64,000 bases of DNA from a virus: positions 3,361-67,360 of IMG/VR virus record IMGVR_UViG_3300021090_001018; one strand, 5' to 3'. How positions within the stretch are numbered: position 1 is the stretch's first letter; every line of letters starts with the position of its first letter. This document shows positions 1 through 64,000 of the stretch, one piece after another. A model generated the notes under the pieces. It saw only the letters and a program-made list of their open reading frames with translations, did not search any database and was not told the origin of the DNA. Both the position numbers and the translations under genes were made by a program.

Positions 1-386
1 AAGGGGAAGACCGCCTTAGCAATCGCCACGTCGCCTGCCTCACCCACCAGAATTATTGCGGATACCACCTTCCCACCCCAAAGGGAATGACTCCTCTCAA
101 TCACATGGACATGGAAAACTTCCCTGAGAACGAAGAAGACCCAATTATGGTAAGGTTGCTTGAATTTAGATCTGATGCGGAGGGTCTCGTCCTTCTCAAT
201 GGTGATGCTCCCTTTAACCTGTTCCTCGCTGTCCAGGTCAATGCTAGATAGCTCAATGTTATGAGCGATGGCGATCTCCCTCGCCTTGGCCATCGCGGCC
301 TCGACCTCACCTTTATAAGCGGCGCGGTTGTTGGCGAGTATGAGAATCTTTCTGAGCTTCTCAATTACTTCTGACGCAATTTTCAT
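1..386 (-). CDS. DUF2786-like protein, runs off the left edge
   Basis: Own translation from ATG 386: MKIASEVIEKLRKILILANNRAAYKGEVEAAMAKAREIAIAHNI..., open to base 1; KLRKIL.LA...EVEAAMAKA pattern. Confidence 0.65.
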   Translation of the reverse strand, partial: MKIASEVIEKLRKILILANNRAAYKGEVEAAMAKAREIAIAHNIELSSIDLDSEEQVKGSITIEKDETLRIRSKFKQPYHNWVFFVLREVFHVHVIERSHSLWGGKVVSAIILVGEAGDVAIAKAVFP

Positions 387-729
387 CTTGGTTCCTTTCA
401 GTAGGTTGGACCTCGCTCATCAACTGGGCGCGGTGGTTGGGGCAGATGCCATGACTGATCTCACTACCACGAAGGTGTGGGAATTTCTCGAATAGGATCT
501 TCCCCGGAAAACACCAGGCGCAAACCTGGATGAGATTCGGACCGATCTGAACATAGGGATTTACGCCGTCAGGAAGATGAAGGTCCATATGAGCCCGTAG
601 GTGATGACCGCCACTACCTTCATCTGGAAGGTTAGCTCTTCGAATCTCTCGGCTGTCTGGTCGATAATAAAACTCATATTGTCTTTTCTCTTTCTCTTTC
701 TCTTGTCTTGTTATCTGTGTTACGCTCAC
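361..729 (-). CDS. Small putative Zn-binding protein (true start may be further downstream)
   Basis: VCAWC...ISHGICPNH motif; GTG start lies just after the leftward promoter copy. Confidence 0.5.
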   Translation of the reverse strand: MSVTQITRQEKEKEKRQYEFYYRPDSREIRRANLPDEGSGGHHLRAHMDLHLPDGVNPYVQIGPNLIQVCAWCFPGKILFEKFPHLRGSEISHGICPNHRAQLMSEVQPTERNQDENCVRSN

Positions 730-741
730 ATCTCAGGTATG

Positions 742-785
742 AGCACAGCCCATGCCGAAATCATTCATCTTGTAACTGGTTGATC
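742..785 (-). promoter_or_regulatory. Leftward sigma54-type (-24/-12) promoter with IHF-like site
   Basis: TCGGCATGGGCTGTGCT (GG-N10-GC) at 758-742; GATCAACCAGTTA at 785-773 (IHF consensus WATCAANNNNTTR). Confidence 0.65.
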
Positions 786-818
786 TGCCAGGTAGAGGAG
801 AATTCAATCAACTCAGAG

Positions 819-858
819 GTGTATAGATTTTGTGCAGGGGTGTATAAAAATTATACAC
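819..858. promoter_or_regulatory. Tandem palindromic operator/enhancer sites
   Basis: GTGTATAA-AAA-TTATACAC (840-858, perfect 8-bp arms) and degenerate copy GTGTATAGATTTTGTGCAG (819-837), 21 bp apart. Confidence 0.75.
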
Positions 859-890
859 TCCTGATTTCAACGAATTCATCTTACCTGGCA

Positions 891-934
891 GATCAACCAG
901 TTACAAGATGAATGATTTCGGCATGAGCTGTGCT
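891..934 (+). promoter_or_regulatory. Rightward sigma54-type promoter with IHF-like site
   Basis: GATCAACCAGTTA 891-903; TCGGCATGAGCTGTGCT 918-934 (GG 920-921, GC 932-933). Confidence 0.65.
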
Positions 935-946
935 TATATCTGAGAT

Positions 947-1114
947 GTGAATGCGAAACAAATCAAAAAGTCGGTAGCGAAGAAGATCGGCCTCAATGAA
1001 AATCAGTTCGAGATTCGCGAGGTCAGTCATTGTTACACCAACAACAACCAGCCGGCCTTGGCGGTTTGGTATCTCGTCAAAGGCCAAGCTGAGCTTAAGT
1101 GTGTCAAGATGTAA
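947..1114 (+). CDS. 55-aa protein, paralog of 47140-47319
   Basis: GTG start, MNAKQIKKSVAKKIGLNENQFEIREVSHCYTNNNQPALAVWYLVKGQAELKCVKM; below the ORF-track size cutoff. Confidence 0.7.
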   Translation: MNAKQIKKSVAKKIGLNENQFEIREVSHCYTNNNQPALAVWYLVKGQAELKCVKM

Positions 1115-1124
1115 CCGCACGAAG

Positions 1125-1403
1125 ATGAATCCCCTCATCCCAACTAATTGCCCCTTCGAGATCCTCGGCTATATCGAGGAATTCGACGATGCCGTGACCT
1201 ACAAACCTTTGGGGTTCAGGAAAATCGCAGAGCCTGATCGCCCATGCGGATCACCCGGCCGGAGAGAGATCCTCCTCACTGAACCCCTCAGTCTGCTGAA
1301 GGGTTACAAGGAGACTCCGGTGGTGGTCCGTGCCAGTTGCGATTACCCGCGCAGGGTGATGGCGATGATCCAAATAATCTGCGGAAAAATGAAAGGCCAC
1401 TGA
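1125..1403 (+). CDS. Hypothetical protein
   Basis: ATG 1125 within ORF 996-1403; fits operon packing. Confidence 0.6.
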   Translation: MNPLIPTNCPFEILGYIEEFDDAVTYKPLGFRKIAEPDRPCGSPGRREILLTEPLSLLKGYKETPVVVRASCDYPRRVMAMIQIICGKMKGH

Positions 1404-1405
1404 AA

Positions 1406-1951
1406 ATGAAAAGTCAAGACTATACCAGAACCTCTTATGAGATCCATACTTCTGAAGATGGGGAGAAGTGGTTCCGGAAATCACCAAATTATGAGGACAC
1501 TCCCAAAGGCCTGGCCGAGGCGAGGAATCGGATACAGGCACTGGTCCAGACTTATCGCTTCGTTCGCATCTGTCATTCAACACGGCATATCAAGATCCTT
1601 GCGGAATCTGAGAATCCCGACCTCCTGTCTAAAGAGCAAATCGCCACCCTATTGCTGAAGGGTGAGGAGGCCTGCAAGGGCATCAAGGGACTCAGCTGTA
1701 ACGAGGGATTCAACATTGGTTTCAACAGGAAGGACATCGATCATGGACCTGTTCGTGTCACCATTTCCTTCAATGCGGCGGCGGTGATTGGCAAACCCCC
1801 CCAAGGCCGGGCCAACGAGGAAGCCAGGCGACAATGGAATATGAAATCTATCGAGTGTCGGAAGACCGCGCTAGATGAGTGCGTCGCCGAACTCAAGACG
1901 GCAGGTGTCACGCACATCCGTGGTGGTTATGAAATTGAATTGAAGCCATGA
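1406..1951 (+). CDS. Hypothetical protein
   Basis: ATG 1406, 2 nt after previous stop; ATGA overlap with next gene. Confidence 0.65.
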   Translation: MKSQDYTRTSYEIHTSEDGEKWFRKSPNYEDTPKGLAEARNRIQALVQTYRFVRICHSTRHIKILAESENPDLLSKEQIATLLLKGEEACKGIKGLSCNEGFNIGFNRKDIDHGPVRVTISFNAAAVIGKPPQGRANEEARRQWNMKSIECRKTALDECVAELKTAGVTHIRGGYEIELKP

Positions 1952-2205
1952 AAGCAAAAGCAAAAGCGAAACAGAAAATCCAAGCGGCGCTGGCCGTGCT
2001 TAACCGTTCCATGCCGAAGCCGAGGGTCCGCCGTCACCACACTACCCAACGCAAGGTGGATCTTACCTGCCCCGTCTGCCATGATCCCCAGTGCCAGCTG
2101 GCTTGGTCAGAGGAAGCCCACCTTCGTATTATAGATGGAAGGATGGAAGGTTCCAGCAGTGCCGACCCAGCACAGATCGCGACCGAGCCGAAGGAGAGCA
2201 CCTGA
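1948..2205 (+). CDS. Small basic protein with CxxC..C
   Basis: CPVCHDPQC; coupled start. Confidence 0.55.
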   Translation: MKAKAKAKQKIQAALAVLNRSMPKPRVRRHHTTQRKVDLTCPVCHDPQCQLAWSEEAHLRIIDGRMEGSSSADPAQIATEPKEST

Positions 2206-2295
2206 CTCCTTAACTTTCCACTTGTGCCATCTCCGTCGATAGCCTAGAGTGTGGACTGTTGAAATGGTAAGTTCAAACAAAAATTGAGATCCCTT

Positions 2296-2838
2296 ATGTC
2301 TATCACCACCCCTATTGATCCAGCGACGGAATTCCCCAAGGTTGAAAAGATGCTCTACACACTGGCCTGGCGGACAGCAAACACCTATCCTGTCTCCTTC
2401 GAGGAAGCGCGAAGCGAGGCGTGCTATGCCTTTATGCGAGCCTGCCAAGATTACAAGTCAGAACGTGGTCAGAAGTTTTCGTCCTGGGCCTACTATTGGG
2501 CCTGGACGAAGTTGAAGGACCTAGTGATAGCCCGGTCCAAGGATCCGCTCACCTTCATCGAAATTGAAGAAGATTTGCTTGGAGAGGCTCCTCCAGAGAG
2601 AGCCGAATCGCTTGACCTGCTCGAAGAGCTCTCGGAGGATGCTAGGGAAATAGTTGAGATGATTCTCGAGACTCCCGAAGAACTGATCGGGGTGGTTATG
2701 ACACCCCGTCGCCTCCTCCACCGAGTGAAAGATTACATGGTGGCTAGGAAAGGCAAGAGCCGGAACCAGGTCAATCTAGCCGTGGACGAAATCACAATCA
2801 AGTTCCGGCAGGCTTGGAGACAGGTTACGGTTGCATGA
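2296..2838 (+). CDS. Phage sigma factor-like protein (sigma70 region 2)
   Basis: EEARSEACYAFMRACQDYKSERGQKFSSWAYYWAW resembles region 2 (DL.QEG..GL..A...FD..RG.KFSTYA.WWI). Confidence 0.75.
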   Translation: MSITTPIDPATEFPKVEKMLYTLAWRTANTYPVSFEEARSEACYAFMRACQDYKSERGQKFSSWAYYWAWTKLKDLVIARSKDPLTFIEIEEDLLGEAPPERAESLDLLEELSEDAREIVEMILETPEELIGVVMTPRRLLHRVKDYMVARKGKSRNQVNLAVDEITIKFRQAWRQVTVA

Positions 2839-4190
2839 CCAAACTTCGTTCGTTCCAGTTGGAAGGTGTCCGCCAAATTTACCAATTTGGCGGTCGTGCT
2901 CTGCTGGCTGATGAAATGGGTCTAGGTAAGACTATCCAGGCCCTCTATTGGATCATCAAGATCCCCAAACGGCGGCCGGTTGTCATTGTCACCCCTGCCA
3001 GCGTCAAATATGTCTGGCAGGCTGAGGCCGCTCTCCATTTCGGCTTGCGGACTTCAGTCTTAGAAGGCCAGTGCAACGGACATCATCATTTGCCGAGCGA
3101 CATCATCATCCTCAATTATGACATTCTCAAGTCGTGGTTGCCTCTGCTGCTGAAGTCTCACCCCCAATGCGTGGTTCTAGATGAGGTCCACTACATCAAG
3201 AATCCGGCAGCCAAGCGAACCCGGGCCTCACTGAAGCTGACCGAGAAGGCCACCTCAGTCTTGGGCCTGAGCGGGACACCCCTCACCAACCGTCCCATTG
3301 AGCTGTGGCCGGTCCTCCAGGCGATCCGTCCTGACCTCTTCCCCTCCAAACACGAATATGCCTGGCGCTATTGCAAGCCAAGATTCACTCCCTGGGGCTG
3401 GATCTTTGATGGCGCCACCCACATGGGTGAGCTCAACCGCATCTTGCGCCGAGAATGCCTCATCAGGAGGCTCAAGAAGGATGTCCTTAAGGAACTACCA
3501 CCCAAGATCCGTCAAGCGGTTCCCTTCCGTCTCGATTCCTACCGCGAGTATGAAGAAGCCGAGGAAGATTTTCTGGGATGGCTCAGGTCCATCAGCCCAG
3601 CCCGCGCTAATAAGGCAGCGAAAAGTCAGGCATTGGTCAAGGTAGGCTACCTCCTGCGATTGGTAGCTCGCCTCAAGCTAGATCAGACAATCCGGTGGAT
3701 TGAGGAGTTCTATGAGTCCCATCCGGGCGAGAAACTGGTCGCCTTGACTATGCACACCCTCGTCATTGACCGCCTCAAAGAGAAGTTTGGACGCCGCGCC
3801 GTCGTCATTGACGGTCGGGTGGTAGGACGAATGAGGCAGGAGACGGTCAAACAATTTCAGAGCAGTCGCAAGATAGACCTCTTCTTGGGGAATTGGCGAG
3901 CCGCCGGGGTAGGCATCACTCTGCACGCCGCCTCCAACGGAGTGGCATTGGACCTTCCTTGGACTCCCGGTGACCTGCTCCAAGGTGAGGATCGCCTCCA
4001 CCGCATCGGTCAGAGGAAGAATGTTATCATCCACTACCTCATGACCTTAGGGACCATTGAGGAAAAGCAGATCAAGATCCTCAGGAAGAAGACCACCATC
4101 TTAGACGCAGTGCTAGATGGTCGATCGGATGCCTCTCACTTGAACATCTTTGACGAGCTGCTCGCGGAGATGAAGAGGGAGCGAAGATAA
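2835..4190 (+). CDS. SNF2/SF2 helicase
   Basis: LADEMGLGKT, LDEVH, SGTP, GVGITL, QGEDRLHRIGQ motifs. Confidence 0.95.
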   Translation: MTKLRSFQLEGVRQIYQFGGRALLADEMGLGKTIQALYWIIKIPKRRPVVIVTPASVKYVWQAEAALHFGLRTSVLEGQCNGHHHLPSDIIILNYDILKSWLPLLLKSHPQCVVLDEVHYIKNPAAKRTRASLKLTEKATSVLGLSGTPLTNRPIELWPVLQAIRPDLFPSKHEYAWRYCKPRFTPWGWIFDGATHMGELNRILRRECLIRRLKKDVLKELPPKIRQAVPFRLDSYREYEEAEEDFLGWLRSISPARANKAAKSQALVKVGYLLRLVARLKLDQTIRWIEEFYESHPGEKLVALTMHTLVIDRLKEKFGRRAVVIDGRVVGRMRQETVKQFQSSRKIDLFLGNWRAAGVGITLHAASNGVALDLPWTPGDLLQGEDRLHRIGQRKNVIIHYLMTLGTIEEKQIKILRKKTTILDAVLDGRSDASHLNIFDELLAEMKRERR

Positions 4191-4227
4191 TATGAAGCCG
4201 GTCCAAGTAGACCGAGAGTGATAGGGG

Positions 4228-4271
4228 CCCGGTGGATCTTCTGTTTGTCTTGGATCCACCGGGTTTTTCTT
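4228..4271 (+). terminator. Intrinsic terminator-like hairpin
   Basis: CCCGGTGGATC (4228-4238)/GATCCACCGGG (4253-4263), then TTTTTCTT. Confidence 0.65.
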
Positions 4272-4286
4272 CATGGGGAAGACCCA

Positions 4287-5159
4287 ATGACCATTCAAGA
4301 GATCCTCGACAAGCTGGAGGTGGAATACCTCGCATCGGGTCATCATCACTGTCGTCCTGGTTGGATCCAAATCAGACATTGTCCCTTCTGTGGATCAGAC
4401 AACTTCCATCTGGGGTGGAACCTCCAAGCCAATTTCGCCTCTTGCTGGAGATGTGGGGGTCATCATGGCCCCAAGGTCCTGGCCGCTCTGGGTCTCCCTG
4501 CGAGAGAAGCCTCCGCAATCTTCCACCATGTTGAGCATGGCGCGGCACCGATCAAACGCGAGAGAGCCAGAGTCTCGCTTAAGGAACCCGCGAGGAGGGG
4601 TCCTTTAGGCCCTTCTCATCAGAGATACCTGCTGAAGCGGGGTTACGATCCTGACCAGATCTCGCGCATCTGGGACGTGGAAGGAATCGGATTGGCTATC
4701 CGGCTGAGCTGGAGGCTTTACATCCCAATCATCTTCCGAGGGAGAAGGGTTAGCTGGACCACACGGGCAATCGGGAGAGGGGTTGCCCAGAGGTATATCT
4801 CGGCTTCGTCCGATGAGGAGGTTATGAATCATAAGGAGCTCGTCTATGGATTAGACTTCTGTCACCATTCAGTTGTCGTCTGCGAAGGTCCGTTAGACGC
4901 CTGGAAGATCGGACCTGGCGCGGGCGCCTTATTTGGGACGGCATTCACTACGGCTCAGACCAGGACATTAATTGCCATTCCACGACGGTTCATCTGTTTT
5001 GATTCCTCACCCGATGCGCAAGAGAGAGCCAAGGAACTCTGCCACCAGCTTGCTTGCTTTCCGGGAGTCACCGAGAACCTTTTGATTGACGCGAAGGATC
5101 CCGGGGAAGCGAGCGAGAGAGAATTGAGACTGATTCGCAAGGTTGCGTCTCTCAGATAA
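4287..5159 (+). CDS. DNA primase (Zn finger + TOPRIM)
   Basis: CPFC..H....CWRC; VCEGPLDA; CFDSSPDA; KDPGE. Confidence 0.9.
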   Translation: MTIQEILDKLEVEYLASGHHHCRPGWIQIRHCPFCGSDNFHLGWNLQANFASCWRCGGHHGPKVLAALGLPAREASAIFHHVEHGAAPIKRERARVSLKEPARRGPLGPSHQRYLLKRGYDPDQISRIWDVEGIGLAIRLSWRLYIPIIFRGRRVSWTTRAIGRGVAQRYISASSDEEVMNHKELVYGLDFCHHSVVVCEGPLDAWKIGPGAGALFGTAFTTAQTRTLIAIPRRFICFDSSPDAQERAKELCHQLACFPGVTENLLIDAKDPGEASERELRLIRKVASLR

Positions 5160-5170
5160 TAAGATATGAT

Positions 5171-6202
5171 ATGCGACTAGAGAAATTGGAACTGAAAGAT
5201 TTCCAGGCGCATGATGAACTCGTGGTCGCCTTCTCTCCAACCATCACAACCATCGTGGGTCCTAGCGATTCCGGCAAGTCCGCGATCCTTCGAGCCTTGC
5301 GTTGGACCTGTCTGAATGACCTCGCCGGCGATGAGTTCATCAAGGAAGGGGCCAAACAGACCGCCGTCAAGCTACAGATCGAGGGGGATCACCAGATCAT
5401 TCGCTCCAAGGGCACGACCTCCTCAGGCCATAACACCTACAAATTGGACGATAGGGAATACCGGTCCTTCGCTCAGACAGTGCCTAGCGATATCGCCAAA
5501 GCCCTCGCCTTGTCCGAGATCAACTTTCAGGGACAGCATGATAATCCCTTCTGGTTCAGTGAGACGGCCGGCGAGGTATCGCGCCGACTCAACGCGGTGG
5601 TGGACCTGAGCGTGATTGACCAAGTGTTGTCTAGCATCGCGGCCGAGGTCCGGCAAGCTACGGAGAGGAAAACAATTTCAAACGAAAGGCTTGCCGAACT
5701 CAGAGAAGAGTTTAACTTGATCAAGAGTCAAGAGAACCGGGTGGTCCAGTTCCAGGCTCTTAGGGATTGCCAAAAGGCATTTGTCAAAGCAGATGAAAAT
5801 TGCGATCGACTGGCACAAACCATCGAAAGAATCAGGACGGGTCATGATCAAGCACGGACCCACGAGGAAAGGTGGGCCAGTGCCCAGGCTGCCGCGACCG
5901 CTTGTGGTGAAGCTGTCAAGCATTCTGTTTGGTATGGACAGCTCTCCAGGTTGATTGACCAAATCAAAACCAACCAGGCCGCATCTACTCCTCCTCCCGA
6001 TTTCAAATCCGTCGAGGATACCTTCGAAGAGTGGCGAGGATCTGAGAACAAAATTGATGCCCTCGACAATATCGTCTCGAAGGCCGAGGGGATCACTCGA
6101 AAGATCCAGTCTGGCATGGGCGCGGTGAAGGGAGCCCAGACTAGGTTCGACCAAGCCACCCAAGGAAAACGATGTCCGTTATGCCAGAAATTATTGCCAT
6201 AG
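5171..6202 (+). CDS. sbcC: Rad50/SbcC N-terminal half (Walker A, coiled coil, Zn hook)
   Basis: LELKDFQAH, GPSDSGKSAILRAL, Q-loop FQGQHD, terminal CPLC. Confidence 0.85.
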   Translation: MRLEKLELKDFQAHDELVVAFSPTITTIVGPSDSGKSAILRALRWTCLNDLAGDEFIKEGAKQTAVKLQIEGDHQIIRSKGTTSSGHNTYKLDDREYRSFAQTVPSDIAKALALSEINFQGQHDNPFWFSETAGEVSRRLNAVVDLSVIDQVLSSIAAEVRQATERKTISNERLAELREEFNLIKSQENRVVQFQALRDCQKAFVKADENCDRLAQTIERIRTGHDQARTHEERWASAQAAATACGEAVKHSVWYGQLSRLIDQIKTNQAASTPPPDFKSVEDTFEEWRGSENKIDALDNIVSKAEGITRKIQSGMGAVKGAQTRFDQATQGKRCPLCQKLLP

Positions 6203-7086
6203 CTATCTCCGACCTCCATCTATCGCTCATGGCTCCCGCTTGTCGCGCCGACAAGGATTGGCTGGCGGTGCAGGCTCACTACCTCCAGCAGGTCAAAGAC
6301 ATCGCCGAAGACCTCCCTGTCTTGTGCTCAGGCGATATCTTCGACCGCTGGAATCCTCCCCCAGAACTGATCCACTTCGCATTGGTCCATCTACCAGACG
6401 GAATGATTAGTGTTCCTGGGCAACACGATCTCCCCAACCATCGGATTGACCAAGTCAACCGTTCTGGATACGGCGTCTTGATGGAGGCAGAGAAAATCAG
6501 AGATGTCTCCAGACAGAAGACAGGAAACATGGGAGGGTTTATCATCCATGGCTTTGGTTGGGGTCAGGAAATCACCCCTCCGATAGAACTCTCCTCACTC
6601 CTGCACATCGCTCTCATTCACCGCTATTGCTGGGAGGGGGAGAAGAGGTATCTTGGTGCGCCCATCGAATCAGAAGCCTCCACCTTCAAGAAAGAACTCA
6701 GAGGTTACCAAATCGCCATCTTCGGTGACAACCATTTCAGCTTCGTCACGCGGGCGGGCGAGTGTAACATTCTCAACCCCGGCGGCTTCATTCGTCGCAA
6801 GTCTGATGAGATCAACCGCGAACCTTGCGTCGGCATTGTCTATGACAACGGCACGGTGAAGCGGAGACGACTGGACACGACCATTGATACCTTCCACGAG
6901 GAGACAAAGGAACGCGGCGAGACTCCTCTTGACATGAGAGCATTCATTAAAGGGCTGGAGGGGTTGGGTGAGCACGGACTGGACTTCAGAGAGGCCGTCA
7001 AGAACCACCTTCGAGGCGACGACATTGAAGAGGCGACGAAAGAGATAATATGGCAGATGCTAGATAAGAAACCCACAGAGGTATGA
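6172..7086 (+). CDS. sbcD: Mre11/SbcD metallophosphoesterase nuclease
   Basis: SDLH, GDIFD, PGQHD, GDNH, NPG motifs. Confidence 0.9.
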   Translation: MSVMPEIIAIAISDLHLSLMAPACRADKDWLAVQAHYLQQVKDIAEDLPVLCSGDIFDRWNPPPELIHFALVHLPDGMISVPGQHDLPNHRIDQVNRSGYGVLMEAEKIRDVSRQKTGNMGGFIIHGFGWGQEITPPIELSSLLHIALIHRYCWEGEKRYLGAPIESEASTFKKELRGYQIAIFGDNHFSFVTRAGECNILNPGGFIRRKSDEINREPCVGIVYDNGTVKRRRLDTTIDTFHEETKERGETPLDMRAFIKGLEGLGEHGLDFREAVKNHLRGDDIEEATKEIIWQMLDKKPTEV

Positions 7087-7331
7087 ACGAGACAATCAAC
7101 GAAGAGACCTATCACCGCCTCAAGCGAGAGGTCGAGGAGGCCAAAACCTCCTCCGAGCGAGCTCACGGCGCCCTGGAACAATTGATGAGTCAGTTGAAAA
7201 AGGATTTCAATTGCGGGAATCTGAAGGAGGCTCAAACCCATCTGGCAGAGCTAAAGGCGGGACGGGATAAGGCCGCCGAGAAGTTTCAGAAGACCCTCAC
7301 AGATTACAAGGAGAAGTGGAAGACAGAGTGA
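7083..7331 (+). CDS. Small coiled-coil protein
   Basis: Heptad-like helical sequence; ATGA coupling. Confidence 0.7.
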   Translation: MNETINEETYHRLKREVEEAKTSSERAHGALEQLMSQLKKDFNCGNLKEAQTHLAELKAGRDKAAEKFQKTLTDYKEKWKTE

Positions 7332-7347
7332 AGAAGATAACAAATAT

Positions 7348-7632
7348 ATGAAGAACACAAAGAACACGAAGAGCCCATACGTCATAGGGAAGAATTATTT
7401 CCTCCGCACGGTGACTCACCACCATACAGGGAGGTTGGTCCAAGTCACCCCTTACGAGTTGGTCCTTGAAAATGCGGCGTGGATTGCAGATGATGGAAGA
7501 CTTACTCAAGCCTTGGTGTCTGGGGACTTCAACGAAGTCGAGAGATTCCCTGAAGGATCAAAAGTGATTGTGGGAAGGGGTAGCATAATTGACGCCGTCC
7601 AGATCCCCATCATCCCCACCTCACAGAAATGA
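7348..7632 (+). CDS. Small beta-barrel (Sm/SH3-like) protein
   Basis: IGKNYFLRTVTHHHTGRLVQV...LVLENAAWIADDGR; fold call is pattern-based. Confidence 0.7.
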   Translation: MKNTKNTKSPYVIGKNYFLRTVTHHHTGRLVQVTPYELVLENAAWIADDGRLTQALVSGDFNEVERFPEGSKVIVGRGSIIDAVQIPIIPTSQK

Positions 7633-7862
7633 ATCCTACCCTCCTATCTACGGGATGGTCAAGGTCGGGGTCATGGTCAAGGTCAAGGTCAAGGTCGGGG
7701 TCATGGTCAAGGTCAAGGTCAAGGTCGGAGGCAAGGTCGGGGTCATGGTCAAGGTCAAGGTCGGGGTCAAGGTCAAGGTCGGGGTCAAGGTCAAGGTCAG
7801 GGTTATGGTCATGGTCAAGGTCAGGGTCATGGTCATGGTCAAGGTCGGGGTCGGGGTCATGA
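7629..7862 (+). CDS. Ser-(Arg/Gly/Trp) repeat peptide
   Basis: ATGA overlaps with neighbours at both ends; body is the hexamer array. Confidence 0.5.
   Translation: MNPTLLSTGWSRSGSWSRSRSRSGSWSRSRSRSEARSGSWSRSRSGSRSRSGSRSRSGLWSWSRSGSWSWSRSGSGS
7657..7860 (+). repeat. 34 x GGTCNN hexamer array
   Basis: NN = AA, GG, AT, AG; two variant cores (AGGC, GGTT). Confidence 0.95.
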
Positions 7863-8428
7863 ACCTCCTCCAGGAAGAGAAGGAAGTCCTCGCCCTTCAT
7901 TCCAAGATCAATCTCCTCAAAGATATGATCAAGCGCGAGGAGGTTGAGCTGAAAAAGACCACCACAGCCTTAGAACACACGGTGGACGCTCAGGAGATCC
8001 TTCAGCACCTGGCCCAAGCCGTCCAACAACAAGCCCACCAGAAGATATCGGGGGTGGTCTCTTCCTGTCTATCTACTGTCTTTGACGATCCCTATGCCTT
8101 CAAGATCGTGTTCGAGAGGAAACGGGGGCGGACCGAGGCAACCTTGCGGTTTCTTCGCCGAGATTTGGAGGTAGATCCACTCACGGCCAGCGGGGGTGGT
8201 GTAGTAGACGTGGCCGCCTTTGCCTTGAGAGTTGCCTGTCTCGTGCTCTATCGTCCCCGCTTATCACGAGTGGTGGTCCTCGACGAGCCATTCAGGTTTG
8301 TCTCAATGCAATACCAAGAGAACGTCCGCCAGATGCTAGAACAACTCTCGACTGACATGAATATCCAGATCGTGCAGGTGACCCACAATCCCAACCTGAC
8401 AACTGGGAAGGTGATTGACCTATCTTAA
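7859..8428 (+). CDS. sbcC: Rad50/SbcC C-terminal half (signature, Walker B, H-loop)
   Basis: ASGGGVVDVAAFALR, VVVLDEPF, QVTH; start at ATG 7859. Confidence 0.85.
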   Translation: MNLLQEEKEVLALHSKINLLKDMIKREEVELKKTTTALEHTVDAQEILQHLAQAVQQQAHQKISGVVSSCLSTVFDDPYAFKIVFERKRGRTEATLRFLRRDLEVDPLTASGGGVVDVAAFALRVACLVLYRPRLSRVVVLDEPFRFVSMQYQENVRQMLEQLSTDMNIQIVQVTHNPNLTTGKVIDLS

Positions 8429-8931
8429 CTCTGCGCGTAGGTAGACGGAATCAGGTGGATCCAGCTTCCCGCCTTAACCGTAGGAGCTCCACCCGCCCCT
8501 GTCTTTCCCCATACCAGAATGACGTAACCGTCTTCCGAAGGAGATAACCGCAGCCAGCCTTTGAAGACATTGATACCGACTTGGGTAGTGGGAACCTCAG
8601 TAGGCAATAATGCCCCTATGTGGTAGGCAATTTCAGGAGCGGCACCCCCTCCGATATGCTCAACGAACCATTCCGCGCTATCGACATTGGGGAGGATCCA
8701 TGTGATGCTGGGATTGTCACCCGCCCCAGCCTGGTTATAGACAATGCTCAGTTCAATCAGGTAGCTCTGCCCCGCCTCCACTGCTACCAACAAGTCGTAA
8801 TCCTCGACCTGGTAGATGTTTCGCGTCTCATCCGCCGTCTTTACCACCATCGCTTCTGTCACCAGTGAGATGATGGTGTTCAATTTCGCTCTCACTGACG
8901 AACCGACTTCATTGTTGGCAATAGGTATCAT
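8425..8931 (-). CDS. Putative tail-associated protein
   Basis: Last gene of tail operon; beta-rich; VRAKLN N-terminus. Confidence 0.55.
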   Translation of the reverse strand: MIPIANNEVGSSVRAKLNTIISLVTEAMVVKTADETRNIYQVEDYDLLVAVEAGQSYLIELSIVYNQAGAGDNPSITWILPNVDSAEWFVEHIGGGAAPEIAYHIGALLPTEVPTTQVGINVFKGWLRLSPSEDGYVILVWGKTGAGGAPTVKAGSWIHLIPSTYAQS

Positions 8932-8952
8932 AAATCTCTCCAGTTTTTAGGT

Positions 8953-11900
8953 TCATGCGTCCTTCCACGTCTCCTGGTCTATCCACCGATTTAGATCAGT
9001 CCAGGTGCCGGGTTCCAAAATCCAATCAAGAGTAATGACGAACTGACTCCCTGGGGCCCCCTCAGGTCCCCAAATGTCTCCCAACCCCACCCAGAGGTAA
9101 GTGTCAGGAAAGACGTGATCAGGAGTGAGAACAATCCCTACCACCCCCTGCTGCGGGGTGGAGCCCACCGTGGACGAGACGAATGAGTAAGATGACGGCT
9201 CCAGCGTCGGATCAAAACTAGCATCAAGCGACAGCCAGACCACGCCACGATAAAGATCAGCTTCTAGCCCGTCCGCCCAATAGATGCGAAAGTAGAAGGT
9301 AGGTCCCGCACTGGCATCCTCGTCGTAGGAGACGAATTCCCAGGAGATAGACGAATCCGCGGGTGGCAGAGGAAGGACATTGCTCAATTCCAGTGTGCGG
9401 GGGAAATTGTCAGCCTCCAGAATATCGGTGTCGCTGTCGCGCGACATACCATCCACCTCAACTAACATCAGGCGATTCAAATTGTCGTCGTCTATTGCCA
9501 TCTCCTCAAGGGAGTCGAAGGAATAAATGAACTCTACGCCTGTCTGGATGACCTCACGTTTGAGGATGGGGGCGGATTGGGCGTTGTCATAAACGCGAAT
9601 TCGGTAGGCGTCGCACAACGGGTTGGACCACCAACGAATCCCCCATTCTAAATCATTCCCTCCACCGCTCTCCAAGTCGGCATTCCAAGGCATGAAAATC
9701 ACCAACCCGAAGATCCGGCCCACGTCAATGGTGCCTTGGATCCAAGGCCCCTGACCATTGTTCACCGCCGCGACTCGAACGTAGAGCAATCCTACCGTCA
9801 CCTGAAACTGAAGGGAGGTGCGAACCGTGTCGGCGCGGAATTGCCAGTTCACCCCATCAGTGGAGGTCTGGATGATGTAGAATTGGGCGCCAAAGGCAGG
9901 GTTCCAGCTGGCCAGCACTTGCAGGACACTATCGTCAACCTGGGTGAGAGTGAGGCGGGTGATGATTGGCAAGTCTGGTACCACAGGAGGCTGTGGACCG
10001 GCCGTGAAAGGAGGGGCGATAAGCTCGTCAAAGGTATGAATAATAGGCGCCTCATTCACCAGCGTGATCTTGACTCGCTCACCCCCTTGGGGTTCTAGTT
10101 TCACCACTCGACCATATTTGGTGATTTCTCCAATCACCCCGAACAAGAAAAGCATGGGCTCAGTCGTCCCTCCAAGCAAGAAGTCAATCTCCTCGATAGG
10201 CTCGATCGTGACGATCTTTGGGTCACTGTTCTCTTGCGCGGTGAATGGACCGATGATGCTCCCATCCTTCTTCCTGAGCAGAATCTGATGGTCGCCGCTC
10301 TCACTAAAATCCAAAGGCTCTGATACATGGAGGTGGCAGGTACCGCTGCTCTCTTCTTCCACTCCCAGAATGTAACCGGATTGACCCCAGCGAGGGACGT
10401 CATGTGAAATGGCTACCAAGTCCCCATAACTGGGGATGAACCCCTCCAGCCCTGTCTCGAAGGCGATGTTCTCTCTCAGGTATCTCTCACTCGCCAGGGT
10501 GTAGAGGCCCTCGTGGTAAGCATGATCCCGATCTTGAATCCCTGGAATCCTGAGGTCCTTAGGTATATCACCGGAATCACCTGGGAGAATGCAAAGGACC
10601 TGCTCTTGTTTGTAACCTGAAGCGGGCTCATTGTATTCGACCATCAGGCTATCAAAGTCAAGGGGCTCCCAGAGGCTGATGCTCCACTCGAAGCTTCCCC
10701 TCACAATGTTATCAGGCATGAAAAGAGTAACGGGGACTTCCAACGGACCATCACGCCGCATCGTGATGAGCGATCCGGCTAGCAAAGGGATGGCGCGACC
10801 CGCCCGCGCGATGACCTTGGCCGCTTCCCATACGGTGATGGGGTCACGGAAGGTCCAATCGAAATGTTCATTGCGGGATTCGTAAAGGGCATCAAGTGTC
10901 TCGAGTGTCTCCCAATCGAAGAAGGTGTCGCTGAGAATATACCCACCATAGAAGCTTCGGAAGACATCTACAAAAGCCCAGATGATCGAACGGGTCGCGA
11001 CCGGATCTGAGAAGGTTCCCCCTGACTCACGGACCGGCAATTTGCGAGTGGCCAGGACATTGAACCGCTCTTGGGTGCGAGCGTTCAGATTGTTGGTGGC
11101 TCTGATCTTCACCGCCAGCATCGTGATATTCCCATAGTCAGGTGTCGGTCTAATCAAATAGCCCTTCATGGATTCCCAGGCCACATCACGACCATAGCGA
11201 GTGCTGATCGGCTGGAAGTCAGGGTTCCTTCCCCTGACTTCATATCGCCCCGGAGACAGCGCCACATAAGAAGTCCGCCGCTGGGGAGTGGTTGTGGCGG
11301 CGGCCATAGAGTAGGTGATAAGCGACGACCAATCCCCCAAAGGATTTCCATCGTCATCAATCAGACGTTTCTCAAACTCGACCCGCACGGTGATGATAGC
11401 CAGACTGCCATTCTTCTTGACCCGATAGACCCCCTTGGGGTAAACCAAATCTACCTCCACCGCCGAGACTGTCTCATCCGGCCCGCAGACTGCGAACGGG
11501 CCAATCCACCCCGGCGCCTCATATTCAGGATCGTTCGTTGCATAGAAGGTCTGACCGCCTACCTCAACCGAAGTCTCAATGTTGGACCAGAAGAGGGTGG
11601 ATGCTTCTCCTGGTTGTAGGAGTTCGTAGGTGACCTCGGCGAAGGTATTGATATCGGTGTCCCCCACCTGAATTGCGTGGACCTCATAGAAACCCTGACC
11701 AATGCAGAAGAGAGAATATTGAAACTGGTCATTATCCACGTATCGGAAGAAGGGATAGGACGCCAGCGATGGGTAGATCCGATTGCGACCGTAGTTCACC
11801 TCGATGGGCTCACCCAGACGGATATCATTGGTCTGGCCTTTGGTAGAGAAAACCGGATCTGATGAAGGTGTCGTCCCAGGAGTCGCGGGGGGTTGCATGG

Positions 11901-12189
11901 TCAGCGCCAAAGCGACCATGGCGATGATGAGCACCACTACGATAATGATCAAAGGACCGCCCACCAAATTGATGAAATTGACGATGTCGTCCTTCTTGAT
12001 CTCCTGATCCCAATCTTCCCTCAAGACGGGTTCACCGTTTACCAAGCAGATGGTGGGATTAGGGAATTCGATGAAGCCAGGATAGGTCCCCTCCAACCAA
12101 CCGCGAATCGAAATCCCGCCTGGATGAAAATGCTTCCTCATCCCCACGAGCGGTTGGAAGGCATTGGGCGTCTCAATGATATAGGCCAT
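8953..12189 (-). CDS. Tail tip / central fibre protein (lambda gpJ-like)
   Basis: RLGEPIEVNYGR, FCIGQG, FN3-like segment, 1078 aa, follows NlpC/P60. Confidence 0.9.
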   Translation of the reverse strand: MAYIIETPNAFQPLVGMRKHFHPGGISIRGWLEGTYPGFIEFPNPTICLVNGEPVLREDWDQEIKKDDIVNFINLVGGPLIIIVVVLIIAMVALALTMQPPATPGTTPSSDPVFSTKGQTNDIRLGEPIEVNYGRNRIYPSLASYPFFRYVDNDQFQYSLFCIGQGFYEVHAIQVGDTDINTFAEVTYELLQPGEASTLFWSNIETSVEVGGQTFYATNDPEYEAPGWIGPFAVCGPDETVSAVEVDLVYPKGVYRVKKNGSLAIITVRVEFEKRLIDDDGNPLGDWSSLITYSMAAATTTPQRRTSYVALSPGRYEVRGRNPDFQPISTRYGRDVAWESMKGYLIRPTPDYGNITMLAVKIRATNNLNARTQERFNVLATRKLPVRESGGTFSDPVATRSIIWAFVDVFRSFYGGYILSDTFFDWETLETLDALYESRNEHFDWTFRDPITVWEAAKVIARAGRAIPLLAGSLITMRRDGPLEVPVTLFMPDNIVRGSFEWSISLWEPLDFDSLMVEYNEPASGYKQEQVLCILPGDSGDIPKDLRIPGIQDRDHAYHEGLYTLASERYLRENIAFETGLEGFIPSYGDLVAISHDVPRWGQSGYILGVEEESSGTCHLHVSEPLDFSESGDHQILLRKKDGSIIGPFTAQENSDPKIVTIEPIEEIDFLLGGTTEPMLFLFGVIGEITKYGRVVKLEPQGGERVKITLVNEAPIIHTFDELIAPPFTAGPQPPVVPDLPIITRLTLTQVDDSVLQVLASWNPAFGAQFYIIQTSTDGVNWQFRADTVRTSLQFQVTVGLLYVRVAAVNNGQGPWIQGTIDVGRIFGLVIFMPWNADLESGGGNDLEWGIRWWSNPLCDAYRIRVYDNAQSAPILKREVIQTGVEFIYSFDSLEEMAIDDDNLNRLMLVEVDGMSRDSDTDILEADNFPRTLELSNVLPLPPADSSISWEFVSYDEDASAGPTFYFRIYWADGLEADLYRGVVWLSLDASFDPTLEPSSYSFVSSTVGSTPQQGVVGIVLTPDHVFPDTYLWVGLGDIWGPEGAPGSQFVITLDWILEPGTWTDLNRWIDQETWKDA

Positions 12190-12580
12190 AGGAGAAAAAA
12201 TGGATGGTTCGGAACCCTCGCAAGCGTAGAGTCCTCACCGTATCAGCAATGGTTGCGAGGTCCTTCCAGGCATGGATGATCTTGCCCCCATCTGCCGCCG
12301 TCCAGACTCCAACATGGTGGGGGATCTGTCCTTGGCTCATCGCCACCGCGCACATCTCGCTAGGTCGAGCTACCTCCTGCCACAATCGTGCGGTCTCTCG
12401 CACAATCTCGCGGGAGATACCCAGTAGATCACTGGAAGCCACCCCAGGCAAACTAGGGAGGAGCACTCCTCTTTCCTCCCGATAGATGAGACGCACTAAT
12501 CCCCAGCAATCAACCCCATCCCTTTCTCTGCCCCCGAGGCAGTAGGGGATCCCAATATACCTGGTGGACCAATGGTTCAT
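12173..12580 (-). CDS. NlpC/P60 tail tip assembly protein
   Basis: YIGIPY..GGR..GVDCWGLV...HVGV. Confidence 0.92.
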   Translation of the reverse strand: MNHWSTRYIGIPYCLGGRERDGVDCWGLVRLIYREERGVLLPSLPGVASSDLLGISREIVRETARLWQEVARPSEMCAVAMSQGQIPHHVGVWTAADGGKIIHAWKDLATIADTVRTLRLRGFRTIHFFSYGLYH

Positions 12581-13080
12581 CCCAATGATGGAAAGCGAAG
12601 GCGCGTATAGATGTCAGATGGGAATTTCTTATTGACCACATCCATGAAGGTTGCCCGTCCAGTCACTTGTGTGACGTTGACTTGAATCTCCTTCAAATAA
12701 AGAACCAAGGGCGGGATCATCTGCGGGCCGGTCAGATCATCGCTCAGGTAGGGACGGTAAATCATCTCGACCGGGACCTTCTCGGACATCGCCGCCTGCA
12801 CAAAATCACTCACCGCCCGGCCGATGTTATCAATGGCGACGTTGAGACTCCGAAAGCCCTCTTCATTTTCAGGGGGAAGGGTGATTTGAAAACCACAAGG
12901 GGTAAATGTCCGGTCCACCCCATTTTCATCTTTGGCCGTGATCCCTTGCCGGGCCTTGACTAGATAAAGAGTGGACTGGACCCCAGACTGGCGAATCTCC
13001 AGCGTCTCCAGAATCACCTTGCTGGTAGGACAACTGGCATAGGCCTCTTTGATGGCTGTCTCCAAGGATGGGTTGGGCAT
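12577..13080 (-). CDS. Minor tail protein (DUF1833-like)
   Basis: LETLEI..., IDNIG, YRPYLSDDL..P, RFPSL; position. Confidence 0.85.
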   Translation of the reverse strand: MPNPSLETAIKEAYASCPTSKVILETLEIRQSGVQSTLYLVKARQGITAKDENGVDRTFTPCGFQITLPPENEEGFRSLNVAIDNIGRAVSDFVQAAMSEKVPVEMIYRPYLSDDLTGPQMIPPLVLYLKEIQVNVTQVTGRATFMDVVNKKFPSDIYTRLRFPSLG

Positions 13081-13082
13081 GG

Positions 13083-13580
13083 CTATGAGGAATCAATGTA
13101 TTCCAAACTTGCGGTGACTGTGAAGAGGTTGTCAGAATGGTCAAAGGAATAGTCGGATTCGAGGAAGGCCATCAATTTGGATTCCCCGAAGATCTCAATA
13201 TGGAAGGGGCTGGATCCATTCGCCAGAGTCCCATCAAAGAAGGCCTTGAAGAGAATGTATTGATCCCCTGCGAAATTCCAGTTCACCTCTAGCCGCTCGG
13301 TAGGCGCGGTAAGAATGCGGCGGATTCGTTTCCGTCCGCTCTCCATCAACGTCGATTGTCCCCCAAACTCTCCCGCCATCTGAGGATTCACCAAGGGCAG
13401 AGGAACAAGAGAAGGCCAGGTGGGGTAAAAAACGGGAGCCGGCGGTTCTGGTTCCGGAATCACCTCGCCAATATCCACCAAAGGGACCGCTCCCAGCCAA
13501 GTATTGAAATCAGGATCCCCTTCGACAATAATGAAGGGGACCCCCGCAAACCACGATTGGAAATCGGAGGAGGCACTCAT
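13083..13580 (-). CDS. Distal-tail (gpM-like) protein, second copy
   Basis: WPSLVPLP...MESGRKRIRR...FKAFF...LANG...VTASLE. Confidence 0.7.
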   Translation of the reverse strand: MSASSDFQSWFAGVPFIIVEGDPDFNTWLGAVPLVDIGEVIPEPEPPAPVFYPTWPSLVPLPLVNPQMAGEFGGQSTLMESGRKRIRRILTAPTERLEVNWNFAGDQYILFKAFFDGTLANGSSPFHIEIFGESKLMAFLESDYSFDHSDNLFTVTASLEYIDSS

Positions 13581-14518
13581 GTGGCCACCAGATGGTCAAA
13601 GTAGGCGGGGCTATTGAGGTTGTAAATATCCATGTTCCAGAGCTCCACAAAGAGTGCCCCATCCTGAGTGGGATTTATCGTGATGGGTCCGATCCTGATC
13701 CAGCCCGTCCCTAACCCCGCACTCGCAGAGACGTCGACATTGATACCTACGGATGGATTTGCCTTAACCACCATCTTGGGACGCAAGCCCGTCACACTGC
13801 TCACCTGTTTGGTGTAGATGGAGATGGACCGCGTTCCAGTAAGAACTCCCCAGCGGAACCGCCACATGTTAGGGATGTCAATGGCCAGGCAGGGCGGAGT
13901 AGGGTAGCCCTCATCCGTCGCCTTGCGAATTCCCAGCGCCAGGTGACGAGTGTCAGCGCGACCATCGCCGAAGACATTGCTCATTCCCCCCAAGCAGATC
14001 CCTTTTATGAATCCAATGACACAAGGCGTGGTGGTGCTGTGATGATCAAAGGTGGGCAGGGGAAGGTCGGAGGTCATGAGGAGATCTACCGCGTGATAAT
14101 TGGAGGCGGGCGTCGCCGGAAAAACATCTCCGACGCCGGACCTAGAACCGTCACTTGCGACAATCATCGAACTGGTCACGGAATTCCCAGCGGCCTCACC
14201 TGCCGTGTAATACCAAGATTGGCTGGGGAACCAAGCCGATACTACATAGTAGGTATTCTTGACGATCGCGACGGCCCCAGCCAAGGCCACCGTCATCCAT
14301 CCAGAACTCCCATCCCCTCCTCGGGTGGCGCTGTCCAATAAAGCTCCCGCATCCGACCAGAGTTTCAGAGCGATCGAGTTTGACTGAGCTGCATGTTTGT
14401 AGAATGAGATAGCCGTCGCTACCCCATCACCACGAGAATAGAATCTTGCCCCTAATGTATTGTTAGAGGCGGTGCTAGATACCGGGACCCGTCCCTCATA
14501 GATGGAATAGGTTGACAT
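13577..14518 (-). CDS. Virion protein with DUF4082-like domain
   Basis: TLGARF...DGVATAISFYK...LWSDAGALL...SGW...YVVS...NYHAVD. Confidence 0.65.
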   Translation of the reverse strand: MSTYSIYEGRVPVSSTASNNTLGARFYSRGDGVATAISFYKHAAQSNSIALKLWSDAGALLDSATRGGDGSSGWMTVALAGAVAIVKNTYYVVSAWFPSQSWYYTAGEAAGNSVTSSMIVASDGSRSGVGDVFPATPASNYHAVDLLMTSDLPLPTFDHHSTTTPCVIGFIKGICLGGMSNVFGDGRADTRHLALGIRKATDEGYPTPPCLAIDIPNMWRFRWGVLTGTRSISIYTKQVSSVTGLRPKMVVKANPSVGINVDVSASAGLGTGWIRIGPITINPTQDGALFVELWNMDIYNLNSPAYFDHLVAT

Positions 14519-14523
14519 GACCT

Positions 14524-15516
14524 CTAATTGGTTTCGACCGTGGCACTCGTCTCGATCGCCACGGTACCATAGACACCACCCATCGTAGTCAAGAAAGGCT
14601 TCACCACGGTAAAGGTCTTGCCCGCAAAATCACCTCCACCCTCAAATGTTTGCCCATCAGCAAAGCTCGCTTGGGTGTGAAGAATCTGGTAGAGCCCCCG
14701 TATCCTCCCTCTGAGCTGACTGTCATGGTGAACCAAAACGGGGGTGATCCAAATGGAATTATCGGACATATTGGCTCCAATGATTCCACCAGACCCGAAG
14801 GCTAGGGAGCCGGCGGTATATTCGTGGAAGGAAGCGTTGCCGGCCTTGCTGACCAAAATACTAGATCCTGATCCACCCCAAGATCGAGGCATATAGTGTC
14901 CCACACCTGGTCCTGCTAAGAGGTTGGCATGACCAAACCCTTCACTGTTACCAGCACTCGAATTCTCTTGGTACCGACCTATGAGGAGACATCGCTTGGT
15001 ATCATCATCCGAGAAGGCGTAGATATCGCCGAAGACGAAAGCGAAGTAGACGCTCGCGGTATCCCCTGTCAGGATGAACATATAGAAAGTGTGAGAATCG
15101 GCGGCCAACCTCCAAACCCGACCGACCCCATCCGCCGTGGTCGATTTCCTCACCACCGCATGACCTGTGGTCAAGAGTTGTGACGGCAGAGGAAACTGCC
15201 CGCTGCCGGTCCCCACCGTGCCCACTCCAGTCAGGACCTCCCATCCCGTGATCCAAGCCTCCTTGTAGGTAGCCGTGACATTAGGACCATTGTCGTTGAC
15301 GTGGACAACACAGTCACTTCCACCGGCCCCCACCTTGAACCCGGCGCAATTTCCCGAAGCGGCAACCGGCTCAGACCACCCCGCAGCGGATTTGCCCGAA
15401 TATCCATCAACCAGACATGCTCGCAAGACACGGATCAGATCGTTGGCCTGGCCTGCAAGAAGCCCAGGTCCTGAGGCATCAGAAGATGAGTAGATTGTAA
15501 GTTGAGAGGCAGACAT
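14524..15516 (-). CDS. Tail-associated structural protein
   Basis: IYSSSDASGP.L.G...LIRVLRACLVDGY..K.AAGW; RGRIRGLY. Confidence 0.7.
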   Translation of the reverse strand: MSASQLTIYSSSDASGPGLLAGQANDLIRVLRACLVDGYSGKSAAGWSEPVAASGNCAGFKVGAGGSDCVVHVNDNGPNVTATYKEAWITGWEVLTGVGTVGTGSGQFPLPSQLLTTGHAVVRKSTTADGVGRVWRLAADSHTFYMFILTGDTASVYFAFVFGDIYAFSDDDTKRCLLIGRYQENSSAGNSEGFGHANLLAGPGVGHYMPRSWGGSGSSILVSKAGNASFHEYTAGSLAFGSGGIIGANMSDNSIWITPVLVHHDSQLRGRIRGLYQILHTQASFADGQTFEGGGDFAGKTFTVVKPFLTTMGGVYGTVAIETSATVETN

Positions 15517-15531
15517 ATGAACTCTGGTTGG

Positions 15532-15566
15532 TTCTGGATCGTCCCCCGAAGAAGGACGATCCAGAA
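15532..15566. other. Perfect 13-bp stem intergenic hairpin
   Basis: TTCTGGATCGTCC-N9-GGACGATCCAGAA. Confidence 0.7.
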
Positions 15567-15576
15567 GAGGTAGCCC

Positions 15577-16287
15577 TTACGACTGTGGTGGAGTCGGAGC
15601 CAGGTTCTTGAGTGCGTTGATCGTATCCATCACCTGCTGGGCGGCGACCTTCGCATCTTGATTGTTCACCTGGGTCTTCAACAATGTCATGACTTGATTC
15701 AAGACACCCGCATCGGCCTGATGGGCCTGCATCCAATTCACCAACTCGTTATCATAGGTGGCACCATTAGGAAGGGACTTGACAAACTCACGCATGGTCT
15801 CCACCGTCTGGGCGATGTTCCCTGCCGTAACAAGAGACTTCTTGCTCCGCCAGTAGCCCCAGAGGGAAAAGAGCGCCCCTAGCGCCGTCCCAGTCATCCC
15901 TCCTACCCCAAATAGATTCCCCACTGTCGTACCAACCTCTTGAATATTCTTCGCGCCCTCACCCGGATGGTAGAGGTAGGCCTCCTGAGTATTGGTCACG
16001 ATCATCGTGTTCGTTTGCTGGACAACAACTGGGATGATGTTAGTCTGCCATTCCACCACGCCCACGGTATTTGTTACGGTGACGGCATTGGTCCTCACCA
16101 CGGTGACGTCGAAGATGTTCGTCCTCAAGACCACGATAGGAATCTGGTTGGTCTCGATGTTAAACAATCCTTGCTCAAACCGAGTGGGAGGTCGAGATGC
16201 ACACCCCACGAAGATTGAGAGACCAATAAGGCCTCCCAAGAAGAGAGCAAGAGTTCCGGTGATAAAAGACATCAATTTATTTCTCAT
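15577..16287 (-). CDS. Lipoprotein/membrane protein
   Basis: Hydrophobic signal ending FVGC (lipobox), many TN dipeptides, second hydrophobic segment. Confidence 0.7.
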   Translation of the reverse strand: MRNKLMSFITGTLALFLGGLIGLSIFVGCASRPPTRFEQGLFNIETNQIPIVVLRTNIFDVTVVRTNAVTVTNTVGVVEWQTNIIPVVVQQTNTMIVTNTQEAYLYHPGEGAKNIQEVGTTVGNLFGVGGMTGTALGALFSLWGYWRSKKSLVTAGNIAQTVETMREFVKSLPNGATYDNELVNWMQAHQADAGVLNQVMTLLKTQVNNQDAKVAAQQVMDTINALKNLAPTPPQS

Positions 16288-16338
16288 ATCCCCATTCTAC
16301 GACCTAAGCTGAAAAGGGCAATATAAATCTGCCGCCTA

Positions 16339-16863
16339 TCAAGGCTTGCCATTCGTCGGCACGACACGAGCCCTTAGATAGGCAATCAGTTCCTGGTTCT
16401 GCTCGACCATCTTCTGGATGAGATTTACCGTGACCTTCATATGCTCCGTGGCCGCCGCTCGCATATCGCTGATATCACGACTGATTCGCAGATCTGTATT
16501 ATCTAGAGCCTTTCGATCCGTCTGCTGAAGCTCTCTCATATGATCAACGGAGAGAGACAATCGAGCCAAAGACACCACCAGTTCTCGAGTGGTGGTAGAC
16601 TGGGCCCAGCCGTAGCCCAAAGAGGTTGAGCATATGACAAGCAAGATGCCCCCCATGAGTTGCGACCAGATTGGACTTTTCTCCCTCCGGGGGCGGTCGA
16701 AGTCATCTGCATCATCGGTTCTGGAATTGTGTGCCATAGTGGACGGTCTCGATCCTGAAGGATCTTTCTTGCGTTGCATAAAGAAGAACCAATTCCTTCT
16801 CTGTTTTGTTTCCCTTGGTTCTTCCTTTCGTGTCCCTTCGTGGTAGATGCTATCTCCTAACAT
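16339..16863 (-). CDS. Single-TM coiled-coil protein (possible lysis accessory; start may be 16737)
   Basis: TM segment LMGGILLVICSTSLGYGW followed by helical region. Confidence 0.6.
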   Translation of the reverse strand: MLGDSIYHEGTRKEEPRETKQRRNWFFFMQRKKDPSGSRPSTMAHNSRTDDADDFDRPRREKSPIWSQLMGGILLVICSTSLGYGWAQSTTTRELVVSLARLSLSVDHMRELQQTDRKALDNTDLRISRDISDMRAAATEHMKVTVNLIQKMVEQNQELIAYLRARVVPTNGKP

Positions 16864-16866
16864 AGA

Positions 16867-17247
16867 TCAGAAGATTATGGGGTTGACTAAGTCTAGATTT
16901 GCCGTCACCGTCCAGATACCGTCTGCACGGGTCGCGGAGTAGCCGTCTTCAATCCTCATGGCCCACTCCGTCAGTTCGGTATTGTAGGGGAACCGCAATT
17001 CGATCTTGCACTGAGAGGCCCCATTATTCAGATTGGTGTGGAGGAAAGTCTTGAAGGAGGCAAATTGAATCGAGGTGAGCACCCAGGTAACCGCCAGTCC
17101 AGAATAGGACCTCTCAAACCGCGATCGTCGCGCGATTAGCGTTCCTTTATCCTGGGACATTATCGTGCCATTACGCGGGTTCCCTGAGTAGTTAATTGAT
17201 GGGAGGGGCAGAGCCGCCGGCCAGGTATTGTCGACTTGGAGGATCAT
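16867..17247 (-). CDS. Distal tail protein (gpM-like)
   Basis: WPAALPLP...RRSRF...FKTF...LNNG...WTVTANL; directly after tape measure. Confidence 0.8.
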   Translation of the reverse strand: MILQVDNTWPAALPLPSINYSGNPRNGTIMSQDKGTLIARRSRFERSYSGLAVTWVLTSIQFASFKTFLHTNLNNGASQCKIELRFPYNTELTEWAMRIEDGYSATRADGIWTVTANLDLVNPIIF

Positions 17248-19934
17248 TGTTTCCCTCGCTTCAGACCCCAGGTCTGCTCCATGGAACGGGGAATGTCACC
17301 ACGACCATCGCGAACCTCTGAACTGATCTCACTCCTCAATCGGCGGAGGACAATCTCCACTACCTTCTGGTCCCCTTCCTGCCTCTCAGTAACCTGTGGT
17401 TGAACGTCTGTGTAATTGTTGATGATCACCTTCGTACCGCCACCATCCAACTGGTCATTGGAGATGATGGAACCGCTCCGAGATGGTGAGAACATTTCTG
17501 GTCCGCGTTCCCCTACCAAGAAGGCCTTACCCGGAGACACTGGACCTCCCTCGGCCTTCTCGCCTCCAAACTCAAGCTGGACAGATTGAATGGTGGAGAC
17601 GATATTGGCAGCGGCCGCCACCACCGCAGCAACCGCAACCAGGTTAGCGGGGAAGGGTAGAGCCAAGGCGCCGGCGACTCCCTGCTGAATCTTGATGATG
17701 GATTCCGCAATCGCGAAGGCCTTAGAGGCTGCAAACATGACCTTATAGATGGCGGATTGTTCACCGGCCGCGGCTTTCGTCGCCGCAGTCAGAGCCCCAA
17801 ACATCTCTTGACCCGCTTGGATCAAGATCATGTTCTGTGCCATCTGGAGCTTCTTGACCTGTTCATTATAGGCCTCGATGGCCGCGGCTTTCCTCTTCTG
17901 AACTTCTTCGGTCAATTCAACCTCCTGGTTGCCCAGATCCTCCAAGATCTTCAGCTTGTCTTGGTTCATCTGGATCTCATTAGAAACGGCCTGGGCCTGT
18001 TGACTGAATGGGTCGAATAGTTGAGTAGCAGTTCCACCTCCCCCTTGCTGCAAACCGGCTCGCTGGAGCATCTCGATGGCCTTGCCGGCTTCCATTTGCC
18101 CGCCTTGTCCCGGTTGGATGGCCTTCATGAGTTCCGCAGCGGTGGGGGTGGGACCGCGGAGACCTCCCTCAGGCAACCCCAGAGCTTTGAGGAGCTCATT
18201 TACTTTGGCCGAGTCAATCATCTTCTTGACCTGGCTAAGGGCATTGCCCACCTTAGTGGTCGCTTGCTCCGCGGCAGTCCCTATTCCCTTCAAAGTATTC
18301 ACGATGGCGGTCGTGGGTGGCTTGATTGCCTCGGCCGCCCCTACCGAGGTCTTCACTAATCCCTGCCATAACTCATCATTGGTTCCCTTGACCGTTTCCA
18401 ACATTCCTTGAAGCTTCTCCCTGACGGTATCAACGAAAGGAACGGTGAAGTCATTAGCGATCTTCTTCATCGGAGCCAAGCCCAACCGATCGCGAATGGC
18501 GGCCGGGAGCAGATCAATCACCTGGTTGACCGATTGGATCATGAAATTGAAACCGTCCACCACGACCCGGATGACCTGGTTGCTTATCAGCTTGACCAGG
18601 TCTAGGAGGATAATTTGAAAGGTGAGGGTCTGCTCCATCAGCTTCAGGAACCCCATGAGGAGCACCTTCAGGAGGTCACGGATGCCTCCAAAGACGAACA
18701 GAACCGCCTTAGCAGCATAGACCAAGGCTGTCCCCAACACGCTAGCCGTTTCCTTGATAGACTCATTAGCCGCTGTCCCTGATTTGGCCATCTCTTTGAG
18801 CTCATCGTTCAGCTTGACGAGAGTGGGGGCCAAACCTTCACCAATGGTGATGAGAAGGTCTTCGAAGAGATTCTTAGTGATGGTGAGCTGGGAGGAAAGA
18901 CTAGCGAGGTTCTTGGAAGAGATCTCCTCCGTCGTCCCGCCCGCCTGGCGGAGGGCTGCCTCATACTCACGGATCCTTTGCGAGGTCCCCATCAAGGCCA
19001 AGATGGCTGATAAAGAACGGTCTTGGAACCCCATCATCGCGAAGGCCATTCTCCTCTCCTCAACCGTCGCCCCCGCCATCGCCTTCTCCAACGAACCCAT
19101 GACATCAGCCAGATTGTTGATGTTCCCCTGGGCATCAAAGACGGAAACCCCCATCTGGTTAAACATATCCCGGTTCTCAATCGAGGCCCTCTGCAAATCA
19201 CGAAGGACGATAGCCAGCGCCTCACCTGCTGCGGCTCCTTTCAATCCCTGATCGGCAAAGGTGGCTAAGACCGCTACTCCCTCCTCCACATCTTTGTTCA
19301 CCGACCGCAAAGCCGCGGCCGCCTTGTTGGTCAGAGCCTCACTGAATTGTCGAATATCAGCATTGGCGAGGACGTTCGCCTTGCTTAAGACGTCGGAGAC
19401 CCGAGTCATATTCTTCAGGTTCTCCGTCGCATCCTTTGATCTCAGCCCCAGAGCCGATTGGGCGTCGGCCAACAGGGTAGTGGCGGTCGAGAGATCGAAC
19501 ATGCCTGCGGTGGCAAACTTGGCTACCGCCGGTAGGGCCTTCATCGATTGTTCGGCATCCAGACCGGCCGAGGCCAGGAAGAAATAAGCCTTAGCCAACT
19601 CCTCAGCAGATTGAATGGTCTCCCCAGACATGGAGCGGGCCAGTTCGGCCATGCTCTTCTTGGTCCCCTCTGACAGGTCCCCCATGATGGCCAATGACTC
19701 CGTCATGGCTTTGTCGAACTTCACGAACTCCTTGATGGCAACGAAGGCCACGACCCCGAAGGCCGCCGCCATCCCGGCAGCCAGGGACGCCGTTGTCTTG
19801 AGCATGGCGGCGGAACCTGAGCTAACTGAGAGCTCCGCCTGCTTCATTCCTTTGACCAATCTGGAGGAATCCGCAGTGAGACGAACGAAGAGGGTGCCTA
19901 GACTCCCGCCACCTAATGCGTCTCCGATAGCCAT
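17244..19934 (-). CDS. Tape measure protein
   Basis: LGTLFVRLTAD, TP901-type core, C-terminal GGPV...VGERGPEMF. Confidence 0.95.
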   Translation of the reverse strand: MAIGDALGGGSLGTLFVRLTADSSRLVKGMKQAELSVSSGSAAMLKTTASLAAGMAAAFGVVAFVAIKEFVKFDKAMTESLAIMGDLSEGTKKSMAELARSMSGETIQSAEELAKAYFFLASAGLDAEQSMKALPAVAKFATAGMFDLSTATTLLADAQSALGLRSKDATENLKNMTRVSDVLSKANVLANADIRQFSEALTNKAAAALRSVNKDVEEGVAVLATFADQGLKGAAAGEALAIVLRDLQRASIENRDMFNQMGVSVFDAQGNINNLADVMGSLEKAMAGATVEERRMAFAMMGFQDRSLSAILALMGTSQRIREYEAALRQAGGTTEEISSKNLASLSSQLTITKNLFEDLLITIGEGLAPTLVKLNDELKEMAKSGTAANESIKETASVLGTALVYAAKAVLFVFGGIRDLLKVLLMGFLKLMEQTLTFQIILLDLVKLISNQVIRVVVDGFNFMIQSVNQVIDLLPAAIRDRLGLAPMKKIANDFTVPFVDTVREKLQGMLETVKGTNDELWQGLVKTSVGAAEAIKPPTTAIVNTLKGIGTAAEQATTKVGNALSQVKKMIDSAKVNELLKALGLPEGGLRGPTPTAAELMKAIQPGQGGQMEAGKAIEMLQRAGLQQGGGGTATQLFDPFSQQAQAVSNEIQMNQDKLKILEDLGNQEVELTEEVQKRKAAAIEAYNEQVKKLQMAQNMILIQAGQEMFGALTAATKAAAGEQSAIYKVMFAASKAFAIAESIIKIQQGVAGALALPFPANLVAVAAVVAAAANIVSTIQSVQLEFGGEKAEGGPVSPGKAFLVGERGPEMFSPSRSGSIISNDQLDGGGTKVIINNYTDVQPQVTERQEGDQKVVEIVLRRLRSEISSEVRDGRGDIPRSMEQTWGLKRGKQ

Positions 19935-19937
19935 ACG

Positions 19938-20261
19938 TCAATTCTTTCCGATATCCACATTCAGCGCCTTGGTCCAGGCGCGCTTTGATTTCTCCGTCCG
20001 ATCTTGAGACTCTTTCTGACCGAGCAGGAAATCCTTGACCTTGACCGAGTTGGGGTGCTTAACAAGACTCCGGCGAACCTCGGTGGCAATCTGTGCCAGG
20101 TAGAAGTCCAGCTTCGTCTGGCGGCGCTCATCCCAGCCCAAGTATTCAATCCACTCAAGAAACTCGGTATAGGTAATTCTCTCCTTCAGTTCGTCAACTG
20201 GAAGGTGAAGGTGGGAGGCCACCCTATACCAAATGAGCCTCTCACCCGTCAACCGTTTTTT
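19938..20261 (-). CDS. Tail assembly chaperone, -1 frameshift extension (gpGT-like)
   Basis: -1 frame KKRLTGERLIWYRVASHLHLPVDEL..., entered at A-AAA-AAC 20261-20255. Confidence 0.75.
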   Translation of the reverse strand, partial: KKRLTGERLIWYRVASHLHLPVDELKERITYTEFLEWIEYLGWDERRQTKLDFYLAQIATEVRRSLVKHPNSVKVKDFLLGQKESQDRTEKSKRAWTKALNVDIGKN

Positions 20262-20608
20262 TCCGAGTCTCCGGGAGTGCGAACCAGTTTGTTGAGTTCC
20301 TGGGCCGCCTGGAAGAGTTGTGTCACCACCGAGGCTGGCCATTCCTGCACCTCTTTCTCGGTAACCAGGGTACCATCCTCTTTCTTCAGACAACAGACTA
20401 GAAGCCCGCTCTGGAGACCCTCAAATTTCTTGACTCCAGCGATCTGACCTGATGGATCCAACCGCATCCTCCCGGTCAGACTGTCGAGATACCTATCCCG
20501 GACCGCGGCGCTCATCTCGTGAAGCGCCATCTTGACTTGTTTGCCTTCGGCGTCCTCAAGGACGACAGGACGAACCGTGGTTTTGAGGTTGAATGTGAGT
20601 TCGCTCAT
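20249..20608 (-). CDS. Tail assembly chaperone (gpG-like)
   Basis: Between tail tube and tape measure; ends GAA AAA AAC GGT TGA. Confidence 0.85.
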   Translation of the reverse strand: MSELTFNLKTTVRPVVLEDAEGKQVKMALHEMSAAVRDRYLDSLTGRMRLDPSGQIAGVKKFEGLQSGLLVCCLKKEDGTLVTEKEVQEWPASVVTQLFQAAQELNKLVRTPGDSEKNG

Positions 20609-20620
20609 ACTGGGTAAGGT

Positions 20621-21073
20621 TTAGACCGCCGAGGATTCAGCCGGGGCAGTGTAGATTGGAGCCACCTCGGCGCCGCTATCATCCACGTTGCCAGGTTGGA
20701 TGTTGAGTGTGGCGGTGGGTTGTTCGCCTTCGGTCATCGCACCGATAGTGAATTCCTCCAACCACCCCCAAAAGACGAGTGTCGATTGGTCGGGGAAGGT
20801 CACCGTGATCAACTGGTTGATCCCAACCTGGCTCTGCACGACAGGAATCGCTTCCGTCGCGAAGGCCACTGTCACACTGACAGGGGTGAGGGATTTCAGT
20901 GCCCTCGGCGACATCGTTCGCCAAGTGACATTCCGCATGGTGGTGGTATCAATAGGGCCGCCCGCACTGATACCAGGAGGGGTGATTTCCTTCTCATACA
21001 ATTTCACCGTGGGGATGTTCGCCAGGGTGATAATCGTCGAGAAGCCGTCATCGAGTCTTACATTACTAGGCAT
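20621..21073 (-). CDS. Major tail tube protein
   Basis: ITPPGIS..GPIDTTTM...ITVTFPD.ST..FWG. Confidence 0.85.
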   Translation of the reverse strand: MPSNVRLDDGFSTIITLANIPTVKLYEKEITPPGISAGGPIDTTTMRNVTWRTMSPRALKSLTPVSVTVAFATEAIPVVQSQVGINQLITVTFPDQSTLVFWGWLEEFTIGAMTEGEQPTATLNIQPGNVDDSGAEVAPIYTAPAESSAV

Positions 21074-21100
21074 ATGATCTGGTCTTTCTGTGTGGTTATG

Positions 21101-21796
21101 TTAGATGGGAGTGTAGGGGATGGGGGATCCTCCGTATCGAAAGTCAATATCAAAACTGAGGAGGTGGAACGGGTTGCTAGAGGCGGCCACCTGATACTTG
21201 AATCGGATGGTAGTTGACAGTCCAGCAGTCCCAACTAGGTCAATTCCTCCTGAAGGCAGCGACAGGGTGAGGTTCTTCCATTGACTTCCCACAGGGATGT
21301 CTGTGCCGAACTGAGTCATCTGTGTTGCGACTGGGAAGAGGCCACCCTCATCCGCGACGGAATACCAACCATCCCACAGGATGGTATTGAGAATGTTAAG
21401 CTGTGGCTGAACGTGAATGTGCGGGTGAATGATAGTCCCAGGTAGCCACGTGCGAGGTAGCTCGGCTATGATGTAGAGTGTATTGTTGGTGGTGAGCGAA
21501 AGCGCCATATCTGTCCCACTCTGGCCACTGTTGGTTACCAGAACCCCCGCGGTACCAATGCCCGCCGGATTGAGCGTTTCGACAGGAAACCGAATATCCT
21601 CCCAGACCTCATTGGAGGCAACCAAGTTGAGGAATCGTTTGCCAATGTTCCCTCCTAGAACAATCGCTTGGTCATCTGTGCCTACCTTCCCCGTTAGCCA
21701 AGCGGAGTTCGCGTTGACCTTTTGGAAGGCTTCCCTGAGAGGGTCCCCTGTCCCATCATTTGCAGCGGTCCCTACGTTGATATTCTCAATGCTCAT
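21101..21796 (-). CDS. Virion appendage protein
   Basis: INVGTAANDGTGDPLREAFQKVNAN N-terminal motif common to phage baseplate/fibre proteins; beta-sandwich remainder. Confidence 0.7.
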   Translation of the reverse strand: MSIENINVGTAANDGTGDPLREAFQKVNANSAWLTGKVGTDDQAIVLGGNIGKRFLNLVASNEVWEDIRFPVETLNPAGIGTAGVLVTNSGQSGTDMALSLTTNNTLYIIAELPRTWLPGTIIHPHIHVQPQLNILNTILWDGWYSVADEGGLFPVATQMTQFGTDIPVGSQWKNLTLSLPSGGIDLVGTAGLSTTIRFKYQVAASSNPFHLLSFDIDFRYGGSPIPYTPI

Positions 21797-22308
21797 GTGT
21801 GGTCCACGGTTACTAGGTTAGAGTCTCCCGTCAAGATCGAGGAATCCACCGTCAGGGACGGTGCCCCTGGAGGGGTTATCGCCTCCTCTTCCCTCAATGT
21901 CAAGACCGCATTCATCGTGAAATTGTGACACCGTCTACCGTCAATATCTTCTATGCCCAACGGAAGAATATCTCCCGTTCGTGACACATTCTGGATAACG
22001 TAGACCTCCTCATCAGAAAACGCAACAAGAATGTCATTCTGAAGATCCAGCAAGAGGGCAATGGCTCGAATCTTCGCATAAGAAGCAAGGTAGTCCTTAC
22101 CTCGGACACGGATCTGGATACCAGGATGGACTATCTGCTCTCCCGTCCGTAGGATGCGCCCGTCCATCCTTCCGCCGGTGTCATATGCACAGACGGCTTC
22201 GTCTGGCGTATCGGGCAAGATAGCCACCGAGATTGGCCATTCATCTTCCAATGTGCAAAGGCCTAGATTGACGAGAAGGTGGGCAATGATGTCGGCTGGA
22301 GATCTCAT
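21793..22308 (-). CDS. Tail terminator / minor capsid family protein
   Basis: PDTPD..V..YDTGG...PGIQIRVRG. Confidence 0.75.
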   Translation of the reverse strand: MRSPADIIAHLLVNLGLCTLEDEWPISVAILPDTPDEAVCAYDTGGRMDGRILRTGEQIVHPGIQIRVRGKDYLASYAKIRAIALLLDLQNDILVAFSDEEVYVIQNVSRTGDILPLGIEDIDGRRCHNFTMNAVLTLREEEAITPPGAPSLTVDSSILTGDSNLVTVDHT

Positions 22309-22718
22309 GTGATCATCATGTTGGTCTTGATAATCCCCACCAGCTTAGGACCAAGGCGACGAGCGGGTTCCTCCAAGAACTTGGCCTGGGCCCGGCCCTG
22401 GGGATCCCAATACTTCCCTCGACCCTTGGGCCGGGGAAGACCCTTCAGCTTCATGCCGACCGCCTCATGCACGTAGATGGCATAGAGCGCCGTATAGCCC
22501 ACATCCACCTCAGTCTTGAACCCCTCTCCGTTCGCCCGAGTGAAAGCTGAGGCCTTCAAGACCCCAAAGTTTACCGGAACCATCTTCTGACTTTCCCTCT
22601 GGAGGGCCAGACCCGCCACCCGCAAACCGCGATTACACCCCTTCGCGAGCCGTTCATTCCTGAGCCTCAATTTTGTCAGGACCTCCCGAACCCCTTCTAT
22701 TGCATTGATGATCGCCAT
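22305..22718 (-). CDS. Neck protein (HK97 gp10-like)
   Basis: SQKMVPV.FG.LKAS...VGYTALYAIYVHE...AKFLE. Confidence 0.85.
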   Translation of the reverse strand: MAIINAIEGVREVLTKLRLRNERLAKGCNRGLRVAGLALQRESQKMVPVNFGVLKASAFTRANGEGFKTEVDVGYTALYAIYVHEAVGMKLKGLPRPKGRGKYWDPQGRAQAKFLEEPARRLGPKLVGIIKTNMMIT

Positions 22719-22719
22719 A

Positions 22720-23040
22720 TCAGTTTAGATCATCTAGGATCTGGATCTCATTATAGCTATCAGAAGGGAAAGTCAACACTGATCCAGCTAAGGTGACCTC
22801 CCACTCCTGTTGGTAGACACCAGAAGTGGTAGGGAAACCAATACCAATCTCATAGGCCACCTCTCCCGGTCCTTGCCCTGATTCCTCGAATAGGGCATCA
22901 TCCACGAAAGCCGCTCCCGTCCTTCCTTTCATGATGAACTTAACCGTTGCCCCTGTCAAGTCCATTGGGACCCCGTCTTTAAGAAGGGTATCAGTCAATC
23001 GAATACCGATATCACCTGATTTGAGAAAGATTCGGTTCAT
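22720..23040 (-). CDS. BppU N-terminal-like protein
   Basis: KSGD...DLTGATVKF.M...G.Y..EWEVT....TFPS. Confidence 0.75.
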   Translation of the reverse strand: MNRIFLKSGDIGIRLTDTLLKDGVPMDLTGATVKFIMKGRTGAAFVDDALFEESGQGPGEVAYEIGIGFPTTSGVYQQEWEVTLAGSVLTFPSDSYNEIQILDDLN

Positions 23041-24755
23041 TGTATTTGTAAGATACCATTCCCTTCAAGGCGACCACCTGAGAGGCTAGATTGAATAGAG
23101 GTCCGCCCTAGACGGGATTGCGTTGATGTTGGATCAGTCAGACGTATCGTCATCAATGTCCCCCCTCGACTGATCCAGACCAAAGAAGGGACGGACGATA
23201 GAACACCACTAGCCGATAAAGTCACCAGAGTAGAACCGGATAGACTGCTGAGGGAAAGAAGAACCCCTCCCTCGTCATATGTAAGAGCCCCTCCACTGAA
23301 AGTCTCCGTTCCGACGAGATTGGGAATGGTACTCAATAGGCCAGAGGCGATCAAGAAAAGAACATCGTCACCAACCAGAGACGGAACAGATGAGATTGCT
23401 CCTGATCCAACCAAAGCAACAATGTCCACCCCCACCAAGGTCAGAATACCGGTCAGTTCTCCTCCTTCGTCAAAGGTTTGAAGACCCACAAAGGTTTCCA
23501 CTCCAGTAAGGGATGGAATAGAGAAGAGCGTCCCCGATCCAACCAGGACAAGAGCATTCCCTTCAGTCAAGGAAGGCACAATGAGAAACGTCCCTGACTC
23601 ACCCAAGACAAGGTAGCCCATTCCTGTCAAGGTTGGAATGGCAGACATTCCTCCCCCTTCAAATAGACTTGTTGTCTCTGTTCCAGTAAGGGAAGGGATG
23701 GTGGTTAGAACACCAGAAGCAATCAATGAGAGCAACTCAACCCCGACCACAGACGGAACACCTGACAAGGTATCTGCCCCAAGAAATACCAGGACACTGT
23801 CTCCCGCAAGGGAAGGAATGACAGAAAGAGTTCCGCTCTCGTTATAGGTCTGACTGCTAGGTATGAGTTCTTCAATTCCGGTCAATACTGGAACAGAATT
23901 AAGAAGACCTGATTCCTGAAATGCAATTAGGTCCTGCGAGGTCAGACTAGGGAGCGACGAGACGATCCCGGCGGCTAACAGCGAAATGAGTTCAGCCGCG
24001 GTCTCCGAAGGGATACCACTGACGGCACCACCCCCAACCAGAACCACCTTATCAGATCCAATCAGCCCTGGGATGCTCGTCAGCGTTCCGCTCTCATTAT
24101 AAGTAGTGGTCTGCCAGGAGAGGGTCTGACTAAATTCAATCCAAGGAACATAGTCATTCGTACCAGTCTGATTCTCGGGTAGGTCATTTGCCCCGTTATC
24201 ACCATACCGTAGATAAATTGTCCGCGAGGTGCCCGTTGCGGATCGGAAACCGACCTCAATCACCAAATAATCTCCGGCCGTGGGGGTCTGGTTCGTCAGC
24301 GTGATGCTCGCGCTCTCCGCCGTGTCGTTAAAGGAGCGATTGGCCGCACCAGATTCAGGTGTGGTGCCGGTGAGCATCTCCGGAGGAACTGTCGTGGCCG
24401 CATCTGAAGCGACAGGGGAGAGCAACGTGGCACGATCGGCCCCACCAGGTTGAATGATCTTGATAGCTACCGCCAGAGTAGCCGAGGCACCCGCATTGTT
24501 CTCAGTGCAACGAAACTGTCCCTTGATCGTGCCACTGATCTGCACGTTTGCCAGAGGTCCAATCACCCACCTTCCCATCCCACGCAGGATAGGATTGGTA
24601 GTCGAAGTGGCTCCATTGACATTGGTCAGAGCACTAGAAATCTTCGCTATAACCGCCTTGAATGTGACTGGGGCGGCGATCTGCGAAGTGAACAACCACC
24701 CCGAGGGCGTCACGGGAGCGGCGCCGCTCGAAGGGAAGTAGATCCGCGTGGCCAC
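23037..24755 (-). CDS. Virion fibre-like protein with ~25-aa degenerate repeats
   Basis: Repeats of ESGTLSxIPSLxG across the C-terminal half. Confidence 0.65.
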   Translation of the reverse strand: MATRIYFPSSGAAPVTPSGWLFTSQIAAPVTFKAVIAKISSALTNVNGATSTTNPILRGMGRWVIGPLANVQISGTIKGQFRCTENNAGASATLAVAIKIIQPGGADRATLLSPVASDAATTVPPEMLTGTTPESGAANRSFNDTAESASITLTNQTPTAGDYLVIEVGFRSATGTSRTIYLRYGDNGANDLPENQTGTNDYVPWIEFSQTLSWQTTTYNESGTLTSIPGLIGSDKVVLVGGGAVSGIPSETAAELISLLAAGIVSSLPSLTSQDLIAFQESGLLNSVPVLTGIEELIPSSQTYNESGTLSVIPSLAGDSVLVFLGADTLSGVPSVVGVELLSLIASGVLTTIPSLTGTETTSLFEGGGMSAIPTLTGMGYLVLGESGTFLIVPSLTEGNALVLVGSGTLFSIPSLTGVETFVGLQTFDEGGELTGILTLVGVDIVALVGSGAISSVPSLVGDDVLFLIASGLLSTIPNLVGTETFSGGALTYDEGGVLLSLSSLSGSTLVTLSASGVLSSVPSLVWISRGGTLMTIRLTDPTSTQSRLGRTSIQSSLSGGRLEGNGILQIQ

Positions 24756-24758
24756 GTC

Positions 24759-25166
24759 TTAGGAATTGGGCAGGGTGAAGTCAATCGCCCCAACCGCGAA
24801 CGCGATCTTATCACCTGACACCGAAACCGTCCGGCTGGCGCTGAAGGTGGCCCCACCTAAGAAGACCCCAGCCGCGGAGAGTGAATAGATCCCAAACCCA
24901 GTGTAGGTGCCCGCCGCTAGGTTAGTGCCCACCACAAACTCATGGGGACCTGAGCTGTTTTGAGTTGCCCGAGTCGCCGCCGTCTCCATAGTCAGGGCGA
25001 TACGGGCATAACTACCCCCACTCGCCTCCGTCCCACCCGCCCCTGTTTGAAAGTTGGGGTTGGTGGTGAAGAGAGCTAGGTAGAAGGCCGTGGGCCGTGT
25101 TGGGGTTCCAGTTGCCGTGAGCCAATCAATCATCAGTAGAGCTGCCGCATCAGATATTCCAGCCAT
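24759..25166 (-). CDS. Structural protein (tail-fibre/collar-associated family)
   Basis: YLALFTTNP...GTEASGGSYAR...GD...FAVGAI. Confidence 0.75.
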   Translation of the reverse strand: MAGISDAAALLMIDWLTATGTPTRPTAFYLALFTTNPNFQTGAGGTEASGGSYARIALTMETAATRATQNSSGPHEFVVGTNLAAGTYTGFGIYSLSAAGVFLGGATFSASRTVSVSGDKIAFAVGAIDFTLPNS

Positions 25167-25197
25167 ATGTTTATCCTTTCATCTTGAGTTATTTGAG

Positions 25198-25542
25198 TTA
25201 TGTCAGTAGAGCTATCAAGAGATTCTCAGTCGCCCTAAAATTGGGCATTTGTTGGAAGGAAGCCACCTCATAAGAATCCGTCATCTGCATCGGATCTTCT
25301 AGCACATCGAAGACTAATTCTCCCCGCCTCAATCTATCACCCACGCTCACCAACCGGTCCATATAGACCGTCGCTTTGGAGACATGCTTCTCTCCCTGGG
25401 CATCAAGATATTCTTGAATCGTATCTTCCCAACGACAATCTATCTCGACTGGTAAATCAAAGGTCCAGCGGCCGAAGCGGTCCTTGGAAGATCGAGCCCA
25501 CCAGACGGCCTTCTGCTTCCGCATCTTCTTGATGATACTCAT
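25198..25542 (-). CDS. Head closure protein
   Basis: AVWW...DRFG...PVEIDCRWED...G....SKATVY. Confidence 0.75.
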   Translation of the reverse strand: MSIIKKMRKQKAVWWARSSKDRFGRWTFDLPVEIDCRWEDTIQEYLDAQGEKHVSKATVYMDRLVSVGDRLRRGELVFDVLEDPMQMTDSYEVASFQQMPNFRATENLLIALLT

Positions 25543-26177
25543 GCGGCAACCTCCGCGGCTGAGGTAAGAAGTTCTCTGAAGTGCTCAAAAGAGATTTTGT
25601 CGAAACAATCCAACCGCGATGAGCCATCCGTGACATTGAAGACCTGAACGGAGGGAGGAAGGCTTCGCTTCACACAATAGAAGCCACGGAGGAATCGCTG
25701 GAAGGCATATTCCTGGATGGTGGTCGTGGGGCTATGGGTATGCCAATGGGAGACATTGACACGATTTCCTAGGTCGTAACCCAGCAGGAACACCTGGGTG
25801 GCTCCCAAGCTGATGGCAAGGTTAATCGCCGCCGCTCCGGTCGAATAATTCCATCCCAGCGTGGAACCATTGTGGATTCCATCACGAAGTCGATTCATCT
25901 TCAGGAGATTAGGAATCTCGAATGGAAGAACCCCAGGAGCATTGGTTACCAGCCGCCCCTTGAAGTCCTTCAGTTTCCACTTATTCCGATGCCACCAACT
26001 AGGATCACCGAAGAGGCAGATGCTTACAATGTGAGCACCGAGATGCCAAGCGTCATTACAGCCAATGACATTCTTCCCAATCAATAGAGAAAAGTCGAAG
26101 TCCTTAAGGGAGGGACCTCCGCCGATGAGGTAAGCTGATCCTCCCTCCCATTCGCGTGTGGGGGTCCAGAGTTCCAT
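25539..26177 (-). CDS. Glycosyltransferase-like protein (DUF115/Maf/sialyltransferase-like)
   Basis: IGGGPSL...IGCNDA...STGAAAINLAISLGATQVFLLGYD. Confidence 0.75.
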   Translation of the reverse strand: MELWTPTREWEGGSAYLIGGGPSLKDFDFSLLIGKNVIGCNDAWHLGAHIVSICLFGDPSWWHRNKWKLKDFKGRLVTNAPGVLPFEIPNLLKMNRLRDGIHNGSTLGWNYSTGAAAINLAISLGATQVFLLGYDLGNRVNVSHWHTHSPTTTIQEYAFQRFLRGFYCVKRSLPPSVQVFNVTDGSSRLDCFDKISFEHFRELLTSAAEVAA

Positions 26178-26178
26178 C

Positions 26179-26589
26179 TTACGTCTCCTCCTGAGGCGTC
26201 CCTAACCAGGTCACTGAGACTGTCCTCTTCGCTGAGGCTTTATTGAGAAGGGCCAGACCCCCTGACGTATCCAAGAGCATCGCGGTTTGACCGTAGTGAG
26301 ATGTGGCCAGATTAAAGGTTACCGCACTCTGATAGGTGACCGCCACCGAACCGGCTCTCTCGCTGACCGAACGGGGATCTCGGTTGGTATAAAAATGAGC
26401 GGCCAACCACCGCTCAATCAGTTCCAGTCTCTCCTCAGTGTAGGAAGAATCATCGCATACTTCGGTCACCAGTGCATTGGCAATGGTGATGAACGGGGTC
26501 AGGTCAATGCTGGGATCGACCTCGATGATCCCACCGACCAAGACAGAGGTGGTGCGCACGGGGATTCCATCACTCGTCCCACTTAACAC
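26179..26589 (-). CDS. Head-tail adaptor
   Basis: PFITIANALV...IERWLAAHF...SERAG...YGQ.A.LLD.SG. Confidence 0.8.
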   Translation of the reverse strand: MLSGTSDGIPVRTTSVLVGGIIEVDPSIDLTPFITIANALVTEVCDDSSYTEERLELIERWLAAHFYTNRDPRSVSERAGSVAVTYQSAVTFNLATSHYGQTAMLLDTSGGLALLNKASAKRTVSVTWLGTPQEET

Positions 26590-26854
26590 CCCGGCGGCGT
26601 TTAGATGCCGCCGCTGGCTTCACCGCAGGAGGAGGTGGGATAGCCAGCGGCGGTGTGGAACCGGCCTCTACCGCGGTGGTGTGGGGCGCCACGGAGAGTG
26701 CCGAGGGGACGGGAGCAGGAGCAGGGCCAACAGGAGCAAACTTCCCCGCAAATAGAGATGAGAGACTGCGCTCGCTCGTCACGATTTCTCCCTCCTTATA
26801 TTCACGACCATCCTGGATGTGAACCCCCTTCAACACTCTGAATTTATTTGCCAT
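26570..26854 (-). CDS. Small post-capsid protein with Pro/Ala-rich tail
   Basis: FRVLKGVHIQDGREYKEGEIV; position after capsid gene. Confidence 0.65.
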   Translation of the reverse strand: MANKFRVLKGVHIQDGREYKEGEIVTSERSLSSLFAGKFAPVGPAPAPVPSALSVAPHTTAVEAGSTPPLAIPPPPAVKPAAASKRRRGVKWDE

Positions 26855-26899
26855 AAGTTTCTAAGTCTCGCCGTCAAACCGTCAAACGAATCGAATGGC

Positions 26900-27955
26900 T
26901 TAGGCCGCACCGTGGACGATGCCCGTGTTGCCGTTGTAATCGGCCCTGAGCTGAGGGACGAGAATCGCCATCACCTTGAAGTTGAGACGCATGCCGCCCA
27001 TCGTCTCCCATTGCACCGTGGTGATATCCATGCCGATCACCATGCGAATGACATCGCTAGTCTGTTGGACCAGCACCAGCTGGAAGTCCGTCATGTGGTC
27101 CAGGGTCGTGACCGCCTGGATACCGTTGATCGCGAGCAGGCGCTGGCGCAGGGTGTTGTCACCCTTAGCCGAGGAGTAGTCGTCGTCCAGGTACTGATCC
27201 CAACCGGGCGAGTTGTAGAGCTTCCAGGGCCCATAGTGCTTCTTGTTCTCGCTCGCCTGGCGCATGGCAAGGATCTGCTGCACCATCAAGGCCGGAGTCC
27301 ACGGACTCTCATCTGGGCCCGTAATGTCCACCGAGGTGATCCGACTGGGGAAGTTTGTCATCCCATAGATGGTACCACCCCCATAAGTGAAGGAGCCCGT
27401 GGTACCAATCGTGAGTTTTTCCGCCTCCTCTGACACCCGACGAGCGGCCAACTGGGCCATCGTGGTATCAAGTGGAGATCCGGCGTTCCGTGATGTCGCC
27501 ACCTGGCGAGCATTGAAATAGAAATCCTTGTGAATGACTGGGAGGGGCAAGCCCACCAGGTCATACTCAGGTCGATCGCCTTCAGATTGGCGTGCCGGAT
27601 CCATGCTGATGATGGCACCGGTAATGTCACTCTGACTCTCCGTCTCCAGGACTGTCTTCCCCATTCCATTGGGAATGTTGAAGGTGAGTCCCGCACCGCG
27701 GAGGTCGGCCACCACGCGGAGACGCTCTTTGGCGGCCACCACCACCGCCTCGTCGAGGATCTTCCACTCTTCCTTGCGGAGAGTGGCGGTGGCGTTCATG
27801 GTGGGTGTGGCAACGGGCTTGCCTCCCTGGTTCTGGTTGATGTAGGTGCGGCCATCTTTGCCGACCCACGGCCTCAGGGCCGCGACGTTGAACCCATTAT
27901 TCAAAAGGGTTGTCGCGACGGCCCCTTGGGCTTGTCCGTTGAGGATGAGGTCCAT
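26900..27955 (-). CDS. Major capsid protein (HK97 fold, encapsulin/linocin-like family)
   Basis: LPLPVIHKDF, R....SR..G.PLDTT....AARRV.E..E, IYGMTNFP; position. Confidence 0.9.
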   Translation of the reverse strand: MDLILNGQAQGAVATTLLNNGFNVAALRPWVGKDGRTYINQNQGGKPVATPTMNATATLRKEEWKILDEAVVVAAKERLRVVADLRGAGLTFNIPNGMGKTVLETESQSDITGAIISMDPARQSEGDRPEYDLVGLPLPVIHKDFYFNARQVATSRNAGSPLDTTMAQLAARRVSEEAEKLTIGTTGSFTYGGGTIYGMTNFPSRITSVDITGPDESPWTPALMVQQILAMRQASENKKHYGPWKLYNSPGWDQYLDDDYSSAKGDNTLRQRLLAINGIQAVTTLDHMTDFQLVLVQQTSDVIRMVIGMDITTVQWETMGGMRLNFKVMAILVPQLRADYNGNTGIVHGAA

Positions 27956-27961
27956 ATTGTG

Positions 27962-28489
27962 TTCTTTCTTCTCTGGTTAATGATGTTGGTTGCTACAGGT
28001 CGCGTTTTTTTTTACAAGATACGGACCTTGATTCTTTCGTCAACGTTGGCGCTATCGCTAGCGTCGACGTTCTCGAGGGGGGTCGCGATGCGGATGTCCG
28101 TCGAACTGGCGACCTTCAGAGTGCCGTCACCGTTACTGGTGAGGAACTCCGACTGATCGGCATTCTCACCACCGGATAACCAGGCATAGACGATATCGCC
28201 GGGTTTGCAGATCACGAAGGAGACTCGAGCACCGGAGGCATAGGCGTCGTCAACCGTCTTGCCCTGGAGGGCATCCTCGGTGGCGAAGGCCTTCTCGGTC
28301 CAACCTCCGGCGGTCGCGTGAACAATCACGTCACCGTCAGCCTCACGGGCGAGGAGCATTCCTGGGGTGATAGCCCCGCCCGCCAGCGCCTCCTCAAACT
28401 GCGGGTCGCCCCGGAGGTGAATCCTCTTGGGGGTGTTACTTCCTACTGTGGTAGACATATGGTTTTCTTTCTTCTCTGGTTAATGATGT
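27962..28489 (-). promoter_or_regulatory. Identical 25-bp leader element before decoration and capsid genes
   Basis: ACATCATTAACCAGAGAAGAAAGAA at 28489-28465 and 27986-27962, each 6 nt before the ATG. Confidence 0.8.
28012..28458 (-). CDS. Capsid decoration/cement protein
   Basis: EALAGGAITPGMLL...FLTSNGDGTLK...RIKVRI; between protease and capsid. Confidence 0.8.
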   Translation of the reverse strand: MSTTVGSNTPKRIHLRGDPQFEEALAGGAITPGMLLAREADGDVIVHATAGGWTEKAFATEDALQGKTVDDAYASGARVSFVICKPGDIVYAWLSGGENADQSEFLTSNGDGTLKVASSTDIRIATPLENVDASDSANVDERIKVRIL

Positions 28490-28522
28490 GGGTGGTGTAT
28501 TCTCGGGTAAGAGATAAAGTTC

Positions 28523-30058
28523 TTACTTGGTAGCAAAGTTGAGCACGGGGATCTCCAGGGCCTCTTCGGCCTCCGCATTCCCCGCCGGCACTGGAGCCTG
28601 GCCGGCATAGTTAGCCGTCGTGGTCACCTTGCCGCCCGCCAGGCGCGACAGGGCCCGCAGCTCGTTCAAGGGACGGGCACTCAGATCTTCCTTGGTGAAG
28701 ATGTTGTTCTTGTTGGCGGTGATCGTCTCGATGAGCCGGACCTTCTCCTCATCATAAACGGTCATGCTGTTGCGGAGAACATCCTGAATCTCCTTGGGGG
28801 CGGCGGCGATGTAATCAGCCAGGTTCACCACCTTGGTTCCCTCCTCCCCTTTCTCTTTCTCCGGAGCGACCGCGTTGGCAACCGGAGCCGGCGGGGCGGC
28901 GGGTTTGTTGAGGGCTTCGTTCAGAGCCCCCTCCAGAGCCTCATCCGTGAGGGGCTTCATCTGTTCTTCCGTCATATTGGCCGCTAGGGCAATCCCTGCC
29001 ACGGTGGTGACGGCATGGGCCATCAGGATGGCCACGATCTTCTGTTTGTTCATATTGAATTGTGATTTGATGTTTCGGTTTCCTACGAAGGCGCCAGTCA
29101 CCGTTCGGTATTCCGTAACCCGGCGCACCTCCACGGGAGTCTCGTCACTCAACGTGACACCCGTATCAGCCGCCGTGTAACCCAGACGCCAAAGCTTGTT
29201 CTGAAATTCATAGATGACGAAATTGGAGTAAACGTCCATGACCCATAAATAGCCCGTGGAGGGGACGGCTGGGTCAACATTGAACTTGGTCCGCAAGGCC
29301 TCGCACAGAGCCGAGTTGATGTTGGACATGGACATCTCGTTCTTCGTTACCATCGCCTTGGCCTCATCCATCATCTGTTTGGCCTTCTTGCGCATCTCCT
29401 CATCGCCATTGTCCTGGGCCGTCTTCATCATCTTTTTGGCCTTGGCCATCAGGTCGGCTGATTGATTGCGAAGGAGTCCCGCCCCGTCGGCGAGGGAACA
29501 GGCGCCGATCTGGTCAGGTAAGAGGGCCAGATGGTCGGGGCGGTAATTGCGAGCGACACCAGTGTATTCCTCACCCCGCCAGGTTCCCTCGGTGTCGTCA
29601 ACGTCGATGAAGATGCCCGTGGAGAGCTCCATCATCTCCTTGGCTTCGACCGCGGTCATGATCCGCTCATCAACGGTATTGGCGCGACCGCGGTCAATCC
29701 AGGCTTCCGACCTGAGGCGTCCCTTCTCCCAGCGGGTGTTCATCATCAGTCCGACTTTACGGTTATTGAGGATGACAGGATCGCAAGCAGAGACCCCTTC
29801 ACCATTCATTGTGGGGTGATACACTACGATGGGCTTGTGGTTCCAGACAACTGGGGTCTTGGAAAGCTCTTCGGGGGGGTAGTAAAGTGGTCCCAAGGAC
29901 CCTGTATGAACCCCCTCGGTCAGAAGCACCATGGGAACCACCGTATAGTCTTTCCCTTCCAGCTGATCAACACGACAACTCGTCGGGAGGAAGTTGCAGG
30001 TAAGAAGGGAATACCTCTGGGCTCCTTCGTTCCTGACCAACCTAGACATGGTTTTCAT
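28523..30058 (-). CDS. Prohead protease/scaffold (DUF2213-like)
   Basis: WNHKPIVVYHP, ELSTG, DHLALLPDQIGACS..DGAG; helical C-terminus. Confidence 0.85.
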   Translation of the reverse strand: MKTMSRLVRNEGAQRYSLLTCNFLPTSCRVDQLEGKDYTVVPMVLLTEGVHTGSLGPLYYPPEELSKTPVVWNHKPIVVYHPTMNGEGVSACDPVILNNRKVGLMMNTRWEKGRLRSEAWIDRGRANTVDERIMTAVEAKEMMELSTGIFIDVDDTEGTWRGEEYTGVARNYRPDHLALLPDQIGACSLADGAGLLRNQSADLMAKAKKMMKTAQDNGDEEMRKKAKQMMDEAKAMVTKNEMSMSNINSALCEALRTKFNVDPAVPSTGYLWVMDVYSNFVIYEFQNKLWRLGYTAADTGVTLSDETPVEVRRVTEYRTVTGAFVGNRNIKSQFNMNKQKIVAILMAHAVTTVAGIALAANMTEEQMKPLTDEALEGALNEALNKPAAPPAPVANAVAPEKEKGEEGTKVVNLADYIAAAPKEIQDVLRNSMTVYDEEKVRLIETITANKNNIFTKEDLSARPLNELRALSRLAGGKVTTTANYAGQAPVPAGNAEAEEALEIPVLNFATK

Positions 30059-30157
30059 CGTATTCTACACGGTTTACTCTATCACATTCAGAGATTTACT
30101 AGAAGAGAACAGATCCGTAAAGAAGAAAATAGCTGAATCTTTTCTGAGAGGAGTGGT

Positions 30158-30574
30158 TTAATTCCCTTCGCAGGTCCTCTTCTCGGTGGCCTTGAGAGAT
30201 TCAGCCGGATCCATTGGAGTGAAGGGCCTGAGAACGATGAGTTTGGACATCAGATTCTTGATAGTCTCCTCCGGATCAGGAGTGATCAATGGACGGATAT
30301 CAGAAGGCTCGGCCCCATTACCAATCGCCGCGGCGATGATCTTGAGTGACTCACCTAGAAGCTGGTATTGCTGACAGAGAATCTGATACTGAATATTGAG
30401 CTGGTCATAACCGGAGGAACTCATCTGGGATGCCCTGTCAAGGATCTCCCTCCATCGCCGAGCCACCTCTTCCACCGAGACGCCTAGCTTCGCTGCGATA
30501 GCCCGGTCCGTCCAATTCGCCCTCTTGTATTTCACCAGCATCCCTATGTCAGTCACATTCATGGAATATATCAT
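30158..30574 (-). CDS. HTH-containing hypothetical protein
   Basis: WTDRAIAAKLGVSVEEVARRW. Confidence 0.6.
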   Translation of the reverse strand: MIYSMNVTDIGMLVKYKRANWTDRAIAAKLGVSVEEVARRWREILDRASQMSSSGYDQLNIQYQILCQQYQLLGESLKIIAAAIGNGAEPSDIRPLITPDPEETIKNLMSKLIVLRPFTPMDPAESLKATEKRTCEGN

Positions 30575-31419
30575 CTCACCTGCCGCCTCCTCATCACATT
30601 ATCCAGCAAGACCTCACGATTACGACGCATGACCTCAGGTGACTTATAGAGTCTATCAGAAGAAGACGGATGAAACCGGTGCAGGAGACAGAGCCAAGGA
30701 CTCCGATTGAGAAGTTGCCTTGCCTTAACCCGGCTGATCTCGTGGCAACATCGACGGTGCACCGTCTCAAAGGTAACGACACCCGGAAGGGGGTCTCGAC
30801 CTCGCTCATGCCACTCTAGCGCGAAGATCTGTTGGTAATCTTCCCAACCATATCCACGAAACCTCTCGTCACAGCCGCCCAATTCAAGATAGGTCTCGGT
30901 CCGGCAGATGAACATAGTGGCACAGGGACCGGTCAATCGTGAACCGCAGTAGGTCCTCTGATCGCCCATGATCTTCTGGTAAACCTCCTCAGATAAAGGC
31001 ATCTTCTCTCGTGTCAGGTAGGTCGCTGAGGCCGCCTGGGAGACATAAATCATCCCTCCGTTGAACCATTGCTTTACGAAGGTGCGATCGCTCACACGCA
31101 AGACGGTGAGGAGTTCCTTGAAATATCGTTCATTGGGGAGGGTGTCCACGTCCAGCTTCATCATCCATTTCGTCTCGGTCATCCGAGCCCCCAGGTTATG
31201 ATAGTGACCTATGCTCAAATCACCAGGCCGGTCGGACAGACAAACCTCAAAATGAAACTGAGGATCGCTACCATATTCCTTCTGGATCCAGTCTGGAACG
31301 GGTTCACCCACGAAGAAGACAATGTGTTTGAGACCTGGGAGGGTCGCTCCTTTTACCGCTGCCAGCCAGACCCCTAAGGTCTGCTCGCGCCCCCAATAGG
31401 GTGTGATGGTCGTCAACAT
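30571..31419 (-). CDS. Glycosyltransferase (GT2/GT7-like)
   Basis: NLGA, KLDVD (DxD), GGCDERFRGYGWED. Confidence 0.85.
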   Translation of the reverse strand: MLTTITPYWGREQTLGVWLAAVKGATLPGLKHIVFFVGEPVPDWIQKEYGSDPQFHFEVCLSDRPGDLSIGHYHNLGARMTETKWMMKLDVDTLPNERYFKELLTVLRVSDRTFVKQWFNGGMIYVSQAASATYLTREKMPLSEEVYQKIMGDQRTYCGSRLTGPCATMFICRTETYLELGGCDERFRGYGWEDYQQIFALEWHERGRDPLPGVVTFETVHRRCCHEISRVKARQLLNRSPWLCLLHRFHPSSSDRLYKSPEVMRRNREVLLDNVMRRRQVR

Positions 31420-31421
31420 TC

Positions 31422-32048
31422 CTACCTCATGTAGAAACGATCGCCCCAGCCACTGCCTGTCATCTTGGTCTCCCTTCCGATCAATCCGAATTTCCTCAGG
31501 TAGTCATCGATCTCCCTCACCATAGGACAGCCTTGGTAGAGCGCCTTGACATTGACCTCGATGTAGGCATAACGGAACCGGTGGATCAAATCTCCCATCC
31601 CCTTCAGCGCGAGCAGCTCAGCCCCTTGTAGGTCGATATTGAGGAACCAATCAGGCCCCACTGATAGTTCCTTTGCCTTCAGAAGAGTATCCACTCGTGT
31701 AGTTACCATCTTCTCGTCTCTGATATATTGCACCGAGGGATGCTCAACCAGATGGGTACCAAACTCAAGAATACTAGAGCTCTGGCCCCCATTGTTCGCC
31801 ACGTGGAAGGTAACCTCGTCACCATCCCTATCACTCACACAAGCGCAAAGGCAAGTAGATCCGGGATACGCCACCGTGGCCCTCACCAGTTGAAAATAGA
31901 TCACCGGAAGGGCCTCCACCCAAATAACTCGACGGATCCCCTGCTGAGCATAAGCGTGGGCCTCTTGCCCTAGATTGGCCCCTAGATGGAGAACTCCTCC
32001 AGCTTGGATCTGATATTTCTTGAAGAGGGAATCAAAAGGAATGAGCAT
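31422..32048 (-). CDS. FkbM-family SAM methyltransferase
   Basis: VLHLGANLGQE, SSSIL, NIDLQGAELLALKG, EVN...LY.G. Confidence 0.9.
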   Translation of the reverse strand: MLIPFDSLFKKYQIQAGGVLHLGANLGQEAHAYAQQGIRRVIWVEALPVIYFQLVRATVAYPGSTCLCACVSDRDGDEVTFHVANNGGQSSSILEFGTHLVEHPSVQYIRDEKMVTTRVDTLLKAKELSVGPDWFLNIDLQGAELLALKGMGDLIHRFRYAYIEVNVKALYQGCPMVREIDDYLRKFGLIGRETKMTGSGWGDRFYMR

Positions 32049-32055
32049 ATATCTC

Positions 32056-32601
32056 TCACCATCGGAACCAGGCACCGGCATCTTCAGGCTTATCTTCAGG
32101 AATGAGATGGACCACTCGTCCTGTCTGCTTGGCGAACTGATCCACCACCTGTCTCACTCCATATTGGGGAGCCAGGTAGTCATGGAAGGCCATCACTCCA
32201 CCAACCATTAGTTTGGATTCCCAGGCCTGAATGTCAGCTAGAACCCCCTCCAGCGAATGATCTCCATCTACATAGACCAATGACAAAGACTGGTTTGGGA
32301 CACAACTGACCATCGCGTAAGAATCACCACGGAGGAAAACCGCCCGCCTGCCGAAACGAGCAACCCGTTCGCGAGTGGCCGCGAGGTTAGCATCATGCCA
32401 GGTTTGGGGATTGGAGGCATCACCTTTCTGGGTGGGCACGCATCGCCAACGGTCCACTAGATAGACGTGGCGCCAGACCGCGGGCATAGAGAGCAGGTCG
32501 GCCGAGAAGTAGCCCTCAGCGACGCCAATCTCAACGGCGTCACCATCTACCCCCATCATCAACTTCCAAATGTCGCGACGGTATCGGATTTCGGATTCCA
32601 T
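32056..32601 (-). CDS. Class I SAM methyltransferase (Methyltransf_24-like)
   Basis: VEIGVAEG, VYVDGDHS, GGVMAFHDY. Confidence 0.9.
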   Translation of the reverse strand: MESEIRYRRDIWKLMMGVDGDAVEIGVAEGYFSADLLSMPAVWRHVYLVDRWRCVPTQKGDASNPQTWHDANLAATRERVARFGRRAVFLRGDSYAMVSCVPNQSLSLVYVDGDHSLEGVLADIQAWESKLMVGGVMAFHDYLAPQYGVRQVVDQFAKQTGRVVHLIPEDKPEDAGAWFRW

Positions 32602-32607
32602 ATCTTA

Positions 32608-33303
32608 TTATCGTCTGGTCGCCCAAAAATAAACCCCATCCCGTTGACAATCATGAGTCTGGGCTAACCAACAAAGGACCTGAGTAGTCACCTCTCTCAC
32701 TTTCTCTACCTCGTTACCAGAGATGGCGTAGTCATGAAGCTCCAGGCAGAGGTAATCCATCAAGGAGAGGGCCACCAGGGAGGGGGGATCATCCCAGATG
32801 GCATTTTCACCACCTTCACAATCAATCTTCATCAGGGCCTTCATGGTTGGTTTCCAGAACCGCCAGACTAAATCGCGAACGGTAACGACAGGAACCATTG
32901 ACGCCTCAAGCCCCAGACCATTCCGCACTGCATTCTCCATCACCTCCAATGGGTAACCCAGACCGGCCGATAGGTAACATTCATGCGCCCCATTAACCGC
33001 CGTGGTGGCTCTGAAGACAGGACCCCTCCCCAAAGCCGCCTCGACCAGCGACAAATTAGAATCGTGGGTGAACTGTTTGAAGACCTCCAGATTTTGGGGA
33101 TGAGGTTCCACCGCGACAATATGGGCTTTAGGGAAGAGCTCGCGCGCGAAGCGGGAGAAGACTCCCACATTCGCCCCAATATCAAAGATGACGTCGGGTT
33201 GAAAGGTGACCTGACGAAGGTGATACATATCACAGGTTACCACTTCTCCATACAAGCCGGGGTAACCTCCGTTCAAGCTCTCTTCAAGTGTTCTGGGAAT
33301 CAT
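32608..33303 (-). CDS. FkbM-family methyltransferase
   Basis: FDIGANVGVFS, AVEP, MKIDCEGGE. Confidence 0.9.
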   Translation of the reverse strand: MIPRTLEESLNGGYPGLYGEVVTCDMYHLRQVTFQPDVIFDIGANVGVFSRFARELFPKAHIVAVEPHPQNLEVFKQFTHDSNLSLVEAALGRGPVFRATTAVNGAHECYLSAGLGYPLEVMENAVRNGLGLEASMVPVVTVRDLVWRFWKPTMKALMKIDCEGGENAIWDDPPSLVALSLMDYLCLELHDYAISGNEVEKVREVTTQVLCWLAQTHDCQRDGVYFWATRR

Positions 33304-33863
33304 AAGGTAGCAACTAAAATGTCTTTATGGAATTCTGGCGAGTCGATCAACTTCATTTGGTAATCGGGATTGATCCTCCTCAGAGCGCGGCGAACCTCTT
33401 TGAACCTAACCGGAAGATCCGGCGTCCCCATCAGGCGAACGTCGTCAATCAGGATGTGGTGGATCCTCAGGAGGTGCTCCCGGATCAGAGCGAGCTCCGC
33501 CAGCAGAGGAACATCATCTATCTGGCCCCCTTCCGCACCACAATAATGAGAATCCAGCCAGAAGGTCGCCCGGGTCGTCAAGTGAGGAAGAAAGTCCCTA
33601 AGGAACTCACGGGAGTCACCTCGATGTAGATGAACCCTAATCGCCCGATCCTCAAAACGACGCAGGCAGTAACCAGAACAGAAAGGGTCCACCTCTACGG
33701 TGTAGATACAATCAAAACCGGCATCCAGAGCCGCCTGCACCCCCTCCCCTTTGAAAGTGCCCGTCTCCACAAAGACGGAGGAGAAATAACGCCGCAAGAT
33801 TTCAGAAGAGATAGGCATGTCACCTCCGCCTGGCTTCATGCCAGTCAAACTGAGCGGGGTCAA
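33300..33863 (-). CDS. SAM-dependent methyltransferase-like protein
   Basis: FVETGTFKG, GDS, FWLDSH, ILIDDVR. Confidence 0.85.
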   Translation of the reverse strand: MTPLSLTGMKPGGGDMPISSEILRRYFSSVFVETGTFKGEGVQAALDAGFDCIYTVEVDPFCSGYCLRRFEDRAIRVHLHRGDSREFLRDFLPHLTTRATFWLDSHYCGAEGGQIDDVPLLAELALIREHLLRIHHILIDDVRLMGTPDLPVRFKEVRRALRRINPDYQMKLIDSPEFHKDILVATL

Positions 33864-34575
33864 AATCAGTCATGCGATCGGCAAACCAATAAGGCCCTAG
33901 TTTCCTGAACCCACTGAACTGAGTTATTCCTTTGCCAATATCACTCTGGTTATCATATTGAATGATACATCCTGGAACAAAGGCGTAGGTGATCAACTGG
34001 GGCTCCAGCTGGATGAACGCCCAATCAATTCCCATGCTCAGCGGAAGGATTGCCTCAATCATAGGAAGGATCTTGGCGATGCTCTCGCGGTTAACCAGAT
34101 AGGCGTGAGTCGAAAAGGCCCCATAGGTCCGCATCATGCGAGGATCGTCGGTCTGCTCGGCATCACGACCCAGGTCGTCCTTATGCCACCATGGGGGGTT
34201 CACATGGAAGGTTCCGCCCATCCATAGAACATCCCAGGGATGGTTGGTAATGAATCGCTCCATGTAGTCGATCCTATCAAGGAAATCAGAACAGAAGACC
34301 AAATCGTCCTCCATCACAAAGGCGTGCTTCCCTTGTCGCAGGGCCTCTTCCATAATCCCCACCTGACTGAAATGACAACCAATGGCTCCTTTCTGGGGGC
34401 GGTGTAACATGCACGCGATGCGAGCGGGATCCCCCTGGTATTCAGAAGGGAGCATCCCGCGTGTGCGCGTAGCCTGCAATCCTACCGTCGCCAAGGCTAC
34501 CGCCATGTGCCGCCGGCGATCGGCCCGATGGTCGAGGTTGACAAAACTGAGATAGGCTTGGTTTAATAGACTCAT
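33820..34575 (-). CDS. Glycosyltransferase family 25
   Basis: VNLDHRADRR, GAIGC..S, VMEDD, THAYLV. Confidence 0.9.
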   Translation of the reverse strand: MSLLNQAYLSFVNLDHRADRRRHMAVALATVGLQATRTRGMLPSEYQGDPARIACMLHRPQKGAIGCHFSQVGIMEEALRQGKHAFVMEDDLVFCSDFLDRIDYMERFITNHPWDVLWMGGTFHVNPPWWHKDDLGRDAEQTDDPRMMRTYGAFSTHAYLVNRESIAKILPMIEAILPLSMGIDWAFIQLEPQLITYAFVPGCIIQYDNQSDIGKGITQFSGFRKLGPYWFADRMTDFDPAQFDWHEARRR

Positions 34576-34582
34576 AAATTAT

Positions 34583-36100
34583 TCACAGTCTCTCCCACTC
34601 CAATGGGACAATGTCACGAGTGTCTTCAGGTCGGCCTGGCATGAACCATTGTTTGGGCATGATTATTCTCTTGTTGGGATTTTGATTCAACCAGGCACCC
34701 CACCATGAATAGGTCGAGGCTGAACAAATATGATGCTCGCAGGTAGCCATGTAGGTAAGATCAGCCACCTCATCCGTCCCTTTGCTGATGGTAACATCCT
34801 TCCTCATCCCATAGGTAGCGCGGCACCAAGGGATGTCATCGGAGAAGAAGATGAAGTGATAACCAGGAAAGACTCGCATGGCCGCGTCAATCCACTCCTT
34901 AGAAACCAGCGGATGTTTCTGGGTTAGCATGAGATAGTCACCTCGCCGCACATGGACGGAGACGAATCCTGGAAGGGGTCTCCAAGGAAAACCAAACGCG
35001 GCAATGATTCGATCGCGAAACTCCTTGAAGTATTTCTCCGTCTGCCAGTAACCATCTAGGACGATGTTCTGGCGGCGCCAGATCTCCCGAAAGGGAAGCT
35101 CTTGGTAGTAGAAGACCCCCTCCGTGAGCTTGATCTCCGGCAAGCTCGGACTCCAGTCCGTGTTTACCAGATGCTGGAGGTAGATAGGGTTACCTTTGGG
35201 GTTGGTGGTCCGATTGGGAAGGGTGAACTCGAGTCCGTGCTTCCACGCATAGCCCATTGCAGCCGCCGCTTGGAAGAGGAAATTCCCCATCCTTCCATAC
35301 GTCCTAGGTATCACCATAGATCTGCCTTTCACTTGACGAAGTTTGTCCTCAACGACCCGATCGAAACCTTTAGTGAGATGATGATTCAACTTGTAATGAC
35401 TCCCATCATGGAGGCGATGAAAATAACGGAGACCCGACACCACCATCAACTGCCGGCCGGAGCGAAGCCAGTTATAGATCTGGTAGATGGAATCAGCGGT
35501 GTGAGGATTAACCGAACCATCCCAGACCTCCAAGTAACTCGCGCGGTGGACGAAATAGTTGCAGGTATTGAGGAGGCAACCAAAATTGGTCTTGTTTGGA
35601 CGGAGCGGGGTGCGACCTCCTCTGGCGCGATTGGGAACCGGAGGGGCTGAAGGGGCCGGAGGGGTCATCAGAGCCGCCACATTCTTTGAGGAGATTATCT
35701 GACCCGACCAGGATCGGTAGTCGAAGGAAGGTTCGGCAAATTCTGGACAATAAACCGTCTGGGGGTCCCAGCCCTCCAGAGCAAATAGAGCATCCAAATA
35801 GGCCTTGGAGAGAATGTTATCACTGTCGAAGAGAATAACCCATTCACCCATAGCCCGTTCCACCGCCTTCTGTTTATTGAAGTAGCAATCAAGATTCTTC
35901 TCATTCCGAAAGAGCCTAACCTTAGGCAAATCCCTGAAGCTCTCTACCAGTTTCTCATAGGAACCATCGGTGCTGGCATCGTCGCTGATGACAATCTCGG
36001 CAATACGCGGATCATCCTTTACCTGAGCGATGCACTCAAGTAGAAAGGCATACCGGTTGAAATGAGTGATGGCTAGGCTGATGGAGGAAGGGTGCATCAT
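34583..36100 (-). CDS. Fusion of GT2-like domain and GT11 alpha-1,2-fucosyltransferase-like domain
   Basis: SDDASTDGS, LFDSD; Pro-rich linker; GRMGNFLFQ, GYWQTEKYF, HVRRGDY, FSDD, STYSWWGAWLN. Confidence 0.9.
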   Translation of the reverse strand: MMHPSSISLAITHFNRYAFLLECIAQVKDDPRIAEIVISDDASTDGSYEKLVESFRDLPKVRLFRNEKNLDCYFNKQKAVERAMGEWVILFDSDNILSKAYLDALFALEGWDPQTVYCPEFAEPSFDYRSWSGQIISSKNVAALMTPPAPSAPPVPNRARGGRTPLRPNKTNFGCLLNTCNYFVHRASYLEVWDGSVNPHTADSIYQIYNWLRSGRQLMVVSGLRYFHRLHDGSHYKLNHHLTKGFDRVVEDKLRQVKGRSMVIPRTYGRMGNFLFQAAAAMGYAWKHGLEFTLPNRTTNPKGNPIYLQHLVNTDWSPSLPEIKLTEGVFYYQELPFREIWRRQNIVLDGYWQTEKYFKEFRDRIIAAFGFPWRPLPGFVSVHVRRGDYLMLTQKHPLVSKEWIDAAMRVFPGYHFIFFSDDIPWCRATYGMRKDVTISKGTDEVADLTYMATCEHHICSASTYSWWGAWLNQNPNKRIIMPKQWFMPGRPEDTRDIVPLEWERL

Positions 36101-37965
36101 GTGACCGAGGTAGGGATCCATGTGCAACGGCAATTACTTGACAAGATCCCATTTACACTATACATTGAACTATGAGTCGATACGTCAAAAACAAATACAC
36201 CTCCCCGACCAGATTCTACAATCTGGACATCGACGATCTCGTCGAACGCTACCTCCGCGGGGAGAGCCTCAACCAAATCGCCGCAGTCTTCCATTGTTGT
36301 CGTCACGTGATCATGACAAGACTTATCTTCGCAGGGATTACGATACGAACCCTCACTGAGAGCAATAGGCTGATGGCCAGCCGAAGAACCGCGAGCGAGA
36401 ATAGCTGGAATGCTCTTGCGGCTCAGAAGGCAGTCCGCGGCCGCCGCCAACCTTTCAAGGAGAAGCGACAGCGAGCTCTCACCATCCAAAAACAAGGGCT
36501 GACGAGTCGAAACGTCTCCACCCATGAGAAAGAGTTTTTTCGCCTGTGCCAGACACAGAGAGTGGAACTGACCCCTCAATTCGCAGTCGGAAAGTATAAC
36601 GTCGATTTCCTCATCAAGGGCACCACCGTCACCGTGGAAGTATTGGGGGCGGGTGCCAGATATTCTTCGGAGGTGTTTAGGAAGTATTTTGGAGATCGTC
36701 TCAAATACATTAGAAATCGAGGCTACTCCATCATTCTTATCTGGGTGTTCAATAAAAGTAGAATCAACCGACGATGCACCAATAAGACAATCGCCCTGGC
36801 GAAGGTCTTTAGCCAAACACCAACCACCCCGGGTCAACAACACATGATGTTCAGTGACGGAGAGCCGGCGATTGTGAAGAGTGGTCAAGTGAATCACTCT
36901 TCCATGATACTTTGCCCGAGTGAGGAAGAGTGCATCAGGACATTCAATGAGGCTATCACCTAAAACACAATTGGGGTGGAGTGGAATCATCCCACGGGCC
37001 TGTTCGATTGTAAAGACCTGCCCCTCCATGGGGAGGCAGAGTTCACACACCCTATCATCTCCCGCAGTGGACCACTCGGCTTTGATGCCTAGTTCCTGCA
37101 CCCCAAGACGATTGAAGGCGTCCAGCTGGCCCTCAGCGTGGGCGTTAATGATCTCCGTCCTCGCTATGGTAAGGGCCCGGGAACCTGCGAGAGATCCAAT
37201 TCTCTCGCCGAGCTCGCGGGCGAGATCCTCCGCTCCACGTCCATCAGCGATCCCTTGCGCGAGAATCCGGTTCATCTCCGACGACATGGTGGCCGTAATG
37301 CCACGCAACTGCTCAAAGGCCCGGGTGCCAAGCAATTGAACCTTGGACATCGTCTCCGGCTGAGCGAAGGATGACTTTAGGAAGGACTCCGATGACTGAT
37401 CCGTGCCGGTGATCGTCCGGGAGGAGATAAAGGCATTGAACTGACCTCTGCGATACGCAGACTCCACGAACTCGGTCGTCCATGGGGTTCCCGCCGGGGT
37501 ACCTGGGTCCGGTGACAAGACGTTCGCCTCAACTTGCTGGCGAAACCAGTCATTAAACGCACCGAGCTTCTGGGCATCGGTCCGGAACTCAAACTCCCGG
37601 GGTTGGACGTGTAGAGCGATGGTCTGGAAAGGAACGAGATGCTTCTTCTCCTTCAAACCGAGGGCATCCTTCTCCACCATGAAATCTTTCACGGCTCTTC
37701 GCAAGTTCCTAAAGGCCTTGGACAGCTCTCGCATGAACGCCCGGCGGAGCGAAAGAGTCCGGGTGGGGTCCATCTTTAATGGATTAGTCCTCTGGTTTGA
37801 GACGAAAGCATTCCCGGCCGACCGGCTCGCATAGTAGGCCGCGATAGCCGCCCGAGCCTTCCCTTTGGAACGATGACGAGAGACGATATGACCATGAGCA
37901 TCCACCTTGGCCCAAGGCTCACCAGGGCGGCCTGTAACGGGGCGATATTCGACGGTGTAGGGCAT
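36097..37965 (-). CDS. Head morphogenesis protein (MuF/SPP1 gp7-like), intein-containing
   Basis: RALTIARTE, WSTAGDDRVC..C, IPLHPN^CRC motif interrupted by an intein. Confidence 0.92.
   Translation of the reverse strand: MPYTVEYRPVTGRPGEPWAKVDAHGHIVSRHRSKGKARAAIAAYYASRSAGNAFVSNQRTNPLKMDPTRTLSLRRAFMRELSKAFRNLRRAVKDFMVEKDALGLKEKKHLVPFQTIALHVQPREFEFRTDAQKLGAFNDWFRQQVEANVLSPDPGTPAGTPWTTEFVESAYRRGQFNAFISSRTITGTDQSSESFLKSSFAQPETMSKVQLLGTRAFEQLRGITATMSSEMNRILAQGIADGRGAEDLARELGERIGSLAGSRALTIARTEIINAHAEGQLDAFNRLGVQELGIKAEWSTAGDDRVCELCLPMEGQVFTIEQARGMIPLHPNCVLGDSLIECPDALFLTRAKYHGRVIHLTTLHNRRLSVTEHHVLLTRGGWCLAKDLRQGDCLIGASSVDSTFIEHPDKNDGVASISNVFETISKILPKHLRRISGTRPQYFHGDGGALDEEIDVILSDCELRGQFHSLCLAQAKKLFLMGGDVSTRQPLFLDGESSLSLLLERLAAAADCLLSRKSIPAILARGSSAGHQPIALSEGSYRNPCEDKSCHDHVTTTMEDCGDLVEALPAEVAFDEIVDVQIVESGRGGVFVFDVSTHSSMYSVNGILSSNCRCTWIPTSVT
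36138..36174 (+). promoter_or_regulatory. Sigma70-like promoter for a leaderless antisense mRNA
   Basis: TTGACA (36138-43)-17 bp-TACATT (36161-66)-5 nt-ATG (36172). Confidence 0.7.
36172..36963 (+). CDS. HTH + DUF559/Vsr-like endonuclease encoded antisense inside the intein
   Basis: YLRGESLNQIAAVFHCCRHVI (HTH); STHEKEF...PQFAVGKYNVDFLI...VTVEVLG...DRLKYIRNRGYSIILIW. Confidence 0.8.
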   Translation: MSRYVKNKYTSPTRFYNLDIDDLVERYLRGESLNQIAAVFHCCRHVIMTRLIFAGITIRTLTESNRLMASRRTASENSWNALAAQKAVRGRRQPFKEKRQRALTIQKQGLTSRNVSTHEKEFFRLCQTQRVELTPQFAVGKYNVDFLIKGTTVTVEVLGAGARYSSEVFRKYFGDRLKYIRNRGYSIILIWVFNKSRINRRCTNKTIALAKVFSQTPTTPGQQHMMFSDGEPAIVKSGQVNHSSMILCPSEEECIRTFNEAIT

Positions 37966-37966
37966 A

Positions 37967-38269
37967 CTAGGTGAGAGATTTCCACCGCCGGGCGGACCAA
38001 CAAGGTTGCCGCAAGGGGAAGTGACTCACCTGCCTCCTTGACTCATAGGAAAGCAACATGACCCTCTGACGGCAGAAATCTTCGTAGATCTGGGCCCTCT
38101 CTCGAATCGCTTCCAGAGATTCCCTTCTGAGCTCCTCCAGAAAATTCCTTACATCCTCATCATCCGGAGGTAAGGGTAGTCGCGAACTCAAACGTGAGTA
38201 GTCGCAATAATCAGAGGAGATTACCACTGTCGAATCAACCGAAATGGAAATGGTAATGGTGGTCAACAT
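37967..38269 (-). CDS. Hypothetical protein
   Basis: Fills the portal-MuF gap; SD-like GGGAG upstream. Confidence 0.5.
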   Translation of the reverse strand: MLTTITISISVDSTVVISSDYCDYSRLSSRLPLPPDDEDVRNFLEELRRESLEAIRERAQIYEDFCRQRVMLLSYESRRQVSHFPLRQPCWSARRWKSLT

Positions 38270-38277
38270 CTCCCGCT

Positions 38278-39726
38278 TCAGGATGGTTGATTCGGTGAAG
38301 GGGGATTAGCCGTGTCACCATCATTAGGAGGGGCCTGATCTTGCTCACCACCCTTGTCCTCATCCCGAAGCAGGGTGCCCGCTTCATCCAAAATGGACCG
38401 AGCCTCCTTATCATCCAGACCCAAGATCAATGTGAGATAATGGAAGGGCGGAATCAGAATGTCCACCCCACCTTGGACGTATTTCGACAAGGCATCTGTC
38501 CGAAGCTGTGCCACCTCCGCCTGGCCCTTGTCACTGGGAGTGTTGAGGTCGGTCCAGTCAATCACGATCTTTTGAGGTTCCGGCAAGACCCCAAAGGCAA
38601 TAAGCCTCTCCAGCAAGGGCCTGATCACGTAAGGACCCAGATACCCCTCCCGGCGACGGTTGAGACGGCGGTTCCATGAAATAGTATCCTGCTCACTCGC
38701 GAGCTGGGCCGCCTCACTCCCCATGAACACCCGCCATGGTACCCCCAAGGCGTTGGCAATCAGGCGAATCTGAACTTCGAGATGGGGAACCGGATCGGCC
38801 ACTTGAACCGATAGAGACTTCGCCGTCATTCCAACCGTGGCGATATATCGTTGGAGGCCGTTCATGTAAGCCTCCATCTGTTTCTTGGTCCCCGGAAGAT
38901 CTATCTCAACTTGCTCATCCGGCGCGACCTGGGCCTCCATAGACAAACCCGGGAAGCCCCCCTTCCAGAACATCTCACCTGAACCGCCCGCGATCTTCCG
39001 CACGTCCAACAAGCGGTTGAACACCTTTTGCATCCTCGGCAGACCGTAAACGTCTGAAGAGGTGCGGTTGTCCGCCAGATGAATCACCCGGCTCCAGTGC
39101 ACGTCCCCGGTGATCGTCTTCTGAGCCGAGCCCAAAGTCTCCTCGAACTGAATTCGATAGATGGTTGGAAACCCGTAACGGGGGTTGGTTACATCTTCCT
39201 CGAATTTCGCAATGTCGAGACAGGCCTCGTCAAAAGGCCTGAGGTAGAGAAGCTGATGAGTGCTCGTGCCTACCTTCTCACCCTTCTCGTCGATACCCAT
39301 AACCGGGACATTGAGAGGCTGTCCATCATCCAAACCCAGCAGGAGGATCCCATACCGCCCAATCCCGCTAAGGACATCAGCTCGCTGCAAGATTGGAAGA
39401 ATGCTGAGGGTCTCCTCTAATTCGATCCAAGCCGTCTCGAATGCGGTCATGCTCTCATCCTCAGTCTCGAATACCTGGGGGCGAGTCGCCCAGGATTCCT
39501 CGGGCAAGACCGCTACCACACGGTGGGCGATATCGCCGCGCAAGAAGAAATTCTTGTAATCCTCTCGAGTGATCTCTAAGGGGTGACCACATTCAAAATC
39601 AAGATCACGCCGCGGATCTAGCTGTCGGCGGAGCCAGAGCTGTCGCTCTAAGAGAATGTTTTGGGCAAGCTGCGCCCCTAGTGGTGGCGGATAATTGACA
39701 CGAGAATTCGATCTCATGTTCGGCAC
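38278..39726 (-). CDS. Portal protein (DUF1073-like)
   Basis: RADVLSGIGRYG, NPRYGFP..Y, VHWSRVIH, GGSGEMFW. Confidence 0.9.
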   Translation of the reverse strand: MPNMRSNSRVNYPPPLGAQLAQNILLERQLWLRRQLDPRRDLDFECGHPLEITREDYKNFFLRGDIAHRVVAVLPEESWATRPQVFETEDESMTAFETAWIELEETLSILPILQRADVLSGIGRYGILLLGLDDGQPLNVPVMGIDEKGEKVGTSTHQLLYLRPFDEACLDIAKFEEDVTNPRYGFPTIYRIQFEETLGSAQKTITGDVHWSRVIHLADNRTSSDVYGLPRMQKVFNRLLDVRKIAGGSGEMFWKGGFPGLSMEAQVAPDEQVEIDLPGTKKQMEAYMNGLQRYIATVGMTAKSLSVQVADPVPHLEVQIRLIANALGVPWRVFMGSEAAQLASEQDTISWNRRLNRRREGYLGPYVIRPLLERLIAFGVLPEPQKIVIDWTDLNTPSDKGQAEVAQLRTDALSKYVQGGVDILIPPFHYLTLILGLDDKEARSILDEAGTLLRDEDKGGEQDQAPPNDGDTANPPSPNQPS

Positions 39727-40034
39727 TCTAACAGGCGGCGGCGATCAGGGCAACTATTCTTTCCCCGCTTCAACGCGATGTGCAAGAGGACCAAGTAGCC
39801 CAGGAGGTCCAAAAGGGTGTCCTCTTGGAATCCACCGGGACCATGAGCGAGGCGGCTCAGCTTATCGTCAATGCGAACCCTAAGACCCTCCGTGCTATCG
39901 CACCGCGAGAAGATCTGCACGGGGCTCAACGCCGAGTCGCCATAGGATCGATTCTTCTTGACGAGAAGGTCGCTAACCTCGCGGCAAACCTGACGGATAT
40001 CACGAGCCGTGTCCAGATGGGGTCGGTTTTTCAT
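39714..40034 (-). CDS. All-alpha nucleotide pyrophosphatase-like protein (DUF1599/Nmad1-like)
   Basis: KKNRSYGDS...VRIDDKLSRL...EDTLLDLLGY. Confidence 0.8.
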   Translation of the reverse strand: MKNRPHLDTARDIRQVCREVSDLLVKKNRSYGDSALSPVQIFSRCDSTEGLRVRIDDKLSRLAHGPGGFQEDTLLDLLGYLVLLHIALKRGKNSCPDRRRLLECRT

Positions 40035-40237
40035 TCGTCCTGTTATCTCCCTCAGGATCAACACAGACCCATTTGATGGTGTCGTAGGCCTCCATAGTCA
40101 TAGGGAAGAGAAGAAGCAGATATTGCTAACCAAACGGAGGAAGTGGGTGGCGAAATACACACCCATCACTCCCAACAAAAGTGGGAGCAGAAACACCATT
40201 AAGGCTATGACAACCCGCCAGAAAGATATAGGCGTCT

Positions 40238-40444
40238 TCATTCCTTTCCTGGGAGGGTGTAAATCGCCCCGTCTTCCCCTTCCGGTTCCTGATGGACCGG
40301 CATGGAGAAGAGGTTGTCTGTGTTTGAGGCGCCTAGGGCGAAAGGCACACCATTTTCGTCATACTTCACAATGAAGGCGCCCGCCAAGGCGTCGAAGACG
40401 AATTGCTTTTCGAGCTCAGTCAATTCACGTTTTGGCATAATCAT
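40238..40444 (-). CDS. Hypothetical protein
   Basis: Coupled small ORF. Confidence 0.5.
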   Translation of the reverse strand: MIMPKRELTELEKQFVFDALAGAFIVKYDENGVPFALGASNTDNLFSMPVHQEPEGEDGAIYTLPGKE

Positions 40445-40749
40445 CAGTCATCTAAGGTCCCAACCTGCCGGGCATAGGCCAAATACTTGGCGACCTTCTT
40501 GGCTTTCTCCGCCTTCTTTAAGGGGTCCTCCCAATTCTCTGGAATGATACGCATCCCCACCAGCAAGTCCACCACAGCTATAAAGTCGTTGAGTTCTCCC
40601 ACCAGCCGCTGGGTATTAGTCAGGCGGTCGGGGTTCTTATCACCGTCGTAAACCTCCAGGAGGCCAAAGCGATTGATCTTGCTCGTCATCTGAGCAATTT
40701 CAGCGCCTTCCTCACCCAGAAGGGAGATCAGATGTTCAATGGTTGTCAT
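40444..40749 (-). CDS. MazG-like protein
   Basis: LGEEGAEIAQMTSKINRFG...LVGELND; start ATG 40749. Confidence 0.7.
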   Translation of the reverse strand: MTTIEHLISLLGEEGAEIAQMTSKINRFGLLEVYDGDKNPDRLTNTQRLVGELNDFIAVVDLLVGMRIIPENWEDPLKKAEKAKKVAKYLAYARQVGTLDD

Positions 40750-40756
40750 CCTTCCG

Positions 40757-40903
40757 CTACGCGGCGCGGGTAATGGAGTAGATCTCGTCGTAGACAAGAC
40801 CGCTCTTGCCAAACATGAGCACAGCCTCCTCGAAGCCCTCAGCCATAACCGCTTCACAGCTGAACTGACCCTCATAAATGAAAACAACCAAATATCGTTT
40901 CAT
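40757..40903 (-). CDS. 48-aa hypothetical protein
   Basis: Own translation MKRYLVVFIYEGQFSCEAVMAEGFEEAVLMFGKSGLVYDEIYSITRAA. Confidence 0.5.
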   Translation of the reverse strand: MKRYLVVFIYEGQFSCEAVMAEGFEEAVLMFGKSGLVYDEIYSITRAA

Positions 40904-40937
40904 ACCCTATAATCTTACCATGTTATTATCTCTTCGA

Positions 40938-42416
40938 TCAGAAAAGGTTCCCTACCTTGCGCCGTTTTCGAGCGATGCGATTGAAGGCCCCGCTGCTCGC
41001 ATCTACCTGATCTTTAACCTTAGCCTTGTTGCTGAAGTGCTTCAATTCTTCGACATAGGCCCTCGTCCAAAGCCTCTTCAAGACGAAGACATTCCCCGAT
41101 CCCACTTGGGAAGCGAAGGGGTAAGCACGGGTCTCTTTGTCACCCGTGGGGTGGTAGGTGTAAACGCGAAAGCCGGAGAGGTTCCTCACCGTAGCCTCAC
41201 CCGATTCCTTGCCTCCGGATCCTCCTTCCACCTCCAAGACGACCTCAATGTCATCACCGTCTTCCTCTGCTGTAGCCAAAATCTTCTCCTCCCGCTGTGT
41301 CGCCCCCCATTGCCCCCGGCGAACATCCAGCACTCCAAATTGATTCTTCTCACCTCGGGCCATCAAGACCCCCACCGAATAGGCCCCACCATCTTGAGTG
41401 CCGGCCTTGTCCCATGACCTGACTGTCGCCATACACTTGAAAGGGAGCTCATCTACCAATTGCAGTCTATCCGTATCAAAAAAACCTCCGGTGAGGGGAA
41501 CCGGACTCTGGAGGACCTGCGCCGCATAGCCGTAGGCCCCTAGATCCTCCTCCATCTCCTCCAAGACCCTTTTAGGCAGGCGAACTGGATCAAAGAGATC
41601 GTCCCGGTAACGGCCCCTGAGCTCCGGCGGCGAGATTAGGTTATCAAGCCCCGGCCGGAGTTCGCCTGGCAGACATATATGGCGGACCGTCCCGTGCGAT
41701 CTCGCCAGCATCTCGCCGCTAGGATCGCCTTCAGCCAACCTCTGCTGAATTAGAATCGTGGGGGTGACACGCTTGTCCACCTTGCGCGTGGTGAGAGTAC
41801 CTTTCATCCACCGGTTAGCTGTCTTCAAATCAGCCTCACTGAAAGACTCCTCGGGGTTGAGCGGATCATCCACAACCAAGAGGTGGGCATGGTATCCCGT
41901 AACGTAGCCTCCCACCGATACGGACAAGCGAGATCCCATCTGGGTGTTGGTGAAAAGACCTTTGGTATTCTCGTCCTCGCGCAAGGTGATCCCTGGAAAG
42001 CATCGCTGAAACTTCTCGGACTGAACGATGTCGCGGGTCTTCAGACTGTCCTTAAGGGCAACCTGATGAGCGTAGGATCCGCAAATGATCCGGCATTCCG
42101 GCATCCGGATCCAGCACCAAGCAGGCAGGGCTTGACTGAAGATGGTGCTCTTAGTCGTGCCGGGTGAGATATTCACCACCAAGTCATATTCCTTTTCCTC
42201 CCCTTTAAACACCCGCTCCATGATCATCTGGGCCTCCTCGCACAGATACGGGAGGTGCCAGTTGTCCACCATCACTTCACCCACGATGACATCCCAAAAC
42301 TCCCTAACAAATTCGTAAAAGGAATCGCGGCAGATGCTCGCAACCAAATTCTCCTCAATCGCCGTCACTGCCTCTGGTGGACGGGGCAGACCCATGAAGC
42401 TATAGGGCGTCTTCAT
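40938..42416 (-). CDS. Terminase large subunit
   Basis: NISPGTTKS, LVVDDPLNP, IQQRL..GD, RSWDKA, DQVDA. Confidence 0.95.
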   Translation of the reverse strand: MKTPYSFMGLPRPPEAVTAIEENLVASICRDSFYEFVREFWDVIVGEVMVDNWHLPYLCEEAQMIMERVFKGEEKEYDLVVNISPGTTKSTIFSQALPAWCWIRMPECRIICGSYAHQVALKDSLKTRDIVQSEKFQRCFPGITLREDENTKGLFTNTQMGSRLSVSVGGYVTGYHAHLLVVDDPLNPEESFSEADLKTANRWMKGTLTTRKVDKRVTPTILIQQRLAEGDPSGEMLARSHGTVRHICLPGELRPGLDNLISPPELRGRYRDDLFDPVRLPKRVLEEMEEDLGAYGYAAQVLQSPVPLTGGFFDTDRLQLVDELPFKCMATVRSWDKAGTQDGGAYSVGVLMARGEKNQFGVLDVRRGQWGATQREEKILATAEEDGDDIEVVLEVEGGSGGKESGEATVRNLSGFRVYTYHPTGDKETRAYPFASQVGSGNVFVLKRLWTRAYVEELKHFSNKAKVKDQVDASSGAFNRIARKRRKVGNLF

Positions 42417-43197
42417 GCTCCGTTTCCCCAACTGGAGCCGATAGCATTCGTGCCGGCTCCAAATCAACTATCTGGCCCTTGCCCTTCCAATCCATCTCCT
42501 TCTTCCTGCGAACCGCCTCAAGAATCTTACGGCGAGTCTCAAGATCTAGATCCAGCTGGGAGACATCTATCCCCACCATCACCTGGCCCGTATGCTCTAC
42601 CGTCACTTTCTCGGAGTATCCCCGGTCTGCGTTGATCGTCCGGTTGACGAACATCACGGCTCCCGGGTACCTCACCTCCACCAGATCCATGAGGGCATTC
42701 TCGAAAAAGTCCTTTTTGTGAATCTGTATCACCTTCATCAACTCGATAAATTCAGGTTCTTCTTGCCAAGCCCTCATCGTCTGACGACCCAATCCCACGA
42801 GCTCACAGGCTCTTGAGATGTTATAGGAGCAGTTGATCAACGCATGGAAGAAGAGTTCCTTCCTCAATCTCTTGTCAATCCTTTCGGTAATCCTCCCTGG
42901 TACATCTCCATCTTTCCAGAACGCAAGTTCATTCCAAATCGCTCTCGCTTCTGGAGAGAGTTTCCCTAGAATATAGTGAGGAAGAGTATCTTGTTTCTGT
43001 CGTCGCTCATCCGCGAGGTCTTTCACCATCTTCAAATCAGGATACCGTTTGATCCAGGCACAAAGGGTACCGTTAGCAGCGGGAAGGTTCAGGGCCTCAC
43101 TCACCTTGATCAAGTCGGGAGTTCGCAAGAAAGCGTCGTAGAGATCGAGGAGGAATCTCAATGTGAACTTCTTCGATCTAGTCATAGCCGGAAGCAT
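42400..43197 (-). CDS. Terminase small subunit-like HTH protein
   Basis: NISRACELVGLGRQT...W, RGYSEKVTVEHTG; directly upstream of the large subunit. Confidence 0.75.
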   Translation of the reverse strand: MLPAMTRSKKFTLRFLLDLYDAFLRTPDLIKVSEALNLPAANGTLCAWIKRYPDLKMVKDLADERRQKQDTLPHYILGKLSPEARAIWNELAFWKDGDVPGRITERIDKRLRKELFFHALINCSYNISRACELVGLGRQTMRAWQEEPEFIELMKVIQIHKKDFFENALMDLVEVRYPGAVMFVNRTINADRGYSEKVTVEHTGQVMVGIDVSQLDLDLETRRKILEAVRRKKEMDWKGKGQIVDLEPARMLSAPVGETEHEDAL

Positions 43198-43309
43198 AGC
43201 ACCCCTTCTCGCGGAAGCAAGGGCGATCTATCGTGTCCATGGGCCCAATTCGTCCTCCAAGTCTGCCGGAAGTTCTGAGCAGACCTGCATCTGATCAGCG
43301 TCTTCGTAA

Positions 43310-43783
43310 CTAATGAATCAGTTCATACCTCACCCGGCTCCGCCAAAAGACCTGGGTGCTCGGCAAAGGTAGTTCCTGAGTCATCAGACTGATTTCATCC
43401 CTCCAAGGTCCGAGCGGATTGTTTGATGACTCGAGGGTGGAGGAGATGCGAATCGACTTCAAAGGGGGTGCGGGGGGAGGATTCGTCCCAATGGTCTTCC
43501 AGACGACATTGCTGGGGTCACTTTCCAATCCCGTTAGATCGTTGCGAGCGGTTACGACGAAGAACCAGGTCCCCGGTGCCAGACCTATAATGGTGACAGT
43601 CAGATTGGTTCCCGCATTGGTGACCGAAGAGTAGATATCAACCTGGGTCCCAGCATAGATCCGGTAACTGGTCACGTTCGTATCTGGGCTGGGATCCCAA
43701 GCCAAAGTAACCAATGGGGCTGACCAGAGCGAACTGACCCAACCAAGGGCCAATAAAACATAGAGGCGGACTGTCGCATTCAT
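43310..43783 (-). CDS. Secreted fibronectin type III domain protein
   Basis: Signal peptide; VTLAWDPSPDTNV.SYRIY...GLAPGTWFFVVTA...GLESDPSN. Confidence 0.85.
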   Translation of the reverse strand: MNATVRLYVLLALGWVSSLWSAPLVTLAWDPSPDTNVTSYRIYAGTQVDIYSSVTNAGTNLTVTIIGLAPGTWFFVVTARNDLTGLESDPSNVVWKTIGTNPPPAPPLKSIRISSTLESSNNPLGPWRDEISLMTQELPLPSTQVFWRSRVRYELIH

Positions 43784-43809
43784 GACCTATTATCTGGTTG
43801 AAGAGATTT

Positions 43810-44106
43810 CTAGGAGGAGGTCCCTTCCGCCTTCAGCAAAGCCTCCAATTGAACAAGGTGAGTGAGGCCCATCATAGAAGTCTCGACAGCGATCACATCT
43901 AACAGACGTTGGCGAAACCCTTCCAAGACCCACCGCTTGTCATCGAACGGCGTGAGGTCCATCTTCTTGACGGCTTCATCCAACTTTTCCACCATCATTA
44001 TCAGGGAGACTGTTACCAAAGGCCCCGCGCTAGAAACCCCAAGACGGATGAACCATGAGGCCAGCTTCTGAGCTTCCTCTTCAGTATAGGGAACAATATC
44101 TTTCAT
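43810..44106 (-). CDS. Hypothetical protein
   Basis: Coupled ORF. Confidence 0.55.
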   Translation of the reverse strand: MKDIVPYTEEEAQKLASWFIRLGVSSAGPLVTVSLIMMVEKLDEAVKKMDLTPFDDKRWVLEGFRQRLLDVIAVETSMMGLTHLVQLEALLKAEGTSS

Positions 44107-44324
44107 AGGTTCTTCCTCCCATTTCGGATGGCGGCTTTGAGGACATCACGCAAACCCACACTATCCTTCTCCACCAGCCCATGAGATACCATCAGGAAGT
44201 AGGCGCTATCAAGACGGAGGGCGCGGTCAACGATTAAGCACGCCTTCAATGGCGTGATGGTCTTGAGATCCTCCCTCGTTATCTTCTTCTTGGTGGCCAT
44301 AGCTCTAAGAGCAGGAGATATCAC
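44103..44324 (-). CDS. Hypothetical protein
   Basis: Coupled ORF. Confidence 0.5.
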   Translation of the reverse strand: MISPALRAMATKKKITREDLKTITPLKACLIVDRALRLDSAYFLMVSHGLVEKDSVGLRDVLKAAIRNGRKNL

Positions 44325-44327
44325 CTA

Positions 44328-44618
44328 TCATCGCGGCACGCTCTCTGATATGCAACCAGTCTCACACAGCTCTTTAGCGATGCGGGCGCCGCGTTCTTCG
44401 CCCGCCTCCTTGTTCCAATGTGCCCAATGCTCCCATCCATCCTTGGCCGGAAAATCGCGAATGATGAAGCTCTTCGAATGCACCCATCCGGCCGCGGAAT
44501 CTGCACACCCAGCTCCCTCAAATGTTTGGTGCAGCATTTCATGGGTGATCCAGTTGAAGCTGATGGCTATAGCTCTTTTCATCTCGGTTTCTTCTACCTC
44601 AAGAGCAGGAGATGTCAC
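44328..44618 (-). CDS. Hypothetical protein
   Basis: ORF in operon orientation; start likely 44582. Confidence 0.5.
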   Translation of the reverse strand: MTSPALEVEETEMKRAIAISFNWITHEMLHQTFEGAGCADSAAGWVHSKSFIIRDFPAKDGWEHWAHWNKEAGEERGARIAKELCETGCISESVPR

Positions 44619-45204
44619 TCAGAGTGGTGTCTAGCTCATCCGCGATCTCCTCGATTCGTTCCTTCAAGGCCGCTCGCTTCTCAACCTGCTTGGGATCCGC
44701 CTCGGCTGCGGCCTTGCGCTTGACAAAATCTTCATCTGACTCACCCTCCTTTTGGGTCAGTTCCTCAGGATCTTCACCCTCGAAGGTGATGTCCACCCCT
44801 TCCAGATTGCTAACGACCTCGCCCAGAGCGTCGATCCGTTCCTGGAGCAGTTCACCCGTAGGACCTTGCTGGAGACTATCAGGTATGTTGTTAAGTTTGT
44901 CTTCGCACTCATTCCCAATCTCCTCCAATTGACTCACAGCGTCATCCTTCGCTGATTCCAGATCCTCAATGCAAGCGGCCGAATGGAAATCGGTTTCCTG
45001 TGCACTGTAAACCGCGACCCAGAACTCCGATTGAGTCAGGTCCCTGGGCTTGGGAGTGCATTCAGGCTTCATACACCGGATCCTCCGCCCCCCATAGCGA
45101 AACTCCCAGTAGCGATAAGCGTCGCCTTTCCTGATTTCACAACCGCAATACCCGCAGGTCCCTTGATCCTTTCGAGTCTTCTTGACTAGATATACTCGTG
45201 GCAT
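44599..45204 (-). CDS. Zn-ribbon + acidic helical protein
   Basis: CGYCGCEIRKGDAY...C...C; NIPDSLQQGPTGE. Confidence 0.7.
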   Translation of the reverse strand: MPRVYLVKKTRKDQGTCGYCGCEIRKGDAYRYWEFRYGGRRIRCMKPECTPKPRDLTQSEFWVAVYSAQETDFHSAACIEDLESAKDDAVSQLEEIGNECEDKLNNIPDSLQQGPTGELLQERIDALGEVVSNLEGVDITFEGEDPEELTQKEGESDEDFVKRKAAAEADPKQVEKRAALKERIEEIADELDTTLSDISCS

Positions 45205-45225
45205 AATTGTCTGGTTTATTATCTC

Positions 45226-45660
45226 CTAGAGAACGAAGTCATCCAACTCACAAAGGTCAACCACCTCCACCTCTCCTTTGGTGTCCTGCACCACAAAGAC
45301 TCTCCTGACCGCATCACAAACCTTCAACGAGACGGGTTGACCTCTGAGCTTGGCAGTGGCATAGAGCGAAAGTTTCTTTTCAAAGTCCGGCCCATACTTC
45401 ACCCGAAAGTGAGTCAAGCTCCCTGGGGGGAGGAAGACGAGCTCCTGGTTCGCCGGATCTGGCAAGTAGCCCGCCTCTTTGAGACAGGCCGAGGCCGCTT
45501 GATCGTCGGCGAATCTCGCTATCATGTCCCCTTCCCCGGCAAAGACACACCCATCTACCACTACCACCAAGATCTCGCGTTGAGCGTAAGAGATAGCCAT
45601 CTTCTTGAACAGTGCAAGAGCAATGCTGTGATTGTAAATACTCATCTTCATTCCTCTCAA
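45226..45660 (-). CDS. Hypothetical protein
   Basis: ORF in operon. Confidence 0.55.
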   Translation of the reverse strand: MRGMKMSIYNHSIALALFKKMAISYAQREILVVVVDGCVFAGEGDMIARFADDQAASACLKEAGYLPDPANQELVFLPPGSLTHFRVKYGPDFEKKLSLYATAKLRGQPVSLKVCDAVRRVFVVQDTKGEVEVVDLCELDDFVL

Positions 45661-45686
45661 TTTACCCCTTCATCTGAGCAAAAGGT

Positions 45687-46577
45687 TCAGTTAAGCAACA
45701 GGCTCAACGCCTGGCGTCCGAGAGTGTCCGTCTCCAAGACACCCAAGAACCGATTCGTCTCCACCGAGGTGGTATCAGTCTTCCGGTAGGTCCGGTGATG
45801 GGTGATGTATTCGGTCACGGCGTTATAGGCGTCCCAGCGGGAGCTCCCTTCATTCGCCGTACCTCCCTCGCCGAAGAGGCCAAAGATCTCCTCGCGCCGG
45901 GCAGACGTGCGACCGCTCTCTCCGGGGATGAGCTTCTCCAGGAAGTTCTGCATCTGCTTCTGGCCCATCTTCTCCGCAGCCAGCCGGACAAACTGCTTCC
46001 GCACCGAATCCACCGTCGCCCGGATTGCCGCCAGGAAGTTCTTCCACCGCGGCTCATACCGCAGGGCCATGCCAGACGTGTGAGAGACCCAAAGACTCGC
46101 GCTGAGCTCTGTGCTGGTCATCCCGTTGAGGCATTTGAGACGCTCCACATAGAGGCGACTGCGACGAGGGGTACCGCCATCCCATCCATCGCTGGAGTAG
46201 ATATAGACCTGGAGCGGATCGCCCACCTTCCGATCGGCCTTGGGGATGACGATCTTCTCATGTTCCACAAACGCGAAGGCGCGGGAACGGTCCGACATGA
46301 ATCCGGCCCGGACGACCTTGCCCTTGATGAATTCGGCGAACTCGAACTGGCTCTTGAGGAACTCCCGCGGATCACTGGGAGCATAATCGGCCCCCACGAT
46401 TCCAAGGGCTGTGCGAGTGTCACTTCGATAGAGGAGCTTCTTGTAAGGCATCTGAATGCCCGTGTCCATCCCACCCACCTTGTCGCTGAGCGGTTCCCAA
46501 TCGAGGTTGGAGGTCTTGAGTGTCTGCGTGAAGCTCGTGGCTTCGATACCCTGACTATTGATGACTGTCTCTTTCAT
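45687..46577 (-). CDS. DUF932-family protein
   Basis: LDW, RSDT..ALGIVG..Y, DGWDG, RLKCLNG, W.AYNAVTEY..H. Confidence 0.85.
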   Translation of the reverse strand: MKETVINSQGIEATSFTQTLKTSNLDWEPLSDKVGGMDTGIQMPYKKLLYRSDTRTALGIVGADYAPSDPREFLKSQFEFAEFIKGKVVRAGFMSDRSRAFAFVEHEKIVIPKADRKVGDPLQVYIYSSDGWDGGTPRRSRLYVERLKCLNGMTSTELSASLWVSHTSGMALRYEPRWKNFLAAIRATVDSVRKQFVRLAAEKMGQKQMQNFLEKLIPGESGRTSARREEIFGLFGEGGTANEGSSRWDAYNAVTEYITHHRTYRKTDTTSVETNRFLGVLETDTLGRQALSLLLN

Positions 46578-46629
46578 ATTCTATTATCTTGTTGATGTGA
46601 TTTGTCGTTGATGGTAGGTTACAAAATTC

Positions 46630-47136
46630 CTAGGAAACCCAGAATACGATCAAGATCGACTTGGTATCCCCTTCATTCTTGACCTCCAAGGTGTGGGGAT
46701 TGGCCGATATATCTGCTATACCGGTGGCCAACTGGAGGGCCTCACGGATCTGCGTTGCTTTGGCAACCAGGCGGGCCTGGTTGCGTCCATGACCACCAGC
46801 GGTGTAACCAGCGAACTTGACGAAACGGAATTTTCCCCCGACAGGAACGGCGGAGATGCTGACACGGAGCCGATTATCCTCCCCCCAGCTCATCATCTCA
46901 CCATCACTCAACGAACCTGCCTGGGAATAACGAAGGTCGGTAATTTCGAGGCCCATCTTAACCAAGGCCTGTTCCAATGCGGGGAGTTTCTCCTCCAACA
47001 CATTGAGGGCTCGATAATAGCAAGTGTTTTGATTGAGTGCCGCTGCCACGATCGCGCGGATACGGGCGTCATTATGGGATCGAGACTGCTTGATCTGCTC
47101 TATGATTTCTGGTTTCATTCTCTTGACTCCTTTCAC
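46630..47136 (-). CDS. Hypothetical early protein
   Basis: Second ORF after the third sigma54-type promoter. Confidence 0.6.
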   Translation of the reverse strand: MKGVKRMKPEIIEQIKQSRSHNDARIRAIVAAALNQNTCYYRALNVLEEKLPALEQALVKMGLEITDLRYSQAGSLSDGEMMSWGEDNRLRVSISAVPVGGKFRFVKFAGYTAGGHGRNQARLVAKATQIREALQLATGIADISANPHTLEVKNEGDTKSILIVFWVS

Positions 47137-47139
47137 AAT

Positions 47140-47319
47140 TTAATGACAATGTGGGATCTTGACACACTTAAGCTCAGCTTGGCCTTTGACGAGATACCAA
47201 ACCGCCAAGGCCGGCTGGTTGTTGTTGGTGTAACAGTGACTGACCTCGCGAATCTCGAACTGATTTTCATTGAGGCCGATCTTCTTCGCTACCGACTTTT
47301 TGATTTGTTTCGCATTCAT
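47140..47319 (-). CDS. 59-aa protein, paralog of 947-1114
   Basis: MNAKQIKKSVAKKIG...KCVKIPHCH. Confidence 0.7.
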   Translation of the reverse strand: MNAKQIKKSVAKKIGLNENQFEIREVSHCYTNNNQPALAVWYLVKGQAELKCVKIPHCH

Positions 47320-47447
47320 GGTTGAGATATGAGCACAGCCCATGCCGAAATCATTCATCTTGTAACTGGTTGATCTGCCAGGTAAGATGAATTCGTTGAA
47401 ATCAGGAGTGTATAATTTTTATACACCCCTGCACAAAATCTATACAC
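47156..47447 (-). repeat. Inverted copy of 819-1110
   Basis: Direct comparison. Confidence 0.95.
47332..47447 (-). promoter_or_regulatory. Third sigma54-type promoter with IHF-like site and tandem palindromes
   Basis: -24/-12 at 47348-47332; IHF-like 47375-47363; palindromes 47408-47426 and 47429-47447. Confidence 0.65.
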
Positions 47448-47456
47448 TCAGACAGA

Positions 47457-48170
47457 TCAATGGGCCGGGAGATGCCAATCATGCTGGACCATCTCCTCCA
47501 CAGTAGGAGCCAGGGGGTGGTAGGGAGTAGGATCGATGATGTCAGCGAGGTGAAAAGCCTCCCGTCTCTCCACACAGGTCCCGCACCGTCCACAATGAAG
47601 GCCTTCTCCCCGGTAGCAAGACCAAGTTCTCAAATAGTCCACCTTCAAATCAACCCCTAGTGTGACAATGTCAGCCTTGGTCATCTTGATGAAGGGGCGA
47701 AGCAATTCAACCTTATGCCAATCACAAAGGGCCGCCACCACATTCATGGCCTCGGCGAACTCCGGCCGGCAGTCCGAATAAATCGCATGATCTCCCGCAT
47801 GGGCGGCGTAGGCCACATAATCTAGACCATGAGCGATGGCATGACCAATAGCAATGGAGAGGAGAATCATATTGCGGTTAGGAACGACTGTCTTCTTCAT
47901 CGACTCTTCATCATACCTCCCTTCCGGAACGGGCACCGAGAGGTCTGTCTGGGAGCTCCCCGGGAGAGTATCAGCAAGAGTAACCAGAGGAACGAGATGA
48001 AACGGGGTCCCTAGAAATGCGGCCTGGTATCGAGCGAAGTCCAATTCCTTCTGATGCCGTTGACCATAGTTGAAAGCAATAGCACGGACCTGATCACCTC
48101 CCTTGACGTGATGATGAAGGAGGGTAGTTGAATCCATCCCTCCCGAGGTGAGGACGAGTACCTTTTTCAT
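47457..48170 (-). CDS. queC: 7-cyano-7-deazaguanine synthase
   Basis: SGGMDST, YGQRH, VPNRN, YSDCR, TWSCY..CGRCGTC. Confidence 0.97.
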   Translation of the reverse strand: MKKVLVLTSGGMDSTTLLHHHVKGGDQVRAIAFNYGQRHQKELDFARYQAAFLGTPFHLVPLVTLADTLPGSSQTDLSVPVPEGRYDEESMKKTVVPNRNMILLSIAIGHAIAHGLDYVAYAAHAGDHAIYSDCRPEFAEAMNVVAALCDWHKVELLRPFIKMTKADIVTLGVDLKVDYLRTWSCYRGEGLHCGRCGTCVERREAFHLADIIDPTPYHPLAPTVEEMVQHDWHLPAH

Positions 48171-48547
48171 ATTTTCATTTCGAGAGTGGCGGTGGATTTG
48201 ATGGAGATACCACCGCGGGGTTTCTGGATGACCGTCACAGTGATTATTCTGGGTTTCAACTTGGTAAAGAGTTGTTGGGCAATAATGCGGGAAAATTCCT
48301 CGCAGAAGTGCCCCTCCTGGCGGAAGCTCTGCAAGAAAAGCTTCAGACTTTTCGATTCCACGCAGAGCCTATTCGGTCCATAAAGAATCTCCACCACGTA
48401 CCAATCAGGTTGGCCCGTGACCGGGCAGAGAGCCGTCACCTCATCACTGGTACAGGTGACCCTCCTCACTCCCTTGGGGGCCGGGAATGTCTCCAGGCGA
48501 GTGAATTTTGTGACCTTACTACCCAGAGCCTTAAATCGTTTCTTCAT
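48167..48547 (-). CDS. queF: PreQ0 nitrile reductase (unimodular QueF)
   Basis: LCPVTGQPD, ESKSLKLF QueF motif, PRGGI. Confidence 0.92.
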   Translation of the reverse strand: MKKRFKALGSKVTKFTRLETFPAPKGVRRVTCTSDEVTALCPVTGQPDWYVVEILYGPNRLCVESKSLKLFLQSFRQEGHFCEEFSRIIAQQLFTKLKPRIITVTVIQKPRGGISIKSTATLEMKI

Positions 48548-48548
48548 T

Positions 48549-49145
48549 TCATTGTATCTTTCTTAGGAATTCCAGACACCTTATTATCTCCTTTGGGGTC
48601 ACGACCGAGAGGAACCCTTCCAAAGGAACGGCAATAAAATCTTGCCCCTCCCCGGAACCAATAGGCAAAATGAACCGCACACGAGGACATATGGCGTCCT
48701 TCCCCTGAAAATGACGGAAGACAGTAGAGTCAATATAGGCCACGGGCAGGCGATGATCACGCCGGCATATCATCATCCAACCAAACGTCTTCGCTTGTTC
48801 ATGCGACTTGATGGCCTGGAGCAAACAGATGATCCAAGGATGCCTGAGGTTATCCGGTTTGAAGTCGATCAGATCACCAGGGCAACTATGAGAGGATCCC
48901 CGCTTCAATTCGATCGTGAAGAGCTTCAGAAGAGGTTCACCTATTGAATCTACCGCCGAAATATCACCATAGGATCCATGGGTAGGGATCCCTTTCTTCA
49001 TCCTCTGGGTGGCGCGTCCGCCTGATTGGGAGGTGCGCCAAAAGACGTCGTCACGAGGAGCCTCACCTAGCCCCTTAGACCACCAGAGTGACAGTTTCTT
49101 ACAAATCTCCCGCTCGAAGTCTCCACCCTTGTAACCCTTGTTCAT
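48549..49145 (-). CDS. Holliday junction resolvase-like PD-(D/E)XK nuclease
   Basis: KGGDFEREICKKLSLW, RTSQSGG, GDI, IELK. Confidence 0.85.
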   Translation of the reverse strand: MNKGYKGGDFEREICKKLSLWWSKGLGEAPRDDVFWRTSQSGGRATQRMKKGIPTHGSYGDISAVDSIGEPLLKLFTIELKRGSSHSCPGDLIDFKPDNLRHPWIICLLQAIKSHEQAKTFGWMMICRRDHRLPVAYIDSTVFRHFQGKDAICPRVRFILPIGSGEGQDFIAVPLEGFLSVVTPKEIIRCLEFLRKIQ

Positions 49146-49330
49146 CGTTTGATCTCCCGGCAGTTCTTGAAACCTACTTGGCGAGCATGTTCTTTGCACA
49201 GCAGAACCCCACCACGCAAGGGACTCTTCCAGCGATACCTCGCAGCGGCTCCACAGACGATACTCTGCTGCCAGTAGGGCCTCCAACCATATTGAAGGTA
49301 TTGCTGACATCTCTCGACAATCCTTTTCAT
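49142..49330 (-). CDS. Small Cys/His protein
   Basis: C...C...LCKEH; ATGA-coupled at both ends. Confidence 0.5.
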   Translation of the reverse strand: MKRIVERCQQYLQYGWRPYWQQSIVCGAAARYRWKSPLRGGVLLCKEHARQVGFKNCREIKR

Positions 49331-50181
49331 CGCCGCCTCACTCTCGTGGCCACGGGAGGATGACCTGCTATGGACCTCATGCCCAATAGTCCGCAGACTT
49401 CCCTCCAACCACCCCGATCCACTTGATCGTCCACGAGTCTCGACACAGGGCAGTTCGGGTGGGGCAGCTTAACCAGAAGCTGGTTCCGCCGCACGATCGC
49501 CCGACCCTCGGCCGAGAGGATAGCACGTCGCTGGACCCCATCTGGTAGTCTATCCGTCAGGTATTTCAAGGCTGTGATTTCACCCACCCCTTTAACCCCT
49601 CTGACCTCATCAGTAGGACATCCCGCAATCGCCTTGACCAGAGCCCATTTCCTGGCAGGAATCCCATACTGAGAGAGGAACCACGCCTCAATCAGGATCT
49701 TCCTCTTCTGGGGCGAGTAGATGCTGACGTTCGACCGGAGGCACTGCAAGAGATCACTATCTGCGGTTACCAGAATCACCTCTTCATCCTCAGGACAGTT
49801 CAGTGCGATAGATGCCATGATGTCATCACTCTCCATCCCATAATGGCAGAAGATGTTCTTGAAGCCGATCCTGGGGAGGTACCGCCGTCTGAGCTCAGAA
49901 ATCTGAATGGATAAGACGTGGTAGGATTCCTTCTCCTCTTCGGTTCGCTCCTGGGCAGACCGTTTGCGCTTGTAGGAGGGATAGAGATCGCGACGGAACA
50001 GGTGGGGATGTTCAAAGCAGAAGGCGACACGGTCCGTTTGGAACTCATCCTTCAAGAAGGTGACGGATTTGAGGAATCCGAAAACCACCCCCGTCGAAAT
50101 CCCCTTCCAGCTGAGTCCCTTGTTGACGTGAAAAGCGCGGTGGCAGAGATAACTAACGTCCAGAACGAGCCATGTTTTCAC
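49327..50181 (-). CDS. 5'-3' exonuclease / flap endonuclease
   Basis: LVLD, YK..R, ESDD, ADSDLLQ, GVKGVGE.TA. Confidence 0.92.
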   Translation of the reverse strand: MKTWLVLDVSYLCHRAFHVNKGLSWKGISTGVVFGFLKSVTFLKDEFQTDRVAFCFEHPHLFRRDLYPSYKRKRSAQERTEEEKESYHVLSIQISELRRRYLPRIGFKNIFCHYGMESDDIMASIALNCPEDEEVILVTADSDLLQCLRSNVSIYSPQKRKILIEAWFLSQYGIPARKWALVKAIAGCPTDEVRGVKGVGEITALKYLTDRLPDGVQRRAILSAEGRAIVRRNQLLVKLPHPNCPVSRLVDDQVDRGGWREVCGLLGMRSIAGHPPVATRVRRR

Positions 50182-50801
50182 TTCGTTTCTCCTTCCACCT
50201 TCTCCGCCAGATAGAGTGCGAGAGAGATAATGTGCTTAGGCCAACCTCGATGGTTCTTGATCTTCATGAAAGCAGTCGCACCCCCACCATAATCAACCTC
50301 CTCCTTCACTAGATCATCATAAGCCTCGTCAGATAGGATCGGCTTCTTCCAGACGAAATAGATATAACGACATGCCCAAATCATATCGAGGGTGGGAGCA
50401 AAAGGGGTCCGCGCCTTCGCCGCGCTTACCTCGTCCCGCGCCTTACCACTGAGCTCCTGAACATCGCGACAGAAGAGCCTGGCCGTCTCCTTGGCAGGCA
50501 CGCCCTTCGCCACATGAGCCTTCCATATCGTTATTTCATTCTGCGTGAACTTCTTCCCCTTCCGGCTGATCCGCTGACCCGGCACATACTGCCCGACCCG
50601 GTCACGTTCATTATTTGTGAATTGTTCTTTGAGACGCTTCAAGGCCTTGGGATTTCGACCGAGCTTCTGGGCCATCTGATTAGGAGTGGCTCCTGGTCCG
50701 GCCGCCAGGTAGGTATCGAAGAACCAATCAAGATCCTTCTGGTTCCAATCGTCATCCGCATGACGATTCTTGACCTCGTCGTCTGAGAAGAACCCACTCA
50801 T
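50178..50801 (-). CDS. HTH protein with C-terminal LigA domain-Ia-like segment
   Basis: QMAQKLGRNPKAL; RYIYFVWKKPILSDEAYDDL. Confidence 0.6.
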   Translation of the reverse strand: MSGFFSDDEVKNRHADDDWNQKDLDWFFDTYLAAGPGATPNQMAQKLGRNPKALKRLKEQFTNNERDRVGQYVPGQRISRKGKKFTQNEITIWKAHVAKGVPAKETARLFCRDVQELSGKARDEVSAAKARTPFAPTLDMIWACRYIYFVWKKPILSDEAYDDLVKEEVDYGGGATAFMKIKNHRGWPKHIISLALYLAEKVEGETK

Positions 50802-51898
50802 TCGTATCGCCTCTTCCTTCGAGGTAGACACTCATCCTCAATCGCCTTCCAGACTTTAGCAGTGAGACTCCTCACCTTCTGTTCTAGGTCCTCCTCCTCA
50901 ATGTGGGAGATGATGGCATTGCGAGTCCCCTTAAACAAGAGGTCATGAGCATCGTAAGAGGACTTCCCTTTCTTACCAGGATCCTCCCCCTTGGTGATCT
51001 TGGGCCAATGCTTCTCGTCAACCAGGAAATCAACACAGGAACCTACATCATCAATTCCGAGGTCATAGTAGATCGGAATCTGAACCGAACGATCCTTACC
51101 AACCTTCCCCGTAACCCGGTTCTTCTTCACCTCGGCCAGACATCGACACCCAATGGTCCGCTCCTTCCCGCGGATAGACCGTCTGATCTTGCCGACCACA
51201 CTCGTCCAGATCTCCAGGTTGGCGTAGAATCGAAGAGCGCGACCGCCTGAGCGCGTCTTCGGCTCAAAGCCAAACCCAAGGTTGTCACGGGTTTGGCCGA
51301 TAATGATGAGAATGCTCTTAGTCCTCCGCAGGCGCGAAAGAACCTCACGAATGTGTTCACTGTGATATTTGGCTTTACCATCTCCATAAGAACCTGCAAC
51401 CTCCTCTCCTCCCTCCGACGCCTTCTTCTGCCGCAAAAACTTCTCCGATGCCACCGCCGAAGAAAGTGCATCTTGAGAATCTAAAACGTAGATAAACGGC
51501 CGACCCCCACCGAATAGGTCAACCATGTGGTAGTAGAACGATTCTATCGTGTCACTATAGACAGGTTCGCCCCTCTTCACCTCCGGAGGTTCCATCCGCC
51601 GAGCCACCTCCTTACCAAAATAATGGGCGATATCCATCAGAACACCTCCCTCTACATCATCAAAGACGAGGCGGTAATCGGCGAAGGCTTTACTACGGCA
51701 AGCCTCAGCAAAGCAGGATAGAGACAGCCAGGTCTTGCCCGCCTGGCTATCACCCACCAGGTAGTAATATCCCCCTTTGAGAAAGCCAACGTCGGGGCGA
51801 TCGGTGCAAGCCAAATTAAGGAGGGTGCTCCCAGTAGAAAGAGCACCCTCCAAATTGAACTTCTCCCGTCTGGCAAGAAGAATGTCCCTAGGGCTCAC
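50798..51898 (-). CDS. recA: RecA/UvsX-like recombinase
   Basis: STGS..LN, GDSQAGKT, VLDS, QTR, SGGRALRFYA, KKNRV. Confidence 0.9.
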   Translation of the reverse strand: MSPRDILLARREKFNLEGALSTGSTLLNLACTDRPDVGFLKGGYYYLVGDSQAGKTWLSLSCFAEACRSKAFADYRLVFDDVEGGVLMDIAHYFGKEVARRMEPPEVKRGEPVYSDTIESFYYHMVDLFGGGRPFIYVLDSQDALSSAVASEKFLRQKKASEGGEEVAGSYGDGKAKYHSEHIREVLSRLRRTKSILIIIGQTRDNLGFGFEPKTRSGGRALRFYANLEIWTSVVGKIRRSIRGKERTIGCRCLAEVKKNRVTGKVGKDRSVQIPIYYDLGIDDVGSCVDFLVDEKHWPKITKGEDPGKKGKSSYDAHDLLFKGTRNAIISHIEEEDLEQKVRSLTAKVWKAIEDECLPRRKRRYE

Positions 51899-51900
51899 GG

Positions 51901-53070
51901 CTAGGCCTCATCCCTATCCGAGTGTCGTTTCTTCTTGGGAGGCTCGTCGTCCTCATCGTCATCATGACCGGCACGGACCCGAGGTTTCTCCCCGTCCTCA
52001 TCATCGTCCTCCGCAAACTTATTCTTCTTCTTGGGAGGCTTCTCGTCGTCCTCATCGTCATCAACCGGGACCTTCTTCTTGGGAGGCTCGTCGTCCTCAT
52101 CGTCATCAACCGGGACCTTCTTCTTCTTGGGAGGCTCGTCGTCGAAGTCATCCCAATCGTCGTCATCAACCGGGACCTTCTTCTTGGGAGGCTCGTCGTC
52201 CTCATCGTCATCAACCGGGACCTTCTTCTTGGGAGGCTCGTCGTCCTCATCGTCATCAACCGGGACCTTCTTCTTCTTGGGAGGCTCGTCGTCCTCATCG
52301 TCATCAACCGGGACCTTCTTCTTCTTGGGAGGCTCGTCGTCCTCATCGTCGTCGTCCTTCTCACTCTCAAGGAAGGTCTTCTTCAGATCGTCATACTCTG
52401 GCACAAGAATAAGCTCATCCAGACAACAACCCTTGTCGAGGATCTCCTCGTCGTAATCCTCCCCGCGAGCTCGAAAATCGATGGCCTCCGCCTCCACATA
52501 GGTGAAGCCGGCGTAGGTCTTCTCAGCCAGAGCCACCTTCAACGTGAGACCGCCCTCCAGGTGGAAGAAGTTCTCCCACCCCTCATCCTCCTCACTGTTT
52601 CGCAGGCGAGCATCCAGCATCTTGCCGAAAAGATGGAAGGAGATGTCCCAGAGCTGAATCCCCTTATCTGGGTCCTTGAGGTTAATGACCTGGAAGAGCT
52701 GTCGTTGCTTCGGAGAGAGCTCCTTCACCAGCTCCTCGTCATCCTCGTCGGCATTCTTCATCAAACGCAACCGATGCTCACAGATGGGGCACCGCTCCTT
52801 GACCGTCAGACGTGGGCAAGTAAGAGTGTCACCATTGGCCCCCACCGAACGGTGCGTCCAGTAAGTTCGCTCCCAATGGAGCTGGCCCTCATCCGCCCAT
52901 GGATTCCCCTCGCCTGCCACGAAGGGGATGATGTCCAGGAGATACCGACCCGGTTTGGGTTGGAACATCTGGATGCCCTCCGGCAGTTTCAGGGCGGCAC
53001 TGGTGAATCCGGTCTTTAGTTTCTCGGCCCGTTCGCGAGCCGAGGTGTATCGTCGTTTTTCTTTCTTCAT
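51901..53070 (-). CDS. ssDNA-binding protein (gp32-like) with long repetitive acidic/basic tail
   Basis: H....CPR...CPICE Zn motif; DDDEDDEPPKKKKVPV repeats; adjacent to recA. Confidence 0.75.
   Translation of the reverse strand: MKKEKRRYTSARERAEKLKTGFTSAALKLPEGIQMFQPKPGRYLLDIIPFVAGEGNPWADEGQLHWERTYWTHRSVGANGDTLTCPRLTVKERCPICEHRLRLMKNADEDDEELVKELSPKQRQLFQVINLKDPDKGIQLWDISFHLFGKMLDARLRNSEEDEGWENFFHLEGGLTLKVALAEKTYAGFTYVEAEAIDFRARGEDYDEEILDKGCCLDELILVPEYDDLKKTFLESEKDDDDEDDEPPKKKKVPVDDDEDDEPPKKKKVPVDDDEDDEPPKKKVPVDDDEDDEPPKKKVPVDDDDWDDFDDEPPKKKKVPVDDDEDDEPPKKKVPVDDDEDDEKPPKKKNKFAEDDDEDGEKPRVRAGHDDDEDDEPPKKKRHSDRDEA
51927..52356 (-). repeat. 45-48-bp tandem repeat (about 8 units)
   Basis: GATGACGATGAGGACGACGAGCCTCCCAAGAAGAAG(AAG)GTCCCGGTT units. 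Confidence 0.95.
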
Positions 53071-53114
53071 TTTATTTCTTTGGGTTGGTTTAGTTCTTTC
53101 TCTCTTCGTCTGTT

Positions 53115-53270
53115 TCAATCCGCATCCCTATCACTCGATCGGGATGATTCTTTCTCTCTTCGTCTGGCTCTCAGATAGCCCACAGTCCCGAACTTCATGA
53201 CCATATAGGCAAGAACAGGAAGAACGAAGAAAATCGCTGCGAGTATTAAGATCAGAGTCATGAGGGTCAT
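53115..53270 (-). CDS. 51-aa membrane peptide
   Basis: Own translation MTLMTLILILAAIFFVLPVLAYMVMKFGTVGYLRARRRE...; TGATG overlap with upstream gene. Confidence 0.55.
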   Translation of the reverse strand: MTLMTLILILAAIFFVLPVLAYMVMKFGTVGYLRARRREKESSRSSDRDAD

Positions 53271-53752
53271 CAATCCTCATGGGATTGAGGTCGCCGAACA
53301 TGCTGCCTGGTCATTTCCTCCACCGCTGCCCGTCCCTTCTCGCTTACTCTGGGGGAGGAGAAATAGCCCATTCCATGAAGTTCCACAAGCAAAGTCAACG
53401 TCCTCTTCTTGTGTTCCAAAGCCCACACCACCGCCTGAGCCAGACTATAATCATACTCAGCCGCCTGGAGAGCCACGGTTCCTTTTTGGAAATTGGGATT
53501 GCTCAACACGGCGCCGGTGACGGCTGCCTCCGTGACTTTGTCAATCCCGTGATCTTCTGGCGCGGCGCGAATCGCACTCCCTAATTCAGCCTGGAGAACC
53601 TTGAGCCGGTTGCTCACCTCATCCACCTTGCGTTTCGCGTCGGCCGCGAGGTGAGCATATTTAAGGTAATCAGAAGGGAGACGAATACATTCTTTGTCCA
53701 AATGGAGCTCGTCAATCTGAACAACGGATTCAGGTGTCTGTATGTCACTCAT
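53270..53752 (-). CDS. UvsY-like recombination mediator
   Basis: IDELHLDKE...KVTEAAV...V...ALEHKKRTL..LV.L; next to SSB and recA. Confidence 0.7.
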   Translation of the reverse strand: MSDIQTPESVVQIDELHLDKECIRLPSDYLKYAHLAADAKRKVDEVSNRLKVLQAELGSAIRAAPEDHGIDKVTEAAVTGAVLSNPNFQKGTVALQAAEYDYSLAQAVVWALEHKKRTLTLLVELHGMGYFSSPRVSEKGRAAVEEMTRQHVRRPQSHED

Positions 53753-54150
53753 AGCACCTTATTATCTGTTTCGCCCGTGATTTTCTTGTCCTCCCGGACG
53801 ATGGCGGCCTGGTCCGAGTATTGGGAACCCTTGTATCGTTTGGCGAGCTTTTTGACATTGTGGTGGAGGGCCTGCTCCCGGGTCAGGCCACGATTGGTCC
53901 TGAACTGCTGAAGGAAGAATTCTATATCACCCAGCTCCTCGAGAATGTTCTCAGCGTCAATGGGCTTGCCATAGATGACATGAGCCTTGACTGCGTCTAG
54001 GATCTCGCCGCCTTCAGTAGCAATACCCAAAGCGGCATGGAGCAGGTCAACCATCGTAGGAGTGAGGGCGGCCAGGATTTCCTCCGGTAATTTCACCAGA
54101 GCCTTGACCATCTTTTGGTGTTCCAATTCAATTGTGTTTATGTGTTCCAT
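53749..54150 (-). CDS. MazG-like NTP pyrophosphohydrolase
   Basis: LHAALGIATEGGEILD..K, EELGD, NVKKLAKRY. Confidence 0.9.
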   Translation of the reverse strand: MEHINTIELEHQKMVKALVKLPEEILAALTPTMVDLLHAALGIATEGGEILDAVKAHVIYGKPIDAENILEELGDIEFFLQQFRTNRGLTREQALHHNVKKLAKRYKGSQYSDQAAIVREDKKITGETDNKVL

Positions 54151-54156
54151 AATCTC

Positions 54157-55116
54157 CTAATGAAAGGCCTCCCAACAGGCCGCCGCTAAACCCGCGCTCT
54201 TGCTGTCGTAGAAGTTCCGTCCGAAAATTTCAATGATCTTGAAAGCCTTGATCCCGGCCGACTCGCTGGGCACCCTTTCCGGCTTACCATCTTTGGCGTC
54301 CTTGCCCACCATGCAGGACCGCGCATAGCCCAAGACCACATAGCGTATCCCCTCTGGATCATCGTTGGCGAGAAGCCGCAAGATCTTGGCAACATCGGCC
54401 CATGTCGTCTTGCGGTCCCAGTTGAACAGAGCCTGAGCGAGTCGGAACGCATCGGCCTTGTTGAGGCTCGTCGTCTGGATGGCTTGGATCTGCTCAATCT
54501 CAGTCTCCAGTGAGCCAACCTGCTCCAGGATGACTAGAGCCTTGCGAGCCGACCCCTCCGCCGCCTCGGCAATCTCCTGAATGACCCCCTCCGTCAGCGT
54601 CATCTGTTCCCGCTCGGTGACCCGACGGAGGAGCCTCACCAAATCATCCTCGGATAGAGCATTGAGCTTGACCTCCGTAGACCGAGTATGGATCGTCTTG
54701 ATGAGCTTCTGAGGATCCGTCGTCGCCAGCATGAAGTAAACATGACCGGGAGTATCCTCCAAGAGCTTCAGGAAGGCATTCTGCGCGTCGCCAGTGAGCT
54801 TATGCGCCTCATCAATCAACCAGATACGGCATTTGCCCGCCATGGGCGAAAGGTTGGCATAGCGGCGGATATCGCGGACCATGTCGATTCCCTTGAAGTC
54901 CGCACAATTGATCTCGGTGAAGTCGTGATCCCCACATTGCAAGATCTCTTTGAGGATCCTGCCTATCGTCGTCTTGCCGCAGCCAGATGGGCCCGTGAGC
55001 AAGAGAGTATGGGGAATCTTGTTATGGTCCACTAGCTTCTGAAGGGATGCTATCGCCCCATCTTGTCCAATAACACCCTTCAGAGTCTTGGGCCGATAGA
55101 GCTTGTAAAGTTCCAT
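54157..55116 (-). CDS. dnaX: Clamp loader (DnaX gamma/tau-like AAA+)
   Basis: YRPKTL..VIGQ, GPSGCGKTT, IDEAH.L...AQNAFLKLLEDTP. Confidence 0.9.
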   Translation of the reverse strand: MELYKLYRPKTLKGVIGQDGAIASLQKLVDHNKIPHTLLLTGPSGCGKTTIGRILKEILQCGDHDFTEINCADFKGIDMVRDIRRYANLSPMAGKCRIWLIDEAHKLTGDAQNAFLKLLEDTPGHVYFMLATTDPQKLIKTIHTRSTEVKLNALSEDDLVRLLRRVTEREQMTLTEGVIQEIAEAAEGSARKALVILEQVGSLETEIEQIQAIQTTSLNKADAFRLAQALFNWDRKTTWADVAKILRLLANDDPEGIRYVVLGYARSCMVGKDAKDGKPERVPSESAGIKAFKIIEIFGRNFYDSKSAGLAAACWEAFH

Positions 55117-55131
55117 ATCATGTTATCTCGA

Positions 55132-55291
55132 CTACCTTACCTGCCAGACCCTACCATACCTTACCTCACCAAACCTCACCACACCTTACCTGCCAGACCC
55201 TACCATACCAAACCTTACCGCACCTTACCCTACCAAACCTGCCGAACCTCACCTGCCAGACCCTACCAGACCCTGCCATACCATACCTACC
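55132..55291 (-). repeat. Punctuated (GGY-NN)n pentamer array, candidate non-coding RNA
   Basis: 28 GGYNN pentamers in blocks of 6, 2, 9, 9, 2 separated by GGCA tetramers; intergenic. Confidence 0.9.
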
Positions 55292-55472
55292 GAATCTGCC
55301 GCTTGACCTCACGAACCGCCGCATAGACTTGGGCCAGCTCATGAAGTTGACCATAGCGTTGACGGTGATCCTCAAGTTCGCTCAGAGCCTCCTGAAGCAT
55401 TTCACGCCGCCTCCGGGAGTTGGAAAGAACGTCCACCACCAATCGGTAACCACCACCCCGCGCTCGTCCCAT
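55287..55472 (-). pseudogene. Short or truncated gene directly upstream of the array
   Basis: GGGYRLVVDVLS...MLQEALSELE....RY..LHELAQVYAAV looks like a C-terminal fragment; overlapped out of frame by 44-aa ORF 55382-55516. Confidence 0.5.
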
Positions 55473-55512
55473 TCTCTTTGTGTTTCCGATGTTTGTAAAT
55501 GTGTTGCCTTTT

Positions 55513-56997
55513 TCATGCCTTATTATCTTCCCTCACCAAACTCTTCAAGAAGCGGACGGGATCCTGAGTGGTCTTACTCGGGTCCTCAGGATGAATAAAA
55601 CGACCCTTCTTGAACTTGAATTCCTGTTTCTGAAACCAATTACCTCCCACCGGACAGATCTCATATTCCACCTCCAATGGCACCACCAACCAAGTATAAG
55701 CCTTGCGGAGCCGGACCATGACGACTTCTTCTACGATGGCCAGGTAGTCCTTCAACTCACCAACAGCAACATCCCCCACCAAACTATCATGAATCTGACC
55801 AACCACCATTGACCTCATGCGGTGGGTTGCTAACAACCTATTCACACGGATCAAGGCCCAAAGTAAACAATGGAAGGCGGATCCCTGCACGGGGTAGTTC
55901 ACAACTGAATTCCGATTGAACGAGCCGTGAACTCTAAAGCCCGTCAATAGGTCAAAGTATCCCCTCTTCAGATACTTCCCATACCATAACTTCCGCCACC
56001 TCCCATATTCCATGAAACGCCGGTTCCAGAAATCATCCTCCACCTCCTCAAGGTGCTTCTCGAAGGATCCGTCTTCCGGGTCTTGCTCTGGATCCAGCAC
56101 ACCCAAATGAGTAATACCCTGCCGCTCGAGATGATTATACAGCGAGTCACCCTCAGGAGACTTGAGTTTTCCTAGGCGGATCCATTCCCAAAGGTTGCGA
56201 GCACAAGCTACGTAGAAGTCACCATAGAACTGAGGGAAGACAAACTTATTCTTCGCTCCATACCTGATATCTTTGGTCACCTGCTCTGGCTCCAGCAGGT
56301 AGATCTGGGCAGCCATATCCCGGTGCATGTCCTTAGTCGGGTCGGTGATGTAGGAGATGAAATTTGGGTCTTTATGGTAGGCGGCACTGACCACTACCTC
56401 GGCTCCCTTAAAGTCGTTCTCTACCAAAACGTGACCTTTAGAGGCAATAAAATGAGAACGAATTATCTCAGAAATCTCCTTATCTCGAACTGGGAAGTTC
56501 TGGAAGTTCGGCTCGCTCGACGAACTGCGGTAGGTGCGGGCCGTGTGGAGGTGAAAAGAAGGATGGAGGCGATCGCCAACCACCTCCCTCTCAATCCCAG
56601 TCAGGAAGGTCCCCAAAGTTTTCTGATACTTGAGATACCGGACGATCTTCGCCACGAAGGGGTTGTCAATCTTCTGGAGGGCCTCCTCATCCGTTGCGGG
56701 CCTGCCCGTTTCGGTCTCGTCAGTCACCTCATAATGGAGGTCAACATGGAGGATCGTTGCCAATTGTTCCCTGGAGGTGAGATTGGCCCTCTCTCCATAC
56801 CGCCGCCGCCAAGTCTTCCACACGTCCTCTGCCTCCATTTCATAACGGAGGCACCTGAGTTTCTCTGTAAGAGATCTCCTCGTCTCAACCAACCGAGGGA
56901 CATCAATCCGTATTCCATTCGCCTCGACCTGAGCGAGGGCAATCGCTCCCTCATGAAGCAATTGATAGCCCTTCTGGCGAACGGCATCAATCCTCAT
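55513..56997 (-). CDS. polA: Family A DNA polymerase, polymerase domain only
   Basis: TYRSSSSEPNFQNFP, ENDFKGAE (motif A), RYGAKNKFVFPQFYG (B), NYPVQGSA, QIHDS (C). Confidence 0.93.
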   Translation of the reverse strand: MRIDAVRQKGYQLLHEGAIALAQVEANGIRIDVPRLVETRRSLTEKLRCLRYEMEAEDVWKTWRRRYGERANLTSREQLATILHVDLHYEVTDETETGRPATDEEALQKIDNPFVAKIVRYLKYQKTLGTFLTGIEREVVGDRLHPSFHLHTARTYRSSSSEPNFQNFPVRDKEISEIIRSHFIASKGHVLVENDFKGAEVVVSAAYHKDPNFISYITDPTKDMHRDMAAQIYLLEPEQVTKDIRYGAKNKFVFPQFYGDFYVACARNLWEWIRLGKLKSPEGDSLYNHLERQGITHLGVLDPEQDPEDGSFEKHLEEVEDDFWNRRFMEYGRWRKLWYGKYLKRGYFDLLTGFRVHGSFNRNSVVNYPVQGSAFHCLLWALIRVNRLLATHRMRSMVVGQIHDSLVGDVAVGELKDYLAIVEEVVMVRLRKAYTWLVVPLEVEYEICPVGGNWFQKQEFKFKKGRFIHPEDPSKTTQDPVRFLKSLVREDNKA

Positions 56998-58171
56998 AAC
57001 CCATCTCCCTCCGCTGTCTAATTGCCAAATGATATTCCAAGAGAGCATCCGTCCCTCCATAGAAGAGAAGAGTCGCCAGATCAATCTCTCTTATGCGGTT
57101 GTAGGGACCCTCCTTATTAGTCAGATAGGGCTCGACATTCTCATTGTAGGTGGGAATCCCCAACTTCACGAAGGCTTGGAATTTGAGCGAGCAGATCCCC
57201 GGACGATTATCTAGACAGTGAGAGGCCAGCATGGTATCCCATCCCCAATTCACCACGCCATGCCCGAAGGTCGCACGAGTCCACCTTTCCTCAAATTTCA
57301 GATTGGCAGCGATCTTCCTTGTCCGTTTCGAGCGGAGGAAGAGACCCGTCACCTCGATTGCATCACCCGACCAGGGATAGGAGATGGTCTCCCTCCCATT
57401 GGAGATAGCACAGGACACAATCCGTGCCTTCGGCCATTCAGGTTTGATACAATTCGTCTCATAATCGACCACTACCCAGCCTCCCTCATCATCAATCCTC
57501 TTCAACCATTGACGCACCTCCGCATCAGAATAGACCAACCTGATCCTCTTATGAAAGTCAGGCTGCTTCGGGGGATCCCGTTCAATGGAGAAGGCCGCCC
57601 TCAAATGGTCAGAGAAGAGCCGGTCCATCAATGGATTCTTCATCCGAATTAGAAAGGCCGGATGGTAGGTAGGACAGATCCAATGATCCTGACAAGGGAT
57701 CCGCCAACCCACCCATCTCTCGACGGCGCCGATGTCTCCCTTCCAGTACCTCTCCATGAGGCTGGTCAGAGCGGATTTGCCCAAGAGCACAACCACACGA
57801 GGCTCAGTCCTCGCAATCGCCTTCCGCACGTTAGGCCGACAATATGAGATTTGCCTTGCATCAGGTGTCTTGTTCTTCGGCGGTCGGCATATCAAGGCGT
57901 TGGTAGTCCAGGCATCTCGGTCCAGATCTACGTCGAGATGGTCCAACGTCTGACGGAGGAACCGGCCCGCCTTACCTATGAAGGGCCGACCCTCCTCATC
58001 CTCTGTCTTCCCAGGCGCCTCTCCTATGACGAGGACCTCCCTCTCTCCCTTCCCATAAACCCCCATCTTCGGACTCTCACAGGTCTTGAACAATCCGCAA
58101 GCCCCACACCTTGGAACCAGACCTCCCGATCTCTCTTTCTGGACCGCCGAGGATTGGAAGAATCCCGTCAT
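56987..58171 (-). CDS. Family-4 UDG-like domain fused to 3'-5' exonuclease
   Basis: CGAC.L...C, GEAPG..ED..GRPFIGKAG, YHPA; DYET, NLKFE, DTMLA, YGGTDA. Confidence 0.9.
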   Translation of the reverse strand: MTGFFQSSAVQKERSGGLVPRCGACGLFKTCESPKMGVYGKGEREVLVIGEAPGKTEDEEGRPFIGKAGRFLRQTLDHLDVDLDRDAWTTNALICRPPKNKTPDARQISYCRPNVRKAIARTEPRVVVLLGKSALTSLMERYWKGDIGAVERWVGWRIPCQDHWICPTYHPAFLIRMKNPLMDRLFSDHLRAAFSIERDPPKQPDFHKRIRLVYSDAEVRQWLKRIDDEGGWVVVDYETNCIKPEWPKARIVSCAISNGRETISYPWSGDAIEVTGLFLRSKRTRKIAANLKFEERWTRATFGHGVVNWGWDTMLASHCLDNRPGICSLKFQAFVKLGIPTYNENVEPYLTNKEGPYNRIREIDLATLLFYGGTDALLEYHLAIRQRREMGYED

Positions 58172-58854
58172 AAGCCGAGGCCTGTCTTCTTGCCCTTCTC
58201 TCTGAAGAGAAGAATCCCCGTGGTTGATCGAGCGAGGCGTCCATCCCTGACCACTCCAAGGATATCAGATACCCAGGTCTGCAACCTAAAATGATTGGTC
58301 CATTCCTCTAACCGCTTGAGTTTCCTCACCACCTCGGCGACGCTCTTCTCACTCACTGGTTTCATCTCACACAAGGCCCCCTGACCCCCATCCACTCGAG
58401 GATAGGACCAACCCCGACCGAACAGCTTCTGGGTGAGCACATTGGCCCGAGCCGATCCCTCATCAACCGGCTGGAGAGTTCTGATGAGCTCGAAGTCACA
58501 CGAGAAAGGTCGCACTTGGTAGATGCCACATCGCCCATCCTCAGGTTGGAGATGACGACAACGACTGGTCTGATTACCCTCCTGAAAATCAGACCAAATC
58601 TCAACCTGTCTCCCATTGAAGTCGATCAACCTCTTGATGGCCCCAACAGGTCGTCCCTCTGATGGGAGGTAATCTAACGTGAACTTGAAGCAGCAACCCC
58701 CACAATTTGCGGGGCAAGTGTAGTCGCGCAGGAGTAGAGAAGAGACCCTGAGTGGTTGGGGAAAAAATTCCTTCCCACGGAAGGTGAACTTCTCCAGCGT
58801 CACGGTCGCAAAATACCGCTCAATGATTTTGGTGACAGAGTCGGATTGCATCAC
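58168..58854 (-). CDS. YkgJ-like Cys-cluster (Fe-S/Zn) protein
   Basis: CPANCGGCC...CRHL...RCGIYQVRPFSC. Confidence 0.8.
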   Translation of the reverse strand: MMQSDSVTKIIERYFATVTLEKFTFRGKEFFPQPLRVSSLLLRDYTCPANCGGCCFKFTLDYLPSEGRPVGAIKRLIDFNGRQVEIWSDFQEGNQTSRCRHLQPEDGRCGIYQVRPFSCDFELIRTLQPVDEGSARANVLTQKLFGRGWSYPRVDGGQGALCEMKPVSEKSVAEVVRKLKRLEEWTNHFRLQTWVSDILGVVRDGRLARSTTGILLFREKGKKTGLGL

Positions 58855-59948
58855 TCATCAGGATCTTCGACCTTCTTCTTCCTCTTGGGTTTCTCTTCTT
58901 CCTCGTCATCCTCGGTGGACGCGGCAGCCTCTTCTTCACCTGGATCCTGCGGCCTACCTAATACCGTAACATATTCCCAGCTCCCGCCCACTACCTTCAG
59001 TTTATCACCCACCAGCTGAGCCTCATCATATTTCTCGGAGATGTGCTTGAGAAGATCAGGAGCGATGTTGAACTCCATCGGTGGTCCTTCCCAATTGACC
59101 TTTTTCACCTCCTTATACCAGCCCGTCAACCCCTCCCCCAGGATGCGAATGACTCCATTAGACAGAGAGACAGATACCAACGGATCGCCCGCCTTATCCG
59201 CAGCAAAAATAGCGGCGCGATCACTCGCATCTTTAAGGGACTTGGGGATAGTGATGGGACGACCCTCAAACTTGATGATGTCGTCCAAGGAAGGATACTC
59301 CTCGGAATAGCGACGGCAGGAGAAGATCAATCCCTCAGTGTTCTTGAAATGGATCCAGGCCTCAGTCAACGCGAACTGGTCCATCCCTAATTGCGTGATA
59401 TGAACCAGCGAAGTCCCTCGAACCAAGACGGACTCCCGCAAACCAGTCTCCACCTTGCATCGCATGACCTGCAAATTGTCGCAAGCCTCAATCAGATGGG
59501 GTGTCAGATGAATGCACGTAAGCAGAAACCGACTCTCATCCTGGCTCACGCAATGGTGAACCAGCCCTATCCCCTCAACAAAAGCCTTGGGCAGTTCCGC
59601 CCACTTTTTCGGGATCTCCACGCGATCAATTGGAAGGAAGATCTCAGCGTCCTTGGTGACACCAAACCCTTTCCGCTTGCCACGAAACTCCAGTTCACCC
59701 TTGTCGTTCTCGCGGACCAGCAGCTCTTCATCATCCATCTTCTCGAGAATGGCAAAGAGGGTAGTCGCCTGAATGGCGCCGGTGATGTCGAGACCAATGT
59801 CCATCCGGCAGGCCACCTCATCGTTGAAGGTCATCACCGCACTGTCTTGGAAGACCAAACAACTCGACTGTTCTATGAATTCCCTTGGTGAAAGACCCGC
59901 CTTCACCGCGTTGAGTTTATTCAGGAAGTTTTCTCGATTTATTTTCAT
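58851..59948 (-). CDS. dnaN: Sliding clamp (DNA pol III beta-like)
   Basis: MKINRENFL..L, VSQDESRFLLTCIH, EYPSL, size 365 aa. Confidence 0.8.
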   Translation of the reverse strand: MKINRENFLNKLNAVKAGLSPREFIEQSSCLVFQDSAVMTFNDEVACRMDIGLDITGAIQATTLFAILEKMDDEELLVRENDKGELEFRGKRKGFGVTKDAEIFLPIDRVEIPKKWAELPKAFVEGIGLVHHCVSQDESRFLLTCIHLTPHLIEACDNLQVMRCKVETGLRESVLVRGTSLVHITQLGMDQFALTEAWIHFKNTEGLIFSCRRYSEEYPSLDDIIKFEGRPITIPKSLKDASDRAAIFAADKAGDPLVSVSLSNGVIRILGEGLTGWYKEVKKVNWEGPPMEFNIAPDLLKHISEKYDEAQLVGDKLKVVGGSWEYVTVLGRPQDPGEEEAAASTEDDEEEEKPKRKKKVEDPDE

Positions 59949-60111
59949 TGCTTTTTCGTTTCCGCCTCAGATAGGCTTTCAACCGGTCCACGCTCCCAGC
60001 CTGCCGCTGGCGAAGTTGATGGAAAGTCAACATGATATGGGGTTTCCTCTCAGGTATTAGGACCTCTGGCGTATCGACAAGACCTCCACCTCCACTAAAG
60101 TAGATTCTCAT
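59917..60111 (-). CDS. Small protein resembling the N-terminus of TGT/DpdA-like barrels
   Basis: MRIYFSG...HIMLTFH. Confidence 0.5.
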   Translation of the reverse strand: MRIYFSGGGGLVDTPEVLIPERKPHIMLTFHQLRQRQAGSVDRLKAYLRRKRKSNENKSRKLPE

Positions 60112-60391
60112 GGTCGGGACAGATAGAGTCAAAAGTAAGCTGAGTGTCAGGAACCTTGAGACGATCAGGATGATCTTCCGCGAATTTGCGAAATTGATCA
60201 ATCAGCAGATTGAGAGACGCCAGGTGATCAGGTCTACACCGTACCAGGGCGGTCGCCCGGTAGGCCACCAGAGTGGACAGGGCTATCTCATCACGAGCGC
60301 GGAGGATGAAGATCGGCTCATCCTCGGGGATCGCAACACCGGATTGCACGTTGACAATACTTCCCTCGACTCGATATTTCGATACTTTCAT
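60095..60391 (-). CDS. Hypothetical phage protein
   Basis: IPEDEPIFILRARD..A...L..Y...K.PD. Confidence 0.65.
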   Translation of the reverse strand: MKVSKYRVEGSIVNVQSGVAIPEDEPIFILRARDEIALSTLVAYRATALVRCRPDHLASLNLLIDQFRKFAEDHPDRLKVPDTQLTFDSICPDHENLL

Positions 60392-60392
60392 A

Positions 60393-60596
60393 TCATCGCC
60401 TAGTAAACCTCCACTCACCCAACCAGTAGTTAAAATCCTCCTCGGTCAGATCGAATCGAAACGTGGCCAGATCCCGCACCCTCAGGATATCCTGACCATC
60501 CTGCTCACTCAAAAATCTAAAGATACTCACTCCCAGGTGCATCGGGATCTCCCTTCCGCACCAAAGCACGCCTACCGGCTCTTCATATTTCGTCAC
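60393..60596 (-). CDS. Hypothetical protein
   Basis: Coupled ORF. Confidence 0.5.
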   Translation of the reverse strand: MTKYEEPVGVLWCGREIPMHLGVSIFRFLSEQDGQDILRVRDLATFRFDLTEEDFNYWLGEWRFTRR

Positions 60597-61624
60597 AATC
60601 CGAAACCCTTCCGATAACGAGCGGATCCCCGCTCGACTATCCTATAATCTAGAGGATAGGGCCAAGGTGGCCGACTCTCCTCCAAATGCTTTAGATACCG
60701 AAGGTTGGCAATACTGCGAGCGCGGTGATGGGAGGAGACACCAAATATCTTCACCTTGCCTTCCGCATCCGTCGAACCCATCTCCAATCCCAAATGACGC
60801 AACCAATGATCCACCGTCTCGCGAATCGCGGGGGCCGTCTTCCCATAGTCGTAGTGTTTCCCACTAATCATCTTTTGGGGGGAGCGGAAAGACACATTCA
60901 CCATCATGGGAGGAACATCCCAGCGCCAATCTTCCCTCTCATGACTCCACCGAGGCACATAGAGCCAGCCATAGGCCGAGAGCTTCACCCAGGTCGCCGA
61001 ATCTATAGACCACCAAGGGTAAGTGCAAACCAATTCCCAGGAGGTCATCGCGAAGCCATGCGTCTTGATAACAGGAAGACGATGATTGGATGCCGGACAG
61101 ATGTGAGAGAAGAATGCATCAGCCCAACCAAAATATTCATGACGACTGACACCTTGGCCCAAACCACCTACCCCCAACAAGTCATATCTCGATCCGGTAT
61201 CACCTAAATAGCGATCCACCCATTTCATCTCCGTCCCATAGTGAATAATGGGGACAGGCGTGACTCCATGCTCCTCCTCGAAGTACCTCTGTATTTCCCA
61301 GGTCAACTGAGGATTGGAAATGGCATCGACATTGGCGCACAAGATCCCTTTATCAAGATCCCTCATCCTCTTCATGAAGGACGCATAGTTGTCACAGTAT
61401 CTCCTGAATTCCGAGCCCTTCTTCAAATCGTAATAGCTAAAATCTCCTTGGCTCCATCTAACGGGAGGCTTGTCCAGGTTGCGACCCGTCTTCCCCTTTC
61501 GTTCACCATGCTTGAGCACCTCAATGTTATAGATGGAATGAGCCCCCGAATCCACAAAGATGCTCTCTGAATAGATCGTCCCCAATGGCAGTATTCCTAC
61601 CTGTGGGTGGAATGCCTTCATCAT
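60593..61624 (-). CDS. dpdA: DpdA/TGT-like DNA-guanine transglycosylase
   Basis: IFVDSGAHS, ANVDAI, PIIH, GVGGL, KTHGFAMT, WWSIDSATW; adjacent to folE/queE/queD. Confidence 0.8.
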   Translation of the reverse strand: MMKAFHPQVGILPLGTIYSESIFVDSGAHSIYNIEVLKHGERKGKTGRNLDKPPVRWSQGDFSYYDLKKGSEFRRYCDNYASFMKRMRDLDKGILCANVDAISNPQLTWEIQRYFEEEHGVTPVPIIHYGTEMKWVDRYLGDTGSRYDLLGVGGLGQGVSRHEYFGWADAFFSHICPASNHRLPVIKTHGFAMTSWELVCTYPWWSIDSATWVKLSAYGWLYVPRWSHEREDWRWDVPPMMVNVSFRSPQKMISGKHYDYGKTAPAIRETVDHWLRHLGLEMGSTDAEGKVKIFGVSSHHRARSIANLRYLKHLEESRPPWPYPLDYRIVERGSARYRKGFGL

Positions 61625-61821
61625 GACCAAATCCCGTCTGGGTATTCCTTCTTCAGAGCTCCCAGGCTGCGGCGAATGTAATCGGCCACCGGATCACTCT
61701 TATCATCCTTGAGGCCCTTCTCGGTCCAGAAATAATGAAAGTAATGAGCAGGGACATCTTGCATCCGGGCCCCCTCGTGTTTCCCCCAAGGCATCTTATC
61801 AGTATCTTTGAGAGCTCTCAC
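61621..61821 (-). CDS. Small DUF3820/ExoX-C-like domain protein
   Basis: MPWGKHEG..MQDVPAHY. Confidence 0.75.
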   Translation of the reverse strand: MRALKDTDKMPWGKHEGARMQDVPAHYFHYFWTEKGLKDDKSDPVADYIRRSLGALKKEYPDGIWS

Positions 61822-62489
61822 TGTCCGTTGCTCCTGGCCGCCAAATCTACCAGCTTAAAAAACTCATCCCGTGCCGGCCCCTCAGCACGGAACACCCCTC
61901 GCATGGCGCTGGTGACCATGACCGCCCCGTGCTTCTGAACCCCTCTACAGGCCATGCAGAGATGTTTCGCTTGCACCACCACCGCCACCCCGCGGGGTCG
62001 AAGGTGTGTCTCCAAGGCGTTGGCGATCTGCGTCGTCATCTGCTCCTGAATCTGAAGCCGCCGCCCGAAGCAATCCACCAACCGCGCCAACTTCGACAGT
62101 CCCACCACCTTAGACTTGGAACCGGCCGCTGGCAAATAGGCAAGGTGAGCATGACCCGAAAACGTCAAGAGATGATGCTCGCAAACGGAGTAGAATTCAA
62201 TCCAGGGGCAGACAATGATTTGATCATACTCGGCAGTGAAGGTCTTGGAGAGAATCTGGGAGGGGTCCTGGAGGTAGCCCGCTGTCATCTCCTCCCAGGC
62301 TCGCAGAACCCTGGCCGGAGTATCCACAAGCCCTTCACGGTGGGGGTCCTCTCCAACAAAACGAAGAAGGTAACGGACTCCTTCCTTGGCGTTGGCGCCG
62401 ATGGCCACCAATCTCTCGTTCGCAGCCTGTGATCTGGTAGTCTTTAGCATGGGTGGTCCTTCTAACTCGAGATCTCCAGGGTAGCGCAC
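61818..62489 (-). CDS. folE: GTP cyclohydrolase I
   Basis: GEDP.REGL.DTPARV, CEHH, GLSKLAR, QIQE, HLCMACRGV. Confidence 0.97.
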   Translation of the reverse strand: MRYPGDLELEGPPMLKTTRSQAANERLVAIGANAKEGVRYLLRFVGEDPHREGLVDTPARVLRAWEEMTAGYLQDPSQILSKTFTAEYDQIIVCPWIEFYSVCEHHLLTFSGHAHLAYLPAAGSKSKVVGLSKLARLVDCFGRRLQIQEQMTTQIANALETHLRPRGVAVVVQAKHLCMACRGVQKHGAVMVTSAMRGVFRAEGPARDEFFKLVDLAARSNGQ

Positions 62490-62493
62490 GAGG

Positions 62494-63213
62494 TCATAGG
62501 CCTCTCACCGGATCACCACCCAAGGGCACGGGAGATCGGCTTCTCGGGTCCACGGTATCAACCTTGAACAACTTATGGATCTGATAACCGGCTCTGAAAT
62601 CGCCCTCATTCCGCCGGACCTGGTTGATGACCGCCTTTAGAACCATGGGGTCCTCTCGGTGGCCCCATTCAGGATGGAGCCAGACTGGGATGCAGAAAGG
62701 GATGGGCAGGCCTAACCTGGTGAGCATCCCGCAGTAGAGGTCTATGTCTGAGGGCTCCTCAACAATGATCTTGAATTCATCGGCCAACCAGATGCTAGCC
62801 ACCAATGGAGGCTTCCACTTCTTCGGCGAGACAGTGACCCAATCAAAAGAGTCGCCAAACTTGAAAGCCCCACTGGTCTCCAAATGCACCCTCTGGCCGG
62901 CAGTATGAAGTCCCTCCACCAAAGGTTCCAAATCGAAGATGGCTGGCTCGCCGCCGGTGACTACCACAAAAGGGACGTCAGCCTCGACGGCCTCCTGAAC
63001 AATCTTCTGCACGGGCATGATCTCCACGTCCTTCGGCACCCATTTGGGATGCCAGGTCCCGGCAGAGTCGCACCAGGGACAATGAACCGGACAGCCAAAG
63101 AGCCTGACAAAGAAAGCTTTCCGACCCATGTGAACTCCCTCTCCTTGGAAGGTCACAAACCGCTCGTGGACACGGTAGCTGGTCTTGGGAGAACTCATAG
63201 CTCGTAATGGCAA
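62494..63213 (-). CDS. queE: 7-carboxy-7-deazaguanine synthase (radical SAM)
   Basis: FQGEG..G...FVRLFGCPVHCPWCDS, TGGEP, LETSG, VSPK, QIHK. Confidence 0.95.
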   Translation of the reverse strand: MPLRAMSSPKTSYRVHERFVTFQGEGVHMGRKAFFVRLFGCPVHCPWCDSAGTWHPKWVPKDVEIMPVQKIVQEAVEADVPFVVVTGGEPAIFDLEPLVEGLHTAGQRVHLETSGAFKFGDSFDWVTVSPKKWKPPLVASIWLADEFKIIVEEPSDIDLYCGMLTRLGLPIPFCIPVWLHPEWGHREDPMVLKAVINQVRRNEGDFRAGYQIHKLFKVDTVDPRSRSPVPLGGDPVRGL

Positions 63214-63563
63214 GAGGAGGTGCAGGTCTCATCCACCTCGACAGCCACCAGCTCAGGAAGATTGGGATGGATCTTCTCAAAGATCCACCTCGCCAATTCC
63301 TCACTGGTGGGGTTCATAAGTCCCGTTGTGGCATTCAAGTGATAGTGATCGAGGTAATCCTCCACCAGAGGCCTGACCACCCGAGAGATGTCACCATAGT
63401 CGCGAAGCATCCCCGCCTGAGGACCCTCAGAGAAGAGATCTTTCCCCCTAAGAACGACTCTCATCAACCAACTATGACCGTGAAGGCGCCGACATCTCCC
63501 TGGATGAGAGGGAAGCACGTGAGAAGCCTCGAACCTAAATTCTTTGGTCAACGTAAATGGCAC
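63195..63563 (-). CDS. queD: 6-carboxytetrahydropterin synthase
   Basis: FEASH.L, C.RLHGHSW, LDH..LN, PTSE, ET. Confidence 0.95.
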   Translation of the reverse strand: MPFTLTKEFRFEASHVLPSHPGRCRRLHGHSWLMRVVLRGKDLFSEGPQAGMLRDYGDISRVVRPLVEDYLDHYHLNATTGLMNPTSEELARWIFEKIHPNLPELVAVEVDETCTSSCHYEL

Positions 63564-63591
63564 TGTATCCTATTATCTGCCCTGCCAGAGG

Positions 63592-63621
63592 AAACCGCGG
63601 TCGGAAACCCCAACCGCGGTC
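63592..63621 (-). terminator. Hairpin after the basic-protein gene
   Basis: ACCGCGGTTGG-GGTTT-CCGACCGCGGT followed by a short T run on the - strand. Confidence 0.45.
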
Positions 63622-63643
63622 CACGAAAACATGGGGCCGTTAC

Positions 63644-64000
63644 CTACGCCTTACCTTTGGCGACCTTGGCCTTCTTCGGAGCGATGCGATATTGAACCAG
63701 GCGCTGGTGGGAGAAGACTTCCTCCTCGGCCGCATAGTAAAGGCGGCCGCGGGCCTGGTCGAGGGTGACCCCGGCCTTCTTCGCGATCTCTTCCTCAGTC
63801 ATCCAATCTTCGCCCACCACCGCGTTCACCTTCGCGGAGAGGGAACCCACTCGGCAGCCGTATTCATCCCGGGCGGCCTTCACGGGAGCCTTGGCCTTCA
63901 CGGGAGCCTTGGCCTTCACGGGAGCCTTGGCCTTCACGGGAGCCTTGGCCTTGGTCTTGGTGGACTCACCTTCGGCAGTCTTGGTCTTGGTGGACTCACC
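63644..64000 (-). CDS. Histone-like Lys/Ala/Pro-repeat protein with C-terminal HTH (5' end outside window)
   Basis: Frame open to base 64000: GESTKTK x2, (KAPVKA)x4, then MTEEEIAKKAGVTLDQARGRL. Confidence 0.7.
   Translation of the reverse strand, partial: GESTKTKTAEGESTKTKAKAPVKAKAPVKAKAPVKAKAPVKAARDEYGCRVGSLSAKVNAVVGEDWMTEEEIAKKAGVTLDQARGRLYYAAEEEVFSHQRLVQYRIAPKKAKVAKGKA
63875..63946. repeat. 4 x 18-bp perfect tandem repeat
   Basis: GGCCTTCACGGGAGCCTT. Confidence 0.95.

Follow-up and report, generated by a model that had tools for sequence, protein, structure and literature searches.

The locus analysed here raises the question of whether a single stretch of phage DNA encodes a splicing element on one strand and the nuclease that mobilises it on the other. 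It lies in a window of 64,000 nt (positions 3,361 to 67,360 of IMG/VR record IMGVR_UViG_3300021090_001018), to which all coordinates below refer. The original prediction, made from the letters alone, was a two-strand selfish element, and we consider that reading likely, with a probability of roughly 0.85: an intein on the minus strand, a Vsr-like nuclease gene on the plus strand, and homing driven by that nuclease. Of the original prediction, the full intein and the antiparallel nuclease gene of about 790 bp, both under selection, stood up to analysis, but the novelty claimed for them did not. The features of the minus strand are as follows.

36097 to 37965, minus strand: MuF / SPP1 gp7-type head-morphogenesis gene, 622 aa from the first ATG, with Phage_Mu_F and phrog_758 matches
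36133 to 36969, minus strand: intein of 279 codons, with Cys1, block B T39-x-x-H42 and C-terminal ...SSN279, followed by Cys+1 of CRC
36772 to 36969, minus strand: N-terminal splicing subdomain, intein codons 1-66; AlphaFold pLDDT 76-92; intein frame better conserved
36250 to 36771, minus strand: intein middle, codons 67-240, complementary to the endonuclease gene on the plus strand
36133 to 36249, minus strand: C-terminal splicing subdomain, codons 241-279, blocks F and G; pLDDT 74-91

The head gene is one uninterrupted frame of 622 codons reading ...IPLHPN/CVLGDS...GILSSN/CRCTW (slashes mark the splice junctions). Residues 234-333 of its product match Phage_Mu_F in Pfam (E 1.7e-12), and the gene matches phrog_758 (E 1.4e-39); a database protein, P0151, is identical to the product but is called from a later start and has 558 aa. 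The intein extends from the C1 codon at 36967-36969 to the N279 codon at 36133-36135. Its coordinates, conserved residues and HINT fold all agree with the predicted 279-aa intein splitting the HPN/CRC motif of MuF. Among 16 intein homologues C1, T39, H42, N279 and the Cys+1 after N279 are invariant, and block B reads T39-E-H-H42. The structural model of the intein matched 2in0 with Z 12.4 and rmsd 1.9 over 106 aligned residues, which is about the sum of the two confident HINT halves; 66 chains were matched at Z>=8, and the 50 listed are inteins, Hedgehog or intein-like HINT domains. Codons 130-238 are predicted to be disordered (pLDDT 26-39), and codons 78-129 reach pLDDT 61-78, a moderate value that could echo the conservation of the protein encoded on the other strand. 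A conserved F-H-G-D-G motif lies at intein codons about 98-130. No LAGLIDADG or HNH family was matched in the intein frame by Pfam, as had been noted for the intein middle.

The MuF site is occupied in some relatives only. Among 126 MuF homologues, the HPN-C[RK]C motif is contiguous in 87, which are thus intein-less alleles (for example P0167, at 74% identity), 25 carry inserts of 147-385 aa at HPN/C[RK]C, and 14 were not classified by the pattern. It might be supposed that the intein in the window no longer splices, so that MuF is inactive or the insert is tolerated, since the penultimate block G residue is Ser278 and not His, and the Pfam Intein_splicing match at MuF residues 347-609 (E 1.9e-5, 25 bits) falls under the cut-off of 35.8. 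The penultimate His is usual in inteins but not obligatory, as some active inteins do without it, and S278 is nearly invariant in the 16 homologues. The invariant splicing residues, the confident predicted HINT fold, the purifying selection on the splicing domains in the intein frame (55 of 55 pairs, see below) and an intein frame that stays open across the nuclease gene in all 102 embedded loci make loss of splicing very improbable.

The plus strand of the same DNA carries the second component.

36172 to 36963, plus strand: antisense gene, 263 aa, with a helix-turn-helix (HTH), a helical linker and a Vsr-like (EDxHD-type) nuclease
36229 to 36330, plus strand: HTH DNA-binding region, ORF residues about 20-53, with predicted helices at 20-28, 33-40 and 44-53
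36508 to 36816, plus strand: Vsr-like nuclease domain, ORF residues 113-215, from structure and profile matches

This ORF lies wholly inside the intein and is codon-aligned with it, ORF residue j standing opposite intein codon 267-j, and its stop codon reads on the other strand as TTA, the Leu codon at intein position 3; the predicted coordinates were reproduced. The codon-aligned register is the sole antisense register in which synonymous choice alone (no TTA, CTA or TCA) can avoid stops on either strand. Avoidance of such codons, proposed as a check on the element, was seen: there is none in intein codons 4-267 despite 33 Leu and 25 Ser codons, while the codon usage of the window predicts 6.5 (P of zero about 1e-3). 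Nevertheless, codon-aligned antisense runs of at least 264 codons occur in 3 of 29 other long ORFs of the window (maximum 371), and the open frame alone is only weakly evidence beyond chance. Since such open runs recur elsewhere in the window, the case for the ORF rests on homology, fold and strand-specific conservation.

Homologues of the ORF are numerous. A word-index protein search returned one homologue; exhaustive searching with phmmer gave 1392 cluster representatives at E<=1e-3, of which 590 are at E<=1e-10, mostly of 230-310 aa. The Pfam matches of the ORF, namely MTES_1575 (PF18741; E 0.0039, 17.7 bits against a threshold of 38.2), DUF559 (PF04480; E 0.0067, 16.7 against 20.6) and HTH_28 (E 0.11), are all under their cut-offs in this copy, and its homologue P0001 has a precomputed PF18741 assignment. 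The profile of the family matched the tandem-HTH structure 2lvs_A (E 4.6e-8), 3hrl_A (E 1.9e-5) and 3r3p_A (E 8.7e-5) in PDB sequences. An AlphaFold model built from a 106-sequence alignment had pLDDT 86 and pTM 0.77, with every 10-residue block from 21 to 230 averaging at least 83 and most at least 94. Foldseek placed this model with 3r3p_A (E 5e-4) and 1vsr (E 2e-3), at probability 1.00. By VIA-align, it matched 1cw0_A (Vsr; Z 11.2, 116 aligned, rmsd 2.6, model residues 113-245), 3r3p_A (I-Bth0305I; Z 10.7, 95 of 97 aligned, model residues 116-215), 1vsr (Z 10.3) and 3hrl (Z 9.9), and residues 14-58 matched 7r6r_A (Z 5.2). The prediction of an HTH joined to a Vsr-like nuclease is therefore confirmed at the level of profile and predicted fold, and the PD-(D/E)XK/Vsr fold whose absence would have spoken against it is seen in the model. 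We concluded that the antisense ORF is a real conserved gene.

To which frame the conservation belongs was read from pairs of loci. Between the window and its closest relative, L001, ungapped differences at intein codon positions 1, 2 and 3 number 23, 13 and 38 over codons 1-66, and 80, 26 and 58 over codons 67-236; over the middle, the share of differing residues is 35% in the ORF frame and 52% in the intein frame. Across 11 loci, identity over the middle is 0.306 in the ORF frame and 0.197 in the intein frame, the ORF frame being higher in 55 of 55 pairs, whereas over the overlap with the N-splicing domain it is 0.195 and 0.345, respectively, the intein frame being higher in 55 of 55 pairs. 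These identities and codon-position counts are simple pairwise statistics, and the 55 pairs come from related loci that share ancestry and are non-independent. The same change of strand, at about intein codon 64/65, was seen in 80 dereplicated loci of the 102, and over the middle the third positions of the ORF are there the most variable. The conservation pattern indicates that both frames are kept by selection, the ORF over the middle and the intein over its N-terminal splicing domain, and the purifying selection anticipated on both strands was thus found, each in its own segment.

These results bear on the simplest objection, that the intein frame alone is functional and that the similarity and open frame of the plus strand passively reflect a conserved in-frame domain. 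The chance open runs in 3 of 29 other long ORFs fit such a view, and the tail of the ORF (residues 203-254) does only reflect the N-splicing domain. Over the middle, however, the ORF frame remains the better conserved also with an alignment made in the intein frame (0.295 against 0.206, 55 of 55 pairs), and its third positions are the most variable there; the ORF gives a confident Vsr-like model while the middle of the intein frame is predicted to be disordered. Moreover, Acinetobacter phage IME285 has an annotated free-standing homologue whose antisense frames, three in all, contain 12, 12 and 24 stops, and 101 of 102 embedded copies are intact. The objection is strongly disfavoured already by the strand-specific conservation, and we give it hardly any credence.

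The two-strand layout is not confined to the window. Codon alignment holds in every one of 102 embedded loci, counting the window, and the ORF is intact in 101 of them; antisense-frame stops in homologous inteins, which would have counted against the element, are thus the exception. A covering opposite-strand ORF was present in 11 of 12 loci (window included) and was always codon-aligned. When loci were found from the intein side, the antisense gene was there in 11 of 11 (E 1e-74 to 1e-99), with stops only at true gene ends. A search of IMG/VR using a 21-sequence sub-alignment of the family found 424 loci; in the best 80 of these the gene is embedded and codon-aligned in all 80 and intact in 79, while the two remaining antisense frames contain 14.1 and 8.4 stops on average. 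Altogether, the layout was present in at least 91 of the IMG/VR loci examined, out of the 424 found. Seven of 113 matching phage records were strand-checked, and all six that are embedded have the layout; these six include phages of E. coli, Salmonella, Pseudomonas, Vibrio and Klebsiella. None of the six carries an annotation for the nuclease gene; in E. coli phage Snoke, for example, the intein is annotated and the nuclease gene embedded in it is not. The portal protein of the window is at most 33% identical to any phage record.

The active site of this copy is atypical. E119, N143, D145 and E156 are kept. Where the family usually has H, H and D, this copy has R163, F169 and N182; in the family, position 163 is His in 89 of 106 sequences and Arg in 8, position 169 is His in 72 of 106, and position 182 is D in 57 and N in 36 of 106. 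The catalytic Glu and first Asp are present as E119 (102/106) and D145 (106/106), which correspond to E170 and D196 of I-Bth0305I, the numbering being counted on the alignment. In the HMM alignment R163 aligns with the catalytic His213 of I-Bth0305I, so that the catalytic His is absent here, and D222 of that enzyme falls on a non-conserved column of the family, which keeps R176 in 103/106. The original caveat about an EVLG motif needs correcting: the comparison was made with DUF559, and the missing Asp is normal for this family, whose consensus is VAVEIFGGxWH; the residues that this copy lacks are the His at 163 and the His at 169. Because of the Arg at the His213-equivalent position and the Phe at the second conserved His, the cleavage activity of this copy is uncertain.

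The gene may be real and selected while this copy, with its small G-x-G-x-R-Y clade, is no longer a double-strand-cutting homing endonuclease; the product may instead nick DNA, serve as a regulator or as a DNA-binding or maturase-like helper, or be an enzyme in decay within an element that is passed on vertically. The three replacements would fit this, the Arg being common to P0001, L001 and L014, and in the available part of the actinophage study discussed below (10.1101/2025.01.02.630785) most VSR-like cases look vertically inherited. On the other hand, the four acidic and Asn positions named above are kept, the middle is still ORF-constrained between the window and L001, and there are alleles without the intein, with 55-74% identity in the extein, that could be its targets. 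We regard loss of cutting as unlikely, though less so than any of the other alternatives considered here, and hold that the antisense enzyme probably spreads the intein.

Possible start signals for the nuclease lie in the C-terminal codons of the intein.

36138 to 36166, plus strand: promoter-like site TTGACA-17-TACATT, inside the intein block G codons and ending 5 nt before the antisense ATG; putative function

This site is among only 5 with at least 10/12 matches on both strands of the 64-kb window, and its distance from the ATG suggests a leaderless mRNA in this copy. It is not conserved in L001, and the 3 promoter-like sites in 35700-37300 are no excess over shuffles (1.5 +/- 1.1). Among 10 loci, promoter-like sites of at least 8/12 lie upstream of the nuclease start in 4, at differing distances, and GAGG or GGAG(G) stands 12-13 nt before the start in 5, written in block F codons; the SD-like motif is absent upstream in the window, L001, L003 and L008. 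Contigs of metatranscriptome run X7 are identical to 35991-36244, 36680-37004 and 37070-37400, but they give no strand, start or level and may derive from DNA carry-over. No sequence variants at the locus were seen in DNA runs X5, X6 and X8.

Taken as a mobile element, the locus would work as follows. The late MuF gene would be read straight through the class-1-type intein; the halves of the HINT domain, formed by codons 1-66 and 241-279, would fold together, and the roughly 175 residues between them, a codon-aligned reverse reading of the nuclease gene, would loop out, largely disordered, so that splicing could restore the HPN-CRC junction. The plus strand would supply a separate 263-aa HTH/helical linker/Vsr-like nuclease of the I-Bth0305I kind, presumably made from its own start signals. 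This enzyme would cut the intein-less MuF alleles of co-infecting phages near the HPN/CRC codons, and repair would then copy the intein and the nuclease gene together.

A further reading goes beyond a nuclease gene lodged in a junk linker, and takes the overlap as a dual-coding module whose two strands have co-adapted, with selection acting on both at the same codons. The catalytic strand V-A-V-E of the nuclease is written opposite F-H-G-D(-G) of the intein frame. Codons 153 and 154 of the ORF are [GA]TC [GA]CC in 11/11 embedded loci examined and codon 155 is GTG in 10/11, a pattern suggesting that synonymous sites of the nuclease are fixed in the way that yields H-G-D in the intein frame; GTG GCG CTG stands there instead in the free-standing homologue. 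H112, D114 and G115 of the intein are invariant in 16 homologues. In the 80 dereplicated loci both frames peak at the catalytic strand (identity 0.58 and 0.54), where the third-position divergence of the ORF goes down to 0.38. In addition, conserved block F codons, read from the opposite strand, spell the nuclease start codon and the SD-like GAGG. We put this reading forward tentatively, at a little under even odds. If the motif in the intein frame is needed for folding or splicing, the overlap would be among the longest and best-supported natural antiparallel protein-coding overlaps.

The layout could also have originated by inversion of an in-frame Vsr-like domain within a MuF intein, rather than by a free-standing gene invading a mini-intein. 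Two inteins at the same HPN/CRC site, P0244 and P0272, have a homologous nuclease domain of Vsr/DUF559 type (precomputed PF04480, PF18741, PF03852 and PF14890), and hhalign of the family against P0244 gave probability 94.7 and E 5.6e-8. In those two, however, the nuclease is in frame with the intein and keeps the DUF559-type EVDGxxWH motif, the splicing blocks differ (CFVDGQ...VVHN), and there is a zinc-ribbon-like insert. The in-frame nuclease is of low similarity to the ORF of the window (BLASTP 24% over 98 residues, E 0.002), and free-standing relatives exist; inversion thus appears improbable. No published description of these in-frame MuF-site inteins came up in literature searches directed at other questions.

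The original prediction had taken the architecture to be undescribed, which is not the case: anti-sense VSR-like HEN inteins in minor capsid (MuF-type) proteins of actinobacteriophages have been reported (Gosselin, Arsenault, Gogarten, bioRxiv 10.1101/2025.01.02.630785). The discovery belongs to that 2025 preprint, and the window adds breadth and detail. As far as the available text goes, the two agree in an unsplit intein in a minor capsid/MuF-type protein with the endonuclease on the opposite strand, in a Vsr-like fold (1CW0 and 3R3P matches), and in an intein-frame middle without recognisable structure; by tblastn, we found the same layout in Gordonia phage Vivi2 gp14. The copy studied here comes instead from an uncultivated freshwater-sediment virus with 54% GC. 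In that text the architecture is called rare on a survey of PhagesDB only, as against at least 91 IMG/VR loci here; 'promoter' occurs 0 times in it and 'purifying' once, and anti-sense LAGLIDADG endonucleases are cited from Gorbalenya 1998 and Gogarten 2002.

Three other published systems are related, each compared here from the accessible part of its source. A frame-dependent selection test was applied to the out-of-frame endonuclease of a dnaX intein (Phillips, DeSimone, Gogarten, bioRxiv 10.64898/2026.09.14.751524); there too the endonuclease lies outside the reading frame of the intein and the alternative frame is the constrained one, but the nuclease is of the LAGLIDADG type, the host gene is another, and the frame is +2 on the same strand, not codon-aligned antisense. 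In the 'fractured genes' (Dassa et al. 2009, PMC2677866), found mainly in phages, a free-standing Vsr-like endonuclease gene stands between the halves of a split intein, where an intein endonuclease domain would be. Like these and I-Bth0305I of the EDxHD family (Taylor et al. 2011, PMC3239194), the product here is a separate protein with a Vsr-like catalytic domain and an N-terminal HTH/NUMOD-type DNA-binding region. It differs from I-Bth0305I in lacking the His aligned to H213, and from the fractured genes in that the host gene and intein are unbroken, with the nuclease gene in the opposite orientation and the intein frame continuing through it. In the part available, Dassa et al. use neither 'antisense' nor 'reverse', and 'opposite' for charges only.

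To what was known, this analysis adds the spread of the layout to phages of Salmonella, E. coli, Pseudomonas, Vibrio and Klebsiella, the two-strand constraint at the catalytic strand, the start signals in block F codons, and the atypical active site (R163, F169) of this copy. Since gene callers accept one strand only, the nuclease family, with its 1392 cluster representatives, is systematically hidden or mis-assigned. The locus offers a clean natural example of dual coding on antiparallel strands over a long stretch (about 790 bp), backed by strand-switching purifying selection, and it links three forms at a single MuF insertion site: free-standing homing endonuclease genes, split-intein 'fractured genes' and full inteins. 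Cultivable carriers are at hand in the E. coli and Salmonella siphophages of the Guernseyvirinae for work on antisense expression, splicing and homing. If the co-adapted reading is true, neither partner could change without the other, in an overlap present in hundreds of phages.

The original prediction placed a 279-aa intein within the HPN|CRC motif of the MuF protein, and the coordinates, the ends and the Pfam matches all agree with it. In the MuF frame, which PHROGs assigned to head morphogenesis (phrog_758, E 1.4e-39), residues 234-333 matched Pfam Phage_Mu_F (E 1.7e-12) and residues 347-609 matched Intein_splicing below threshold (E 1.9e-5). The conserved ...IPLHPN / CRCTW... motif of MuF is interrupted by 279 codons, from Cys (36967-36969) to ...SSN (36133-36135). 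The features of the locus are as follows.

36097..37965, minus strand: MuF frame, 622 aa, a single open frame, identified by Pfam and PHROGs
36133-36969, minus strand: intein, 279 codons
36172..36963, plus strand: antisense ORF (nuclease gene), ATG start, 263 aa, wholly within the intein and codon-aligned with it
36622-36645, plus-strand coordinates: intein F-H-G-D(-G) motif, codons 109-116, exactly opposite the catalytic V-A-V-E strand of the nuclease
34583-36133, minus strand: glycosyltransferase-like ORF, 516 aa, directly downstream of MuF, listed with a TTG start at 36133

The intein matched 16 database proteins, and C1, G4, T39, H42, H112, D114, G115, Y270 and N279 are invariant in their alignment. 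In the AlphaFold model of the intein frame, which rests on this shallow 16-homologue alignment, the pLDDT was 76-92 for residues 1-66, below 50 for 67-77, 61-78 for 78-129, 26-39 for 130-238 and 74-91 for 241-279. The model aligned with the mini-intein Mtu RecA 2in0 over 106 residues (Z 12.4, rmsd 1.9); 66 chains reached Z>=8 against it, the 50 listed entries all being inteins, Hedgehog or intein-like HINT domains. Where MuF starts is ambiguous: counted from the first ATG it has 622 aa, and the identical database protein P0151 has 558 aa, a length that would place the start at the Met of ...KMDPTRT... (region 37773-37965, minus strand). Only 11 MuF residues follow the intein. With its TTG start at 36133, the glycosyltransferase-like ORF would overlap the C-extein codons of MuF by 37 nt; its true start is probably further inside.

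The plus-strand ORF is, as predicted, uninterrupted and codon-aligned, intein codon 267-j facing ORF residue j and the ORF stop being the reverse of intein codon 3. Codon usage predicted 6.5 antisense stops in intein codons 4-267 and none was seen (P about 1e-3); antisense runs as long or longer are open in 3 of the 29 other long ORFs of the window, and taken alone the open antisense frame is only mildly unusual. An exhaustive phmmer search with the ORF gave 1392 cluster representatives at E<=1e-3, 590 at E<=1e-10 and 7 at E<=1e-30, mostly of 230-310 aa, the nearest of which is P0001, with a full-length identity of 49%. Throughout a 106-sequence alignment of this family (consensus ...PQKAxGxYNVD...VAVEIFGGxWH...) N143 and D145 are invariant, and E119 (102/106), Y142, E156 (104/106) and R176 (103/106) are nearly so. 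The family profile matched the tandem-HTH structure 2lvs_A (E 4.6e-8), the DUF559 structure 3hrl_A (E 1.9e-5) and 3r3p_A, the catalytic domain of I-Bth0305I (E 8.7e-5). The AlphaFold model of the ORF protein (pLDDT 86, pTM 0.77) has means of at least 83, most of them at least 94, over the 10-residue blocks from 21 to 230, with pLDDT below 50 only at residues 1-7 and 242-263. Foldseek matched this model to 3r3p_A (E 5e-4) and 1vsr (E 2e-3), and VIA-align to Vsr 1cw0_A (Z 11.2, 116 residues aligned, rmsd 2.6, model 113-245), I-Bth0305I 3r3p_A (Z 10.7, 95/97 aligned, model 116-215), 1vsr (Z 10.3) and 3hrl (Z 9.9). Since profile, model and structure matches agree, the ORF protein has an HTH at about residues 20-53 and a Vsr-like nuclease at about 113-215, joined by a helical linker, the HTH, linker and DUF559/Vsr-like order that had been read from the sequence.

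To see which strand is selected, the window was compared with its closest DNA relative, the IMG/VR locus L001, whose intein also has 279 codons and aligns without gaps. Over codons 1-66 the differences at intein positions 1/2/3 were 23/13/38, and the intein protein differed by 41% and the ORF protein by 62%; over codons 67-236 they were 80/26/58, and the ORF protein differed by 35% and the intein protein by 52%. Purifying selection on both strands, which the original prediction had proposed to look for, was found in different parts of the element among 11 embedded loci (nuclease gene opposite a host ORF; 55 pairs, which share ancestry and are non-independent): over the intein middle identity was 0.306 in the ORF frame versus 0.197 in the intein frame, the ORF frame being higher in 55/55 pairs, and opposite the N-terminal splicing domain it was 0.195 versus 0.345, the intein frame being higher in 55/55. 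Because this alignment came from the ORF proteins, the test was rerun with an intein-frame alignment. The ORF frame was again higher in 55/55 pairs over codons 67-236 (0.295 versus 0.206) and over codons 131-236; it was higher in 42 and lower in 9 over codons 67-130 (0.295 versus 0.259), higher in 0/55 over codons 1-66, and higher in 10 and lower in 41 over codons 237-267. Across 80 dereplicated loci out of 102, among which there is kinship, conservation switches strand at about intein codon 64/65.

The same 80 loci show a joint conservation peak of both frames where V-A-V-E faces F-H-G-D. ORF codons 153 and 154 are [GA]TC [GA]CC in 11/11 embedded loci and codon 155 is GTG in 10/11, and thus the intein frame reads H-G-D (D-G-D in L004), in agreement with the invariant H112, D114 and G115 of the intein homologues. 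In the free-standing homologue these codons are GTG GCG CTG; the embedded copies (L001-L011), unlike the free-standing one, have the synonymous positions of the nuclease fixed here. In the ORF tail, the motif V/M-x-x-G/S/C/R simply mirrors block B of the intein, T-x-x-H.

The source virus record (67,360 bases, about 90% complete; window GC 53.7%) carries the nuclease gene in single copy, its portal protein is at most 33% identical to that of any phage record, and the window sequence is present in freshwater-sediment metagenome runs. A tblastn search with the ORF matched 113 phage records (Salmonella 62, Pseudomonas 14, Gordonia 8, Klebsiella 8, Escherichia 6, and others). Strands were examined in 7 of the 113, and in 6 of these 7 the match lies opposite an annotated host gene: Gordonia phage Vivi2 (gp14), Pseudomonas phage vB_Pae_BR313c, E. 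coli phage Snoke (locus L007, whose intein is annotated), Salmonella phage vB_SenS_SE1, Vibrio phage PvVp04 and Klebsiella phage RCIP0068. The seventh, in Acinetobacter phage IME285, is an annotated free-standing gene, whose three antisense frames contain 12, 12 and 24 stops. A covering opposite-strand ORF, codon-aligned every time, was found in 11 of 12 loci, the window included. All 11 loci fetched from the intein side by the block B pattern carry the antisense gene (E 1e-74 to 1e-99); in the 7 that were read through, every stop lies either before the start or at the true end, and the other 4 have no stop within the match. A search with the sub-family alignment found 424 IMG/VR loci. Stops in the antisense frame of homologous inteins had been named as evidence against the prediction, and in the best 80 of the 424 the codon-aligned frame is open over the whole nuclease match in 80/80, the other two antisense frames having means of 14.1 and 8.4 stops. 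The host ORFs of these 80 are 368-1075 aa long, and 50 match the MuF HMM; 10 of the other 30 were scanned with Pfam, giving 2 Phage_Mu_F, 4 Phage_min_cap2, 1 weakly VG15 and 3 with no host family, with Intein_splicing in 8 of the 10. The nuclease gene is intact in 79 of the 80; L074 has an in-frame stop within its HTH, which could reflect either decay of this copy or an error of sequencing.

A His codon (CAT) within or beside block F, reversed, provides the nuclease start codon. GAGG or GGAG(G) stands 12-13 nt before the start in 5 of 10 loci examined, within block F codons (VY[ND]L), and L005 has AAGG; no SD-like motif was seen upstream of the start in the window, L001, L003 or L008. In L002, L006, L007, L010 and L011, conserved block F codons (G-H-V-Y-[DN]-L), read as their reverse complement, give the SD-like GAGG and the start codon of the antisense gene. 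A promoter-like TTGACA-17-TACATT, one of only 5 sites in the 64-kb window, both strands counted, with at least 10/12 matches, ends 5 nt before the nuclease ATG, a position that suggests a leaderless mRNA for the window gene; the site is not conserved in L001. The Vibrio phage locus L010 has TTGACA-18-CATAAT (11/12 matches) ending 28 nt before its start. RNA-library contigs, which carry no strand information, overlap parts of the locus.

The active site of the window copy departs from the family at three positions. Residue 163, which aligns with the mutated His213 of 3r3p, is Arg, as in P0001, L001 and L014 (family His 89/106, Arg 8/106); residue 169 is Phe (family His 72/106) and residue 182 Asn (57 D and 36 N of 106). 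Given these residues, cleavage activity of this copy is uncertain, although constraint on the ORF frame persists in the clade.

Among 126 MuF-type proteins, HPN-C[RK]C is uninterrupted in 87, carries inserts of 147-385 aa in 25 and escaped the pattern in 14. Intein-less examples are P0167, whose N-extein is 74% identical to that of the window (...IPLHPNCRCAWIP...), P0175 and P0199. P0244, P0272 and P0271 have a different intein type (CFVDGQ...VVHN) at the same site, with an in-frame Vsr/DUF559-type endonuclease (EVDGxxWH) in P0244 and P0272 and a 147-aa mini-intein in P0271, and P0233 has a LAGLIDADG_3 insert there; at least three kinds of intein thus make this site an intein hot spot. Toxin-like C-terminal domains (PF03496 ADP-ribosyltransferase; PF15644 glutamine deamidase) occur in many MuF homologues, intein carriers included (among them P0154, P0157, P0158, P0174, P0177 and also the locus L096), which we take to be the known MuF polymorphic-toxin arrangement. 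The insertion point (extein junction, 36970-36975 and 36124-36132) is the centre of a 6-bp palindrome, CAATTG, in the predicted empty site. The Vsr-like I-Bth0305I is described as recognising a pseudopalindrome centred on its own cleavage site (Taylor 2011, PMC3239194), and the CAATTG centring is at most a coincidence-level hint to the nuclease target.

The architecture had been put forward as one without a known description, which did not hold: Gosselin, Arsenault and Gogarten (bioRxiv 10.1101/2025.01.02.630785) report non-canonical endonucleases in 63 of 784 actinobacteriophage inteins, among them anti-sense VSR-like ones that match 1CW0 (Z 10.6) and, by HHpred, 3R3P. As a group, their non-canonical inteins have four host types (minor capsid, terminase, DNA polymerase and thymidylate synthase), and they propose that free-standing endonuclease genes invaded inteins. 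Split inteins and introns are reported to harbour free-standing genes for the same kind of nuclease (Dassa et al. 2009, PMC2677866; Taylor et al. 2011, PMC3239194), whereas in the window the nuclease gene is antisense within an unbroken MuF-intein frame. A frame-dependent selection analysis is available for the dnaX intein (2026 preprint, 10.64898/2026.09.14.751524). We concluded that the window locus is a genuine, selected two-strand element, an intein with a putative homing endonuclease, of this recently described kind. The additions to the prior work are that this kind of element occurs widely outside actinophages, always in the codon-aligned register, and that selection switches strands along it, together with the constraint on shared codons at the catalytic strand, the putative start signals inside block F/G and the atypical active site of the window copy.
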